From Planctomycetota bacterium (GTDB lineage Bacteria > Planctomycetota > PLA2 > JAEUHO01), in assembly GCA_965223505.1 (NCBI GenBank), contig CBDCWP010000044.1, positions 160,001 through 224,000 on the forward strand: 64,000 nt of DNA, read 5' to 3'. Positions 1-64,000 of the stretch are shown in pieces (the first letter of the stretch is position 1; each line of letters starts with the position of its first letter). The notes under the pieces were generated by a model. It was not told where the DNA came from, did not search any database, and saw only the letters and a list, made by a program, of their open reading frames with translations. A program made the translations under genes and the position numbers.

Positions 1-1045
1 GATCGCGCCGGTCGCCCGTGCGTTCCCGGTCGCGTTCCTCCGCCTGCCGGTGCCAGCTGACGGCGATGTGACCGCGGGAGATCGGCCGGCAACACGCACC
101 GCCGTCGAACGAGAGTCGCGCGTAGGCGAGGTCGCGCTCCTGATCGAAGTCCCGCTCGAGCTCCGATCCGACGGCCGTGCCCGCGAAGGGCACACTGAAG
201 ACCGTGCGCTCCGTGCGCGGCGCGTCGAACTGGCGCACCCGCTGGTACGCGAAGGTCAACTCCCACGGCCGGGACAGCCGAATGTCGACGCGTGCATCCA
301 TTGCCCAGTCGTCGATGTCTCCGGTCTCGGGCTGCCGGCCGGCCCCGCTGGTGATGTCGCCGAAGTGCTTGTACGTGACGCCCGCGGCCCAGCCGATGTT
401 GTCGAGATTGCCTTCGACCTGCGAGCGGACCGCGACGGCGTTCTCGGCGGACGCGTACCGCGAGTAGACGGCGCCGCCGACGTGCAGGCCGCGGCGGAAC
501 GAGGTGCGCCGCCACGGGATCACGTTCACCGTGCCGCCGACGGCGTCACTGCCGTACAACACGGAGTGGGGACCTCGTACGACCTCGAGGTCGGCGATCG
601 AGTAGGGGTCGATCGTGCTCCAGTACTGATTCGGGCCGGCTCGGAACGCCGAGTTGTTGAGTCGGATGCCGTCGATGAGCATCAAGTTTTGGTAGGCGGT
701 GAACCCGCGGATGAACGGTGAGCTCTGGTGGGGCGCGGTCTTCTGGACCATGACGCCCGGCAGCGCCTTGAGGGCATCGGGTAGGGAGCGCGGGGCGCGG
801 CGTCGCAGGATCTCGTCCTGATCCAGGACGGTGACGGCGGCGGGGGTGTCGAAGACGCGCTCCGCGCGACGAAGCGTCGTCGTGCCGTATGCGACACCTG
901 TGCCGTGGATCCGGGGCGCCACGACCTCGATGGGGGGCAGCGACTCGAGCGGCGGCGGCTCCGGCGCGTCCGGTTCGTCTTCGGCAAAGGCGCCGGACGC
1001 CGTCGCAGCGAGCCCCAGCACCACAGCGAACGCGAACCGCAACAC
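1..1045 (-). CDS. TonB-dependent receptor, N-terminal part (runs off the window start)
   Basis: Absent from the ORF track. Manual minus-strand translation from GTG at 1045 (GGAGG upstream) gives signal peptide VLRFAFAVVLGLAATASGAFA, then plug-domain motifs DALKALPGVMVQKT, SPFIRGFTAYQNLMLIDGIRLN and LEVVRGPHSVLYGSDAVGGTVN. Confidence 0.92.
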   Translation of the reverse strand, partial: MLRFAFAVVLGLAATASGAFAEDEPDAPEPPPLESLPPIEVVAPRIHGTGVAYGTTTLRRAERVFDTPAAVTVLDQDEILRRRAPRSLPDALKALPGVMVQKTAPHQSSPFIRGFTAYQNLMLIDGIRLNNSAFRAGPNQYWSTIDPYSIADLEVVRGPHSVLYGSDAVGGTVNVIPWRRTSFRRGLHVGGAVYSRYASAENAVAVRSQVEGNLDNIGWAAGVTYKHFGDITSGAGRQPETGDIDDWAMDARVDIRLSRPWELTFAYQRVRQFDAPRTERTVFSVPFAGTAVGSELERDFDQERDLAYARLSFDGGACCRPISRGHIAVSWHRQAEERDRERTGDRRD

Positions 1046-1148
1046 GGAGCCCTCCCACGCCTTCCCGTGAGGAACGACGATGGTGCCAGGGGGTTCGGCC
1101 AAAACAACGCGGAAAGCGACCGTATGCTGTCCACGGAGGCGCACTCGC

Positions 1149-1328
1149 ATGAACGACGAATACCGGGTCGAGCTCAAACCTCGGCAGTGGGCCTATCTCG
1201 AGGAGATGGCCGAGAAGCACGGGTTGCCGGACGTGTCGAAGGCGCTGCGTTGCCTGGTGAATTTCGCGGTGGAAGAGCCCGACCGCGAAGGCGACATCTT
1301 CCAGGAGATCCGCTGCAGCGACTGCTAG
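1149..1328 (+). CDS. Small ribbon-helix-helix-like protein with C-terminal CxxC
   Basis: ATG 1149 with GGAGG RBS; 59 aa YRVELKPRQWAYLEEMAEKHGLPDVSKALRCLVNFA fits a beta-alpha-alpha pattern; ends RCSDC. Confidence 0.7.
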   Translation: MNDEYRVELKPRQWAYLEEMAEKHGLPDVSKALRCLVNFAVEEPDREGDIFQEIRCSDC

Positions 1329-1384
1329 CGGCGGTCCAGGGATCCGCGCCGTCGTCGAGCGGTCACCTTCTGCCTTCGATCGCC

Positions 1385-1425
1385 AAAAAACGAAAAAGAC
1401 CCCCGGCGACGAATCGCCGGGGGCC
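1385..1425 (-). terminator. Rho-independent terminator
   Basis: Minus strand CCCCCGGCGA-TTCG-TCGCCGGGGG hairpin followed by TCTTTTTCGTTTTTT, just downstream of the thioredoxin-family gene. Confidence 0.85.
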
Positions 1426-1453
1426 TCGAAATGGTCAGGCGTGAACGAGGGGT

Positions 1454-2548
1454 CTACTTGCCGCCACCCATCCCGTCGTCGTCACCGCCGTCGTCGTCTT
1501 CGCCGTCATCCTCGTCGTCGTCGTCCTCGTCTTCTTCTTCGTCCTCGCCGCCCTTCTCGAGCTGCGCGGCGACGCCGTCGACGTAGGCCTGGGCCTGCGG
1601 ATTGTTCTTGTAGAGATCGTCCTGCTTGACGCGCTCGATCATCGCCTTGGCGTCGTCGATGCGCTCGCCCTTGGCAAGCCACTGCGCAACCGCCACGCCG
1701 ACACCGACGAACATACGGCCCGAGAGGTGCTTGCTGGCCATGAGCGCCTCGTGGATCTTCGCGAATTCTGCGTCCGTGGGCGGACGCTGTTCCTTCGGGA
1801 AGAGCGCCTTGAGCTTCTCTTCTTCCTCGACACGCAGGCGACGCTCACGCTCCGCCGCGACCTTCTCCTTCAAGCCCAACGAGCCGTCCGGATCCGCCTT
1901 GTCGGCGGCATCGAGAACCCAGTCGAACGCCGGGTAGCCCAGCAGGTTGTTGTCGGCGAGCACAGGGAAGGCGGCCTTGAGCGCCTCGAGGTCCTTGTGC
2001 TCCGTGTCCGCGATCAGCTTCTTGACCGCGGCGCCGCCCTCCTGCAGCTCGTCGAGATGCTTGAGGTAGGCCTCGGGGCCGCCCGCCTTGTAGCCGGTGC
2101 GCCCGTAGGGCGTGCCGTCGGCGGTCGTGACCATGATGGTCGGGTAGCCGGCGCAGCTGTATTCCTTGAACAAGCGGTCGCGAAGCTCGGGGTCGACGAC
2201 CGCCTTCTTGAGCTCTTCGCTGTTCGGTTTGTCCATGAACACGAAGACGAACTTCTTCGTCGCCGCATCCACGAACTCCTTGTGCATGAACACCTCTTTG
2301 TCGAGGCGAATGCACCAACCGCACCAGTCGCTGCCGGTGAAGTTGATCACGAGATCCTTGTTCTCGGCCTTCGCCTGGGCGGTGGCCTTGGTGAAGTCCA
2401 TGACCCAGGGAAGGTGGGCCTCTTCGGTCTCGGCTTCGCCCTCTTCTTCCTCGGCGAAAGCCAGGCTGCCGGTGGTGACGGGCAGCGCCAGCGCGGCGAG
2501 CAGCCCGAAGAGCACGGCCCAGCGTCCGCGCAGAAGGTGATGCGTCAT
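1454..2548 (-). CDS. Exported thioredoxin-family protein with acidic tail
   Basis: AAGGAG RBS before ATG 2548; signal peptide; FTGSDWCGWCIRL and GYPT cis-Pro motif; poly-D/E C-terminus. Confidence 0.9.
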   Translation of the reverse strand: MTHHLLRGRWAVLFGLLAALALPVTTGSLAFAEEEEGEAETEEAHLPWVMDFTKATAQAKAENKDLVINFTGSDWCGWCIRLDKEVFMHKEFVDAATKKFVFVFMDKPNSEELKKAVVDPELRDRLFKEYSCAGYPTIMVTTADGTPYGRTGYKAGGPEAYLKHLDELQEGGAAVKKLIADTEHKDLEALKAAFPVLADNNLLGYPAFDWVLDAADKADPDGSLGLKEKVAAERERRLRVEEEEKLKALFPKEQRPPTDAEFAKIHEALMASKHLSGRMFVGVGVAVAQWLAKGERIDDAKAMIERVKQDDLYKNNPQAQAYVDGVAAQLEKGGEDEEEDEDDDDEDDGEDDDGGDDDGMGGGK

Positions 2549-2731
2549 GATTGCTCCTTGGATGTGAATGCGGCTCCCCGAGCCAATCGAAGGACGCCGG
2601 GGGGTTGGCCGATGTTTCCCTGCTCTCGCGGGGCCGCGAGGGGGCAGGGGCCTCGGTCCTTTTCCGCTGAAGCCCACGATATCCTCGGACCGGCCAACGG
2701 ACGAAACGCGCTTCGAAGAATCAGCGCGCCC

Positions 2732-2998
2732 TCAGAACGTCCGCGACAGCAGCCAGAGGAGCGCGGCGCCGCCGACCCCTACGATCAGGGAGCCCGGCGC
2801 CCCGAAGAGAACGTAGCCGCCGACGACCGCGGCCATCCAGACGGCGCTCGCCACGACCTGGACGGCGCGCCAGAACGGATCGCGCAGTCCTGGGACCGGG
2901 GTGGCCTTCCCACAGCCCGGGCAGTTGACGTAGCCCCCCGTCAGGTGTGCTTCGACGGTGAAGAAGTGTCCGCACGAACAACGGACCGGCACCGCCAC
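2732..2998 (-). CDS. Small Zn-ribbon membrane protein
   Basis: CSCG...CPGCG followed by two hydrophobic helices; 7 nt downstream of the previous gene. Confidence 0.7.
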   Translation of the reverse strand: MAVPVRCSCGHFFTVEAHLTGGYVNCPGCGKATPVPGLRDPFWRAVQVVASAVWMAAVVGGYVLFGAPGSLIVGVGGAALLWLLSRTF

Positions 2999-3005
2999 CG
3001 GCCCG

Positions 3006-3584
3006 TCAGTTCTGCCGGCCTTCGATGGCCGCGATCAAGACGGCGGCACCCCAGACGAGCCGCCGGTCGATCGTGCATGCCGGCCGGATCGAGACGTCGA
3101 GCTTGTGCACGAACGGGTTGAAGCGCTGGCTCAGCACCGCGAGCTCGTTGCCGCCCTCGTCCTTCAGGTGAAACGTCTGTGGAATGAGGTTCGTGAGAAA
3201 GCGGCGCAGGAACGCGAGGCCGCCGCTGTCTTCCTCCAGCTTCGCCACCGGGACGTCGTTCTCGTCCAGCAGCTCCCACGCGTCACGCAAGATCGACTTG
3301 AACCCCTTGCGGCGCGCCGCGCCGACCTTGGTTCCCGCCTGCGCATCGATGATGTCGTACGCCGCGGAGAAGTCGATGATCTGCCGCGCGTGAATGGTCA
3401 AGAGCTCTTGCGTTGCCGACTCGTCGGCATAGAGCCGAATGTCCTCCTTGAGCTTGAACGCCTTCTGCTTGCTGAAGCCGACGACGTTGCCGTCGGGATC
3501 GTAGACGTGAAAACTCGCGCCGAAGACCTTGAGGAACTTGCGGCGAATCATGAACTCCGACAGCTCGAAGGGACTGGACGTCAC
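3006..3584 (-). CDS. LURP-one/scramblase (tubby C-terminal-like) family protein
   Basis: GTG start with GGAG; motifs SKQKAFKLKEDIRLY, IHARQIIDFSAAYDI, RRKGFKSILRDAW. Confidence 0.8.
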   Translation of the reverse strand: MTSSPFELSEFMIRRKFLKVFGASFHVYDPDGNVVGFSKQKAFKLKEDIRLYADESATQELLTIHARQIIDFSAAYDIIDAQAGTKVGAARRKGFKSILRDAWELLDENDVPVAKLEEDSGGLAFLRRFLTNLIPQTFHLKDEGGNELAVLSQRFNPFVHKLDVSIRPACTIDRRLVWGAAVLIAAIEGRQN

Positions 3585-3664
3585 GATGGCACTCCGTTGA
3601 CCGGCAACACTGTAATTCCGATCCTCGCACGGATCACGTGTCGCACGTCGAGTTCGATTCGGCG

Positions 3665-4438
3665 TCAACGGCTCGTCATCATCGCTTCGACGCTGCGCGG
3701 GGCCAGGTGAAGCGCGACGTCGCCTCCCCGCAGGAGGTCCACCGCCTGCATGACTGCGGTTCCCGACCAGAAGGGCCGCATGCCGCGAAGCAATACGACG
3801 AACACCTCTTGACCGTACGCGTCGATGAGCGCGCCGAGCAACGTGCCCGCATCGTGGCGCTCGGGCAGCACGGGCAGGCGGCGGCGGTCGACGGTGAGGC
3901 ACATGCCGTCTTCGACCTCTTCGAACGACGCGCAGAACGGGGTGGCCTGCCGGTCCCGGCCCGCGCAGACGATGGCGCTCGTTCCGCGATCCTGGTCGTC
4001 CGGCTCCGCCTGCGTATCCTCGTCGGACTCCGTGTCGACGAAGTGCCCGCCGGCCGGAAGATCGAGTCCGAGGAACCCGACCTCTTCGTCGGTCAGGGCC
4101 GTCCGCAACGTGCAGCCGATTTCGACGAAGTCGCCGCGCGTGTCGGCGCGACCGACACGCACCAGTCGAAGCCCCTTGCTCACGAGCGTGCCGAGCAGCT
4201 CGTAGTGGAACGACGCGACCACGACGTCGCCGAGACACTCGGTCACCTGACGACCGATCTCGGCCAGCGACCGCTCGGATCCGAGACCGATCTCCTCCAG
4301 TGGAATCGCCAGCCCGACACCGATGCGGCTGAGGTCGACGGTGGTCGCATGGACGGTACGGGCGCCGACCCGCAGCCTCACGGGAAGGCGGCAGGAAATG
4401 CGGGGTGCGCGACGGCGGTCTTCAGGCCGGCTCTGCAT
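3665..4438 (-). CDS. PilZ domain-containing protein
   Basis: AAGGAG RBS; RRRAPR (RxxxR) and DLSRIG (DxSxxG) c-di-GMP-binding motifs. Confidence 0.85.
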   Translation of the reverse strand: MQSRPEDRRRAPRISCRLPVRLRVGARTVHATTVDLSRIGVGLAIPLEEIGLGSERSLAEIGRQVTECLGDVVVASFHYELLGTLVSKGLRLVRVGRADTRGDFVEIGCTLRTALTDEEVGFLGLDLPAGGHFVDTESDEDTQAEPDDQDRGTSAIVCAGRDRQATPFCASFEEVEDGMCLTVDRRRLPVLPERHDAGTLLGALIDAYGQEVFVVLLRGMRPFWSGTAVMQAVDLLRGGDVALHLAPRSVEAMMTSR

Positions 4439-4806
4439 CTGGGACTCCTTGCGAGCCCCCCTGACGATGATTGCGCCGGAAAACGGGTCCCTTCCCTTCG
4501 ACCGTTCCGGTTGCCGAACTGCAGGGAAAAACAGGCCGCCCGGCCCTTCAAACAGCCTCTTCATGCCGTTTGGGGGGGGCGAGGCCCCGCTCTTGACTTC
4601 TCCTTGGCGTTCGCGTTGCGCTGTGGGGGCCCCCGGTCGCAGAATCCTCGCTGAGATGGGCTCCGCCGACGCGGAGTCGTGGCGCCGCGGGACCCCAGGG
4701 GTGGGAGGGGCTTCCGGCCCCTGCGGACGATTCTGGCGTTTCGGATAACGAGCATGTGCGATCAAAGCGGCCTCACTCGGGCTAGGCCCCATAGAGAAAC
4801 CCAACC

Positions 4807-5628
4807 GTGAGTCCCCGCGGCTGCGTGGGCGTCGGAGCAGAGGACGTCGGCGTCCTCCCGCTCGGCGCGGCGCTGCGTGCGCTGTGTCGGCGGATCAACG
4901 ATGACCGGTATGCGGCGGCGCGAGACGTCGACGCGTATCGCGCGGGCGTGTTCACGGGGCACGAGGAGGACGAGGCTCTTCGCGAGCTGTGGGAGCGTTG
5001 CGCGCAAGCGTTGACGGAACTCATCAGCGACGCGCTGCGGAAACGACGACAGCTTCGGCTGTTCGCGCTCCAGTTGAATTGGGATGCGGAACAGCTCGCT
5101 ACGAACGCGCTGCCCTACATGTTCGAACGAGGTGGCGCGCGGGTGGCGCGCATGTGCATCAAGCGTGAACGGCTCGGTGAGACGTATGCCCAGAACTGGG
5201 CGTTGCAAATCGTTCAACAGCGCGCACAACGCGAGCTCGAGCAATTGCGCACATGTCGACAGTACGAGCAGAAAGCGGGCGAAAGACGCGTTTTGGGCGC
5301 TCCGGACGAGTTTGTCGATTCGTCGCACGCGTCACTCATTGCCGAAGGCATCATTGCTACTCTCACGGACGAGCAGAGAGCGGTGTTTCGGACCTATTCG
5401 TTGTACGAGTTCGACGATTCGGGCCGGCGGTCCGGCGAACACGTTTCGATACGGAAGGCCGCGCAGCTCCTGACCGATACGACGGGAGAGTCGTGGACGT
5501 TTCATCGAGTCCGAAACGGTCATTCGCAGATCTTGAACCTGCTACGCGCGCACTTGCCGCCGGATCGTCCGGCACTCGTTCTCGAGGTGTACGCGAGAGT
5601 CGCCGCGGGAGTGCTCTCGCGACGTTAG
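4807..5628 (+). CDS. Hypothetical protein, possibly a divergent sigma-70-like factor
   Basis: 273-aa ORF with less GC-biased codons; C-terminal TLTDEQRAVF...SIRKAAQLL...VRNGHSQILNLLR resembles a sigma region-4 HTH. Confidence 0.5.
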   Translation: MSPRGCVGVGAEDVGVLPLGAALRALCRRINDDRYAAARDVDAYRAGVFTGHEEDEALRELWERCAQALTELISDALRKRRQLRLFALQLNWDAEQLATNALPYMFERGGARVARMCIKRERLGETYAQNWALQIVQQRAQRELEQLRTCRQYEQKAGERRVLGAPDEFVDSSHASLIAEGIIATLTDEQRAVFRTYSLYEFDDSGRRSGEHVSIRKAAQLLTDTTGESWTFHRVRNGHSQILNLLRAHLPPDRPALVLEVYARVAAGVLSRR

Positions 5629-5638
5629 GGGCGGGCGG

Positions 5639-6046
5639 ATGAGCCCCCCGGTCGTGCCCGGTTCCCTGTATCACTGGCCGGGCGGTGGGGAAGATCGTTG
5701 GGTCCTGCCGCTCGAGGTGGACCACGAGCGGTTGTTGTTGTGCCTGTACGACGACGTCATGGAGGCGCGCAAGGAAGACGTGCTGCTGCTCAAAGGGGAG
5801 GCGCTCCCGGAGAAGAGTCTCTTCGGCATCCCCGCCCTTGCGACGCAGGGCATGCTCCCTGTGGGAACACGTCCCGTCGGCTGCGTGCAGCGCGACATGT
5901 TGGAGCTCGTCCAGCACGACGTGGCGGCGGCGCGCCGCGCCCCGCAACACAGCGCATCGCTGGCGGCCCGCGGACGCTTCGGCCTACGGGCGGCGCGCGA
6001 TGCCTCGACGCTGCGGTCCGGTGGGGGTCCCTACGAGCGTAGCTAG
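5639..6046 (+). CDS. Hypothetical protein
   Basis: 135-aa ORF filling the gap between co-oriented genes; no recognisable motif. Confidence 0.45.
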   Translation: MSPPVVPGSLYHWPGGGEDRWVLPLEVDHERLLLCLYDDVMEARKEDVLLLKGEALPEKSLFGIPALATQGMLPVGTRPVGCVQRDMLELVQHDVAAARRAPQHSASLAARGRFGLRAARDASTLRSGGGPYERS

Positions 6047-6076
6047 ACGCTCGCGACGCGGATGGGAGGTCGTCGC

Positions 6077-6364
6077 ATGCCCGGTACGCAGTCTAAGCGC
6101 ATCCGTGCCTTCGTCACCGGCCGCGTGCAGGGGGTCTGGTTCCGCAAGTCCACCCGCGACGAGGCGACGCGCCTGGGCCTCTCGGGCTGGGTGCGCAACC
6201 GGTCCGACGGGCGCGTCGAGCTGGTGGCGGAGGGCGTGCCCGACGCCGTGGATCGCCTGATTCGCTGGGCGCACGACGGGCCCCGGGATGCGCGCGTCGA
6301 CGACGTCGCGTGCGAGGAGGAGCCGGTGTCGGGCGCGGAGCCTCCGTTCGAGGTGCGGTACTGA
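6077..6364 (+). CDS. acyP: Acylphosphatase
   Basis: VTGRVQGVWFR and GWVRNRSDGRVE signatures; GGAGG RBS. Confidence 0.95.
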   Translation: MPGTQSKRIRAFVTGRVQGVWFRKSTRDEATRLGLSGWVRNRSDGRVELVAEGVPDAVDRLIRWAHDGPRDARVDDVACEEEPVSGAEPPFEVRY

Positions 6365-6506
6365 ATTGCGCGTATCCCGGTGGGCGGCTCGCGCGATGTG
6401 ACCTGTGGGGGGGCCCGCGACCACGGCACGCACCGCTGCATTCCCGCCGATGCGGCAGCGGTTTCGTGACCTTGCGTCCGTACCGTCGCGCCGGGAGGTA
6501 CGCCGC

Positions 6507-9167
6507 ATGATCCGAAGGCTCGCGCACACCCTCGCGTGCCTTGCGTGCATCTGGTGCGCCGCACCGGCGCCGGCCTCGGCCGACGGCACGGTCGAAGGCT
6601 GGATTCGCGATCTCGCATCGTCCGACCCCGAGCGCGTTCGCGACGCTCAGGATGCGATCGGTGACATGGGCACCTCAGCCCTGCTTGCAGTCGAACGGAT
6701 GCTTCGCGCGCCCGAGCCGCTCGACCGCATCAACGCGCTCGGCGCGGTCGCGCGCTTCGGTGTCGAGGCGGCGCCGATCTTCAACGCCGTCTACGCCGCA
6801 CTCGACGATCGCAGCCCCGGCGTGCAACGCGAGGCGCTGCGCGCCATCGGCGCCCTCGGGCCGCACGCGGCCGAGGCGGAGAAGCGGCTCGCGCTCGTTC
6901 GCACGGTGGCGCGCCGGCAGCACCGCATCCTGCGCGAAGCCCCGCCCGACGGCACACCCGACTACGCCAATCGCATTCACGACGCCGCGCTGCGTTGGGT
7001 CCGAAGCGACGAGGCGCTGCACGCCATTGCCGAACAGACGGTCTTCGGCGACCTGGAAGACCCGGCGCGCTCGGGCCGCAGGGTGACCGCATGGATCGAC
7101 CGCCTCGTCGCCCGCTGGCGTGCGGACGCGTCGTCGCGGCACTTCGTCATCGAGGGCTCGCTCAACCTTCCGGCGCACATGCACTTGCCGTTCGCCGACG
7201 GACGCGAGATTCGCATCTCCCGGTTCCTGCACTTCGTCGGTGCGCTCGACGTCGCCCACGAGCTGCTCGACGGACCGCCGGACGGCGCGCCGTGGTCCGC
7301 GGCGCCCGGCTGGAATGCGCTGCGGGGCGCACCGGCGCGCATCGCCATCCCGCACCTGTTGCGGCGGCTGCGGATGCAGCTGCGCATCTTCGAGCTCGAC
7401 GTGCGTGACGGGAGCATCGTCGATCTGCATCCGCAGCTGGCCGTGCTGATCGCGTCCTGGGGCACGGTCGCCGTGCCGTTGCTCGACGCGGCGCTCGCCA
7501 AGGGCATCGAACGCGGCGACAGACACCTTCTCGCGGCCGTGTGTCTGGCGATCGCCGCGCTTCGTTGCGACTGCAAGGCCCTCGTCCCCAACCTGGTCCG
7601 CGTTGCCATGGCGCGGATCGGTCGCTCGAGGTCGTACGCGATGCGGCTCCTGGCCCGTGTGGGTCCGGCCGCCGACGGGGCGGTCGCGCCACTGGTGGCT
7701 TCGTGGAACCGCGGCGATCCGGTGGAGAAGTGGGTCGCGCTCTACGCCCTCGCCGGGCTCGGCACGGCATCGAAGTGCGTCGTGCCGGACATCGAGGCCA
7801 TGCTCGCCACCGGCAAGCAGCGCTTCTTCTTGTTGGAAGCATCGTGGTTGCGCGTCGTCGCGCACCGCGTTCGACACGGCGCCGCTGGTTTCAGCGCGGC
7901 GCTACGCGACCCGGAAGCGCGCCTGGCCGCCTTGAGCTGGCTCGCAGCGGAGCGTCATCGAATGCGGTTGCCGTTCGACGCGCTGCTCGAAGTCGTCCGT
8001 CGCGCACCCGGCGACGAAGCGGCGCTCGCGGCCAGGCTGTTGCTGCGCGGTGGACCCGATGCCGTGCAGCAGCTGCGCGCGAAGGCGACGACGAAGTCCG
8101 CCCTTGCGGCCGTCGCCGCCGCCGCGGCCCCCGCCTGGCATCGACCGACGACCGCGCGATGGGGCCTTTCCGAGATCTTCGAGGGCGCCGGTCTCGAACC
8201 GCCGAGCGCGCGCACGGTATGGGAGGTGCGCGCGCCGCTGCGCGTAGCGTTGGATGCGCCGGACCCGGTGGTCGCAAGCGACGCGGCGGCGGCGCTCGCG
8301 CGTCTCGATCATCCGACCGACGAGATCGCCGAACCCTTGGTCGCGCTGCTCGATGCCGCATCGCCGCTCGTTCGCGGCGCCGCGGCGCTCGCGCTCGGCC
8401 GCCATGCGGCACGGGACGACGAAACGCTCGAGGCGCTGCGCGCGCGTCTCGACGATCCCGAGCTCGACGTGCGCGTCGCGGTCGTGCACGCGTTGAGCCG
8501 CGCGGGTGATGCCGCCGCCGCGGACGTTCCACGCATGTTCGCGTCCCTCGATCAAGGACTCGCGCGGTTCGTCGAGGCCCACGAGCACCATGCCGGCGAC
8601 GCCGATCTTTCGTTCGACGAAGCGGGCGGCCTCTCGGAGTGGGTCGACCGCGGCGGCCCCGGTTTCGACGCCCTGCTCGACGGGCTTGCGCACCGCACGC
8701 GTTGGGTGCGCGTTCTCGTGGCCACGGCGCTGGCGCGCGCGACGCGGCCGAACCGGCGCAGCGTGGAGGCGCTGCTGGGCCAGATCGACGACGCGGACGA
8801 CCTCGCCTGGGACCGCTTCGGCTGGGCGCTCCAACAGATCGCCCCGCGGGTCCCCGGGGGGGTGCGCCGCATCGCGCAGGAGCTCGGGAGCCCGAACAAC
8901 CGCTCGCAGACACGCGCGGCCGAGCTGCTTCGATGGCTCGGGCCCGACGCGCGTCCGGCCGTCGACGAGCTGACCACCGCGCTCGAGGATCCGGTCGTAC
9001 GGGTGCGCCGGCTCGCGGCCGAGACGCTCGGCCGCATCGGCTATCCCGCGCGCGGCTCGCTGCTCGCGCTGCAGACGACAGCGCTCGATCCGGTCGGCGA
9101 GGTGCGTAGCGAGGCGCGGCGCGCCGTTCGCGCGATTCGCGGCGCCGTGCTCGATCCGTACTACTGA
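6507..9167 (+). CDS. Exported HEAT-repeat protein
   Basis: GGAGG RBS; signal peptide; repeated LxDxxxxVRxxAxxALG units. Confidence 0.85.
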   Translation: MIRRLAHTLACLACIWCAAPAPASADGTVEGWIRDLASSDPERVRDAQDAIGDMGTSALLAVERMLRAPEPLDRINALGAVARFGVEAAPIFNAVYAALDDRSPGVQREALRAIGALGPHAAEAEKRLALVRTVARRQHRILREAPPDGTPDYANRIHDAALRWVRSDEALHAIAEQTVFGDLEDPARSGRRVTAWIDRLVARWRADASSRHFVIEGSLNLPAHMHLPFADGREIRISRFLHFVGALDVAHELLDGPPDGAPWSAAPGWNALRGAPARIAIPHLLRRLRMQLRIFELDVRDGSIVDLHPQLAVLIASWGTVAVPLLDAALAKGIERGDRHLLAAVCLAIAALRCDCKALVPNLVRVAMARIGRSRSYAMRLLARVGPAADGAVAPLVASWNRGDPVEKWVALYALAGLGTASKCVVPDIEAMLATGKQRFFLLEASWLRVVAHRVRHGAAGFSAALRDPEARLAALSWLAAERHRMRLPFDALLEVVRRAPGDEAALAARLLLRGGPDAVQQLRAKATTKSALAAVAAAAAPAWHRPTTARWGLSEIFEGAGLEPPSARTVWEVRAPLRVALDAPDPVVASDAAAALARLDHPTDEIAEPLVALLDAASPLVRGAAALALGRHAARDDETLEALRARLDDPELDVRVAVVHALSRAGDAAAADVPRMFASLDQGLARFVEAHEHHAGDADLSFDEAGGLSEWVDRGGPGFDALLDGLAHRTRWVRVLVATALARATRPNRRSVEALLGQIDDADDLAWDRFGWALQQIAPRVPGGVRRIAQELGSPNNRSQTRAAELLRWLGPDARPAVDELTTALEDPVVRVRRLAAETLGRIGYPARGSLLALQTTALDPVGEVRSEARRAVRAIRGAVLDPYY

Positions 9168-9198
9168 TCCGCGCCGACCGCGCCCGTATGCTGCGGGC

Positions 9199-9969
9199 AT
9201 GAAGGTACTTCTCTGGGTCGGGTTGGGGATCATCCTGGTCATCGGCGTCGCCGTGTTCGGGTTCTTTGGTGTCTACTCGTCGACCAAGGCGGAGCTGCAG
9301 CCGTTGGCGGAGGCGTTCCTGGAGGACGTGCGTGACGGCGAGTTCGACGACGCGTACGCGCGCACGTCGAGCATCTTCCGCGCCGCAACGACCCAGCAAG
9401 GCTTGCAGGGCTACATGGCCTATCGCGAGCAGCTGCTCGGCGCGTACAAGAGCATCGTCGACGTCAAGGGGTTTCAGCGCAGCGCGGGAACGGGTCAGAA
9501 GTCGATCGGCAGCATCACCGTCGACATCGAGTTCGAGAAGGGGGTCGCGGAGGGCGAGTTCCAGTTCCAGAAGGAGGGCGGGGCTTGGATGCTCAACAAG
9601 GTGTCCATCCTCGTCCCGGACGCGCTCGCGCCCGAACCGGACGAGAGCATGATCGCGTCGTCGGTCAAGGCCAACCTCTCGCGGTACAACGAACGCAAGT
9701 TCGCCAACATGCACGCGAACTTCACGAAGGAGGCGCGCAAGCGGGAGTCGGTCAAGGACTTCGAGAAGCGCATGCGGGCGGTCCGGGACGGCACCGACGT
9801 CGTCGAACGCTGGCAGCTGACCGACGAGGTGGTCAGTGACGACCGTCGCGAACGCCGCCTGACGTACCTCGTCTTCTTCAAGGACGGGAAGAAGACGACC
9901 CTCGAGATCAAGCTCGTCTGGCGCAACGCGTTCTGGCAGACCGAAGCGCTCTCGATCAATCCTGTCTAG
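9199..9969 (+). CDS. Membrane-anchored hypothetical protein with two similar small (DUF4019/NTF2-like) domains
   Basis: N-terminal TM helix; AEAFL..DG.FDDAY..TS..FR pattern loosely repeated. Confidence 0.65.
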   Translation: MKVLLWVGLGIILVIGVAVFGFFGVYSSTKAELQPLAEAFLEDVRDGEFDDAYARTSSIFRAATTQQGLQGYMAYREQLLGAYKSIVDVKGFQRSAGTGQKSIGSITVDIEFEKGVAEGEFQFQKEGGAWMLNKVSILVPDALAPEPDESMIASSVKANLSRYNERKFANMHANFTKEARKRESVKDFEKRMRAVRDGTDVVERWQLTDEVVSDDRRERRLTYLVFFKDGKKTTLEIKLVWRNAFWQTEALSINPV

Positions 9970-9998
9970 CGCCTCGCTCGGTTGCGTGTAGCGCCTCG

Positions 9999-11729
9999 CT
10001 ATTTGGGCGCCCTGCCCGAGATCGCCGGCTTCGTGGTGCGCTTGAGGAAGAGCAACGCAAGGCACGTCGCCACGATCTCGCTCTCGGCCTCGAGCGACGC
10101 CGGCGCGGTCCACGCCCCGTTCTCGCGCTGGCGGGCGAGGAGCTGCGCCGCGCCCTCGAAGTACCAGTCCTTCCCGCCCACACGCCGCACCCGGTCGAGC
10201 ATCGCGGCCCGCTCGAGGCTGTAGAGCGCGTAGTAGAACCACTTGCCACCGGGCTGCCCCGCGTGACGGTCCATCGTCCACCTGGCGTCCAGCCACGCCC
10301 AGCCACCGAGCATCATGTCCTCGATCTCGCGTTCCACCTTCGGCGTCAGCTTCTTGCTCTTCCGCAGCCGCAGCTGCTCGCGCGCGATGGCCAGGCACGT
10401 GATCGCGGCCGACGTCATCGAGGCGCGTGGGATGCGGTACTGCTCCGGCGTCCCGTAGCGGAACCCGGCGACGCGCGCCACGATCGACTCGGGTTCCGCC
10501 GATCGCCCGTTCGCCAGGATGCCCTCGCCGACGTGCGTGAGGTGAACGCGACCCTTCGGTCCCTTCGGTTCGCACAGCAGCTTGCAGTGACGAATCACGC
10601 CGAGCCAATGCGACGCTTCGACGTCCAGACCGATCTGCGACGCCGCGCGCAGCGCCAGCACGGCGTACTGCGTGTTCGAACCGTCGAACTTCAGCATCAG
10701 GGAGCTGGAGGGATAGCCCCAGGAGCCCGGCGACGCGTGGCTGGTCATCAGCTGCAGCGCGGCCTTCTCGCACCACCAGAAGCGCGCGTCCGGCATCTCG
10801 CGCTTCGTCTCCTCGAGCGACTTCGGCGGATACGCGGCCTCGAACGCGAGGATGCCGAGCGCGGCGTCGTAGGTGCTTCGCGGCACCTGGCGCTCCAACC
10901 ACGCCAGCGCCTTCTCGATCGCGGGATCCGTGTTCGGTACGCCGCAAGCTGCGAGCGTGAGCACCGCCAGCGCCGTCGTGCCCAACCGATGCTTGTCGTG
11001 CGGTCGATAGGAGCCCGGCGCCAGCTGGTTCTCCGGGGCCTGCAGGGTCCGCAGGTGCGCGACGCCCTTCTCGATGGCCTCGTCGACCTCCTTCTCGAAT
11101 CCGTCGTATCCATACGCGCACGCCTTCGACAACGAGAGGTCGTACGTCGTCGCGATCTTGCGCGGCCGCTCGCCGGGCTCCGCATCGAGCTTCTTCAGCG
11201 TGTAGGCGAGCGCCACACGAGCCTCGAGGACGCGGCCCGCGTCCGCGTCGAACCGCGTTCGAACGGTCGCCTCGCCCTTGGTGACGGCATGAACCGCGTC
11301 GCGGCCGGCCTTCCCGCGGCTGGCGAACGTGTAGGCGCCTTCGAGGGTCAAGATCGCGCCGTCCCGCGACGTCGCGGCGAGCGTGCCCTTGATGCGCACA
11401 CCGGTGACCGTGTGCAGCGGCAGGTCCAGCTTCACGCGCTCGCTGTCCTTCTCCGTCGTCGGCAGGCGCAGTCCGAGCACGGCCGGCAGATCGCGGCGCA
11501 CCGGATGCAGCGGCAGGTACTGGCCGTCGTCGCGCAGGTCGTGGCCGTACACCGTCACCAGAGATGCCGGGCCGAAGGTCGCCTCGTTCTTCTCCAGCGT
11601 GACCGTGCGCAGGTCGTAGCGCAGCATGTCGGACGGGCCGAGCCTCCAGCGAACGCTCGGCTCGCCGGCGCCGGCGCCGGCCACGCAGATCAGCAAGAGC
11701 GACGAAGCAACGAGGAGGCGCGTTCGCAT
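9999..11729 (-). CDS. Exported prenyltransferase/squalene-oxidase-repeat (alpha-alpha toroid) protein
   Basis: Signal peptide; AIEKGVAHLRTLQ, GSWGY, DGSNTQYAVLAL, YYALYSLER, QRENGAW. Confidence 0.82.
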   Translation of the reverse strand: MRTRLLVASSLLLICVAGAGAGEPSVRWRLGPSDMLRYDLRTVTLEKNEATFGPASLVTVYGHDLRDDGQYLPLHPVRRDLPAVLGLRLPTTEKDSERVKLDLPLHTVTGVRIKGTLAATSRDGAILTLEGAYTFASRGKAGRDAVHAVTKGEATVRTRFDADAGRVLEARVALAYTLKKLDAEPGERPRKIATTYDLSLSKACAYGYDGFEKEVDEAIEKGVAHLRTLQAPENQLAPGSYRPHDKHRLGTTALAVLTLAACGVPNTDPAIEKALAWLERQVPRSTYDAALGILAFEAAYPPKSLEETKREMPDARFWWCEKAALQLMTSHASPGSWGYPSSSLMLKFDGSNTQYAVLALRAASQIGLDVEASHWLGVIRHCKLLCEPKGPKGRVHLTHVGEGILANGRSAEPESIVARVAGFRYGTPEQYRIPRASMTSAAITCLAIAREQLRLRKSKKLTPKVEREIEDMMLGGWAWLDARWTMDRHAGQPGGKWFYYALYSLERAAMLDRVRRVGGKDWYFEGAAQLLARQRENGAWTAPASLEAESEIVATCLALLFLKRTTKPAISGRAPK

Positions 11730-11797
11730 CGGCGGGATTGTAGGGGCGTTGGCGTCGCAGCGATGTCGCGTAGCATGGGCGCCCCGGAGGAGGGGTC

Positions 11798-12652
11798 GTG
11801 CAGCGCATCTTCGTTCTGAGCCTGGTCTTCGCCCTGGCCGCCTGCGGGGGCGGCGGTGGGACCGACACGCCCGGCGCTCCGGGGGCAGGCAACGGCACGC
11901 CCCCGGGCCTCCCAGGCGGCGGAGGGGGGAACCTGACGCCCAACCCGGGCCCGCAGGTCGCCCTGCTCGTCGTGAGCGGTCATGCATTCGGCGTCGCCCC
12001 GACCTACCTCGACACCACGGCCGGTCCGTTCCTCACGCAGGCCCTGACGAACGCCGGCTTCACGGTCGAGACGACCTACTACGAGGACGGCGGCGGCGCG
12101 GCGATCGGGTACGTGGCGTTGCTCGAGCGCTTGCGGTTCATCCGCGACAACTGGATCGAGAACCGTTCGAATCCGACGCAGATCATCCTGGTGGCGCACA
12201 GTCACGGCGGCCCCTGGAGCCACGGCGCCACACGCGACGTCCCCGACGCGCCGGTGCGTCTGCAGGTCGACCTGGACACGAGCTCGAACGGCTTCGCGCT
12301 CGTCCACACGGCCGGCGAGGTCAACCAGCTCGGCGGCACGCCCGAGGAGGCGTACAACATCCCGCTCAACGTGACCTGTCCGGTGTCGAACCACCCGTCA
12401 CAGGCGGGTTTCAGCTACGACCTCGAAGACGTCGTCTTTCCCAGCGTCGAGAAGCATCTCGAGGTGCGCTCCGGGGACATCGTCCTCAACCCGCTCAACA
12501 TCGAAGAGTACGACGAGCGCTGGAACGCGCGGCTCGACGCGACGACGACCGATCTGGCGTGCCACTTCTCGGGCACCAATCACAGCGAGGTGCACGCACC
12601 GCTGGGCACGACGATGCCGTTCGTGCGCGACTGGATCCTGCGAGAGCTGTAG
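11798..12652 (+). CDS. Lipoprotein, alpha/beta-hydrolase fold
   Basis: Lipobox LAAC; nucleophile elbow ILVAHSHGG; C-terminal NHSEVH. Confidence 0.75.
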   Translation: MQRIFVLSLVFALAACGGGGGTDTPGAPGAGNGTPPGLPGGGGGNLTPNPGPQVALLVVSGHAFGVAPTYLDTTAGPFLTQALTNAGFTVETTYYEDGGGAAIGYVALLERLRFIRDNWIENRSNPTQIILVAHSHGGPWSHGATRDVPDAPVRLQVDLDTSSNGFALVHTAGEVNQLGGTPEEAYNIPLNVTCPVSNHPSQAGFSYDLEDVVFPSVEKHLEVRSGDIVLNPLNIEEYDERWNARLDATTTDLACHFSGTNHSEVHAPLGTTMPFVRDWILREL

Positions 12653-12667
12653 GGACCGGGCCCGACG

Positions 12668-13228
12668 TCAGGGGCTCGCGCGCCAAACCGCGGAAACGGG
12701 CTTGATCGGCATCGGCTCGCCGCCGGGGCCGTCCAGATACAGCTGCCAGTACCCGACGTCGTGCCACAGGCCGAACTTGTAGCCGACCTGTGTGAACGCG
12801 CCCGCGCGCAGGAAGCCCATCGACTCGTGCAGACCCACGCTCGGCTCGTTCGGCAGCGCGATGCCCGCCAGGACCGTGTGGTAGCCCTGCGATCGGAGCG
12901 TCGGCAGCAGCCGCTCGTACAGCGCGCGGCCCACGCCGCCGCCGTGATGGGACGGATGTACGTAGACGGCGATCTCGACCGTGAACGCGTAGGCGCAGCG
13001 ACCCCGATGGCGGTGAGCGCGGGCGAAGCCCACTGTCGTTTCGCCCCGCCGGGCGACCAGCCAGGGGTGCGTTTCGGCCAACGACGCCCACTCGTCCTGC
13101 ACGTCGCGCGGCGCGCGCGGCGCCTCGTGGAAGTTCGCCGCCGTGTGCTCGATGGCCCAGTTCTCGATGGCCGTGATCGCTTCGATGTCGCCGGCGGTGA
13201 CGAGGTCGATGGTGAGCGGCTCGTTCAT
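12668..13228 (-). CDS. GNAT N-acetyltransferase (phosphinothricin acetyltransferase/YncA-like)
   Basis: VYVHPSHHGGGVGRALY, AGIALPNEPSVGLHE, VGYKFGLWHDV. Confidence 0.9.
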   Translation of the reverse strand: MNEPLTIDLVTAGDIEAITAIENWAIEHTAANFHEAPRAPRDVQDEWASLAETHPWLVARRGETTVGFARAHRHRGRCAYAFTVEIAVYVHPSHHGGGVGRALYERLLPTLRSQGYHTVLAGIALPNEPSVGLHESMGFLRAGAFTQVGYKFGLWHDVGYWQLYLDGPGGEPMPIKPVSAVWRASP

Positions 13229-13377
13229 CCGCACAAGGGTACCGGCCGGCGTGCATGTCCGTGTGAACGACCACAATCTCGCGACCGATCAACAGAGGTA
13301 GCAACGCCCTTTCGCACTGGACGCACGCCATCTCATTTCGCCGCGTCATCATCCTCGCGACCGGGCTCGGGCTTTTC

Positions 13378-14598
13378 GTGGCGCTCTTCGGCGCTCTGAG
13401 GCCCTCGCCCGTCGCCTATTGCGCCGATGCGCTCTCGCAGGACGCGTACGTCTGGCAACGACGGTGGGACGATCCGGTGCGGGACGCCGTTTCGCGACAC
13501 GGCGGCGCATTCGAGCGCCTGCTCCTGCTGGGCGCGGAGATCCGCTGGTGCGACGCCGGGCCGGAGGTCGTGGAGGTTCCCGTCGACTTCGCGTCGGTGC
13601 CCCGGTCGGCCGGCCTCGCGCTGCGTATCGGGCCCTACCGAGGCCGCTTCGCGAGCAACGACGCCGCGGCGCGGCGGATCGGCGACACGGCCGAGCGACT
13701 CGTGCGCGGCGCCCGGTCTGCGGGCATCGAGCCCCGCGAGCTCCAGCTCGACTTCGACGCCGCGACCCGACAGCTGGATGGCTATCGGCGCTGGATCGAG
13801 GCGTTGCGTGCGCGGCTCGACGTGCCGATCACCGTGACGGCGCTGCCCGCCTGGCTGGGGTACGCGGCCTTTCGCCGGCTCGTTCGCGACGTCGACGGCT
13901 TCGTGCTCCAGGTGCACTCCTTGGAGCGGCCGTCGGGGCCGTCATCGCCGGTCGTGCTGTGCGACACGGAGCGCGCGCGCACCTGGGTGCACGACGCCGC
14001 GACCTACGGCGTTCCCTTTCGCGTCGCGTTGCCGACCTACGGCTACGTCGTCGCGTTCGACGCGGACGGGCGGTTCAGCGGCCTCGCCGCGGAGGGCGCG
14101 CCGCGGAGCTGGCCGCCCGGCACGAAGCTTCGCGCCGTGCGTTCGGATCCGGCCGCGCTCGCGGCGCTCGTCGACGGCTGGATGCGCCGACATCCGGCGC
14201 TGCTGACGGGCCTCATCTGGTATCGGCTGCCTACGGCGCGCGACGAGCTCAACTGGCGCTTCGCGACGCTGGCTGCGGTCATGCGAGGCCGGACGCCGGC
14301 GCCACGGCGCCGCGTCGCGAAGCGAATGTCGGGCGAGGGACTCGTGGAGCTGGAGCTCGTCAACGAAGGCGACGCCGACGCGTCGCCCTACGTGACGATC
14401 GACGTTCGAACGCCGGGCGACGCGCTGTGCGATGCGCGGGCCGGGTTCCGATGGACGCGAAGCGGCGCCACGATCCGCTTCGAAGCCGTGCCCGAGATGG
14501 CCTTGCGCAGGCTGGCGCCCGGGGAGCGCCGGCTCGTCGGTTGGATTCGCGCGGATCACGCGGCCAAGTGGAGGGTGGATGTCGTCGATCGTGACTAG
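13378..14598 (+). CDS. DUF3142-type protein (start uncertain)
   Basis: QDAYVWQR, ELQLDFDA, ITVTALPAW, FVLQVH, FRVALPTY, IWYRLP motifs. Confidence 0.82.
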   Translation: MALFGALRPSPVAYCADALSQDAYVWQRRWDDPVRDAVSRHGGAFERLLLLGAEIRWCDAGPEVVEVPVDFASVPRSAGLALRIGPYRGRFASNDAAARRIGDTAERLVRGARSAGIEPRELQLDFDAATRQLDGYRRWIEALRARLDVPITVTALPAWLGYAAFRRLVRDVDGFVLQVHSLERPSGPSSPVVLCDTERARTWVHDAATYGVPFRVALPTYGYVVAFDADGRFSGLAAEGAPRSWPPGTKLRAVRSDPAALAALVDGWMRRHPALLTGLIWYRLPTARDELNWRFATLAAVMRGRTPAPRRRVAKRMSGEGLVELELVNEGDADASPYVTIDVRTPGDALCDARAGFRWTRSGATIRFEAVPEMALRRLAPGERRLVGWIRADHAAKWRVDVVDRD

Positions 14599-16573
14599 GT
14601 GGCTCGGACTCCTGCTGCTCGCGGCGGCCGTGACCCAGACGTCGGGCAGCGTCCGCGCGTGCGGCCCGCACTTCCCCAACAGCGTCATCGTCGAGGGCGA
14701 CGGCTTCGTGACCTCGGCGCCGGCCGCCGGGTTCCGCTCGCTTGTCGAGCGCATCGTGATTCCCACGCCCCGGTTCCGTGCGAACAGGGTGTGGCCGGTC
14801 GAGCAACAGGCGTTCACCGACCGCACCGGCCGCCGGGAGCTGCTCGCCCGGCTTCGAGCGCTGAAGGTGCCGGCCGGGGTCCGCGAGGACGTGTTGTTCT
14901 CGCACGCGGACTTCCGCACCGCGCTCCGGCAGCGCAGGACCGGCGACCACGAGGGGCCGCTACCGACACTGCACGCGCGCATGCCCGCCGAGTTCTCGCT
15001 CTATCTGCGCGGCGCTGCCGCGTACCACGCCGACGATCGGGCGGGCGCGCGCGCTCACTGGGAGCGGATCCTGGCGCTCCCTGCCTCCGAGCGCCGTTAC
15101 CGCTCGGTGTGGGCGGCGTACATGATCGGACGCAGCCTCGTCGAGGACCGTCCCGGCGAGGCCCCTGCGTGGTTCGAGCGCGCTCGCACGTTTGCGCGCT
15201 CGGGGTTCCACGACCGTACGGCGTTGGCGGCGGCGAGCTACGGCTGGGAGGCGCGCGCCGCGCTGAACCACCAGGACGTTGCGCGGGCGTTGGAGCTGTA
15301 CCTGTTCCAGTACGCCACCGGTGACGACAGCGGGCTCACGTCGATGCGCATGGCGGCCGCCCAGGCGCTCGCCGCCGACGACGAGCGGCTCGCGGCGGTC
15401 GCGCGCAATCGCATCGCGCGCGAGATCGTGAACGCGGAGGTACTGGCCTGGCACAGCGCGTTCCTGGAGTGGGGGCACGCCTCGAAGAAGAGCATGCTGC
15501 GCTGGCTGGCGGCCGTCGAAGCGCACGGTCCGGCCGACATGCGCGACGCGGATCGGCTCGCGTGGGCCGCGTACCGCGTGGGCGCGGACGACGTCGCGGC
15601 GCGCTGGCTGGCCAAGGCAGAGCCGACATCGGTGATCGCGAGCTGGATTCGCGCGAAGCTCCTCCTTCGCGACGGCCGCATCGACGAGGCGGCGACGTTG
15701 CTGTCGACCGTCGTGCGTTCCTTCGAGTCCGGTGCGGGCGCGGACGTCGAGCTCGTCTGGCCGTCCCTCGAGGAGCGGCAAGACACTGCCGACAAGGCGC
15801 GCGGTGAGCTGGCGGCGCTGCGCCTCTCGCGAGGGGAGGCCGTTCAGGCGCTCGACGTCCTGGTCCGTTGCGAGCGTCACTGGATCGATGCGGCGTACAT
15901 CGCCGAGCTCGTGCTGACGCCGGACGAGCTCGCCGCGTTCGTGGAGCGCGTTCCGACGGAGAGCCGCCACGCGGACGCGCTTCGATCGCTTTGCGCGCGG
16001 CGTTTCATGCGCCGCGATCGCTACGACGACGCGCTGGCCGTCGTCGGCGAGCAGCGCGCATGGATCCAGTCGTTCGTCGACGCCGTGCGGCTGGGCCGTG
16101 ACGCGTCCATGCCGGCGACCGAGCGCGGGCTCGCGCTCTGGGCCGCGGCACGGACGATGCGAAAGCACGGCATGGAGATTCGCGGCACCGAGCTCGCGCC
16201 GGACTTCGCCATCTGGAACGGCGCCTACGAGTGGCCGGACCTGCGTTCGATTCGGTTGGACAACGACGGTCCGCTGACCAAGCCAACACCGGACGAACGG
16301 CTGCGCCTGAAGCAGCGCACCGACACCGTGCCCAATCGGCGCTACCACTACCGGTTCGTCGCCGCGGACCTCGGATGGGAGGCGGCCGCGTTGATGCCGG
16401 ACGAAAGCGAAGCGACGGCGAGGGTTCTCTGCACGGCCGGATCCTGGATCAAGATCGCCGATCCCGACTGGGCCGACCGTTTCTTCCAGGCCCTCGTGCG
16501 CCGGTGCGGCACGACGAAGCTCGGCGCCGAGGCGGCGCGGCTCAAGTGGTTTCCGAAGATCGAGAGCGACTAG
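14579..16573 (+). CDS. Exported TPR-like helical protein, partner of the DUF3142 gene
   Basis: Overlaps the upstream stop; signal peptide then ACGP.FP; WIDAAYIAE, RYHYR, LCTAGSW. Confidence 0.78.
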   Translation: MSSIVTRWLGLLLLAAAVTQTSGSVRACGPHFPNSVIVEGDGFVTSAPAAGFRSLVERIVIPTPRFRANRVWPVEQQAFTDRTGRRELLARLRALKVPAGVREDVLFSHADFRTALRQRRTGDHEGPLPTLHARMPAEFSLYLRGAAAYHADDRAGARAHWERILALPASERRYRSVWAAYMIGRSLVEDRPGEAPAWFERARTFARSGFHDRTALAAASYGWEARAALNHQDVARALELYLFQYATGDDSGLTSMRMAAAQALAADDERLAAVARNRIAREIVNAEVLAWHSAFLEWGHASKKSMLRWLAAVEAHGPADMRDADRLAWAAYRVGADDVAARWLAKAEPTSVIASWIRAKLLLRDGRIDEAATLLSTVVRSFESGAGADVELVWPSLEERQDTADKARGELAALRLSRGEAVQALDVLVRCERHWIDAAYIAELVLTPDELAAFVERVPTESRHADALRSLCARRFMRRDRYDDALAVVGEQRAWIQSFVDAVRLGRDASMPATERGLALWAAARTMRKHGMEIRGTELAPDFAIWNGAYEWPDLRSIRLDNDGPLTKPTPDERLRLKQRTDTVPNRRYHYRFVAADLGWEAAALMPDESEATARVLCTAGSWIKIADPDWADRFFQALVRRCGTTKLGAEAARLKWFPKIESD

Positions 16574-16613
16574 ACGAGTCGCAAGCCCGGGGAGACCGAT
16601 GCGAGCTCGCGTC

Positions 16614-17048
16614 TCATGAACGCAGGTCGACGTGCGCGCCGGGCGACGGGAAGTCCGTCAGGTCGGGGGGCACGTATCCGTAGCGCGCGTCCGCGGACAT
16701 GATCCGCTCGCGAGAGTAGAACGTCAGCAGTCCGAACTTGTGCAGCAGGTAGCCGTGCCGCTCGAAGAACGCGTCGGCGCCGTCCAGCGCGCCATGGGCG
16801 CGCATCAACCCGTCCATGTATCGCAGCCAGGCCTGCGTGACCGTCTCGTGGTAGCCCATGTCGGGCCCCGTCGGAATGCCGTTGTGGGCGTTGAACGCCT
16901 GGATGCCCGCGCGCATCTTGTCGATGGCGTCCTCCAGCGGATGGGTCCGCAGATAGGTGTACGCCACCGTGAGGTGCGCCCGGTGGTTCCACTCGTCCAG
17001 CGGCAGGGTCAGGGACTCGAATCCCGCAAACAGCTCCGCCGGGTCCAT
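16614..17048 (-). CDS. Conserved hypothetical protein
   Basis: GAGGAAG RBS; motifs WNHRAHL, YHETVTQAW, YSRERI..PDL. Confidence 0.75.
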   Translation of the reverse strand: MDPAELFAGFESLTLPLDEWNHRAHLTVAYTYLRTHPLEDAIDKMRAGIQAFNAHNGIPTGPDMGYHETVTQAWLRYMDGLMRAHGALDGADAFFERHGYLLHKFGLLTFYSRERIMSADARYGYVPPDLTDFPSPGAHVDLRS

Positions 17049-17114
17049 TGCAACCGCTTCCTCTCTCGCCGAACGGTATGATCGCACGCGTTGGACGACA
17101 CTCGGAGCGACATC

Positions 17115-18203
17115 ATGCGCATCGCCGCGACCCTTTCTCTCGCAGCCGCCCTCGCCTTCCTGCCGGGAAGCGTGACGGCCGACGAGGAGCACCGCATCGA
17201 CAACATGTCGATGGGCACCTACTGGTACGGCGCCAAGATCGAAAAGGAGGACCTCGTCGGAACGGTGGTGCTGCTCGAGATCTGGGGGTCGTGAGTAGGC
17301 TGCAAGGCGATCACGCCTCACTTGGTCAGTTTGGCCAAGCGTCTCGAAGACCGGCCCTTCCACCTCATCGCGTCCCACTGTCAGAACAACCCGAAGTCGG
17401 AGGTCGTGGCGTACATCAAGAAGCAAGGCGTCGCCGCTGACGCGCCGAACTTCACGGTCACGAGCCAGGCGCGGCACCCCGACGTCCAGGGCAACGGCCA
17501 CGTGCCGTACTACATCGTGTTCGACCACCGCGGGAAGCTGGTCCATCACCACATGTGCGGCGCCTACCACGGCGGGGACGGGCTCAAGATGATCGAGTGG
17601 GTCGATCAACTGCTCGAGGACGCGCCGGACCTGTACCTCGGCGAAGAGCCCTTCGAGCACGTCCCCGACCTCGCGGAGCGCATCGCGTTCAAGAAGGGCT
17701 TCGCGAAGGCCGTCGCCGAGGTGGAAGCCGGACTCGAGGACGAGAGCGTGGATGCCGGCAAGAAACAGGAGCTGCAGCGGCTCGCGGACGCCGTTCGCGC
17801 GTACTACGTCGCCGGCGAGAAGCGCGCGGACCGCGTTGCGGCGAGCAAGCCCAATCAGCTCGTGGCGCTGCTCAAGGAACAACGCAAGGAGCTCAAGGGC
17901 ACGAAGCTCGGCGCGAAGCTCGACGAGAAGATCGCCGAGGCGTCGAAGTCCAAGCACCTCAAGGCCGCGATCGCCGTGCAGAAGAAGTTGGACAAGATCC
18001 TGCGCGGGCTCGAGAAGCGCAAGCCGTGCAAGACGTGCAAGCGCGCGGGGCACGAGGGCGTCAATCTCGACTGCCCCGCTTGCCGCAAGGACAACGCGAG
18101 CGCGATCGAGAAGGCGGTCGAGAAGCTCGAGAAGCTCGCCGAGGAAGCGGACGGCCTGCCCATCGCGCAGGCCGTTCAGGACGCGCTTGCCGGCGTGAAG
18201 TAG
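17115..18203 (+). CDS. Exported TlpA/redoxin-like selenoprotein (Sec at TGA 17292-17294, U-V-G-C)
   Basis: Track ORFs 17091-17294 and 17322-18203 share a frame; read-through gives GTVVLLEIWGS-U-VGCKAITPHL, a Trx-fold active site; signal peptide; HVPY cis-Pro loop. Confidence 0.88.
17305..17339 (+). promoter_or_regulatory. Candidate SECIS element(s)
   Basis: AGGCG-ATCA-CGCCT hairpin 10 nt after the TGA, and CTTGGTC-AGTTT-GGCCAAG at 17321-17339. Confidence 0.45.
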
Positions 18204-18244
18204 ACCTCCGCCGCGGGTAGGCTGGCGCGCCCTCGGAGCGCGGC

Positions 18245-19890
18245 GTGCAGGCACTCATCCAGCAGCTGAACGACATCCCCCTGGCGGGGTTGATGTTGGT
18301 CCGTCGCCCTCGGCTTCACGGTCGGCCGCCTCGCGTGGCGCGGCATGACGATCGGGCCCTCCGGCGGGACCCTGGCCATCGCGTTGGTGCTGGGCAACCT
18401 CGGGCTCGACTTCGAGGCCTTGTACGGCGGCGTCGAGCCGGCGCTGACGGTGGGCGCCTTCGGGTTCGCGTTGTTCATCTACTCCGTCGGCTTCGAGGCC
18501 GGGCCGCGCTTCTTCTCGAGCCTCATGGGCGGCCCCGGCTGGCGATTCGTGATGATCGGGACGACGGTCAACGTGCTCGCCGTCGTCTGCGCGATCGTCG
18601 GGGGGAAGCTCTGCGGGCTCAGCGCGTCGATCACCGCGGGCTTGCTCTCCGGCGCGTTGACGAGCGCGCCGACGTACGCCGCGGCCGTCGAGGTGGGGGA
18701 CGACCCCACGGCACTGGCGGTGAGCTTCGCGCTCGCGTTTCCCGTCGGGCTCGTCGGGCTCGTTCTGTTGATCCAGTTCGTGCCGCGGTTGATGGGCGAC
18801 GATCTCTCGGCCGAGCTCGACGAGAGCGAGGAGGACGGCGGCGGGCGTGAGAGCGCGCTCGAGTTCATGCGCGCGTTCGAGGTGCAGAAGGAAGAGGTCA
18901 TCGGCCGCACGCTTCGCGAGCTCGATCTCACGCACAAGACCGGCACGTACATCACGATGGTGCACCGCGGCAGCGAGGTCTTCGCCGCCGCCGCCGACAC
19001 GGAGCTGCGCGAACAGGACCACCTGTTGGTGCGCGGCCGCCTCGACGAGCTGCACAAGTTCGAGCAGACGGTCGGTCCGGAGGTGCTGGACCAGGAGCTG
19101 CACAACCGCATGCCGGCGCCGCGGCGGATCGTCGTGCTGGACCGCGACACCGTCGGCAAGACCCTGGCGGAGCTCGACTGGGCGCGCAAGCACCGCTGTC
19201 TCGTCGTGGGGATCTCGCGCGGCGGCGTCGAGATCGAGCCGAGCAGCGAAGCGCACGTCGATCGGGGCGACATCCTCAAGGTCGTGGGGCGGCGCGGTGA
19301 CGTGCGGGCGCTCGCCCAACGCGTCGGCCGGTACGAGCGCCCGACGAACGAGACCGACATCGCGGTGTACGCGGGCGGGATCTTCCTCGGCCTGTTGCTC
19401 GGCCGGCTCAGCTTCGAGGCCGCCGGCATCGACTTCGCGCTCGGCACGGCCGGCGGGCTCCCTGCTCGCGGGCATCCTCCTGGGCCGCTTCCGGACGATC
19501 GGAACGATGCACACGAACGTCCCACAGGCCGCACGGCAGCTCGTGCGCGACCTGGGGATCCTGCTGTTCATCGCCGAGACGGGCGTCAAGGCGGGCGGCA
19601 GCTCCCTCGAGGGGCTGCGCGGGATGCTCTGGCCGACGCTCGGCGTGGCCGGCGCGGCGACGCTGATCTCGGTCGTCGGCGCCGTATGGATCGCCCGCAA
19701 GATTCTGCGGATGCGCGCCGTGGACGCGTGGGGCAGCGTCGGCGGCGGCATGACCTCCTCGGCGGCGCTCGTCGCGGTGCGGCGCGCGGCGGAGAGCAAC
19801 GAGCCGGCGCTCAGCTACGCCGCCGCGTACGCCGTCGCGAGCGTGCTGGTCACCGTCGCCGGGCGCCTCGTCATCCTCTTCATGCAGTGA
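18245..19890 (+). CDS. AspT/YidE/YbjL antiporter with TrkA-C domains (apparent +1 frameshifts near 18301 and 19460)
   Basis: FIYSVGFEAGPRFF, GLLSGALTSAPT, two RCK-C-like domains, GGMTSSAAL, YAAAYAV; pieces lie in three overlapping ORFs. Confidence 0.85.
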
Positions 19891-19939
19891 CGCCGCCCGA
19901 TCGGTATGCTGTCGGGCCCGACCGAGTCAGCCAAGGGAG

Positions 19940-20338
19940 ATGTCGATGAGCGACGAGAGCGGCGAGAAAGAGTTCTTCGAGGAGAAGAGTGACGGCGGCG
20001 CGAGCAAGGAAACGCGCACCTGGGCGATGTGGCTGCATCTGTCGATGCTGTCGGGCTTCATCGTCCCGTTCGCGGGACTGGTCGTTCCCATCGTGCTCTG
20101 GCAGATCAAGAAGGAAGAGCTGCCGGGCATCGATCCGCACGGCAAGAACGCCGTGAACTGGCTCATCTCGTACGTGATCTACGCCGCCGTGGCATTCGCG
20201 CTGGTCTTCCTCTTCATCGGGTTCATCCTGCTTCCGATCATCGGCATCATCGGGATCGTGTTCCCGATCATCGCGGGCATCAAGGCGAACGAGGGCAAGA
20301 TCTGGACCTACCCGCTGTCGATCAAGTTCATCAGCTGA
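19940..20338 (+). CDS. DUF4870 membrane protein
   Basis: WAMWLHLS, HGKNAVNW, AGIKANEG..W.YPLSI. Confidence 0.88.
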   Translation: MSMSDESGEKEFFEEKSDGGASKETRTWAMWLHLSMLSGFIVPFAGLVVPIVLWQIKKEELPGIDPHGKNAVNWLISYVIYAAVAFALVFLFIGFILLPIIGIIGIVFPIIAGIKANEGKIWTYPLSIKFIS

Positions 20339-20341
20339 CCG

Positions 20342-20948
20342 CTACTCGCCGTCGGTCCCGTTGCTTCGAGACGGAGCGTTGCACGCCGTCTGCAGCGCCT
20401 TGAGCACGTTCGGCCACGCCTTGTCGAAGTAGGCGCGCACGTCCTGCCACTTGCCGCCCTCGCCGAACCCGAGGTGGTCGAGCTCCACGCGCGTTTGGCC
20501 GTCGTCCGCGTCGTGCAGCGTGATCACGACCCACGTGCGCTTCGCGCGCTCCGCCGCCAGGTGCGGCGGTGCGTTCCAGGAGAACGACACCATCTTCCCC
20601 GGCACGTAGCTGAGGAATTGGCAACCCTCGGAGCCGCGCTTGCCCGCGTGCTGGGGCGGGAGGAAATACCATTCCCATGGGGCCGCCGATGCGCAGCGCA
20701 ACGTTGCTCTCGATGCGCAGGAAGCCCTTGATGCCCGCCGACGTCGTCCACTTGTCGAAGACGGCGTCGCGGGTGCCGTGGACCACGATCTCGTGATGGA
20801 GTCCGGGGCCCGGCTTTCCCTCGGCGACGAACAAGGACGTGTCGATCGCCGCGGGCGCGTCCTCTTCGGCGTCGAGCAGACCGGCGGATGCGATGCAAAC
20901 GGCCAATGCCGCCACGAGCAGGACGCACTGGTTGCGCAACGAGGTCAT
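20342..20948 (-). CDS. Exported SRPBCC/AHSA1-domain protein (apparent +1 frameshift near 20674)
   Basis: Signal peptide; VFDKWTT..GI, GSEGC.FLSYVP..MVSFSWNAPP, TRVELDH.GFG, YFDKAW. Confidence 0.8.
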
Positions 20949-20980
20949 CTTCTTCTCGCTTTCTCGCCGACGGCCGGGCG

Positions 20981-22045
20981 CTACTTCCCGGTGAGGCGCT
21001 TCTTCACGTAGTCGAACAGCGTGTCGTACGCCGCGGCGGCGTCCTTGTCTTCCTTGTCCTTTGCGACCATCTTGCCGGCCTTCGAGAGCCACTCGATCTT
21101 GCCTTCCCAGTCGACGAGGATCGTCGGGCTCTCGACGCCCTTGGGGTAGCCCATCTTGCGAACCGCCGCCAGCAGCTCGCCGTCGGCGTCGATCATCAAC
21201 GGGCCCTTCCACTTGAGCGCCTTGGCCGCCTCCGCGACCTTGGCCTCGTCGACGGCTTCGCCTTCCTTCGACGGCCGGACCGCGATAATCAGGTTGAACT
21301 TCTTCGACTTGTACTTCTTGTGCAGCTTGATCATGGACTCGAGCGTCGCCGTGTCGTCCTCGGAGTCGATGCACCACCAGCGCACGGCGGTGATCGCGAA
21401 CTTGGAAAAGACGCGGTCCTTGCTCTTCTTGTCCAGCCACTTCGTGTCGTCTGGGATCTCCGGGAACGGCTGCTTGAGCATGCCGACGCCGTCCGCGGCG
21501 TCTTGCGCGAGCTTGTCGATCAACGTGACGAGCTTGTCGTGCTCGATCAGGAAGTCGTTGGCGCGCACGACACCCTGCGGGTCGATGACGATCATCCACG
21601 GCGTGCCCTGCGTCTTGTAGCGCTCGAGGACGTTGGAGCGTTTGCCGTCCGTGCCCGGGTCGTGGCCGACCGGGATCTTCAGCTCGAACTTGTCCGCGAC
21701 GGCCTTCGCGGCTTCGGCGGTGTTGGTCTCGAACCCCTCGAAGACCGTCTGGATCGTGACGAATTGAACGGCTTCGTTGCCCTTGTAGTGCTCGATCAGC
21801 TTCTGCAGCGCGGGGAACCCCCGCGAGTGGCAGCCGGGTCACCACGACTGATAGTTGTAGAGCATGAGAACGCGGCCGCGGAAGTCGCTGATCTCGAGCT
21901 TCTGCTTCCCGTCCGGAAGGTTGAACCACTTGTCGATGTCCCACTTCGGCGCATCGTTACCTTCGATGCCCTTGCCGAACGCGTCCTCGCTCGTCACGGG
22001 CATGAGGAGGAAGATGGCCAGTGCGGCCAGCGCCAGAACTCTCAT
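20981..22045 (-). CDS. Exported two-domain redoxin selenoprotein (Sec at TGA 21841-21839, U-P-G-C)
   Basis: Track ORFs 21839-22045 and 20981-21595 share a frame with no other stop; reads FRGRVLMLYNYQSW-U-PGCHSRGFP...IQTVFEG...QGTPW; second Trx-like domain lacks CxxC. Confidence 0.92.
21809..21825 (-). promoter_or_regulatory. Candidate SECIS element
   Basis: CGCGGGG-GTT-CCCCGCG perfect hairpin starting 13 nt after the TGA, GU in the loop. Confidence 0.65.
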
Positions 22046-22110
22046 GGTTTGCTCCCGGGTGGAGCGCCGATCTTACCGGCGGTGGCGGCTTGGAGCACGG
22101 GCTCAAGGGA

Positions 22111-23427
22111 CTATCGCATCTGTTCCCAGAGGGGGGCGCCTACGTACACATTGTCCCAGGGGGGCACCCTCAGCGCGTCCTCCTTCCGCTCGACGTCGCT
22201 GTCGCGAAGGTGCAGCGTCTGGATGCCGTCGACGTTCTGGAATCGCGCGATGTCGGCACGCGTGGCGTAGGACCCCATGTACGTGTGGTTGATGCCGTTC
22301 ATCGCGAAGTTCGATGCCGGATGGAGGAAGCGGCCCTTCACGTAGATGTGGTTGATTCCGTTCACCTCGAAGGTCCCCGCGACGTCCACGTCGACGACGA
22401 CGGTACTCTGCCCCTGGAGCTTCACGCGCCCGTTCAAGTTGCCCATGACCCGCAGGCGTCCCATCCCTGGGACGACCACGGTGCCGTCGAGGTCCCCTTC
22501 GACGAGGATGATGCCGCTGCTGGCCTCCACCACGGCGCCGGCCGCGACGTCCCCGCGCACGAACACCCCCAAGCCCGGCCCCTTGATGTTCGTTCGGAGC
22601 GTCCCCTCGACGATGAGCTGCGCCGGTCGCTTGAACTCGAGATCTGAGGTCGGCGGCGAGACGGCCATGACGTGGCTCTGCACCGTACCGCCGCGCACGG
22701 GAATCGAACCCGGAGCGGTCAGGAGTCCGGTGATGCGCTCGATCTCGTCGGCGCCGACGACGTTGCCCTGGACGGTGTCGGGAATGCGCAGCTTGCCGCC
22801 GCCCTCCGTCGACGGCACGGACGCGTAGCGAAGCGTCACCGTGCGCCGAAGCGCCTGGGCGTCCTGGCTCGTCGCAATCACCGCGACCTTGTAGACGGTG
22901 CCCGTTGCCGACCGCGCGAACACGAGCCCGAAGTAGCGGTCGTGCACGGGCTTGGTGGGGGAGAGCTCGAAGGTGGCAGGTTCGAACGTCGCCGGCGCGT
23001 CCACCGCGTAGCCGAAGCACTCGGCGCCCGTCGGAACGTCCTCACGCGTGAGCAGCGGCAACACCGCGCGCGCGGCCCCGTTCGGAAACGCGAGCGTCGT
23101 CAACGTCCGGATGTCCAGGCAGGCGACGTCCGCCGCGCCGCCGTCTTGCCGCGCATGTTCCTCGCCGAACACGTAGTCCTCGCCGATGCGCAGCACGGCG
23201 GTGCCGGGCGCGAACGGCTCGCTGGATTTGTCCGTGCCGCGGAGCTTCGGCGCGCGGGGAGACGCCTCGAGCATCTCGCGCGGGACGTCCGAGGAAGACG
23301 CAGCCGGACCGGCCGCGCTCGTTCCGGCGGGCTCGGTACGGGGGCCGGGCCGCTCTGGCTTCCAGAGCAACCAGGCACCCGCCGCCAGCAAGACGCCGAC
23401 AACGATGCCGGCCACGAATCGTCGCAC
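22111..23427 (-). CDS. Membrane-anchored hypothetical protein with C-terminal beta-helix-like repeats
   Basis: GGAGG RBS before GTG; N-terminal TM; repeated VxGD/VxGN strands. Confidence 0.65.
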   Translation of the reverse strand: MRRFVAGIVVGVLLAAGAWLLWKPERPGPRTEPAGTSAAGPAASSSDVPREMLEASPRAPKLRGTDKSSEPFAPGTAVLRIGEDYVFGEEHARQDGGAADVACLDIRTLTTLAFPNGAARAVLPLLTREDVPTGAECFGYAVDAPATFEPATFELSPTKPVHDRYFGLVFARSATGTVYKVAVIATSQDAQALRRTVTLRYASVPSTEGGGKLRIPDTVQGNVVGADEIERITGLLTAPGSIPVRGGTVQSHVMAVSPPTSDLEFKRPAQLIVEGTLRTNIKGPGLGVFVRGDVAAGAVVEASSGIILVEGDLDGTVVVPGMGRLRVMGNLNGRVKLQGQSTVVVDVDVAGTFEVNGINHIYVKGRFLHPASNFAMNGINHTYMGSYATRADIARFQNVDGIQTLHLRDSDVERKEDALRVPPWDNVYVGAPLWEQMR

Positions 23428-23507
23428 GTTGCCTCCGCTCCCAGTGACGCATCGCGACGTCTGGATCTTCCCGCCCACCTTCAGCGTGGATCGTACGATG
23501 GGCGCGT

Positions 23508-24209
23508 ATGAACTACCTCTCGCACGCCCGCAATCACCTCGGCCGGCCCTATGCGCTGGCCGGAACGGGCGCGCCCGACTGGATGCGCGTCTCCGACCGA
23601 CGGGCGCGCGTCGTCGTCGAAGACCTGCCCCTTCCCACCCGTGACGACGACTCCGACGAGGCGGAGCTGATCCGTGGGATGCACCGGCACTTCGTCGACG
23701 ACAAGTGGTTTCATCAAACCAAGGTGTTTCGCGGGCTGATGCGAACGATGCGCGACCGCCTGCGCGAACGGCACGGGTATCCGCGCGGACTGCGCCCGGT
23801 CTTCCGTGCGCACATCCTGATCGAGGTGTTGCTCGATGCGCACCTCATCCAGCAAAGGCCCGACGTCGTCGACCGCTACTACGACGAGCTCGGCGCCGTC
23901 GATCCGGAGCTCGTCGCGACCACGATCAACACCCACGCGACCCGACCCAACAACGGCCTCGCCGCGTTCATTCGGGGATACCGGACCTATCAGTTCCTGC
24001 GTTCCTACGTGGATGACGCGGAGGTCGTGAAGCGACTCGACCAGGTGGGCGGCCGTGTCGGCCTGCCGCGGCTCCCGCGCGGCTTCGTCGACGACGTCAC
24101 GTGGGCCCGACGTCTGGTGTCCCGCAACGCGGAGGCGCTGCTCGAACCGCCCCCGCACGTCACGGCCGACCTACAATGGCGTCATGACCCGCGAACGACT
24201 GACGCGTAG
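23508..24209 (+). CDS. ACP phosphodiesterase-like (AcpH/DUF479-related) protein
   Basis: MNYLSHA, G..RH..DD.WFH, HILIEVLLD. Confidence 0.75.
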   Translation: MNYLSHARNHLGRPYALAGTGAPDWMRVSDRRARVVVEDLPLPTRDDDSDEAELIRGMHRHFVDDKWFHQTKVFRGLMRTMRDRLRERHGYPRGLRPVFRAHILIEVLLDAHLIQQRPDVVDRYYDELGAVDPELVATTINTHATRPNNGLAAFIRGYRTYQFLRSYVDDAEVVKRLDQVGGRVGLPRLPRGFVDDVTWARRLVSRNAEALLEPPPHVTADLQWRHDPRTTDA

Positions 24210-25065
24210 GACCGTACTCAAGGGCGCGGCCGCGGCCGCCGCGCTCGGCGCCGTCGCGCCGGACGCGCTCGCCGAAGAGCCGAAAGCGCGAACGATCGAG
24301 CGCGCGCCCGCGGGCTTCGTCGGGCACGGTTCGCCGATGCTCGCCCTCGACGCCAAGAAGGGCGGTGAGCTCTCGAAGTGGACCGCCGCATTCTCGAAGC
24401 CGGTGGCCGTACTCGTCGTCTCCGCGCACTTCCAGAAGTCGCCGATCACCGTCGGCGCAGTGACCAAGCGGCCGTTGGTCTACGACTTCTCGAACTTCCC
24501 CAAGCGTCTGTATCGGCTGACCTACGATGCGCCGCCTGCGCCCAAGCTCGGGAAGCGAGTCGCCGACGTGTTGAAGCCACTCGGCGCCGTGCGCTCCGAT
24601 CCCCGTCGCGGCCACGATCACGGCACGTGGGTGCCCCTGCGCTGGATGTACGCGGACGCGGACGTACCCGTGCTCTCTCTCTCCCTTCCGTCGCACGATC
24701 CGAAGCAGCTGTGGCGGATCGGACGCGCGCTGCGCCCGTTGCGTGACGAAGGCGTGTTCGTCCTCGGCAGCGGCAACGTGACGCACAATCTGCGCAAGCT
24801 CGGTCGCGCGGGAAGCAAGACCCCCGCGTGGGCGGCGGACTTCGATGCCTGGTGCGAGCAGCGTCTCGTTCGCAACGACAAGGACGCCTTGTTGGACTGG
24901 CAGCGCAAGGCGCCGGCAGCACGCACGAACCATCCGACGGTCGAGCACTTCGTCCCGTTGCTCATCGCCGCGGGCGCCCGCTACGAGGGCGAACGCGCGA
25001 CGTTTCCCGTCGAGGGATTCGAGGCGGCGAGTGTCTCCCGCCGGTGCGTGCAGTTCGGCGCGTAG
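24184..25065 (+). CDS. DODA/YgiD-type class III extradiol dioxygenase with Tat-like leader
   Basis: GHGSPM, VSAH, YDF..FP, DHGTWVPL, GSGNVTHNL, HPTVEHFVPL; N-terminal TRRTVLKG. Confidence 0.9.
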   Translation: MTRERLTRRTVLKGAAAAAALGAVAPDALAEEPKARTIERAPAGFVGHGSPMLALDAKKGGELSKWTAAFSKPVAVLVVSAHFQKSPITVGAVTKRPLVYDFSNFPKRLYRLTYDAPPAPKLGKRVADVLKPLGAVRSDPRRGHDHGTWVPLRWMYADADVPVLSLSLPSHDPKQLWRIGRALRPLRDEGVFVLGSGNVTHNLRKLGRAGSKTPAWAADFDAWCEQRLVRNDKDALLDWQRKAPAARTNHPTVEHFVPLLIAAGARYEGERATFPVEGFEAASVSRRCVQFGA

Positions 25066-25185
25066 TGGAGCGCGACGATCGACCGAACCGCCACTGACAA
25101 CGCACAGACGTTTTGACCGCTTCGATGTGTTTTGGTCCAATCCCGGCTACTCGGGTCGTGAGACCCCATGGGTGGGAGGTGCTAG

Positions 25186-25675
25186 GTGGCCAGCTTCATC
25201 GACTTTCGCTACTTGAAGAAGAAGGGATCGATGCCCGGTCCCAACAAGGTCAAGGTCCAGGCGCAGAAGGTGCATGATCCCAATGTGGGTGGTGTCCAGA
25301 ACATCGATGTGGCCCAGAGCGGCAACATCGTCGAAGTTCACTCGCCGGAGCAGACGAGCTGGGCCGACGGCGTGGTGTGGGTCAAGGGCGGCGGCACGAC
25401 CGTGTGGGGCAACTGTCCGAACTGGAACCGCCTCGTGGTGCGGGTCATGAGCGCCGCCGGACAGGACGTCGGCGCGTTCGTCATCAGTCGCGACATGGCG
25501 CACCCCAACGCGGAACGCGCGTCGCTGTGCATCCTCGACGGGGGGACGGAGGCCTACACGATCGCTTCGACCACTGGCACGCCGAGCGCAGGACGTCCGG
25601 CAGGCGCCGGTCGAAGCGGGCACGTTTGTGGATCCGCCCAACATGTCTTCGAAGTTCATCCAGAAGCAGCAATAG
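25186..25675 (+). CDS. Hypothetical protein (apparent frameshift near 25588; the track fuses it to the next gene)
   Basis: GGAGG RBS before GTG; coding-like codon use continues in another frame as QDVRQAPVEAGTFVDPPNMSSKFIQKQQ to TAG 25673-25675. Confidence 0.55.
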
Positions 25676-25701
25676 GGCCGCGCGGGCGGCGTGGGGAAAC
25701 A

Positions 25702-28699
25702 GTGAGAACGCGGCGAGGCTGCTCGGTCCTGCTCTTGCTTTGGATCGTGTCGACGCCGTGGGCCGCGCCGCTGCGTGCCGACGACGAGGCGGCGCCGGCG
25801 CTGAGCACCATGGCTGCGGAGGTGCTCGCGGCCGCGAAGAAGTCGGACACGGACGCGCTCGCCAAGCTCGTCGAGAACGGGGACTTCGATCCGTGGCAGA
25901 TCGCGCACGAGCTGCTCGTCCACCGGCAAGGCGACGCGGCGTGGGCTTATTGCAACGCGACGAAACGTCCCGATCTCGAGCCGCTCACGCGGTACGTCCG
26001 CACCCACCGCCGCAAGCTGCTGTCGGTCGCGACGTGGAAGCACGTGCTGCGTCTCTCCGAGCTGAGCGGCGAGGAAAAGTGGTTCGACATGCTCGCGTAC
26101 ATCGACGAGCAGCGCGTCGACGTCGCGTCCGAAACCGTCGGCGTCGCGCGCGTTCTCTACTACCGGGGTTGGGCGCAATACCACCTCGAGAAGCCCGCGG
26201 ACGCGTCCCGGACCTGGTGGCGCGCCGGCGAGATCGCCACCGCCCTCGGCTGGCACGCCGGCGAGTGCGAGTCGCTGCGGCTGACGTTCAACGCGGCGCA
26301 GGACGCGTTCGACTTCCAGCTCGTCGTTCGGAGCCAGAAGGCGCTTGCGGAGTTGTTTGCCCGTATCGGTGATCGCCACCAAGCCGCCGCCGAGATCATC
26401 GATCTCGGAAGTGTCTACGGACAGATGGGCGACTATCACAGCGCGCTCTCGAACTACGAGTCGGCGCTGCGCAGCTACCAAGACGTCTTGTCGCCCTCGG
26501 TGCGAGCCCAGACGCTCGACAACGCCGCGTTGGCGTGCCTGCGGTTGGGTGACTACGCGCAGGCGAGGGGGTACGCCACGGATGCGCTCGCCGCCGCGCC
26601 CGAGGCGTCGCAGATCCAGACCGGCTTTCCCACGATCACGCTGGCGTTGATCGACACCGAGATCGGCGCGTACGACGACGCCCGCGCGCATCTCGATGCC
26701 GCCAGATCGATGTTCGAGAGCATGCCCGTGCCGCAAACCAATCCGGAGGAGGCCGCTTACTACGAACGCCTGAAGACCAAGGCGCTCGCGCAGGTGCAGG
26801 CCAGCCTCGGCGAGGTCGATCTGCTCGAGGCGAAGTACGAGGCGGCGCTGGCCAACATGCAGAAGGCGCTCGCGATCTTCGAGGAGCTCGAGGAGGAGCG
26901 CTTCGTCGTTCGGGCGCGCGGCACGATCGCAGTCATCACGGGCCGCATGGGCGATCGGCGCAAGGCGCTTCGCGAGCTCCAGGCCCGTGCGCGAAACGCA
27001 AGAGCGCATTCGCGACCGCGAGGGGCTGTGCGGTACGCTCGGCGAGATCGCGGAGCTGCAGCGCGCCGCCCAGAAGCCGCAGCTCGCGCTCTCGACACGC
27101 ACGGAGCAGCTCGCCGTCGCCGTCGACATGGGCTCGCTCGGCTTCGAAGCGGAGGCGTTGGCCCAGCTCGCCAAGCTGTATGTCGACCGCGGCGACTACG
27201 CGAAGGCGCTCGACCACGCCGACCGCTCGATCCAGCAGCTGCGACTCGCGTTCGACTCGCTCCCGCCGCGCCAGGCGGCGCTGGCCCGGCATCGAACCGC
27301 CGACGCGTCCGCCGTCGGCCTGGCGGCGTCGCTCGGGCTCGCCGCTGAGGACCCCGCGGCCCTCGCGGCGGTCTGCCGCCATCTCGAGGCGGAACGCTCC
27401 GCCGTGCTGCTCACGCAGGTGGAAGGACGGCGCGCGATCGGTCGGGCGAAAGTGAGCCCCGAGCTGCTCGAGCGCCAGGACGAGGCGCGCGCGGCCGAGG
27501 CGATCGCGCGCGCGGAGCTCCAGGCGGCGCACGAGAACGGCAACCTGCAGAAGCAACGCGACGCCCGCGCGCGCATGGAAGCCGAGCAGTCGAAGCGCAT
27601 CAAGGCGATCGACAGCATCCATCTCGAGCGCGGTCTCGCGGCGGACCTGCTCTACCCCGAACCAGCCGCGATCGAAGCGATCCAAGGAGCCCTGCGACCC
27701 GACGAAGCCATGGTGCTGTACGGAACGAACGCAGGCGAGACGATCGCGCTCGTGTTGACCACGACGCGTCGCGAGCTTCGCGAGTTGGGGCCGTGGGATG
27801 CCGTCGCGGCAGCGTGCGCCAAGGCCGCCGAAGATCCGAAGCACCCCGAACAGACGCAGCGCTTCGAAGCGCTGGGCAAGCTCCTCGCGACGCCGCTGAA
27901 GCTCGACACGTCGATCCGGCGCGTGCTGGTGTCGCCCAAGGGTATGCTCTCGTATCAGCCCTTTTCGATGCTCTTCCAGGACCGCGAGGTCACACACGTC
28001 TCGTCCGGCACCATCTATGCGCATCTCAACAAGCGCACGCCCATCGAATCCGGCGACGTGCTGGCCTTCGGCGACCCCGACTACGCGAAGTCGGAGAAGG
28101 GCACCACCGTCGTGTCGGAATACCGCGGTCGAAGACTTCGTTCCTTGCCCGGTTCCGCCGAAGAGGCGCGGCGTGTCGGCACCGTCGTACGCCTGCGAGG
28201 CGAGGCCAACGAAACGCGCGTGCGCGCCGACATCGCGAAACACGCGCCGCTACGCGGGCTGCACTTCGCGGCACATGGGCTGGTCGACGAACACCGACTC
28301 AGCCGGTCCGCCGTGGCGCTGACCCCGACGGAGGGCGAGGACGGCCGGCTCTTCGCATACGAGCTCAACCTCATGGACGTGGCGGCGGATCTGGTGGTCG
28401 TTTCCGCGTGCGCATCGGGCCGCGCGGGATTCGCGCAGGCCGAGGGCATCGTCGGACTGACCATGGCGTTCTTCGTGGCCGGTGCCCGGCGCGTGATCGT
28501 CAGCTCGTGGTCCGTCGACGACGAGGCCACGCGCGAGCTGATGATCAAGTTCCACGAGCTTTGGAATCACGAGAACCCGGAAGAGCGGCTGAGCGCGGGC
28601 GCGGCGCTCAAGGCCGCGCAGGAACACGTCAAGGCGCAGCCGAAGTGGTCCCACCCGCAGTTCTGGGGCGCCTGGCAGCTGTGGGGGCCGGCCGACTGA
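25702..28699 (+). CDS. TPR-CHAT (caspase-like) protease with signal peptide (apparent +1 frameshift near 26985)
   Basis: Signal-peptide-like start; TPR helices; LAFGDPDY, LPGSAEEA, HFAAHG (His), VVSACASG (Cys), WSVDDEAT, HPQFWGAW. Confidence 0.88.
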
Positions 28700-28708
28700 C
28701 GCCGCGCT

Positions 28709-29074
28709 TCAACGCGGGCTCAACGGAAGAGCGCGCGAATCTCCGCGCTCGTCGCGACTCACCACGGCCTTGCCGTTGCGCAGGATGACCGGGCGCCGCA
28801 ACAAGTTCGGCTCCTTCAGCGCCGCCGCCTTGAAGGCGGACTTCGAAGGCGGCTTGTCCTTCCAGCCGTTCTCCTTCGCGACCCTGTGCCGGGTGTTCAT
28901 CACGTCCTCGACGCTCGCGCCCTTCAGGATCGCGTCGAGTTCGCGCCGCGTCAGCGACTCCTTGGCGTAGTTGCGTTCGACGACGTCGGGGTCGAGCTCG
29001 CGCACGAGACCGCGCGCGGGACGGCAATCGCTTCAGGTGCTCTTCCAGAAGAAGATCGTCTCGGGGTTCGGCAT
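28709..29074 (-). CDS. ArsC/Spx/YffB-family selenoprotein (Sec at TGA 29035-29033, U-S-D-C)
   Basis: ATG 29074 gives MPNPETIFFWKST-U-SDCRPAR in frame with track ORF 28709-29005; family signature EPNLLRRPVI; possible +1 error near 28748 affecting the last residues. Confidence 0.88.
28999..29018 (-). promoter_or_regulatory. Candidate SECIS element
   Basis: CGCGCGCG-GTCT-CGTGCGCG hairpin 14 nt after the TGA; the GGUCU apex resembles the E. coli fdhF SECIS loop. Confidence 0.7.
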
Positions 29075-29084
29075 GCGCGGGAGT

Positions 29085-30680
29085 CTACTCGCGGTCTTTC
29101 GTCGCGCGTACGCGAAGTTCCAGGGTCAGCGCGCGGCCGTCGGCGAGGTTCCCGGCGGAGAGCCGTCTCGGTTCGTCGAAACCGACGACGACGTCGGCCC
29201 GAACGGTCGGACGGGCGAGCACCGGCAGGTCGACCGCGCCGTCGGGCAGGATGCGCGTCGAGACGTCGGTCTGCTGCAGCTCGGACGTGAGCTCCACGAC
29301 GACCTGCTTGCCGCCCGGCGCGATGCGCGCCAGCGCCGTGGTGAGCCATCCGTCGAAGTAGACGCCCATCCAGGGCGCCGAGATGGTCATGCCTCAGGCA
29401 ACCTCCGCGTCGACGTCGCGCAGAAATCTCCGATCGATGCCGATGCGCGCCGACGCCGGCCGTCCGTCCAGTGCCGGCAGGCGAACCGAGGCGATGCGTT
29501 CACTGCCCGCGCGCAGCTCCAGCTCGATGACGACCGCCGTCGCCGTGCTGCGGCCCAGCTCGGCGATGAGGTCACGCACGGCGCGCTGATCCGCCAACGA
29601 TGCGCCGACGAAGAGCCTGCCGTTCGCATCGAGCGCGAACTTGGCGCGCGGCGCCCGGCTCACGAGCGTCTCGGCCACGAACGCGGGCGCTGCGAGGGGC
29701 GCCATGAATGCGACGCCCGGGCGCATCAGCTGGGGGTCGTGGTCTCCCTCCTCGGGTCGGGGAAGGGCGAACCACGAGTCCAGTGCGAAGAACGACAGGT
29801 CGTAGCAGCGCAGCGTCCCGCGTTTCCCGGTCGCAGGCTGCGGCCCCGTGCGGCGGGGCGTCAGGCGAACCGTGTACGTGTCGTCACCGAGCGCCACGCG
29901 GCTCTCGATGGTCTCGTTCGGCATCGCGCGGCCCGAGACGCATGCAAGCGCGCCGCGGTACGCGGTCCGGTCGAACGTTCCGAGTCGGTGGATGTGCGTC
30001 GTTTCCACGCGCGCCGGCGCGAATGCGCCCGTCTGACAGATCGCCTCGAGGGCGATCCGGCCGCCGGGTTCGATGTCATAGGCGCGCACGTCGACCGAGA
30101 CGCCGTCGAACACGCGCGCGACCACCGGATTTCCCATGGCCGACGGCATGTTGCCGTCGCCGGCGATCTCGACGCCGTAGTCCGCAACGACGTCGCGCCC
30201 GGTCACGCGCTGGAAGTTGCCGCGGCCGCCCGTTGCGACCTGGATCTGTCCAGTGGTGCGCGTGCCGTCGGCGCGAATCACCTCGACGTCGACCTCGATG
30301 CGCCGCGCGACGTCGACGGCCAGCCGGGCGAGCTCGGTGCGCCGATCGCTCGCCGCGGCGCCCGGGACGTAGAACACCTCGTCGCCGAGGGCGAGGATGC
30401 GCTCCGCGCCCAGCACTTCCTCCAGCCAGGGAAGGACCGAGTCGAACTCCGCGCGAATCTCGTCGGTTTCGTTCCACGCTCGGGTCTCCTCGATCGCCCC
30501 GAGCAGGTACAGATCGTCGTGTGCGATGAGACCGAGCACCGGCCCCTGCACCTGCTGCGGGTCGCGGCGGAAGCTCTCGATTCGTACGAGCGCGCGCGGT
30601 TCTACGCCCGCATCCTCTGCGAAGGCCATGGCGGAGAGCGCGAACGACGCCGCGAACGCAAGGAGAAGCATCGAGCGCAC
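29085..30680 (-). CDS. Exported secretin-like protein with in-frame TGA at 29396-29394 (candidate selenoprotein)
   Basis: Track ORFs 29394-30680 and 29085-29390 share a frame; DVDAEVA-*-GMTISAPWMGVYFDGW aligns without gaps to DWDVEVAQDARIGDPVTAVLFEGW of the upstream paralog. Confidence 0.7.
29361..29379 (-). promoter_or_regulatory. Candidate SECIS element
   Basis: GGCGCCC-TGGAT-GGGCGTC hairpin 14 nt after the TGA, the same spacing as in the neighbouring ArsC-like gene. Confidence 0.5.
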
Positions 30681-30683
30681 TGG

Positions 30684-32399
30684 CTAGTCTCCGATCGTGA
30701 CTTCGAGCTCGAGCCGCGTGGGGGGGCCGTCGCCGGCGACGGAGCCCACGTCGATCGACTTCGTGACGCCGAGCGTCAGCGTGAGCTCGCGCGCGATCTT
30801 CGCCCGCTTGATCTTCGGGAGCTCGATGGGGCCCGTCGCTTCGTTCTTCGGCCGCCGGACTTCGAACGGCGTGACGGCGTCCGTGAACTCGACATCGAAC
30901 GTGAGCATGACGTGCTTGCCGCCCGGCACCGCGTCGGCGCGCGCGTTCACGACCCAGCCCTCGAACAGGACGGCCGTGACGGGGTCGCCGATGCGCGCGT
31001 CCTGTGCGACCTCGACGTCCCAGTCCGCGACGTACGCGTGCTCGGTACCGCTCTGCGCGCAGCAGGAGCGTCCGAACGTCAGATCGAGCGCCGTTCGAGC
31101 GATCCGAACGCGCTCGCTCTCCGTTCGGCGCACCAACGCGACCTCGAGTCGCTTGCGCTGGAACAGCGATTCCTCGAGCGAACGCACCCAGGCGTTCGCC
31201 TTCCCCGCGGTGCCCGGCGTGCCGTCGGTCAGCAGCAGGGCCTCGACGACCTGGGCGTCCGCCTCGTTCCCGTCCCCGCGCAACTGCGCGACCAGCAGGT
31301 CTTCGACCTGGTCCGCGCGTGGAGCGTCCATCGGGGCCGTGCGCATCACGATGGGATGCGGGAACGGGACGCCGGTGTCGTGGTCCAACCGGATCGCGAA
31401 CGTCGAGGGAACGACGAGGAGCGCCCCGATGTCGATCGCGCGCAAGACCGCAGGTCCCGCGGCTGGTCGCACACCGCGCCGCGCCCGCAGGAGGACGATC
31501 GAGGTGCCGCCGTCGTCGTCGAACACCCAGGCCCGCGCCTCGTCCGCGCGCAGCCGCGTCGTCGTGGCGACGCGACGCACGTCCATGCGCGGTAGGTCGA
31601 CGGTGCCGACCGGCGGCGTCTCGAGCGGCAGGTCGCGCATGGGGGTGCTCAGGTCGCCTTGCTGAAACAGCGTCTCCATCGCGACGGCGCCGTCGTGCAG
31701 CACGAACGGACGAAGATCGAGGCTCCAGCCGTCGATCGCGACATCGACCATGGGATCGCCGATGACCGCCTCCTGGGCAATCTCGACGTTGAAGTCACCG
31801 ACATACGAGGTTCTGCGCGTCTGGCGGACGGCGGCGTGCACGTTCGGCCGGCATTCGGCCGACGCCGACGACACCCGGGCGCCGGCCCGGGTCGCCTCGA
31901 TCAGCAGCGTCGCCGCGCGCTCGGACGGGATGCCGCCCCGCCGGGCTTCGGATACCAGCTCGGCGACCTGCGCGCGCGCCTTCGCATCCAGATGCACCCA
32001 GTCGACGTCGACGCGAACCCGTGTCGAGGCCTCGTTCCAGCGCTGCAGGAGAAACGCGGCGATCTCCTCGTGCGCGCTCTCCGGCGCGGTGACGAACATG
32101 CGGTTGCCCGCCATCTCGATCGAGGCAAACTCGCTCGACGCCCAGAGCTCGGGTCGGATCTGAGCCTGGAGCCACTGCTCGAGCGCCTCCTCCGAGAGGT
32201 AGCGTGAGCCCTCCCGATCCCACTCGGTGATCGCCGGTGATACCAACGGGATCGGAAGCCCGATGTGGCCGGTCGGCGGTTCGGCCGCGGGTTCGATGAT
32301 CGCGCCGACCTCGTAGGTCTTCGTGACGAACGGTTCGTCCGCCGCGGCGCACGGGGCCAGTGCGGCGCCGAGCAGGAAGACGAGTGCGATGCGGGTCAT
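30684..32399 (-). CDS. Exported secretin-like protein with two DxxVE(I/V)AQ..IGDP repeats
   Basis: Signal peptide; N3-like GNRMFVTAPESAHEEIAAFL; duplicated beta-rich domain. Confidence 0.65.
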   Translation of the reverse strand: MTRIALVFLLGAALAPCAAADEPFVTKTYEVGAIIEPAAEPPTGHIGLPIPLVSPAITEWDREGSRYLSEEALEQWLQAQIRPELWASSEFASIEMAGNRMFVTAPESAHEEIAAFLLQRWNEASTRVRVDVDWVHLDAKARAQVAELVSEARRGGIPSERAATLLIEATRAGARVSSASAECRPNVHAAVRQTRRTSYVGDFNVEIAQEAVIGDPMVDVAIDGWSLDLRPFVLHDGAVAMETLFQQGDLSTPMRDLPLETPPVGTVDLPRMDVRRVATTTRLRADEARAWVFDDDGGTSIVLLRARRGVRPAAGPAVLRAIDIGALLVVPSTFAIRLDHDTGVPFPHPIVMRTAPMDAPRADQVEDLLVAQLRGDGNEADAQVVEALLLTDGTPGTAGKANAWVRSLEESLFQRKRLEVALVRRTESERVRIARTALDLTFGRSCCAQSGTEHAYVADWDVEVAQDARIGDPVTAVLFEGWVVNARADAVPGGKHVMLTFDVEFTDAVTPFEVRRPKNEATGPIELPKIKRAKIARELTLTLGVTKSIDVGSVAGDGPPTRLELEVTIGD

Positions 32400-32504
32400 C
32401 GGAACACCCCCTTGGTGGCTCTTCGTGTCGCTGATCCAAACGCCCGCCCCTGCGTTTCGCTTCGCGATTCCGTACAATCGGCGGTCCGGCAAAGGAGGTC
32501 GAAA

Positions 32505-33461
32505 ATGTTGCGCAAACTGTCTTCACGCGTCGTTGTTTGGATGGGGATGTCGTGTCTGATCGCCGGGTTGCTTGCGGCGCCGGCGTGGGCCGACGGGAAC
32601 GAGCGCGAGATCGACCAAGCGCGCAAACGCGTCCAGGAGATGCTCCGCGAGGCCGAAGAGCTCCAGGATCTCGGGAAGCACGACCGCGCACGCGAGCTCA
32701 TCACCAAGGCCGAGGAGCTTCAGCAGAAGATCAACGCCGCGCTGAAGCGAGAGAAGAAGTCGAAGGATCGCGCGCAGGGCGAAAAAAGTTGGGACGGAAT
32801 CCTGCGTGGGCTTCGCAACGGCGTCGAGGCCCTGGTCGCGCTGGGCAAGCACGAGGAGGCGGAGCGCCTCGAGAAGATCGCCGCCGCAGTTCGGCAGCGG
32901 CTCGAACACTCCCGCAAGATGAAGAACGAAGAGAGCGAGCGTCGCGCACACGCGGAGCTGAAGGAAAGTGAGGCGGCGAACAAAGAGCGCGACATCCTGA
33001 AGCGCCGTCTCGAGATCATGGGTTTGGCGAGCAAGGCGCTGCAGGAGGCCGAGCGCAAGAACGAGCACGAGCTTCTCGAGCGCGGCATGCACGCGTACGA
33101 GCTGCGCCTGAAGGGGCGCCGGGACAAGGAAGCCCTGCACGTCTACGAGAACATGCCCGACAACGAGCAGCTCGCCGAGGTGATGATCTACGCCGGCAAG
33201 CTATGGCACGAGTTCGGCCACCCGGACAAAGGCGACCTGTGCCACGAGGTGGGCCGCAGCTTCGTCGGCAAGAAGGCGCATCGCGAGCGACGCGAGCGCG
33301 ACGGTCACCGCGAGCGCGAGGGGCGTCGCGAGCGCGAGCACGAACGGGAGCGGTCCCGGGACCTGTTGGAGCGCATCGAGCAGCTTCAGGAACGCATGGC
33401 GCACCTGGAAGACATGATCAAGAAGCTCCAGAACTCGCTGCGGGAGGTCAAGGACCGGTAG
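32505..33461 (+). CDS. Exported coiled-coil hypothetical protein
   Basis: AGGAGG RBS; signal peptide ending AWA; E/R/K-rich helices. Confidence 0.75.
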   Translation: MLRKLSSRVVVWMGMSCLIAGLLAAPAWADGNEREIDQARKRVQEMLREAEELQDLGKHDRARELITKAEELQQKINAALKREKKSKDRAQGEKSWDGILRGLRNGVEALVALGKHEEAERLEKIAAAVRQRLEHSRKMKNEESERRAHAELKESEAANKERDILKRRLEIMGLASKALQEAERKNEHELLERGMHAYELRLKGRRDKEALHVYENMPDNEQLAEVMIYAGKLWHEFGHPDKGDLCHEVGRSFVGKKAHRERRERDGHREREGRREREHERERSRDLLERIEQLQERMAHLEDMIKKLQNSLREVKDR

Positions 33462-33470
33462 CGGGCGGGG

Positions 33471-34568
33471 CTACTGCCTCCACGCCGCTTGCAGCGACTT
33501 GGCGGCCTCGCCCGAGGGCAGACCCTTGAAGTCGCGTGCGACGCTCGCCAACAGCTTGTCGGCGGCCTTGACGTCGCCGGCCTCGCGCGCCGCCTTGGCC
33601 TCTTCGATGCGCTTCCGGCCGATCTCGTCGAGCGCATCGAGCTGCGGCTGCGCCAGTGACTCGAGCCCCTCCTTGGTCTCGAGGGCGCGGCACTTGAGCA
33701 GCTCCTTCACCGCCGCGCCGTACTTCTCGTCTTCGATCGCCGCGCGCGCCTTGGCGAGCATCTTGTCGGCCTTGTCGCCCGCCTTGAATCGCTTCTTGTT
33801 CGCCTTCAGGTACGCGCCGAACCACTCCGCCGCGATGTCCGGGCGGCTCTGGTGCTTCATTCCGGCGATCTTCTCGAACTTGACGTTTTCGTAGCCGGCG
33901 CCTGCCAGCGCGTCGCGCGCCTGGTGCGCCTGCCCGGACTCGCCGTCGTCGCCGATGATGAGCACGTGATCGCGCTCGCCGAAGAAGATGTAGATCTGGA
34001 GCTTCTTGCGTCCGGCCGAAAGCACTCTGGCGTCCGTGGGGATCTGCTGCGGGGCGAAGTTCCCGCCTCGCGTGCAGATGTGCGTGAAGACTTCCGGATG
34101 GCCCAGGCCCGAGTGGTACGACGGATTGCCGCCGCCCGAGAAACCGGTGATCATGACCGCGCGCCTGTTGACGTTGTACGTCTCACAGATCTCTTCGTAG
34201 ATCGAGAGGAGCACCTCGTCGTCTTCCTTCCACGCGGGCAGGTTCGAGCTCGTCTCGTAGTGGTTCGTCGCCGTGACCATGTTGGGGCAGGCCACGATGA
34301 ATCCGTGGTTGTTCGCCAGCGCCTGCCAGCTTCGAATCTCCTTCTCTCCGGAGCCGCCCCGACCGTGACTCGAGATCACGAGCGGCCAGGACGACTTCTT
34401 CGAGTACTTCGAGGGGACGTAGAGCGAAAAGGCGCGGTCGTGCTTGCGCGACTTGAGACTGTGCACCTTGCCGGGCTTGCGTGCCTTCTCGGCGACGACG
34501 GTGTCCGGCAACCAGGCTACGGCGGTGACGACCAGGACGAACGCGAGGACGGGGCGGGTACGGAGCAT
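33471..34568 (-). CDS. Exported alpha/beta-hydrolase (esterase/PHB-depolymerase-like)
   Basis: LYVP..Y, PLVISSHGRGG, TGFSGGG nucleophile elbow, FGERD, GMKH. Confidence 0.85.
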   Translation of the reverse strand: MLRTRPVLAFVLVVTAVAWLPDTVVAEKARKPGKVHSLKSRKHDRAFSLYVPSKYSKKSSWPLVISSHGRGGSGEKEIRSWQALANNHGFIVACPNMVTATNHYETSSNLPAWKEDDEVLLSIYEEICETYNVNRRAVMITGFSGGGNPSYHSGLGHPEVFTHICTRGGNFAPQQIPTDARVLSAGRKKLQIYIFFGERDHVLIIGDDGESGQAHQARDALAGAGYENVKFEKIAGMKHQSRPDIAAEWFGAYLKANKKRFKAGDKADKMLAKARAAIEDEKYGAAVKELLKCRALETKEGLESLAQPQLDALDEIGRKRIEEAKAAREAGDVKAADKLLASVARDFKGLPSGEAAKSLQAAWRQ

Positions 34569-34629
34569 GCGGGGATTGTAACGATCCGCCGTCGTGGCGG
34601 GACCGCTCTAGCGGCGTACAATCCGCTCG

Positions 34630-36090
34630 ATGGAGATCCGGCACATCCTCGGTAGGTGCGTCTTCGCGCTGTTCGTGTCGGCGCTTCTCGTCTCCGGCGC
34701 CGCGCAGGCCAAGCCGCCCTCGAAGAAGACGAGTGCGGAGTACGAGAAGCGGAAGATCCAGCTCTTGGTCGACGCGGGCGTGCAGCACATCGAGGTCGGC
34801 AAGTGGTGCCGGAACTCGGGCATGAACCCCCAGGCGACGGCGGAGTTCCTGCGCGCCGTCGAAGTGAGCGAAGACCGGCTGCAGTGGGCGAAGAACATCG
34901 TCGCGCTCATCCAGAGGCTCGACGACAAGTTCTGGAAGTTCGAGCGCAAGCGGCCGTCGCAGGTCATGCTTCGTTCCTACGAGAAGAAGCGCCGGCGGGC
35001 GTCGCTGCACATCCAGAAATCGCGCCTGAAGCTCGCGAAGTGGTGTCAGAAGAAGGAGCTCTACGACGAGGCCTTCACCGAGTACCAGGCGGTCGTCGCG
35101 CTCAGCGACCGGTCGATCGAGCTCGACGAGAAGGGCCGGGTCGTCGTCGAAGCGGGCGCGCTCCCCGAGGACATCTCCGAGAAGCTGCGCGACGCCGCCG
35201 TCGCGATCAACGACAAGCTGTACGTGAGAGACGCCTTCCTGCAGAAGGTCCCTGACGTCAGCGCGATCTACGAGGCGGAGAACGAGCGCATGCTCGTGCG
35301 CTCGCAGAACAGCGACGAAGAGGCCGAGACGCTCTTGGCCATGTGCACCGCGCTCCTGCCGTACCTGGAAGAGGACATGGGGGGGCGGCCGGACCGGCGC
35401 CTGAACATGTTCGTCTTCAAGACGAGAGCGGACTACACGACCTACTGCGAGAAGTCGGAGTTGGCGTCGCATTCGGCCGCGGGTGGACTGGCCGACAGCA
35501 AGACCTGGCAGACGCTCGTCTGCGCCGAGGGGTTGCCCGCTGAGACCGTTCGAGGCATCGCGCTGCACGAGCTGACCCACCTGTTCCAGTACGGCGTGAC
35601 CCGCGCGATCATGCCGAGCTGGCATAGCGAGGGACTTGCCGAGACGTGGGGTGGGGAGGGCACGTTCGTCTGGGACGGCGAGACGCTCACGGCCGGCGGC
35701 ATGATGGCGGCGTCGGAGCTCGAACCCCTCAAGACCGATGCGGGCTACATCGCTCTCGACAAGCTGCTCACCAGTGACGCGCTGACGCTCATCAACGAGG
35801 ACAAGGAGAAGGCGCGGTACTTCTATGCCGAGTCGTGGGCGTTCCTGACCTACATGCGCAAGCACGCCGACGAGGAGGTGCGAGAGCGCTTTCGGGCTTG
35901 GGAAGACACGTGCTTCACGGCGGCGCTGGGCGCCGAGGCGGGCAAGCACCACAGCCGCAATTTCGGACCGGCATCCGAGCTCCTCGAGAAGACGTTCGGC
36001 AAGGCTCTCGAGCGCAAGAAGGGCGAGCCGCACAAGACGGAGCTGCAGGCGATCGAAGAGGGGTTTCGCGCCTGGCTGAGCTCGCTGTAG
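34630..36090 (+). CDS. Exported zincin peptidase (DUF1570-like)
   Basis: HELTH, PSWHSEGLAE, YAESWAF. Confidence 0.82.
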   Translation: MEIRHILGRCVFALFVSALLVSGAAQAKPPSKKTSAEYEKRKIQLLVDAGVQHIEVGKWCRNSGMNPQATAEFLRAVEVSEDRLQWAKNIVALIQRLDDKFWKFERKRPSQVMLRSYEKKRRRASLHIQKSRLKLAKWCQKKELYDEAFTEYQAVVALSDRSIELDEKGRVVVEAGALPEDISEKLRDAAVAINDKLYVRDAFLQKVPDVSAIYEAENERMLVRSQNSDEEAETLLAMCTALLPYLEEDMGGRPDRRLNMFVFKTRADYTTYCEKSELASHSAAGGLADSKTWQTLVCAEGLPAETVRGIALHELTHLFQYGVTRAIMPSWHSEGLAETWGGEGTFVWDGETLTAGGMMAASELEPLKTDAGYIALDKLLTSDALTLINEDKEKARYFYAESWAFLTYMRKHADEEVRERFRAWEDTCFTAALGAEAGKHHSRNFGPASELLEKTFGKALERKKGEPHKTELQAIEEGFRAWLSSL

Positions 36091-36124
36091 GTCGAAGAGC
36101 GTCTAGATCGCGAAGCGCTCGGCG

Positions 36125-36787
36125 CTATTCGGGGTATCCGATCCGGTCCACCGGGTTCACGAGCGCGGAGACGAGATTGCGCGAGTGCGCGCTGATGCGT
36201 TTCAGGAAGCGCATGTACAGCGCCATCGAGGTCGCGGTCGAAGCCGGTAGCTCGACCTCGGCTGTTACCAGCTTCTTCTCGAGCTCCCGCGTACGCTTCG
36301 AGATGTCTTCCTTGTAGTCGGTCATCAGCGCGCGCGCCTCCTCTTCGTCGCCGGTCTTGAACGCCTTGACCGCGCGCCCGAAATTCTCGAGGGCCGCCGT
36401 TTCGATCTCCTGGAGGTCCTGCTCGAGCGGACCGCACTCGAGACGCGCCGGATGGTTCAACGCCAGCTCGTAGATGTTCTTCGAGTAGTCCCCGATGCGC
36501 TCGAGGTCGATGACGATTGAGATGAGCATCAGCCCGGAGCTGAGGTCGCCGGTGTGCCCGAGCGCGAGATGCGTCATGACCTTGCGCCGCACGTCGCGCT
36601 CGAACGCGTTCAGCTTCTTGTCCATCGCGAGGATGTCGATGTCCATCGACGCGTCGTCTCTGCGACGCAAGGAGTCGACGGACGCCGTCACCATCTCGTG
36701 GCACATGTCGACCATCTCGAAGCACTCGGTCATTGCCTGGACTTGGAGATTGTCTTTCGACAGCAGCTTGAGGATTTCACCGATCAT
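36125..36787 (-). CDS. phoU: PhoU-domain protein
   Basis: DKKLNAFERDVRRKV, IDLERIGDYSKNI, RFLKRISAH; directly downstream of a Na/Pi transporter. Confidence 0.85.
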   Translation of the reverse strand: MIGEILKLLSKDNLQVQAMTECFEMVDMCHEMVTASVDSLRRRDDASMDIDILAMDKKLNAFERDVRRKVMTHLALGHTGDLSSGLMLISIVIDLERIGDYSKNIYELALNHPARLECGPLEQDLQEIETAALENFGRAVKAFKTGDEEEARALMTDYKEDISKRTRELEKKLVTAEVELPASTATSMALYMRFLKRISAHSRNLVSALVNPVDRIGYPE

Positions 36788-36794
36788 GGGACGC

Positions 36795-37916
36795 CTACTT
36801 GAAGAAGAAGATGATGAGGAACGGAAGCAGATAGAAGGTGACCACAATGTATACGAGCGGGATGAGCCGGTTCCATTGCGCCAGCCGCGCGAAGTTCTCC
36901 GCCAGCCAGATGGGAACGAACCGGATCTTCCAGACGAGAACGACGCCCAGCACGTTGAAGAACACGTGGTGGAACGCAAGCGTCACTCCGAGCATCGCCT
37001 TGGTGCGGCCGGCAGCGTCGGCGGACGCCAGCGCGGCGAGTGACGCGATCATCGCGGTAATGGTCGTGCCGATGTTGGCCCCCATGGTGAAGGGGACGAC
37101 CTGATAGATGTTGAGGATGCCGGCGCCGACCAGCGGCACCGCGATCGATGTCGTGATCGAGCTGCTCTGGACGAGGACGGTGAACAGGAAGCCGAAGCAC
37201 AGCGCACGAAGCGGCGACTTGAACAGAACCTGATCGAACAAGTTCTCGAGCTTCGTGAACATGATGCTCTTGAGAATCTTGACGAGGCAGATCAGCATCG
37301 CGAAGGTCAGCAGGATCGCGACGCCTAGATGAACGCCGCCCCCCGCGCCGATCGCTTCGATGGCGTCCTGGATCGCGTTGATCGTCGGCTTCGTGATCGT
37401 CTTGATCGGGTTGGCGAGCTTGGTGCCGCCCACGTTCTCGAAGACGCTGGTCGCATGCTGTGCGATCCAGTCCAGAACGCCCGTGAAGACCTCGAGCGGG
37501 AACAGCACCAGCAAGACGATCATGTTGAAGAAGTCGTGCACCGTGGCCGCCGTGAAGGCACGCCGGAATTCCGCCGTATGCCGGATGTGACCGAGGGAGA
37601 CGACCGTGTTGGTCACCGTCGTGCCGACGTTGGCGCCCATCACCATGTAGACGGCGGAGTGGAAGCTGATGATTCCGTTGGCGACCATGCCCACGACGAC
37701 CGACGTTGTCGTCGACGAGCTCTGCACCAAGGTGGTGGCGAAGATGCCGATGAAGAGCGAGACGAACGGGCCGGCTTCCGAGCCCAAGAGCTCCTTCGTG
37801 TAGTCCGACCCCATCGACTTGAAGGCCGCGCCCATGGAACCGATGCCCACGAGGAAGAGGTACAGAGCGCCGAACGTCATCAGCACCCGTACCGGGGTGG
37901 GGATCCGGTCAAGCAA
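36795..37916 (-). CDS. Na/Pi cotransporter (NptA/PNaS family); start approximate
   Basis: Duplicated VQSSS(T/I)TTS and MGAN(V/I)GTT motifs; ATVHDFFN. Confidence 0.92.
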   Translation of the reverse strand: MLDRIPTPVRVLMTFGALYLFLVGIGSMGAAFKSMGSDYTKELLGSEAGPFVSLFIGIFATTLVQSSSTTTSVVVGMVANGIISFHSAVYMVMGANVGTTVTNTVVSLGHIRHTAEFRRAFTAATVHDFFNMIVLLVLFPLEVFTGVLDWIAQHATSVFENVGGTKLANPIKTITKPTINAIQDAIEAIGAGGGVHLGVAILLTFAMLICLVKILKSIMFTKLENLFDQVLFKSPLRALCFGFLFTVLVQSSSITTSIAVPLVGAGILNIYQVVPFTMGANIGTTITAMIASLAALASADAAGRTKAMLGVTLAFHHVFFNVLGVVLVWKIRFVPIWLAENFARLAQWNRLIPLVYIVVTFYLLPFLIIFFFK

Positions 37917-38012
37917 CTTCGGTTGAACGGACAGCGCTGATACCCCCGGTCGGAAAGCCCTTTGCCCGGCCTTATAAACAGGGGGATCCCCGTTCGTGCG
38001 CGGAATTCCGCA

Positions 38013-38664
38013 GTGTCTCGCCGTCGTCACTTCCTGCGCAGCACCGCCGTCACCGCGCTCGCATTCGGAGGATTGGCGCGTTGGTGCGGGACCGGTTGGG
38101 CGCGCGAGTCCCCGATCGGCGAGCTGGTCGAGGCCCCGGCCGGGATCCTCGATCTTCCGCGCGGTTTCCGCTACGACGTGATCGGCGAGGTCGGGTGCCC
38201 GATGTCCGACGGGCTGCGCACCCCGGGCGCCATGGACGGCATGGCCGCGTTTCCCGGTCCCGACGGCGCGACGATCCTGGCGCGCAACCACGAGCTCGAG
38301 CTGCACCAGACGACTTGGAGCGCGTTCGGTGCGGACGGCGCCGGGCTTGGAAGCGTCGATCAGCGCCGGCTCCACGACGCGGGGCGCGGGTTTCGACCCG
38401 ATCTCGGCGGCACGACCCCGGTCGTCTACGACACGAAGAAGCGCGAGGCGCGGCGGTCGTTTCTCAGCCTCGCGGGGACGCGGCGCAACTGCGCCGGCGG
38501 TCCGACGCCTTGGGGATCGTGGCTCTCGTGTGAAGAGACCATGCAGACAGCCGACGAGATCTCGGAGCGTGACTCGCCCGACGGCTCGACGCCCTTCGTC
38601 AACATCCAGTTTCCGGGGCTGACGCTGGCGATCACCGGACCGTGGCCGCGCCCGTTCGAAGTAG
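38013..38664 (+). pseudogene. phoX: PhoX/DUF839 alkaline phosphatase with a large internal deletion
   Basis: Tat leader SRRRHFL; DGMAAF, RNHE, NCAGGPTPWGSWLSCEE joined almost directly to C-terminal SPDGST.FVNIQ.PGLTLAITGPW. Confidence 0.8.
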
Positions 38665-38724
38665 GGGGAACTCGGCTCGGAGGACTGTGTCCAATCGTGC
38701 TGAACCCGGAGAGAGGACTGTCCC

Positions 38725-39966
38725 ATGCGCACACTCGCCGTCACCTTCGCCGTCGCCGCCCTGATCTTCGTCGGCGCGCCGCCCGACGTTCGCGCCGATG
38801 CCGAGCTTCCCGGCGCCGCCGCCGCGGCGAACACCGCGTTCGCGACGGACCTGTACGGCGAGCTCTGCAAGGCGCCCGGCAACCTCTTCTTCTCGCCGTA
38901 CTCCGTGTCCGTCGCCCTGGCCATGACCATGGAGGGCGCGCGCGGCGAAACGGCGGCCGACATGGGACGCGTTCTCCATCTCGAGCGCGCCGCCGCGGCC
39001 GGCCACAACGCGCTGGCGCAGGCGCTTCGGCCCAAGCTGGTGAGCGACTACTCGTCGGGCAAGCGCAAGAAGGTCCCCGCGTACGAGCTCAACATCGCGA
39101 ACGCGATCTGGGGCCAGCACGGCTACCCGTTCCAGCAGCCCTTCCTCACGACGCTCGAGACGCAATTCGGGGCTCCGCTTGCGCGGGCCGACTTCCGCAA
39201 CGGGGAGAAGGCGCGCGCGCGCATCAACGGATGGGTCGAGGATCGAACGCGCGACAAGATCAAGGACATCATTCCGCCGGGCGCGCTCACGCCGGACACG
39301 CGCATGGTTCTGGCGAACGCCATCTACTTCAAAGCGGCCTGGGCCCATGAGTTCTACGACCGCAACACGAAGGAAGAGCCGTTTACGACCGAGGACGGCA
39401 AGACCGTCAAGGCGCGCTTGATGCATCAGCTGAAGAACTTCCAGTACGCCGAGGACGACGACGTGCAGGTGCTCTCCATGGGCTACCGCGGCAACGACAC
39501 GTCCATGGTCGTGCTCCTGCCGAAGAAGCGCGACGGGCTGAAGCAGCTCGAGAAGAAGCTGACCCACGAGACGTTGACGACCTGGCTCGGCAAGCTGAAG
39601 GGGCAACGTGTGCGGGTCAAGTTCCCGAAGTTCGAGTACACGACGCCCATCAACCTCACGAAGACGCTGTCCGACATGGGCATGCAGCGCGCGTTCTCGC
39701 CGAAGACGGCGGACTTCACGGGCATGGCCAATGTGCCCGGCGAGCCGCTCTTCATCGGGCTGGTCCTCCACAAGGCGTTCGTGGCGGTCGACGAGGCCGG
39801 CACGGAAGCCGCGGCCGCGACCGTGGTCGCCATGCGGGCGGGATCCGCGATGCGACCGGCCGAGCCCGTCGATTTCGTCGCCGACCACCCGTTCCTGTTC
39901 CTGATCCGCCACAACCGGACGAACACCGTCCTGTTCATGGGGCGGGTGACCGATCCCACGAAGTAG
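38725..39966 (+). CDS. Exported serpin
   Basis: NLFFSPYS, INGWVEDRT..KI, ANAIYFKAAW, hinge VDEAGTEAAAAT, ADHPFLFLI, LFMGRV. Confidence 0.95.
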   Translation: MRTLAVTFAVAALIFVGAPPDVRADAELPGAAAAANTAFATDLYGELCKAPGNLFFSPYSVSVALAMTMEGARGETAADMGRVLHLERAAAAGHNALAQALRPKLVSDYSSGKRKKVPAYELNIANAIWGQHGYPFQQPFLTTLETQFGAPLARADFRNGEKARARINGWVEDRTRDKIKDIIPPGALTPDTRMVLANAIYFKAAWAHEFYDRNTKEEPFTTEDGKTVKARLMHQLKNFQYAEDDDVQVLSMGYRGNDTSMVVLLPKKRDGLKQLEKKLTHETLTTWLGKLKGQRVRVKFPKFEYTTPINLTKTLSDMGMQRAFSPKTADFTGMANVPGEPLFIGLVLHKAFVAVDEAGTEAAAATVVAMRAGSAMRPAEPVDFVADHPFLFLIRHNRTNTVLFMGRVTDPTK

Positions 39967-40024
39967 AGGCTTCGCCGCCGCTCGGTCGTCGCACGGGCAG
40001 GCGTGCGCTATCCTCGCTGCGCGC

Positions 40025-42325
40025 ATGCCCCGTTCGTCCCTCCTGGTCTTTGCCGCCGTCCTGACCGTGGGATGGATGTGCGTCGAGCCTGCGCCGACGC
40101 CGGCTGACGCCTCGCCCACGGCGACCCAGCAGTTCCTCGCGAAATGGTGCATCGATTGCCACGGCAGCGAGGGGGCCGAAGCCGAGCTGTACCTCGAGGG
40201 GTTCGATCCCACCGCGCGCGACCTCGACACGCTCTCGACCCTGCGCAAGGTCCGCGAACGCATCGATGCGCGGCTGATGCCCCCCGCCGAGTTCCCGCAA
40301 CCCGACGCCGAAGAGCGGCGTTCCGTTCTCGCCGGTCTGGATCGACTGATCCTCGCCGGCGCCGAGGCGCTGCCCCCCGATCCGGGCCGCGTCACCGTGC
40401 GCCGCCTCAGCCGCGTCGAGTATGCGAACACGGTCCGCGACCTCTTGTCCGTGGACTTCGAGCCCTCCGACTCCTTTCCCGCGGACGACCTCGGGTACGG
40501 CTTCGACAACATCGGCGACGTGCTGTCGCTCTCGCCGCTCCTGCTCGAGAAATACGCGGCGGCCGCCGAGCAGATCGCGCTCGAAGCCGTCCACCTCGAA
40601 CCCGAGACGCCGCCCGTCCGGCGCTTCCAAGCGGAGACGATGGAGGTGTCGAACGAAGGCGCGGGGCGCGCGCAGGGGGACGTCTTCAACCTGTGGTCGA
40701 ACGGCGAGCTCTCCCAGCTGGTCACCGTGCCGCGCGACGGCGACTACGTCCTGCGCGCGTTCGTCTACGGCGAGCAGGCCGGGCCCGAGCCGGCGCGTAT
40801 GGACTTCGTCGTCGACGGGAAGACGGTCCGTACGCTCGACGTGCCCGAGACGTACGAGAAGCCGGCGACGCCCGCCGTCGAGCTACGCCTGACCCAGGGC
40901 CGCCACACGATCGGCGTGGCGTTCGTCAACGACTACTACCGGCCCGACGATCCCGATCCGGCGCAGCGCGACCGCAACATGCACTTCGACTGGGTCGAGC
41001 TCGAGGGACCGGTCGACGAGCTCCCCGTTCCCGCGTCGCATCGACGGCTCTTCGCGAACGACCCGGGCAAGGGCACGCCGGCGCGTCGCGCGAAGCCGAT
41101 TCTCGAGGATCTGTGCAGCCGCGCCTGGCGACGCCCCGTCACCGGCGCCGAGGTCAAGCGCCTGACCAGGCTGGTGGAAGGCGCGATCGAGGACGGGAGC
41201 AGCTTCGAAGCGGGCATTCAGCTGGCGCTGCGTGCCGCGCTCGTCTCGCCTCACTTCCTCTTTCGGCTCGAACCCGGGGCCGCGACGGGCAAGAAGGGCA
41301 CCACGCGCCCCCTGCGCGACTACGCGCTGGCGACGCGGCTCTCCTACTTCCTGTGGAGCAGCATGCCGGACGACGAGCTCTTCGCGCTCGCCAAGCGGCG
41401 CAAGCTGCGCGAGCCCCCGGTGCTGGCGGCGCAGGTCGAGCGGATGTTGGCGGACCCGAAGGCGTCGTCGCTCGCGACGAACTTCGCGGTGCAGTGGCTG
41501 GAGCTTCACAATCTCGACGACGCGCAGCCCGATCCGGAGCGCTTCCCCGGCTTCGACGAGGCGCTGCGCCGCGCGATGCGGCGCGAGAGCGAGCTGTTCA
41601 TCGACGCGATCGTGCGCGAGGAGCGCGATGTCCGCGAGATCGTGGACGCGGACTTCACGTTCATGAACGGACCGTTGGCGGCGCACTACGGCTACGACAA
41701 GATCCAGGGCCCCGCGTTCCGGCGCGTGGAGCTCGAGGGCAAGCGCCGGGGCGGCGTGCTGTCGCACGCCGGCGTTCTGACGGTCACGTCGAACCCGACG
41801 CGCACGTCTCCGGTCAAGCGCGGCAAGTGGGTGCTCGAGAATCTGCTGGACGCGGGAACGCCGCCGCCGCCGCCGGGCGCCGACTCCCTCGACGAAGAGC
41901 AGGTCACGCAGAGCGCACGCTCGTTGCGCGAGCAGCTCGAGCGGCACCGGGCCAAGCCGGAGTGCGCGGTTTGCCACGACCGGATGGACGCTCTCGGATT
42001 CGCGCTCGAGAACTACGACGCGGTCGGCAAGTGGCGACACATCGACGGCGGCAAGCTGATCGACGCCTCCGGCGTGCTGCCGGGGGGGCGCGAGCTGAAC
42101 GGCGCGGCGGATCTCAAGGCGGTGCTGCGCAAGGACCGCGCGTTCTTGCGGTGCCTCACGAAGAAGCTCTTCACGTTCGCGGTCGGCCGCAACCCGACGC
42201 CCGCGGACGAGCTGGCGATCTACGCCTTGGCCGCGTCGCTGCCGCACGAACGGGTTACGATGAGGCAGATCATCCTGCGCATCGTGGAGCTCCCCGCGTT
42301 CCGCCTGCGCAAGGTGCGGGAGTAG
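40025..42325 (+). CDS. DUF1592/1588/1587/1595/1585 protein with cytochrome c motifs
   Basis: CIDCH, RRLSRVEYANTVRDL, LATRLSYFLWSSMPD, TSPVKRGKWV, CAVCH..MD.LGF. Confidence 0.93.
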   Translation: MPRSSLLVFAAVLTVGWMCVEPAPTPADASPTATQQFLAKWCIDCHGSEGAEAELYLEGFDPTARDLDTLSTLRKVRERIDARLMPPAEFPQPDAEERRSVLAGLDRLILAGAEALPPDPGRVTVRRLSRVEYANTVRDLLSVDFEPSDSFPADDLGYGFDNIGDVLSLSPLLLEKYAAAAEQIALEAVHLEPETPPVRRFQAETMEVSNEGAGRAQGDVFNLWSNGELSQLVTVPRDGDYVLRAFVYGEQAGPEPARMDFVVDGKTVRTLDVPETYEKPATPAVELRLTQGRHTIGVAFVNDYYRPDDPDPAQRDRNMHFDWVELEGPVDELPVPASHRRLFANDPGKGTPARRAKPILEDLCSRAWRRPVTGAEVKRLTRLVEGAIEDGSSFEAGIQLALRAALVSPHFLFRLEPGAATGKKGTTRPLRDYALATRLSYFLWSSMPDDELFALAKRRKLREPPVLAAQVERMLADPKASSLATNFAVQWLELHNLDDAQPDPERFPGFDEALRRAMRRESELFIDAIVREERDVREIVDADFTFMNGPLAAHYGYDKIQGPAFRRVELEGKRRGGVLSHAGVLTVTSNPTRTSPVKRGKWVLENLLDAGTPPPPPGADSLDEEQVTQSARSLREQLERHRAKPECAVCHDRMDALGFALENYDAVGKWRHIDGGKLIDASGVLPGGRELNGAADLKAVLRKDRAFLRCLTKKLFTFAVGRNPTPADELAIYALAASLPHERVTMRQIILRIVELPAFRLRKVRE

Positions 42326-42330
42326 GGCCC

Positions 42331-43665
42331 TTGGCGAACTTCGTCCAGCGCAAGCACCTCTCACGCCGAGCGTTTCTCGGCGGCGTGGGCGCCGCCGTCG
42401 CCCTGCCGTGGCTGGACGCGATGGTGCCGGCGTTCGCCGGTCCCAAGGACGAACGACGCCCGACGCGGGCCGTGTTCGTCTTCGCGCCGAACGGCAAGAA
42501 GATGGACGACTGGACCCCGCCCAACGAAGGGACCGGCTACACGCTGCCCTACCTGCTCGAGCCGCTGAAGCCGCACAAGAAGAGCGTGCTGGTGCTGACG
42601 GGCATGACCATCGACGGCGGCCGGGCCCATGGCGACGGCCCCGGCGACCACGCGCGCTCCGCGGCGTCCTTCCTGACGTGCGCGCATCCCGTGAAGACGG
42701 GCGGCGCGGACATCGAGGCGGGTGTCTCCATCGACCAGCGCATCGCTTCGCAGGTGGGCAAGGCGACCACGTTCCCGTCGCTCGAGCTCGGGATCGAAGG
42801 CGGGCGCTCGGGCGGCGTCTGCGACTCCGGCTACAGCTGCGCCTACAGCAACAACATCTCGTGGCGCACACCGAGCTTGCCGATGGCCAAGGAGACCAAG
42901 CCGCGGCTGGTGTTCGCGCGCCTCTTCGGCGACCCGAACTCCATGGAGAGCGAGAAGGAGCGGGCGAAGCGGCGCGCCGAGCAACGCAGCGTCCTCGACG
43001 CGGCGCTGGAAGACGCCAAGAAGCTCGCGGGAAAGCTCGGCAAGAAGGACCGCGCCAAGCTCGACGAGTACCTGACGGCCGTGCGCGAGCTCGAAGAGCG
43101 GCTCGGCAAGCAGACGAACGAAGAGGCCGACATCGAGGTGCCCGAAGGCCTGATGGACAGCGGTGGGTACGAGCACAAGCCGCGCTTGATGTACGACATC
43201 ATCGCGCTCGCCCTGCAGTCCGACATGACGCGCACGATCACGCTCATGCTGGGCAACGGCGGAAGCAATCGCTCGTATCGCTACATCGGCGTGCCCGAAG
43301 GCCATCACAACATCTCGCACCACGGCAACGAGACCGAGAAGCTCGAGGGCATTCGCAAGATCAACCGCTGGCACATGGAGCAGTTCGCGGCGTTCCTCGA
43401 TCGCATGGCGTCCATCGACGACGGCGGCAAGAGCCTGCTCGATCGTTCCCTCGTGCTGTACGGATCCGGGTTGAGCGACGGCAACAGGCACAACCACGAG
43501 GACCTGCCGGTGCTCGTCGCCGGAAAGGGCAACGGGAAGTGGCGGACGGGACGCCACGACAAGTTCCCCAAGGAAACACCGATGGCCAATCTCTACATGG
43601 CCATGCTGAAGCAGCTGGATCTTCCGGCCGATCCGTTCGCCGACGGCGACAAGCCGTTGTTCTAG
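42331..43665 (+). CDS. DUF1552 (HxxSHH) protein
   Basis: TTG start; Tat-like SRRAFL..LPWLDAM, CDSGYSCAY, HHNISHH, DGNRHNH. Confidence 0.93.
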   Translation: MANFVQRKHLSRRAFLGGVGAAVALPWLDAMVPAFAGPKDERRPTRAVFVFAPNGKKMDDWTPPNEGTGYTLPYLLEPLKPHKKSVLVLTGMTIDGGRAHGDGPGDHARSAASFLTCAHPVKTGGADIEAGVSIDQRIASQVGKATTFPSLELGIEGGRSGGVCDSGYSCAYSNNISWRTPSLPMAKETKPRLVFARLFGDPNSMESEKERAKRRAEQRSVLDAALEDAKKLAGKLGKKDRAKLDEYLTAVRELEERLGKQTNEEADIEVPEGLMDSGGYEHKPRLMYDIIALALQSDMTRTITLMLGNGGSNRSYRYIGVPEGHHNISHHGNETEKLEGIRKINRWHMEQFAAFLDRMASIDDGGKSLLDRSLVLYGSGLSDGNRHNHEDLPVLVAGKGNGKWRTGRHDKFPKETPMANLYMAMLKQLDLPADPFADGDKPLF

Positions 43666-43815
43666 CGATCGAAGGCCCGTAGCTCTGTTCGCATTCACGT
43701 CATGAAGAACAGCCCGGCGCTGCGGCTGTACGAGCGGCTGGGGTTTCGCGAGATCGACGACATCGGCACGCATCACTACATGGGCTGGAGCCCCGAACGT
43801 CCCGGCTCCGGTTGA
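43666..43815 (+). pseudogene. 3' remnant of a GNAT acetyltransferase
   Basis: VRIHVMKNSPALRLYERLGFREIDDIGTHHYMGW then stop, matching GNAT motif B; no 5' portion. Confidence 0.65.
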
Positions 43816-43874
43816 CGGCCGGTGACGCGCGATGGTGCAATGAGGATTCGTCCCCTTTGATCGGAGCGCGCACC

Positions 43875-47549
<3,675 letters not shown>

Positions 47550-47771
47550 CCAATCGTCGTTTCGTTCTGCAACGACTGCGTCGCAACTTGCAACAGCGAA
47601 CACGTGTTCGCGTCCGCGCCGATTCGACATGGTTGCCGGATATGAAGACAAAGCCATGCTCCGGTTCGTGAACGGTTCAGCTTCCACGATTGCACTTGCG
47701 CTGCACACACCCTCCCCCGGCAAGGCGACGTCCCCTCGCCTCGGAACGTGGATGTCGGGGGGCTGTGAAGC

Positions 47772-48206
47772 CTAGGCGCGCATGGCCTTGACCGCGGCGG
47801 CGACGTCCTTGCCCTCCACGGCGGCGCCCGCGCTCTTGAGGTGTTTCATCGCCACGCCCGTGGCCTGACCGTCGTTGCTGGCCGCCCTGATCGCGTCCGC
47901 AACCGGATCGAGCGCTGCGACGAGCGCGTCGCCGGACAACGTCTGCGGCAACAGCGACTTCAGGATCGCCGTCTCCTGCCGCAAGCGCTCTTTCCGCTCC
48001 TCGTCCTGGATGACGTCGAGCGACTCCTCGTTCGACTTGACCAGCTTGCGCAGGATCTTGGCGACGTCGCCGTCACTCAGGTCCTTGTTGTCGCGCGACT
48101 CCGCCGCCTGCACCTCGCCCAGCGCGACGCGCAAAATGTCCTTCTCGAGCTTCTCGCCCGCCTTCATGGCGGCGAGCATCCGGGCCTTCATCTCGTCCTT
48201 GAGCAT
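47772..48206 (-). CDS. GatB/YqeY domain protein
   Basis: AAMKAGEK....LR..LGEV, LRKLVKSNEES, E..IL..LLPQ.LS. Confidence 0.88.
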   Translation of the reverse strand: MLKDEMKARMLAAMKAGEKLEKDILRVALGEVQAAESRDNKDLSDGDVAKILRKLVKSNEESLDVIQDEERKERLRQETAILKSLLPQTLSGDALVAALDPVADAIRAASNDGQATGVAMKHLKSAGAAVEGKDVAAAVKAMRA

Positions 48207-48314
48207 GGTCCTCTCGCTTTCTGCGGCCGAAGCTAGCAACCCGGGCCGGGGCGTCCACGCTTGGACCCATCCACTGCCGATGCCGCTTCGGTACAGTGGG
48301 GGCGGGGGCCGCCC

Positions 48315-49598
48315 GTGCGTCTACTTCTCTTCGTCGTCTGTGTCTGTTGGTTGGCGTGCCGTCCCGCGACGGCCGATGACGGTGCGGAAGGGTTCCAGTT
48401 CGACGACGTCGAGCTCCTCCCGATGTCGGAGCACGAGTGGCAGCTGTTGCACAGCGAGAATCTCGAGCTCTTCGGACGTGTGGAAGCGGCCTATTACGAA
48501 CGTCAGGGGCTGCGCGAGCGACTTGCGGAAGACGGGGCGTCGGCGTGGCTACGGGCGGAGCTGAAGAACGCGGAGGCGGCCTGGCGTGAGCGCTACGCGG
48601 GCATGGTCGCGCTGCTCGCGAAGCACGGCGTCGCGGCGGACGCGTTCCGCCGGATCTGCGTCGCCCCGCGCGTCGTCGCGCGCGTCGAACGATTCGCGCA
48701 CGCACAGATCCTGGGGCTGCGTCTGACGGAAGCCCAACGCAGGCTGTTCGAGCGCGTGGTGCATGCGGTCGACGCCGCACACGTCGTGCTGAGCCGCCCG
48801 CCGCGCATCGCGGATGCGGGCACGATCGACGAGGACCGCGTCATCGAGTTGGTGCGGAACGCGAACGAGCATCGACGCTGGGAGATCGAGCACCGTATGT
48901 GGCGGCTGGTCGACTATCTGCTCGACGCCGAACAGAAACGCGCCCTGCGCGTTCGACTGCCGATGCGGTACCGCAACTGGGACGACCTCTTCGCCCACGC
49001 CGGGCAAATCCCGGGGCTCACCTTGGGGCAGGCCGCGCGGGTGCGCGCGGCGAAGGCGAGCTTCGAAGCCGACGTCGGGCCCGACGAAGCGCTCATCCCC
49101 AGGCTCGAGCGCGAGCTCGAGGGAGATGTGCCGGACGCGTCCCGGGAAGCCAAGGAGATCGAGCTGCATCAGGCGAACGTGCGGATCGCGCGGGCGCACC
49201 GGGACGCCCTGAAGCGCCTGCGCGCCATTCTGGGCGACGCGTTCTCGCGTCTGCTCGCGGTGCCGCCGCAGATCGCTCCGGAGGAACGCCGCGAGGAGCC
49301 GGCGTCGTTGTTCGCCGGCGTCGCGTTCGACGATGCGCAGATCGCGCGACTGGCGAAGATCAGCGCGGAGTTCCGCACGCTGCGCGAGCGCCACGAGCGC
49401 GCGCTTGCTGTGCTGGAGAGAGAGCTCGACGAAATCGGGCCCGACTCGCCGCAGATGCGCGCGATGGAGATGAAGCAGGCGGGAATGGCCGGTGAGCTGA
49501 ATCTGCAGATGTTGGTCCTGATGGGGGAAGTGTTCCGCGACGTGATGTCTCTCGATCAGGTCGTTGCTTGGGTCCTGCAAGCACCCGAGGAGGATTGA
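48315..49598 (+). CDS. Exported helical hypothetical protein
   Basis: GTG start, signal peptide; LTEAQ/LDAEQ/LTLGQ LTxxQ-like repeats. Confidence 0.65.
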   Translation: MRLLLFVVCVCWLACRPATADDGAEGFQFDDVELLPMSEHEWQLLHSENLELFGRVEAAYYERQGLRERLAEDGASAWLRAELKNAEAAWRERYAGMVALLAKHGVAADAFRRICVAPRVVARVERFAHAQILGLRLTEAQRRLFERVVHAVDAAHVVLSRPPRIADAGTIDEDRVIELVRNANEHRRWEIEHRMWRLVDYLLDAEQKRALRVRLPMRYRNWDDLFAHAGQIPGLTLGQAARVRAAKASFEADVGPDEALIPRLERELEGDVPDASREAKEIELHQANVRIARAHRDALKRLRAILGDAFSRLLAVPPQIAPEERREEPASLFAGVAFDDAQIARLAKISAEFRTLRERHERALAVLERELDEIGPDSPQMRAMEMKQAGMAGELNLQMLVLMGEVFRDVMSLDQVVAWVLQAPEED

Positions 49599-49601
49599 CG
49601 G

Positions 49602-50382
49602 TTGGCACGCCTACGGCTGATTCACTGGAACGAAGCGGAGGCGAAACCGCGTATCGCGACGCTTCGCAAGGCCGGACACAGCGTGTCGCATGACGCGTCC
49701 TGGGGCGGCGCGTCGTTTCGCAAGATCCGCGAGCGGCCGCCGCAGGCGGTGGTGATCGACCTCACGCGGTTGCCGTCGCACGGTCGAGAGATCGCGATGA
49801 CGCTGCGTACGAGCAAGTCCACGCGGCACGTTCCGCTCGTGTTCGTCGACGGCGACCCGGCCAAGGTGCGGCGCATCCGTGATCTGCTGCCGGACGCGGC
49901 GTACACGACGTGGTCGCGCGTACGCGGAAGCATCACGAAGGCGATCGAGCATCCGCCGAAGAACCCCGTCGTTCCGTCGTCGAACCTGGCGGGCTACTCG
50001 GGCACGCCGCTTTCGAAGAAGCTCGGCAATCAAGTCCGGATGCGTCGTGGGGCTCGTCGGCGCCCCGCCCGGCTTCGAAGAGACGTTGGGCGCGCTCCCC
50101 CAACGACGTCACCCTGCGACGCTCGGCGCGCGGCACGCTCGACCCTCGTCATCTGGTTCGTGTCTTCCGCGTCCGAGCTGCGCAAGCGCGTGAAACGGAT
50201 GGGAGAGATCGCGGGCGGCGGCGGACTCTGGATCGCGTGGCCCAAGAAAGGCGTCGGGCGTTCGAAGCGATCTCGACGGCAACGTCGTTCGCAGGACGGG
50301 CCTCTCGTCGGGCCTCGTGGACTACAAAGTCTGTGCGATCGACGAGACGTGGTCCGGGCTGCGTTTCGCGAAGCGCAAGTAG
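49602..50382 (+). CDS. Receiver-like domain fused to a DUF3052-like domain (four apparent +1 frameshifts, 50029-50250)
   Basis: VVIDLTRLPSHG; AGYSGTPLSKKLG-IK; GLWIAWPKK; GLVDYKVCAIDETWSGLRF spread over successive frames. Confidence 0.75.
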
Positions 50383-50442
50383 CGCTTGATCCTCCGAATC
50401 CGTACGCTACGCCGCTTCGACGTGCGCAACGGGAGGGGTCGC

Positions 50443-52275
50443 ATGACGGACGAGCACCGGGAGGACGAGGGCGGCATCGGCGAGGTGATCGAGGCCCCGG
50501 CGGACGGCGATCCGATCTACCGCCCGGCGCCGAACGAGCTCCAGCTCACCATTCGTGCCGTCGTGGTCGGCTGCGTGCTCGGCGCGCTCGTTTCGGCGAT
50601 GAACATCTACTTCGGTCTGCGAACGGGCTGGGGCATCGGCGGGTCGCTGATCGCCGCGATCCTCTCGTACGCCGCGTTCGCCACGTTCCGTCCGTCACGT
50701 GCGTTCACGCCGCTCGAGACCAACATCGCCCAGACGTCGGGATCGGCCGCGGGCTCCATGTCGTCCACGGCGGGCCTCATTGCCTGCATTCCGGCGCTCA
50801 CGATGCTGGGTTACGACTTCAGCTACATCGAGCTGACGCTGTGGGTGGCGTCGGTGGCTTGGCTCGGCGTGTTCTACGCCGTGCCGTTGCGCCGGCAGAT
50901 GGTCCTGTCCGAGAAGCTACGCTTCCCGACCGGGACCGCGACGGCCAACACGATCGTCGCCATGTTCGGCTCGGGCGCCGAGACGGTTCGCAAGGCCAAG
51001 GCGTTGTTGATCTGGGCGGTCATCGCGGGCCTCTACACGATCGGCGCGTACTTCATCCCGGACATGGAGTCCCCGCCGCTCGCGAAGTGGGCGCCGATGA
51101 TCTTCGCGGTTCCCGCGAGCTTCACCTTCTCGCTGATGGTGAGCCCGTTGCTTTGGGGCGCCGGCATCCTCGTCGGCATGCGCGTCTCGCTCTCGCTCGT
51201 CGGCGGCGCGATCGTCGCCTGGGCACTGCTGGTCCCGTTCGTCGAGAGCCAAGGGTGGGTTTCGTCGTCGCGGATGAGCTACGCCACCGGCGCGCGCGGT
51301 TGGATCCTCTGGCCGGGCGTCGCGATCATGGTCGCCGACGCGCTCACGAACCTCGCGTTGTCGTGGCGGAGCATCGTCGGCACGTTCAAGATGAAGCTCG
51401 GGGACGACGACGAGGGCGCGCTTGAGGATCCCGCGCAGGCCATTCCCAACAAGTGGTGGATCGGCGGGCTGACGATCGCCTCGATCCTGACGATCGTCAC
51501 GGTCTGGCTCGTGTTCGACATCTCTCCGATCCTCACGTTGATCGCGATCGTCATGTCGAGCGTGCTGGCGGCGATCGCGACACGATCCACGGGCGAGACC
51601 GACATCAACCCCATCGGCGGCATGGGCAAGGTGACCCAGCTCGTGTACGGCGGGCTCGCGCCGGGACAGATGGACACCAACCTGCTGGCCGCCGGCGTCA
51701 CCGGCGCCGGCGCGTCGCAGGCGGCCGACATGATGCAGGACTTGAAGACGGGCCATCTGCTCGGCGCATCGCCGCGCAAGCAGCTCATCGCGCAGCTTGC
51801 CGGCATCGCGTCCGGCGTCCTGTTGTGCGTGCCGATCTACCGGCTGCAGACGGATGCCTACACACTGGGCTCCGACAAGCTGCCTGCCCCCGCTGCCATG
51901 GCGTGGAAGGCGCTGGCCGAGGTGCTGGCCAAGGGCTTCGAGGCGCTACCGACCAACGCGGCGTGGGGGGTGCTCGGCGGCCTCATCGTCGGCATCGCCG
52001 TTCCGTTGCTGCGGCGCAAGTCCAAGCGGGCCCGCGCCGTCCTCCCGGTCGGGATCGCGTTCGGCATCGCGTTCATCATCCCGGCGTTCTACTCGCTGTG
52101 CTTCCTGTTCGGCGCCGTCGGGTACGCCATCTGGCGCAAGCTGAATCGTCCCGCGGCCGAGGCGCTCGGTTTCGCCGTGGCGTCGGGGCTCATTGCCGGC
52201 GAAGGACTGATGGGACTCGTCACCGCCGCAATGAAGCTGGCCGGTGTCGAGCCGCTGATTCCGCCGACGCACTGA
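50443..52275 (+). CDS. OPT-family oligopeptide transporter (YSL-like)
   Basis: LETNIAQT, LRFPTGTATA, GETDINP, MQDLKTG.LLGASPR.Q, SGLIAGE. Confidence 0.93.
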   Translation: MTDEHREDEGGIGEVIEAPADGDPIYRPAPNELQLTIRAVVVGCVLGALVSAMNIYFGLRTGWGIGGSLIAAILSYAAFATFRPSRAFTPLETNIAQTSGSAAGSMSSTAGLIACIPALTMLGYDFSYIELTLWVASVAWLGVFYAVPLRRQMVLSEKLRFPTGTATANTIVAMFGSGAETVRKAKALLIWAVIAGLYTIGAYFIPDMESPPLAKWAPMIFAVPASFTFSLMVSPLLWGAGILVGMRVSLSLVGGAIVAWALLVPFVESQGWVSSSRMSYATGARGWILWPGVAIMVADALTNLALSWRSIVGTFKMKLGDDDEGALEDPAQAIPNKWWIGGLTIASILTIVTVWLVFDISPILTLIAIVMSSVLAAIATRSTGETDINPIGGMGKVTQLVYGGLAPGQMDTNLLAAGVTGAGASQAADMMQDLKTGHLLGASPRKQLIAQLAGIASGVLLCVPIYRLQTDAYTLGSDKLPAPAAMAWKALAEVLAKGFEALPTNAAWGVLGGLIVGIAVPLLRRKSKRARAVLPVGIAFGIAFIIPAFYSLCFLFGAVGYAIWRKLNRPAAEALGFAVASGLIAGEGLMGLVTAAMKLAGVEPLIPPTH

Positions 52276-52346
52276 TCCTGCGCAACCTCCCGCAGGGTCG
52301 AGAGACCCGACTTTCGCCTCTCTCGCTGCTTTCGAGCGATCTCCGC

Positions 52347-52383
52347 TTGACGCGCCCATGTTTGGGATTATTTTCCCAAATAT
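52347..52383 (+). promoter_or_regulatory. Sigma70-type promoter with overlapping inverted-repeat operator
   Basis: TTGACG-N16-TATTTT; ATGTTTGGGA-N6-TCCCAAATAT (9/10 palindrome) abutting the ATG; AT-rich patch in GC-rich DNA. Confidence 0.7.
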
Positions 52384-53211
52384 ATGAGCGACCTCGGCCA
52401 GCTCCCGCATGCCGTCCGCCGGCTTCTTCGCCCGCTGGCAGGCATCCTGCTCGACCACGGCGTCCCGCACGCCGCGTTCGCGGAATGGGCCAAGCACGCG
52501 TACGTCGAGGAAGCGGAGCGGCGGGGCGGCGTGGGCGGCCGGAAGATCAGCGCGTCCCGGCTCTCCGTGGTCACGGGCCTCACGCGCAAGGACGTCGCGC
52601 GAATCCGCGCTCTTCCGGACGGAAGCGGCGGTGAAGCCGCGGCGCGCTATCACCGGGCGTCCCGGGTGGTCACCGCCTGGATACGGGAGCCGGCGTACAC
52701 GGACGGTGACGGGTGCCCGCGCGCGCTTCCGATCGAGGGGGCGGAGCCGAGCTTCGCGGCGCTCGTGCGTTCGTTCGCGGGCGACGTGCCGCACATCGCC
52801 ATGCTCGACGAGCTCGAGCGGGTCGGCACCGTGGAGCGCGTCGACGACGGCGACGTGCGCCTACTCGCGCGCGCCTACGTTCCGCGCCAGAGCGAGGACG
52901 ACAAGCTCGAGATCCTCGGCGCCGACGTCGCCGGGTTGATCGAGACGATCTCGCACAACCTCGACAACGAGGGCGCCGCGGCGCGCTTTCAGCGCAAGGT
53001 CTACTACGACAACATGCCCGAGGAGGCGCTGCCCGAGCTCAAGGCGCTCACGGCAAAGCACAGCCAGGCGCTGCTCGAGCTGCTCGATCGCTGGATGTCC
53101 AAGCACGATCGCGATGCGACCCCAAACGTGACCGGTACCGGGCGCAGGGGCGCCGGCATCGGCATCTACTACTTCGAGAACGATCTCGACGACGAGGAAT
53201 CGCAGTCATGA
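52384..53211 (+). CDS. DUF6502-type protein (N-terminal HTH-like)
   Basis: LLRPLA..L...GV, SRLSVVTGLTRKDV, FQRKVYYDN, GIGIYYFE. Confidence 0.85.
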   Translation: MSDLGQLPHAVRRLLRPLAGILLDHGVPHAAFAEWAKHAYVEEAERRGGVGGRKISASRLSVVTGLTRKDVARIRALPDGSGGEAAARYHRASRVVTAWIREPAYTDGDGCPRALPIEGAEPSFAALVRSFAGDVPHIAMLDELERVGTVERVDDGDVRLLARAYVPRQSEDDKLEILGADVAGLIETISHNLDNEGAAARFQRKVYYDNMPEEALPELKALTAKHSQALLELLDRWMSKHDRDATPNVTGTGRRGAGIGIYYFENDLDDEESQS

Positions 53212-54638
53212 CTTACGTACGCCTTTCGAACCGGTTCTTGATCATCTGCTTCGCGCTCGTTGCCACCGCGTGCGGCGGCGGCGGCGCGGGACCGCAGCTC
53301 GGCGGCGGCGGCATCGGCGGCACCGGTCTTCGAATCGGGCCGATCGAGACACAGGGTGACGTCGTCGTCGACGGCGTGGACTTCGACGCGAGCGCCGCGG
53401 CGATCACGCTGAGCGGTCAAAGCGCGAACGCGGGCGACATGCAGCTCGGCATGATCGCGATCGTCCAAGGAACGATCAGCGGCAACGCCGGCACGGCGAC
53501 GACGGTCGCCGTCGAGGAGGTCGTCAAGGGCGAGGTCGAGGCGATCGTCGACGCCAGCACGATGACGGTGCAGGGCCAGACGGTTCACGTCGACGAGAAC
53601 ACCGTGTTCGGGCCGGGCATCAATCCCGCTTCGCTCGCGGGCATCGTCGTCACCAATTTGCTGGAGATCTACGGGTTCGTGAAGGGGCCCGGCACCGTCC
53701 TCGCCACGCGTGTCGAACGCGAGAACGCTCTCTCGGAGCTCCAGCTCGTCGGATTCGTCGAGAACCACAGCCTCGGAGCGCAGACGTTCACGGTCGGAGC
53801 GCAGGTCGTCGACTACAGCGGCGCCGACACGACGGATCTCCCGGGCGGCGTTCCGGCCAACGGGCAGCTGGTGAAGGTCGAGGGCCTCACCGCGCTCAGT
53901 CCGATGAACGAGCTCGTCGCGACCGAGGTGAAGCTCGAGGACAACGACGAGCTGAACGACGACGCAGACGACGCGGAGGTCGAGGGCGTCGTGACGCAGG
54001 TCGTCTCCCCGACGGAGTTCTTCATCGGCGCCCAGCGGGTGCAGACGACGGCGCAGACGGTCTTCGAAGGCGGCACGCCGGCGGATCTCGTCGTCGGCAT
54101 CCGAATCGACGTCGACGGCGTGCTGATGAACGGCACCCTGATCGCCGACGAGGTCGAGTTCGAAGAGGCGATCCGAATCGAGTCGGACATCGCGACGATC
54201 GTCGGCAACGACATCACCCTCGAGGGTTTTCCGGGCATCGTCGTCACGGTGGACGCATCGACGGTGTTCGAAGGAAATGCGGCCTCGTTCGGAGACGTGC
54301 AGGTGGGCGAGCACGTCGAGATTCGGGGTCGCAAGACCGGCGCGAGCAGTGTCGCGGCGGCGCGTGTCAAGGAAGAGAACGCGGACACCGATGTCGAGCT
54401 GCAAGGCCCCGTGGACGCGGCGCCGGCGCCGTCCGATCCGACGTTTTCGATTCTCGGCATCCTGATCGACACGACCGGGTTCCAGAACGACGACTTCGAG
54501 GGGGCCAACGACCAGGTCATCGGCCGCGCCGCGTTCTTCGCGGCCATCCAGGCCGGCACGCTCGTGAAGGTGCAGGGCGACCTCGTCGGCGGCAACCCGA
54601 TCTGGGACGAGGTCGAGCTGGAGGGCGAAGACGACTGA
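53208..54638 (+). CDS. DUF5666-repeat lipoprotein
   Basis: ATGA overlap; lipobox ATAC; GGIGGTG; repeated VEG.V...T.F...L..G..V.V.G OB-like units. Confidence 0.85.
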   Translation: MTYVRLSNRFLIICFALVATACGGGGAGPQLGGGGIGGTGLRIGPIETQGDVVVDGVDFDASAAAITLSGQSANAGDMQLGMIAIVQGTISGNAGTATTVAVEEVVKGEVEAIVDASTMTVQGQTVHVDENTVFGPGINPASLAGIVVTNLLEIYGFVKGPGTVLATRVERENALSELQLVGFVENHSLGAQTFTVGAQVVDYSGADTTDLPGGVPANGQLVKVEGLTALSPMNELVATEVKLEDNDELNDDADDAEVEGVVTQVVSPTEFFIGAQRVQTTAQTVFEGGTPADLVVGIRIDVDGVLMNGTLIADEVEFEEAIRIESDIATIVGNDITLEGFPGIVVTVDASTVFEGNAASFGDVQVGEHVEIRGRKTGASSVAAARVKEENADTDVELQGPVDAAPAPSDPTFSILGILIDTTGFQNDDFEGANDQVIGRAAFFAAIQAGTLVKVQGDLVGGNPIWDEVELEGEDD

Positions 54639-54690
54639 TCGATGGGCGTTGCCGACGCGGATCTTCGAGCGGAGCCGTAGAATCCGGCGC

Positions 54691-55422
54691 ATGACCTGGT
54701 TCGAGGACTTCTTCCAAGGCGTCTGGTTCGACATCCAGCGGGCGCGCTACCCGGGCGACAGCGCAAAGGACATCGCGGCGAACATGTGCTCGCTTCTCGA
54801 CATCGAGGCGGGGACCGCCGTGCTCGACGTGCCCGTCGGGACCGGGATCATCGCTCTCGAGCTCGTCGCGCGCGGCGCCTCCGTGACGGGGGTCGATCTG
54901 AGTCGTGAAGCGCTCGACGTAGCGCGCGCGCAGGCCCACGAGCGCGGCCTGGCCCTCGCGCTTCACTGCCGCGACATGCGGGACCTTCCGTTCGAGTCTG
55001 CGTTCGACGTAGCGATCAACTACTGGGGCAGCTTCGGCTACTTCGACGACGAGGGCGACGATGCGTTCGCCCGCGCCGTGTACGAGGCGCTCAAGCCGGG
55101 CGGCCGGTTCCTGATCGAGGTGCCCTCCGCCGAGACGATCTACCCCGGCTTCAAGGCGTCCGACGAGTCGACCATCGGCGACATCCGCGTTCGCGAGGAA
55201 CGGACCCTGGATCTGGTGACGGGACGCGTGCGGGACGAGTGGACCTTCACGAAGGAGGGCCGCCCGCCGGAGACGCGCGTCACCGACATTCGCGTCTACA
55301 GCTGCGCCGAGCTGTGCGCGCTGCTGCGCCGCGTGGGATTCACCTCGTTCGCGCCCTACGCGACGCTGACGGGCCGTCCGTTCGAGATCGGCGCGCGCCT
55401 GAATCTCGTCGCGACCCGGTAG
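54691..55422 (+). CDS. Class I SAM-dependent methyltransferase
   Basis: VLDVPVGTG, GVDLS, DMRDLPF, SFGYF, LKPGGRF. Confidence 0.92.
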   Translation: MTWFEDFFQGVWFDIQRARYPGDSAKDIAANMCSLLDIEAGTAVLDVPVGTGIIALELVARGASVTGVDLSREALDVARAQAHERGLALALHCRDMRDLPFESAFDVAINYWGSFGYFDDEGDDAFARAVYEALKPGGRFLIEVPSAETIYPGFKASDESTIGDIRVREERTLDLVTGRVRDEWTFTKEGRPPETRVTDIRVYSCAELCALLRRVGFTSFAPYATLTGRPFEIGARLNLVATR

Positions 55423-55462
55423 GACCTGGCGGCCGCCCGCGAGGAACGGCGCCGGCCGCGGT

Positions 55463-56668
55463 TCACTTCGTGATCGAAGTCTCGTCGATCGTTTCGCCCG
55501 CCGCGTCGATCGTTCGGTAGGTCAGCGTGCCGCCGTCGATCTCGATCAGGACGAAATGGTGGACGGCCTTGCACGACGCGACGATCGGCCCGTCACTGAC
55601 GGGATCGATGCGCGAACCGCCGCCGCCGCCGGTGATGACGTACGTCACGCGATGGCCCTCGTCGACGACCTCGCCTTCCAGGATCGGACGGGAGCGCATG
55701 TACGTGTGCTCGTGCCCGGAAAACACCATGTCGACACCGTTCGCCTCGAAGACCGGACACAGCAGATCGACGAGCGTCTCGTTCGTGCCCCACACCGACG
55801 TCGAGTAGACCGGGTTGTGCAGCACGACGAACTTCCAGCGCGCCTGCGAACGCGCGAGGTCCTCCGTCAGCCACTCGACTTGCCCGCTGTCCTCGAGCGA
55901 GACGTTGCTGTCGAGGAACGCAAAGTGGCACGGCCCGCGGTCGATCGAGTAGAAGCGTTCCGACCCGTTGCGATCGTTCGTCGGCAGCACGAGCGCGTCG
56001 AGCAGAGGCCGCCCCCCGTCGCGTTCGACGTCGTGATTGCCCATCGCGATGAAGAACGGGATTCGGTCCACCAACGTCGCGTACGGGTAGAAGTATCGCG
56101 TTCGCACCTCGTCGGCCGTTCCGTGCTTGTAGGCGACGTCGCCGACCGACACGACGATCTCGGGCGCGGCCAGCTGCATCTGATACGCGACGCGGTACTG
56201 CGCCGCGCATCCCGATCCCGAATCACCCATGACAACGAAGCGCAGCGTGTCGCCGCCGTCCGCCGGCGTGCGGAACGGGTGCGTGCGGTCCGAGAACGCG
56301 TCGCCGACGCGAATCCGATACGTGTAGTCGGTCGCGGGCGAGAGGCCGGCCACGGCGACCTCGTGCCGATGCGCGTCGGCATCGCCCTCGAAGACACGCG
56401 TCCAGTCGTTCGGCCCCGAAACCTCGACGGCGCCGCGACAGGCGACCTTGGTCTTGTAGGCGATGACGATGCTCGTCGGCGTCGGCAGCGCGACCTGTGG
56501 TCCGTACACGATGCCCGCTTCGTACGGCGAGACGGTGTCGCACACCCGTGAGTGCACCCACACGTACTTGTAGACGTAGGCCCACCCGCCCGCGATCAGG
56601 CCGAGCGAGAGGAAGATCCACAGCCGCTTGCTGCGAAGGAGTGACCGCATCGGTCCGAAGTCTGCCAT
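55463..56668 (-). CDS. Purple-acid-phosphatase-like metallophosphoesterase with FN3-like N-domain
   Basis: GDSG, GDVAY, GNHD, SGHEH, GGGG. Confidence 0.92.
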   Translation of the reverse strand: MADFGPMRSLLRSKRLWIFLSLGLIAGGWAYVYKYVWVHSRVCDTVSPYEAGIVYGPQVALPTPTSIVIAYKTKVACRGAVEVSGPNDWTRVFEGDADAHRHEVAVAGLSPATDYTYRIRVGDAFSDRTHPFRTPADGGDTLRFVVMGDSGSGCAAQYRVAYQMQLAAPEIVVSVGDVAYKHGTADEVRTRYFYPYATLVDRIPFFIAMGNHDVERDGGRPLLDALVLPTNDRNGSERFYSIDRGPCHFAFLDSNVSLEDSGQVEWLTEDLARSQARWKFVVLHNPVYSTSVWGTNETLVDLLCPVFEANGVDMVFSGHEHTYMRSRPILEGEVVDEGHRVTYVITGGGGGSRIDPVSDGPIVASCKAVHHFVLIEIDGGTLTYRTIDAAGETIDETSITK

Positions 56669-58261
56669 CTACCGGGGCGTGACGGACACGTATTCTCCGC
56701 CGGTCGTGCGTGCGATCAGCTGCATCAGCGCGCGATTGTGGCCGCGGCCGACGCCGACGGTGTGAACCACCACGCGATGCACCGAGTTCGCCGCGTGGAA
56801 CGTGGTCATGGCGCGGTCGATCGGACCCTGGCCGATCTCCGACCCGTCCTCGTCCGTGGGCGTTCCGTCGGTGAGCAGGAAGATCGTGTTGACGCCGGGA
56901 CTCTCGTACGCCTCGTCGCCTTCGAAGTCGTCCGTGTACTCGAGCGCGGTCATGAGCGCGTCGAACAACGCGGTCGTCCCGACCGGCTCGATCTCGTCTT
57001 CGACCCACTGGATCGCCGCTGCCTTGTGGGCCTTGTCGGCGGGCATCAGTGCCCGTGGCGGCTTCCAGGTGATCACCTCGTCGCTGTAGAACACGAGGTT
57101 GAACCGGACGTCGGAGGCGAGGCGCTCGATTGCACGGCGTAGCTCGTCGAGCGCCGACGCCATGCGCGTCCCACCTGGCCGGGGCTTGCCCGTGAGCGCG
57201 TCGAGACCGTTCACCGGCTTCTGCATGGAGCCGGACTGGTCAACGACGAACACGATTCGCTTCGACGGACTCGTGATGCCGTAGAACTCGGTGTCGTGGG
57301 TGTGCGTGTCGTCGTGGCGCCCGTCGTGCCGCTTTCCGGCCTTCCACGTGTCGCGGTTCTCGGTCCACCAACGGCTCCATGCCGCCGAGTCCGCGGAGAG
57401 CGACAGGCCGGTGAACCAGAAGAGCACACGCTCGATCTCCACGGCCAGCAGTCCGAACGCACGTTGCATGGCGACGACCAGCGGCTCGACGCAGCGCGGG
57501 TCGTCGAACGCGCGCAGGGTTCGAACCGCCGCGCGCCGCACCGGGAGCGACCGCGACTCGAGCGCCGTCAAGACCGCGTCGAACGCCTCGCGCATCTCCT
57601 CCTTGGCGGCGAAGTCGATCGCGCGCACGCGCGGCGCCGGCGGCGTGGGTCCGCGGATCAGCTCGATCACGGTCAGGCGTCCCCTGGCCGTGAGCAGGCG
57701 GTCCGGCTGCTCGAGCGCGGTCCGGTACAGCTCGCCGCCGTACTCGGCCTTGCGCAACGCCGCGAAACCCTCGGCGAAGAGCCAGTCCCACGCCGTTTGC
57801 ACGCGGATGCGACTCATGGCCGCCGCGAGGTGCCGGTCGACGTCGACCTCGATCTCCACGAGCTGCCTGGCAGCGCGATGCGCGTTCAGACGTTTCGTGA
57901 GCTGTTCTTCCTCCTTCTCGCTGATCTTCTTCTTCGAGCTGCGGTACTTGCGCGCCAGCTTGGTGCGGAACTCGGTCAGCTTCTTGGTCGCGGTGGCGAG
58001 GTCGCGATCGAGCTTGCCCTCACGCAGCCTTTGCGACGCGCACACCCACTCAACGATCCACTGCGCGGCCCGCGGGCTGTCGTCGTGGGCGAGGGCCTCG
58101 ATGCGCTCGCGCTTCTCCTTCGCCTCCCCGGGCGTTCGCGTGAGCCGATCGAGCCCCTTCGTGACCTTCTGCCACTCGTCCTCGGAGAGCTCGGCCCACG
58201 CGTCGCCGGCATGGCCCCACGCGAGGATCGGCAGGGCGAGCAGCAAGGCGGCGCGACGCAT
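56669..58261 (-). CDS. Exported HEAT-repeat plus VWA domain protein
   Basis: [14 protein letters not shown] (MIDAS), [27 protein letters not shown]. Confidence 0.9.
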
Positions 58262-58309
58262 GGGCGTACTCTACCCGTCCTCGCCGGGCGCCCCCTATGC
58301 TTGTCGTTC

Positions 58310-59206
58310 GTGCCCGAGCTGCCCGATGTCACCGTCTACCGCGAGTGCCTCGAACGACGTCTCGTCGGCGAGACGCTGGTGTCGCTTCGTGTGCGCAGCG
58401 TCGCGTTGCTGCGTACGTACGACCCACCCGTCGAAGCGGCGGAGGGCAGGCGGGTCGAGGCGATCGAGACGATCGGCAAGCGCATCGTCTTCGTGTTCGA
58501 GGACGAGCTGTTCCTCGTGTTCCACCTGATGATCGCCGGTCGCTTCAAGTGGCGCGAGACCGGCGTGAAGGTGCCGCGCAAGTTCGGCCTCGCGGCGCTG
58601 GACTTCCCCGCGGGCTCGTTGCTGCTCACCGAGATGGGCAGCAAGCGGCGCGCGTCATTGCACGTGCTGCGAGGACGGGAGGCGCTCGCGACGCACGATC
58701 CCGGCGGCGTCGACGTGCTCATCTGCACCCACGATCAGTTCCGCGAGGCACTCTGCCGGGGCAACCACACGCTCAAGCGCGCACTGACCGACCCACGCGC
58801 GTTCTCCGGCATCGGCAACGCATACAGCGACGAGATCCTGCACCGCGCGCGGCTCTCGCCGCTCACGTGGACCTCGAAGCTCGGCGATGACGAGATCGAG
58901 AGGCTGTGGGCCGCCACGCGCGAGACGCTCGAGCTGTGGACCGAGCGGCTGCGCAGGCAGGTGGGCGACGGCTTTCCGGAGAAGGTCACCGCATTTCGGC
59001 CCGAGATGGCGGTGCACGGCAAGTACAAGGAGCCTTGCCCGGACTGTGGCGCGCCCGTTCAGCGCATCGTCTACGCGAGCAACGAGACGAACTACTGCGC
59101 ACGCTGTCAGACGAGGGGCAAGGTGCTCGCCGACCGCGGCCTCTCGCGCCTGCTCAAGGACGACTGGCCCCGGACGCTCGAGGAGTGGGAGGCGCTGCGC
59201 GGCTGA
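58310..59206 (+). CDS. Fpg/Nei family DNA glycosylase
   Basis: GTG start giving [28 protein letters not shown]-terminal CPDC...CARCQ zinc finger. Confidence 0.93.
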
Positions 59207-59274
59207 TCGGCGCGGCTTCATTCTCGCAGCCCGTCTTGCCGATGGGGGAGCGGGAGTCCCGCCGGAGAGCCGCC

Positions 59275-60171
59275 GTGAACAAGAACGTCCTCATCGCCGT
59301 CGCCATGTCCGCCCTGCTCATGACCTTCGGCGTCGTGGTCGGACGCCAGACGCTCACCGAGCAACCCGAGCCCGTGGCGCAGCCGAGGCCTCAGCTCGAG
59401 CACGAGATGCCGACGCTCGGCGCGAATCCGGATGAAGCCGAGGACCTCGACGCGATGGGGGCGCTCATCCTCGAGCGGCTGACCCGCATGGAGCAGGCGC
59501 TCGATCAGCTGCAGAAACAACAGGCCGCGCTCGCCGAACGCCTCGACGACGCCGGCGAGATCGTGGAATGGCTGAACAAGATGCGACCCGCGGCAGAGAA
59601 GTCGCGTGAGCGCGCGCATCAGACCGCGGCGATCGCGACCCTTCGCAACGTGACCTCGGCGCAGGCGCAGCTCCAGGCGAGCGCCCGCGTCGACACCGAC
59701 GCCGACGGAACGGGCGAGTACGGCGGCTTTCGCGAGATGAGCGGCGACGTACCCGGACGCATGAGCAAGAAGCTGGTGCCGCCCGTTCTCTCGAGCGCGT
59801 TCCGCAAGCTCAACGAGTTCGGCGAAGCGACGCGCAGCGGCTATCACTATCGCTTCTATCTTCCCGGCCCTGGCGGCGAGGGGATCGGTGAGCCCCAAGA
59901 CGGCTTCTCCTCGTCCTCGGGCATCGATGCGCAGCTAGCGGAGTCGACCTGGTGCTGCTACGCATGGCCCGTCGACGACAAGTCCGGCAACGACTTCGTC
60001 TTCTTCATGAACCAGGCCGGAGACGTCCTCGGAACGAATGACGCGCGCTACCGCGGCGCCGGTAATGGCCCGGAGCCCGACGCGGCGTTCCTTCAGGGCG
60101 GGTCGATCGTCGGCCGGACCGCGGTGGGGCGGCGCGGTCAGGACGGCAACACCTGGCGTCAAGTCAACTAA
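59275..60171 (+). CDS. Membrane-anchored protein with coiled coil and pilin/pseudopilin-like globular domain
   Basis: GGAG RBS; TM helix; AAIATLRNVTSAQAQ, D.D.DG.GEYG, SGYHY, YAWP, FFMNQAG. Confidence 0.7.
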   Translation: MNKNVLIAVAMSALLMTFGVVVGRQTLTEQPEPVAQPRPQLEHEMPTLGANPDEAEDLDAMGALILERLTRMEQALDQLQKQQAALAERLDDAGEIVEWLNKMRPAAEKSRERAHQTAAIATLRNVTSAQAQLQASARVDTDADGTGEYGGFREMSGDVPGRMSKKLVPPVLSSAFRKLNEFGEATRSGYHYRFYLPGPGGEGIGEPQDGFSSSSGIDAQLAESTWCCYAWPVDDKSGNDFVFFMNQAGDVLGTNDARYRGAGNGPEPDAAFLQGGSIVGRTAVGRRGQDGNTWRQVN

Positions 60172-60234
60172 CGGCCGGCAGGCCCGATCGGCGGCGGCCC
60201 CGCCGGTGAGCCCGATTCGAGCGGGGTAGCTCTC

Positions 60235-60254
60235 ACGTTCACATGTGTGAACGT
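60235..60254. promoter_or_regulatory. Palindromic operator-like site
   Basis: ACGTTCACA-TG-TGTGAACGT perfect 9-bp inverted repeat, 34 nt upstream of ATG 60289. Confidence 0.55.
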
Positions 60255-60288
60255 CGATAGAGCCCCTGGAACCGTCCAGGGAACAGCG

Positions 60289-60852
60289 ATGAACAAGGAA
60301 AGCGTCTTTAGGTTCTTGTTTCGGCTTTCGGCCGAGGCACGCCGCCTGCCGACCCGCGTCGTTCTGCAGCGGTTGGTGAACGGGCTGGCGAACCGCTACG
60401 GCGCCGCCGGCTGCGCGATCTATCGCTATGGGCGGCTGCGGGGCACGTGCTGGGCCGACCCATCTCCGGAGCTCACGTCGCTCTCACCCGAGGATCGCGC
60501 CAACCTCCACAACCTCGACGGCCGCCTCGTCCAGGAGGCGATGACGCGCGGCAAGATCGTCAGTGCGCTCGACCTGGACGTCGACGGCGACATCACGGAC
60601 TTCCTCGACGGCGAGCTCGAGGGGATGGACATCTTCGCCTTCCCGCTCATGGTCGGCGCGCAGCCGCGCGGCGCGCTCATCATGTACCTGACGACCGAGT
60701 CGGAGTCGCTCGGCGAGACCGACATGCAAGCCATGCTCGCGCTCGGTGAGGTGCTCGAGGTCGCGCAAGAGCGCAGGGCCGACCAAAAGGCCGCGTCCGC
60801 GCGGCGGCCCGCGAAGCGGGGCAAGAGCCCGACGACACGTCGAGCCTCGTAG
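60289..60852 (+). CDS. Stand-alone GAF-like domain protein
   Basis: GCAIY, FAFPLMVGAQPRGALIMY, D...MLALG. Confidence 0.7.
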   Translation: MNKESVFRFLFRLSAEARRLPTRVVLQRLVNGLANRYGAAGCAIYRYGRLRGTCWADPSPELTSLSPEDRANLHNLDGRLVQEAMTRGKIVSALDLDVDGDITDFLDGELEGMDIFAFPLMVGAQPRGALIMYLTTESESLGETDMQAMLALGEVLEVAQERRADQKAASARRPAKRGKSPTTRRAS

Positions 60853-60865
60853 CGACGACCCCGCG

Positions 60866-61468
60866 CTACGGGATCGTGTGCGTGACCATGAGGTTCGGCC
60901 GTCCGTCCGCGTTGGCCCACTGGCTCGTCGCGATGCGCGCGAAGTCGTTCTGTCCGTCGGCGTTCGTTTCGATCGCGAAGCGGAACCGCAGCGTGGTCAC
61001 GGTGCGTCCCGCGGCGACGTCGGCCGCGACGAGGTCCGTCACGTCGAGCGTCCACGTCGGCTCGTCGGTCAGCGCGTGGGCTTCCGCCGTCAAGGCCGCC
61101 GAGGTGGCCTGGGACGCTTCGATCACGCCGTCCCCGACGATGTGATCGACGAACAGCGGCCCGAACGTCCACGGCACGCCGGTCGGCACGCCCTGTTGGA
61201 GCGTCAGCTCGGCGTGTTGCACCGTGCCGATGCCGGTGATGTCGAACGCCAGGACGCCGATGAAGTGTTTGGCCAGACTGTTGTCGCCCAACGTCATCGC
61301 CGAGTTGGCCATGCTGTCCACGACGGAGGCACCGTTGATGTACCCCTCGCCCGCGGCGATCGAAGGTGCCTGGTCGTCGAAGGGGCCGAGCGGGACGATC
61401 GGCGACGAATTGCCGCCGCAGCCGCCGACGAAGAGCGCGATGAGGGAGATGAGCGTGAGATGTCGCAT
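60866..61468 (-). CDS. Lipoprotein, paralog 2
   Basis: GAGG RBS; lipobox VGGC; 200 aa, closely similar to the upstream gene. Confidence 0.8.
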   Translation of the reverse strand: MRHLTLISLIALFVGGCGGNSSPIVPLGPFDDQAPSIAAGEGYINGASVVDSMANSAMTLGDNSLAKHFIGVLAFDITGIGTVQHAELTLQQGVPTGVPWTFGPLFVDHIVGDGVIEASQATSAALTAEAHALTDEPTWTLDVTDLVAADVAAGRTVTTLRFRFAIETNADGQNDFARIATSQWANADGRPNLMVTHTIP

Positions 61469-61480
61469 GGCGTTGTCCTC

Positions 61481-62083
61481 TTACGGTGCGAAGTGCTGAA
61501 TGATGAGCGTCGGGCGTGAAGCGACGTCCGCGTTCGTGCTCGCCGTGATGCGGCCTTCGTCTTCGATCCCGTCGGCGTTCGTCTCGTTCGCGAATCGGAA
61601 GCGGAAGGACGTGGTCGCCCGTCCGGCCGCGACGTCGGCCTGTAGGTAGGGCGTGACGTCGAGCGTCCAACTGGCCTCGTCGGCGAGCGCGAACGCGGCC
61701 GCTGTGAGCGTCCCGCCGGCCTCGTCCGCGGGATCGAGGGCGCCGCCGCCGTCGATGTGGTCGACGAGCAACGGGCCCAGGGAGAACGGCGCGTTCGTCG
61801 ACACCCCCTGGTGGATCGTGAGCTGCGCGTCCTGAACCGCGCCGATGCCCGTCAGATCGAACGTCAACATGCCGATGATCGGCAGGTCCGACGAGCTGTC
61901 ACCCATGACCATGTTCACGGCGTTCGGGTGCGCGACGCCGTCCAGCAGCCAACCCTCGCCGGCGGGGACCGCGGGCGCCGCAACCTCGATGGTGACCGGA
62001 ATGATCGCCGGCGAAGAGGAACCGCCGCAGGCCGTGAGCGCAAGTAACAAGAGAAGGGTGAGCGGGCTGAGTCGATGGGCCAT
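61481..62083 (-). CDS. Lipoprotein, paralog 1
   Basis: GGAG RBS; lipobox LTAC; shares GEG, FD.TGIG.VQ.A.LT..QGV, GPL.VDHI, WTLDVT, RFRFA.ETNADG, RP.L with the downstream gene. Confidence 0.8.
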   Translation of the reverse strand: MAHRLSPLTLLLLLALTACGGSSSPAIIPVTIEVAAPAVPAGEGWLLDGVAHPNAVNMVMGDSSSDLPIIGMLTFDLTGIGAVQDAQLTIHQGVSTNAPFSLGPLLVDHIDGGGALDPADEAGGTLTAAAFALADEASWTLDVTPYLQADVAAGRATTSFRFRFANETNADGIEDEGRITASTNADVASRPTLIIQHFAP

Positions 62084-62170
62084 CGTCGTTACTCCCGTAG
62101 AACGCCGTTTGGCGCGCTGCCATGAGGGAGTCGTGCCCGCCGCTCGAAATTGACCCGCGTCTCTCAGGAA

Positions 62171-63016
62171 TCAGCGCGCGAGGCCGTCGAGGTAGCTCCG
62201 TAGTGCGTTTCGCGCTGCGACCATCTCTTCGTCGGTCGATTCGATCTCGTCGACGTAGGTGCGCGCCGTCGCGAACAGGCGTTCGCGCACCGCATAGTGG
62301 GCGGTAACGAGCGCCGCGAGTCCGTCCGGCGCCTGATCCGCGATCGAAGCGATCACATCGGCGTGTTGCGCTCGCGTCGCGTCGTCCGCGACCTCGAACA
62401 CGCGCTTGATCTCCTGGCCGGCGAGCGTGTCGATGCCGCGCAGCCGCACGACGTACCGACCGGGTTTCATCGGGGGCGCTACGGCGCGCTCGCCCGAGGC
62501 TTCGTGCCTCCAACGCAGACCTTCGCCCTCGATCGACACCTCGACCCGGGACGCGCCCAGAGGACTGCGCCACCGCAGCTCTTCCGGCGCCGCGGTGACG
62601 ATGCCGATCGGTGCGACCCACGCGGCGCCGCCGCGCTTCGCGCCGTTGGCCGTCAGCTCTTCCGCACTGAGCGGCTCGAAGCCGTGGGCCGCCGTCGCCG
62701 CGGCCAACCGCGTCGCGAGGTCGTCCGCCCGGACGTCTCCGTCGTCCGAGACCCACCAGATGCCCAGCGCCAGCAGGAACGCGGCGGCAACGGCCGCAAG
62801 GCTGAACGGCAAGCTGGGCCGGTTCGTCTGCTCCTCGCGTAGCGCGCGAACGAGCAACATCGCCTCGGGATCGGCCTTGATCCGCGCCTCGACCTCCGCA
62901 CGTTCGTCGGCGGGCAACGCGTCGTCCAAGTACGCGGCGATCACGTTGGGATCGAGCGGCTGGTTGTGCAGCTGTACCAGAGGCTGCACGCGTTCCTGGA
63001 GCTCGCGTTCATCCAT
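62171..63016 (-). CDS. Anti-sigma-factor-like membrane protein
   Basis: IAAYLDDALPADERAEVEARI (zf-HC2-like helices without the Cys/His), TM helix, periplasmic domain; overlaps the sigma gene. Confidence 0.75.
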   Translation of the reverse strand: MDERELQERVQPLVQLHNQPLDPNVIAAYLDDALPADERAEVEARIKADPEAMLLVRALREEQTNRPSLPFSLAAVAAAFLLALGIWWVSDDGDVRADDLATRLAAATAAHGFEPLSAEELTANGAKRGGAAWVAPIGIVTAAPEELRWRSPLGASRVEVSIEGEGLRWRHEASGERAVAPPMKPGRYVVRLRGIDTLAGQEIKRVFEVADDATRAQHADVIASIADQAPDGLAALVTAHYAVRERLFATARTYVDEIESTDEEMVAARNALRSYLDGLAR

Positions 63017-63848
63017 GTGTGTGTCTCCCGGCGCCCGGCGTGTCCATTGCCGCCGCCGTACGGGCCAACATGCGTTCCACGGTTTCGAACAAGCTCGACC
63101 AACCCCCGCCGGACGTGCTCCAGTCGGGATGGGTCTCGAACTTCGACTCGATCGTCGCCCGCAAGCGCGTCATCGCCGACTGCAGCAGTCGCGTGACCCG
63201 TGGGGGGCTCACGTTCATCGCGCTTGCGATCTCGGTCTGCGGCAGCCGGTGGCAGTACTTCAAGACGACCGCCTGCAGCTCGCGTCGTGTCAGGCCCGAC
63301 CAGGCGTCCTCGAGGGCCGCCCCGAGTCGTTCCGCCGTCTCGGACTGCGCGACGCGGACCGCCGGATCCCGATGTTCGGGGGCCGCGTGGTGTTCCGCGA
63401 CGGCGGCATCGGTCGTGGTCGCGCGCGCACGCCAGCGATCCGTGAGCCGGCGCCAGACCACGGTCGCGAGCCACGCATACAGCGAGCCGCGGCCGTCGTA
63501 CGTGCCGATGCGGGTCGCCGCGCCGCCGCGTGGCGGCGGCGCCGCCAGCGCGCCCCACGTCTCGTCGAGCAGCTGATCGGCCTCGCCGCGTGCCGCGCCG
63601 CGCTTGCGAAGGAACGCTCGCAGCGGCCGCTGGAATCGGGCCTGCAGCCGCTCCCACGAACCCGCGAGACCGGCGTTGCATGCACGTGCGAGGTAGTAGT
63701 CGGCCGCGGCCCGCGGCGGCCGGTCGCGTCCGAACTCGACGAAGTCCTCGAACGGCAGCTCTACACGGGGATGCTCGCGGCGGCCGGCCGCGTACGCCTG
63801 GCGGAGCGGTGCGTTCTCGGGCGGTTTCACGCGCGCGACTGCTTCCAT
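63009..63848 (-). CDS. ECF RNA polymerase sigma-70 factor
   Basis: YDGRGSLYAWLATV (region 2); LTRRELQAVVLKY...QTEIASAMNVS..RV.R.L (region 4). Confidence 0.9.
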   Translation of the reverse strand: MEAVARVKPPENAPLRQAYAAGRREHPRVELPFEDFVEFGRDRPPRAAADYYLARACNAGLAGSWERLQARFQRPLRAFLRKRGAARGEADQLLDETWGALAAPPPRGGAATRIGTYDGRGSLYAWLATVVWRRLTDRWRARATTTDAAVAEHHAAPEHRDPAVRVAQSETAERLGAALEDAWSGLTRRELQAVVLKYCHRLPQTEIASAMNVSPPRVTRLLQSAMTRLRATIESKFETHPDWSTSGGGWSSLFETVERMLARTAAAMDTPGAGRHTHG

Positions 63849-64000
63849 TGGGGGGCCCCGGGCCGGATTGCTGCGGGCGCCGGATTGGTCGCCCTGCACT
63901 GTAGTCGGAGCCGATTGCCGGAATTGCCCCCCCAAAATTGGCGACCGGCTACACTCGGGCCATGTGGTCGAGAAGCCCTGCCCGGGTTCTCCTCGTAGCG

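Follow-up and report, generated by a model that had tools for sequence, protein, structure and literature searches.

A predicted selenoprotein in a tandem-repeat secretin-like protein family of Planctomycetota

Judged from its sequence, the minus strand of positions 29085-30680 very probably forms a single gene whose UGA codon 429 is decoded as selenocysteine (Sec) via SelB, and whose product is a secretin-like protein built of tandem repeats. The gene lies in the window, by which we mean the whole stretch of 64,000 nucleotides of Planctomycetota DNA that was analysed. The assignment of Sec is strongly supported by a conserved TGA codon, by homologs with Cys at the same position, by a hairpin of the SECIS type and by the Sec machinery of the genome. 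An initial annotation of this DNA had proposed a candidate new class of selenoprotein. The protein family was not found in the selenoprotein lists consulted, but the predicted decoding is of the usual kind, so that 'new selenoprotein family' is the better description. The features referred to below are the following.

29085..30680, minus strand: predicted secretin-like selenoprotein gene, with a GTG start at 30678-30680 and a TAG stop at 29085-29087; 531 aa
29394..29396, minus strand: in-frame TGA, read as Sec429; the column is TGA in orthologs and Cys in some more distant homologs
29361..29379, minus strand: SECIS-like hairpin GGCGCCC-UGGAU-GGGCGUC of 7 bp, starting 14 nt after the TGA, with 21 nt from the TGA to the apical loop
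30618..30680, minus strand: probable signal peptide, residues 1-21 (MRSMLLLAFAASFALSAMAFA / ED), read by eye; helix at residues 2-23 in the model
30072..30224, minus strand: long beta-hairpin of repeat 1, residues 153-203, tip 174-179, from model secondary structure and alignment A1
29322..29459, minus strand: long beta-hairpin of repeat 2, residues 408-453, model strands 408-428 and 431-453, with the predicted Sec429 at the turn
30684..32399, minus strand: Gln-type paralog (P0034), 571 aa from MTRIALVF..., whose stop precedes the selenoprotein gene start by 3 nt
28709..29074, minus strand: ArsC-family gene with a TGA at codon 14 (UxxC); Pfam ArsC E 2.2e-9

The two open reading frames that make up the gene, 29394..30680 (minus strand; 428 aa, ending in ...DVDAEVA-TGA) and 29085..29390 (101 aa), were found to share one frame with GGC-ATG after the TGA, and translation of both placed the TGA at residue 429 of the 531-aa read-through product, as initially described. 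GC3 was 0.87 upstream of the TGA and 0.90 downstream. Gene callers yield two pieces of the gene (P0004 and P0038), and the source names of family members, where seen, were all 'hypothetical protein'. The signal peptide was called from a reading by eye and the model helix rather than by a predictor, and a hydrophobic N-terminus was present in 6/6 aligned orthologs (A1).

When the codon at the position of Sec429 was compared among orthologs, for which 401 Planctomycetota genomes were sampled, TGA was found at the same column in 7/7 orthologous DNAs, comprising six genomes of five genera, that of the window included, and one metagenome contig. The five orthologs from the four other genera carried exactly one in-frame TGA each and were 28-32% identical to the window protein (A1). 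A search of 1.84 billion cluster representatives returned 719 family matches at E <= 0.001. Among the best 150 of these 719, 14 representatives ended exactly at ...EV[GA] and seven began just past the TGA column, the window's own ORFs accounting for one in each set, and 12 had EVGC at the column. Besides the seven TGA DNAs, a further eight cluster representatives terminated exactly at the TGA column. The Cys codon was TGC in both Cys orthologs for which DNA was available (G335 and G293). Across the family as a whole, the residue at this column was Gln in most paralogs and Cys in a sister group.

The sequence downstream of the TGA was conserved as well. The orthologs aligned over their full length, with invariant columns on both sides of residue 429 and with I433, P436, G439, F442, G444 and L464 among the conserved columns after it (A1), and dN/dS between G011 and L090 was similar on the two sides of the TGA, about 0.43 upstream and about 0.48 downstream. 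In a tree rooted on the Gln-type paralogs, the seven TGA genes and five truncated representatives formed one clade (SH-aLRT 97) nested among the Cys forms, which is consistent with a single Cys-to-Sec change within a Cys-bearing subfamily. No member was more divergent than the window protein, whose end branch measured 1.59.

The initial annotation had also placed the TGA outside any CxxC motif. This held for the window gene; in the other orthologs, a conserved Cys was found at the equivalent tip of the repeat 1 hairpin, where the window protein reads EIAG-DGNMP and the others read EL/V-A-C-DNSGG (A1), so that the repeat 1 Cys kept by the other orthologs is missing from the window protein. Neither CxxU nor UxxC surrounds the predicted Sec429, the local sequence being EVA-U-GMT in the window protein, with the orthologs reading EVG-U-S[IV], and no Cys lies among the three residues to either side.

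The 7-bp hairpin with a G-containing loop, described as starting 14 nt after the TGA, was present as described. On its own it had a folding energy of -12.8 kcal/mol, and the hairpins of all seven TGA genes ranged from -10.3 to -13.5 kcal/mol. A perfect stem of at least 6 bp beginning 14-16 nt after the TGA occurred in 6/7 TGA genes, and the seventh had the same stem with a one-base bulge; the loops were UGGAU, CGGGUC, AGGU, GGUC and CGGGU. The bSECIS criteria given in the Fig. 2 legend of PMC13188914 are a loop of 3-9 nt, a stem of 4-16 bp, a G in the first two loop positions, a UGA-to-loop distance of 16-37 nt and a minimum free energy of <= -7.5 kcal/mol. The hairpins of 7/7 TGA genes fell within these limits, with stems of 6-7 bp, loops of 4-6 nt, a G at loop position 1 or 2 and 21-22 nt from UGA to loop. 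Such a stem was found at 10/67 homologous sites without TGA, and GG was present in 0/10 of those loops; there was no comparable hairpin at the same place in the two Cys orthologs or at Gln-type sites. In addition, the Pro codon within the stem was CCC in 7/7 TGA genes versus 31/67 elsewhere.

Covariation of the stem, put forward earlier as a check on the hairpin, did not reach significance. With the register held constant, pairing was seen in 83.7% of cells, a level reached by 366/500 shuffles, and neither covariance model R1 nor pair counts over the seven TGA sites gave significant covariation, with only one stem pair changing on both sides. The 3' arm slid by -1 paired equally well because the stem is largely a C run against a G run, and the conserved D-P...G residues encode part of it. 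Over the 40 nt that follow the codon, folding energy did not tell TGA genes (-14.7 +/- 0.7 kcal/mol) apart from Gln sites (-12.1 +/- 3.3 kcal/mol), the values after the TGA being not unusual for this GC-rich family.

The genome was found to encode tRNA-Sec (69 bits), selA (507 bits), selB (336 bits) and selD (338 bits), all above curated cut-offs, so that the machinery whose lack would have spoken against Sec is there; ARAGORN called the tRNA as SeC with anticodon tca. The selD gene of this genome itself carries a TGA. Furthermore, selB scored above its cut-off in 5/5 other genomes with a TGA gene, that is, in 6/6 when the window genome is included.

Two neighbours of the gene were analysed. 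Downstream, the ArsC-family gene begins 10 nt after the TAG (ATG at 29074), and its hairpin starts 14 nt after its TGA, the same spacing as in the secretin-like gene, as the initial annotation had remarked and as was also found for selD. Among 61 genomes searched for the ArsC-like gene, 16 had a match, and one TGA lay inside the match in 16/16. This UxxC neighbour is a known kind of selenoprotein. It resembles the GOS 'Arsenate reductase 2' (PMC2398784; NF041106) in its ArsC fold family, its UxxC motif and its SECIS-like hairpin, but differs from NF041106 in score (16.3 bits versus a cut-off of 85). By tblastn it was not found beside orthologs of the secretin-like gene, the adjacency being seen only in the window genome. 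Upstream, the paralog has two repeats, each with D.[DN]VE[IV]AQ...IGDP, and the earlier reading of Gln at the aligned column was borne out in both repeats (the one codon read was CAG). In 9/9 loci with DNA, a Gln-type paralog of this kind immediately preceded the Sec or Cys gene, and it was the sole conserved neighbour in the flanks scanned. Between 17 and 42 kb of the window, Pfam scans turned up no genes of a T2SS, T3SS, type IV pilus or phage export system, and they found none in the flanks of orthologs up to about 3 kb on each side.

The AlphaFold2 model of the read-through protein (pLDDT 87.8, pTM 0.88) has a secretin-like and not a thioredoxin-like fold. Both repeats are built alike: a small alpha/beta domain comes first, and the beta domain behind it carries a single very long beta-hairpin. 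The description of the protein as secretin-like was upheld by profile and by fold: a profile of 115 family members (A4) matched BfpB (9u5s_A) with E 5.3e-14, profile positions 370-541 pairing with chain residues 254-482, and matched GspD, InvG and PilQ more weakly. In VIA the best match was InvG (5tcr_A), which aligned 210 residues within model residues 282-531 at Z 10.3 and rmsd 5.4 A; secretins filled the first 28 places, and unrelated barrels followed at Z <= 6.9. With Foldseek, 14/16 matches at E <= 0.001 were secretins (probability 1.00), and the TM-scores of the matches at that threshold were low (0.15-0.31 over the query). Both comparisons indicated an N3-like domain followed by a beta domain of the secretin fold. 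No Pfam match at E <= 1 was obtained for the window protein or the upstream paralog, and NCBIfam gave no match for the window protein and no description of the family. Among 44 family members, Pfam Secretin scored one above its cut-off (P0103, 30.2 bits versus 27.5) and two below it, and did not match the other 41. What supports the secretin assignment is therefore the profile, together with a predicted fold whose TM-scores are low.

The long hairpin of repeat 2 aligns with gate 1 of secretins, placing the predicted Sec at the position of the gate 1 tip. In the profile alignment the Sec/Gln column pairs with BfpB chain residue 401 (our own count), which is precursor residue 418 and lies within gate 1 (406-430). 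The tip motif, D.DVE[IV]A[QCU]...I.DP, was the most conserved part of the whole family.

Taken together, these data suggest a mechanism in which SelB with Sec-tRNA(Sec) would decode UGA codon 429 as Sec, directed by the small hairpin 14 nt downstream. The product would be a 531-aa protein with an apparent signal peptide, belonging to a divergent tandem-repeat secretin-like family of Planctomycetota, and it would carry its Sec where the long hairpin of repeat 2 turns, aligned with the secretin gate 1 tip. We infer that the protein may form a ring-shaped outer-membrane channel, possibly together with the upstream Gln-type paralog, and that the selenol at the gate tip may serve the gate as an element that senses redox state or binds a ligand. 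A more specific proposal is a redox- or ligand-gated secretin, formed with the Gln-type paralog, in which the Sec-bearing hairpin tip of repeat 2 comes together at the middle of the gate with that of repeat 1, where most orthologs have Cys. With selenols and thiols ringed around this point, the channel might be locked or opened by a selenenylsulfide, a diselenide or the binding of a soft metal or metalloid, and we offer this proposal as speculative and rather doubtful. No description of redox- or ligand-gated secretin gating was found in the literature searched. A two-copy complex prediction for residues 100-520 of the Cys-type homolog P0010 scored 0.00, which is evidence neither way on binding.

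The TGA might instead mark a pseudogene or a true split gene, ending a 428-aa protein and leaving the 101-aa ORF dead or separately translated from the ATG at 29390. The window does have that ATG with a GGAGG 11 nt 5' of it, on which the initial annotation had rested its own caution, and gene callers produce both pieces. However, the GGAGG corresponds to conserved Glu-Val codons and is shared by the orthologs, a break here would cut a predicted beta-hairpin at its turn, and the TGA column is kept at the low identity given above, with conserved residues and a coding signature following it. We rejected the split gene, which we consider extremely improbable, since none of the five genome orthologs offers a Met directly behind the TGA, their sequence there being S-I/V-x-I-[AS]-D-P. 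An error of sequencing or assembly in the window genome has a negligible probability: the same TGA column recurs in six other independent assemblies, and the one public contig that spans the TGA, likely from the source sample (X1 record 2, window 29347-29662), shows 0 differences, although coverage in the public contigs is low, at a depth of about 4. It is also very unlikely that the UGA is read through without selenium, by a near-cognate tRNA (Trp, Cys or Arg), or that it is a regulated terminator with the hairpin serving read-through or pausing. The weak covariation of the hairpin leaves room for this, as does a case for Sec that is built on sequence. Against it, the hairpin fits the bSECIS loop and spacing and resembles two other selenoprotein hairpins of the same genome, Cys in homologs at the column of the TGA is the standard Sec signature, and selB accompanies the TGA gene in all six genomes. 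Insertion of selenium at UGA429 remains our inferred reading of the codon.

The predicted Sec could also be real in a protein that is no channel, namely a soluble or surface scaffold whose Sec/Cys tip is catalytic or cross-linking and has nothing to do with gating. That the tip motif is the most conserved part of the family suggests a site rather than a plug; the nearby DNA holds no recognized secretion-system genes, and the tandem-repeat build is unlike that of known secretins. Conversely, it is ring-forming secretins in particular that the protein matches in sequence and fold, the N3-like domain included, and we regard a non-channel protein as unlikely, though a serious alternative to the ring-shaped channel proposed above.

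If Sec is indeed inserted, the gene would represent a new selenoprotein family that gene callers cut in two, and annotation should merge the two fragments both in the window genome and in the orthologs. Sec would then occupy the best-conserved site of a secretin-like hairpin, away from the redox motifs in which it is usually found, and its column would mark the residue that is probably most important for an uncharacterised Planctomycetota family (719 representatives at E <= 0.001). The occurrence of Gln, Cys and Sec at one structural position would moreover provide a natural substitution series bearing on the function of a gate-like tip.

The prototype of selenoprotein genes that use SelB and an in-frame bSECIS is fdhF of E. 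coli. The present gene resembles bacterial selenoprotein genes in having an in-frame UGA with a close hairpin, Cys homologs, and selA, selB, selC and selD in the genome. It differs from the bacterial selenoproteins listed in that no secretin-like family was found among them and in that the predicted Sec429 lies outside a CxxU, UxxC or similar motif. Look-ups of terms within PMC13188914, PMC12013277 and PMC13326102 found no secretin-type selenoprotein, and no clear description of one was found in the secretin/selenocysteine or Planctomycetota selenoprotein literature, the BSepDB family list lying outside the scope of that search. The outer-membrane beta-barrel selenoproteins listed in the table of PMC13188914 include a TonB-dependent receptor with an FCYXU motif and the GSU2204 family (MtrB/PioB-type). 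Both are precedents for Sec in predicted outer-membrane beta-barrels as opposed to cytoplasmic redox enzymes, but their folds and families differ from those of the secretin-like protein.

With secretins (PF00263; GspD, PilQ, InvG, pIV and BfpB) the protein shares a profile match, a long conserved hairpin at gate 1 and an N-terminus like a signal peptide, and model residues 282-531 superpose on the N3 and secretin domains of InvG, GspD, pIV and PilQ with Z 9-10. Unlike secretins, it scores no match to Pfam Secretin and has no T2SS, T3SS or type IV pilus genes nearby. It further departs from them in carrying two secretin-like units in tandem on a single chain, in the shorter length of each beta domain (about 150 aa) and in a strongly conserved tip motif centred on Gln, Cys or the predicted Sec.

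We found that the two open reading frames that the initial annotation had described as sharing one frame across a TGA form a continuous read-through frame of 531 residues, in which the TGA occupies position 429.

29394..30680, minus strand: upstream ORF, 428 aa, GTG start, ending ...RFLRDVDAEVA-TGA
29085..29390, minus strand: downstream ORF, 101 aa, in the frame of 29394..30680, with GGC-ATG after the TGA

When the read-through protein was searched against 61 related genomes, the five best orthologs, which represent four further genera of the same taxonomic family, each contained exactly one in-frame stop, always TGA. After translation and alignment, the stop fell in 5/5 at the column of the window TGA, with identities to the window protein of only 28–32%.

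Sequence around the in-frame stop (*) in the window protein and in orthologs from five related genomes (G numbers)
Window: D-V-D-A-E-V-A-*-G-M-T-I-S-A-P-W-M-G
G009: D-S-D-P-E-V-G-*-S-I-H-I-A-D-P-R-V-G
G020: D-A-D-T-E-V-G-*-S-I-A-I-A-D-P-Q-V-G
G011: D-S-D-V-E-V-G-*-S-I-S-I-S-D-P-R-S-G
G008: D-A-D-V-E-V-G-*-S-V-A-I-A-D-P-R-V-G
G013: D-H-D-T-E-V-G-*-S-V-S-I-A-D-P-R-V-G

The stretch past the TGA is read as translated because three sequence measures agree. Columns I433, P436, G439, F442, G444 and L464 were invariant in the alignment, GC3 of the window gene was 0.87 before and 0.90 after the TGA, and dN/dS for the closest pair (G011 and a metagenome contig, L090) was ∼0.48 over 68 codons past the TGA and ∼0.43 before it. 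The initial annotation had allowed for a split gene restarting at the ATG at 29390, and the GGAGG that it reported 11 nt upstream of this ATG is indeed present. None of the five genome orthologs has a Met past the stop, which eliminates a split gene as an interpretation, and the GGAGG proved to be conserved Glu-Val codons.

A profile of these six proteins was used for wider genome searches. It revealed a TGA ortholog in 6 of the 29 genomes of the taxonomic family, all above 600 bits, and in the same 6 of the 40 genomes of the order. Two more distant, stop-free orthologs were found in a 401-genome sample of the phylum, G335 (328 bits; H-D-V-E-V-G-C-Y at the column) and G293 (297 bits; Y-D-V-E-V-G-C-F), both with the Cys codon TGC. 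The comparison of aligned codons proposed initially therefore gave TGA in orthologs together with Cys homologs. A scan of public contigs with the repeat-1 motif yielded seven genome loci and L090, whose codon at the column is likewise TGA. Six of the seven were already found, as judged by position in the contig, and the seventh, L089, is probably the G013 locus, given its sequence at the column; Planctomycetota is named in the record titles. Furthermore, when 1.84 billion cluster representatives were searched exhaustively with a profile, 719 matched at E≤0.001, of which 203 reached ≤1e-10 and 32 reached ≤1e-30. Among the best 150 of the 719, 14 ended exactly at ...EV[GA] and 7 started just past the column, one in each group being the window's own ORF; 12 carried EVGC[YFW]..I.DP, and most of the remainder were ∼570–600 aa long with D.DVE[IV]AQ...I.DP twice. 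From this distribution, the wide family has Gln at the column, one subfamily has Cys, and within this Cys subfamily one clade has TGA.

In a quickly built maximum-likelihood tree, whose 30 rows comprised 7 TGA genes with 5 truncated representatives, 6 Cys forms, 10 Gln-type paralogs and 2 further paralogs bearing Cys, the TGA genes and truncated forms fell into one clade (SH-aLRT 97), the window branch being long (1.59). Rooting on the Gln-type paralogs nested this clade among the Cys forms. This fits a single Cys-to-Sec change, whose direction depends on the outgroup rooting of a quick tree. More distant members carried Cys at hairpin-tip columns as well: P0142 in both repeats (EVGC and ELAC), and P0146, P0132 and L079 (G378) as EVAC, so the Gln-to-Cys change at this column may have happened more than once. 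Two weaker profile matches, G026:C199:3721-4221 and G009:C5:489541-489948, contained one TGA each.

The organism uses selenocysteine. Its genome (5.15 Mb, 44 contigs, 92% complete) encodes tRNA-Sec (69 bits with Rfam; SeC with anticodon tca in ARAGORN), selB (336 bits), selA (507 bits) and selD (338 bits, with its own in-frame TGA), all scoring above curated cut-offs; selA, selB and selC, whose presence had been named as a check, are thus all there, with selD in addition. We also observed that selA and selD adjoin outside the window at G000:C8:36851-39232, and that a hairpin starts 14 nt 3′ of the selD TGA.

A compact hairpin was found in 7/7 TGA genes, starting 14–16 nt 3′ of the TGA, and the 7-bp hairpin reported at 14 nt in the window gene was recovered.

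Window, 29361-29379, minus strand: 5′ arm GGCGCCC, loop UGGAU, 3′ arm GGGCGUC
G009: 5′ arm GGACCCC, loop CGGGUC, 3′ arm GGGGUCC
G020: 5′ arm ACCCCC, loop AGGU, 3′ arm GGGGGU
G011 and L090: 5′ arm GAUCCCC, loop GGUC, 3′ arm GGGGGUC
G008: 5′ arm GGAUCCC, loop CGGGUC, 3′ arm GGGAUCC
G013: 5′ arm GGACCCC, loop CGGGU, 3′ arm GGGG(C)UCC, with one bulged C

The bacterial SECIS model in the Fig. 2 legend of PMC13188914 comprises a 3–9 nt loop on a 4–16 bp stem, G at either of the first two loop positions, a UGA-to-loop distance of 16–37 nt and an MFE≤−7.5 kcal/mol. The hairpins of the TGA genes, with distances of 21–22 nt and −10.3 to −13.5 kcal/mol when folded in isolation, fall within all four constraints as worded in that legend. 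Of 67 homologous non-TGA sites taken as control from the loci compared, 10 (9/50 Gln, 1/10 Glu, 0/3 Cys, 0/2 Lys and 0/2 Gly) had a perfect stem (≥6 bp) beginning 10–18 nt past the codon, and 0/10 of these had GG in the loop; such a stem was present at 6/7 TGA sites, the seventh being the bulged one. An in-stem Pro codon CCC was present in 7/7 TGA genes versus 31/67 sites elsewhere. Folding energy in 40-nt windows was not distinctive at TGA sites, the genes being GC-rich. Covariation had also been suggested as a check, and here the hairpin itself was present in all seven TGA genes but formal pair counts were not significant, with 83.7% of cells pairing, a value reached by 366 of 500 shuffles. 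A single pair is altered in both arms (in G008, where C-G becomes U-A), and shifting the register by −1 gives equally good pairing. In the window gene the stem is still 7 bp long and equally far from the TGA despite three residue changes (D to A, R to W and V to M), its register being shifted by one, which a fixed-column count scores as mismatches. Collectively, canonical bacterial selenocysteine decoding signals are present in the gene of this apparently exported, secretin-like protein, and its TGA is very probably decoded as Sec; the initial observation of an in-frame UGA outside any CxxC motif was confirmed and its interpretation supported.

The genes on either side are as follows.

30684-32399, minus strand: Gln-type paralog, two D.[DN]VE[IV]AQ...IGDP repeats
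28709-29074, minus strand: ArsC-family selenoprotein gene, TGA at codon 14 (UxxC), hairpin 14 nt past the TGA

In 9/9 loci examined as DNA, the Sec or Cys gene is immediately preceded by a Gln-type paralog, whose stop in the window lies 3 nt before the selenoprotein start. This constant gene order suggests a two-protein unit. Besides this paralog there were no other conserved neighbours, and Pfam scans detected neither secretion nor pilus genes in the flanking DNA. The downstream gene begins 10 nt past the TAG and has the UxxC and hairpin described initially. It is a known kind of selenoprotein, truncated in the ORF track; 16/16 matching genomes among the 61 had one TGA inside the match, and it adjoins the secretin-like gene only in the window, not being found beside the orthologs. 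We also noted a CHAT-domain protein with TPR repeats (26987-28699, plus strand), convergent to the selenoprotein operon and overlapped by ∼360 nt by an ORF with TPR matches (25186-27348, plus strand), and a multi-domain protein (PSD2-5, PSCyt1/3, CBM60; 40025-42325, plus strand), whose domain set is typical of Planctomycetota and so fits the phylum assignment.

Neither the window protein nor its upstream paralog matched Pfam or NCBIfam. A confident AlphaFold2 model from a 115-row family alignment (pLDDT 87.8, pTM 0.88) begins with a helix resembling a signal peptide, then a segment of poor prediction, followed by two similar units, each a small alpha/beta domain and a beta domain opening with a very long hairpin. 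The predicted hairpin strands of repeat 1 span 153-173 and 180-203, and those of repeat 2 span 408-428 and 431-453, so that residue 429 falls in the turn of the repeat-2 hairpin. The family profile strongly matched one solved protein, the secretin BfpB (9u5s_A, E 5.3e-14), and weakly GspD, InvG and PilQ. With Foldseek, 14 of 16 matches at E≤0.001 were secretins, most with probability 1.00, at low TM-scores over the query (0.15–0.31). In a VIA fold comparison the first 28 rows were all secretins, led by InvG (5tcr_A; Z 10.3, rmsd 5.4 Å over 210 residues, model 282-531), before unrelated barrels at Z≤6.9. Pfam Secretin reached its cut-off in 1 of 44 family members (P0103, 30.2 bits), with 2 sub-threshold. 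The family is therefore named secretin-like, as was first proposed, since profile and predicted fold indicate homology to secretins but the Pfam model does not generally match.

In the HMMER alignment to BfpB, the Gln/Cys/Sec column lies opposite chain residue 401 by hand count. The 9u5s paper (PMC12531336) numbers the mature protein from Cys1 and a second BfpB paper (PMC12114550) counts along the precursor, in which the lipidated Cys is residue 18, so we infer that residue 401 corresponds to precursor residue 418, in the middle of gate 1 (residues 406-430, loop 411-426; PMC12114550, precursor numbering). This is consistent with the hairpin turn of the model, and Sec probably sits at the gate tip, as placed by a distant alignment and hand count rather than coordinate superposition. 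The repeat-1 tip of the other orthologs has a conserved Cys (E-[LV]-A-C-D-N-S-G-G) aligning with Gly174 of the window protein; most orthologs would therefore have Cys and Sec at two equivalent tips, and the window protein Sec only. The protein, perhaps with its Gln-type partner, could assemble into a gated multimer of the outer membrane, with Sec and a nearby conserved Glu at the tips closing the gate. The selenol might then be linked through selenenylsulfide or diselenide bonds, or serve to bind a soft ligand, although we regard such redox or ligand gating as rather unlikely.

We regard this as a new selenoprotein family with known decoding and an unusual structural placement of Sec, since neither 'secretin' nor 'Planctomyc' appears in the main texts of a 2026 review with a large prokaryotic selenoprotein family table (PMC13188914), the deep-Sep paper or the BSepDB paper (main text as distinct from its family table), NCBIfam release 20, which models many catalogued selenoprotein families, gave no match to the window protein, and the source names seen for homologs were all 'hypothetical protein'. 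The two outer-membrane barrel selenoproteins on the list in PMC13188914 have folds that differ from that of the window protein. Compared with secretins, the window family lies outside Pfam Secretin and is unusual in the tandem duplication of its unit.
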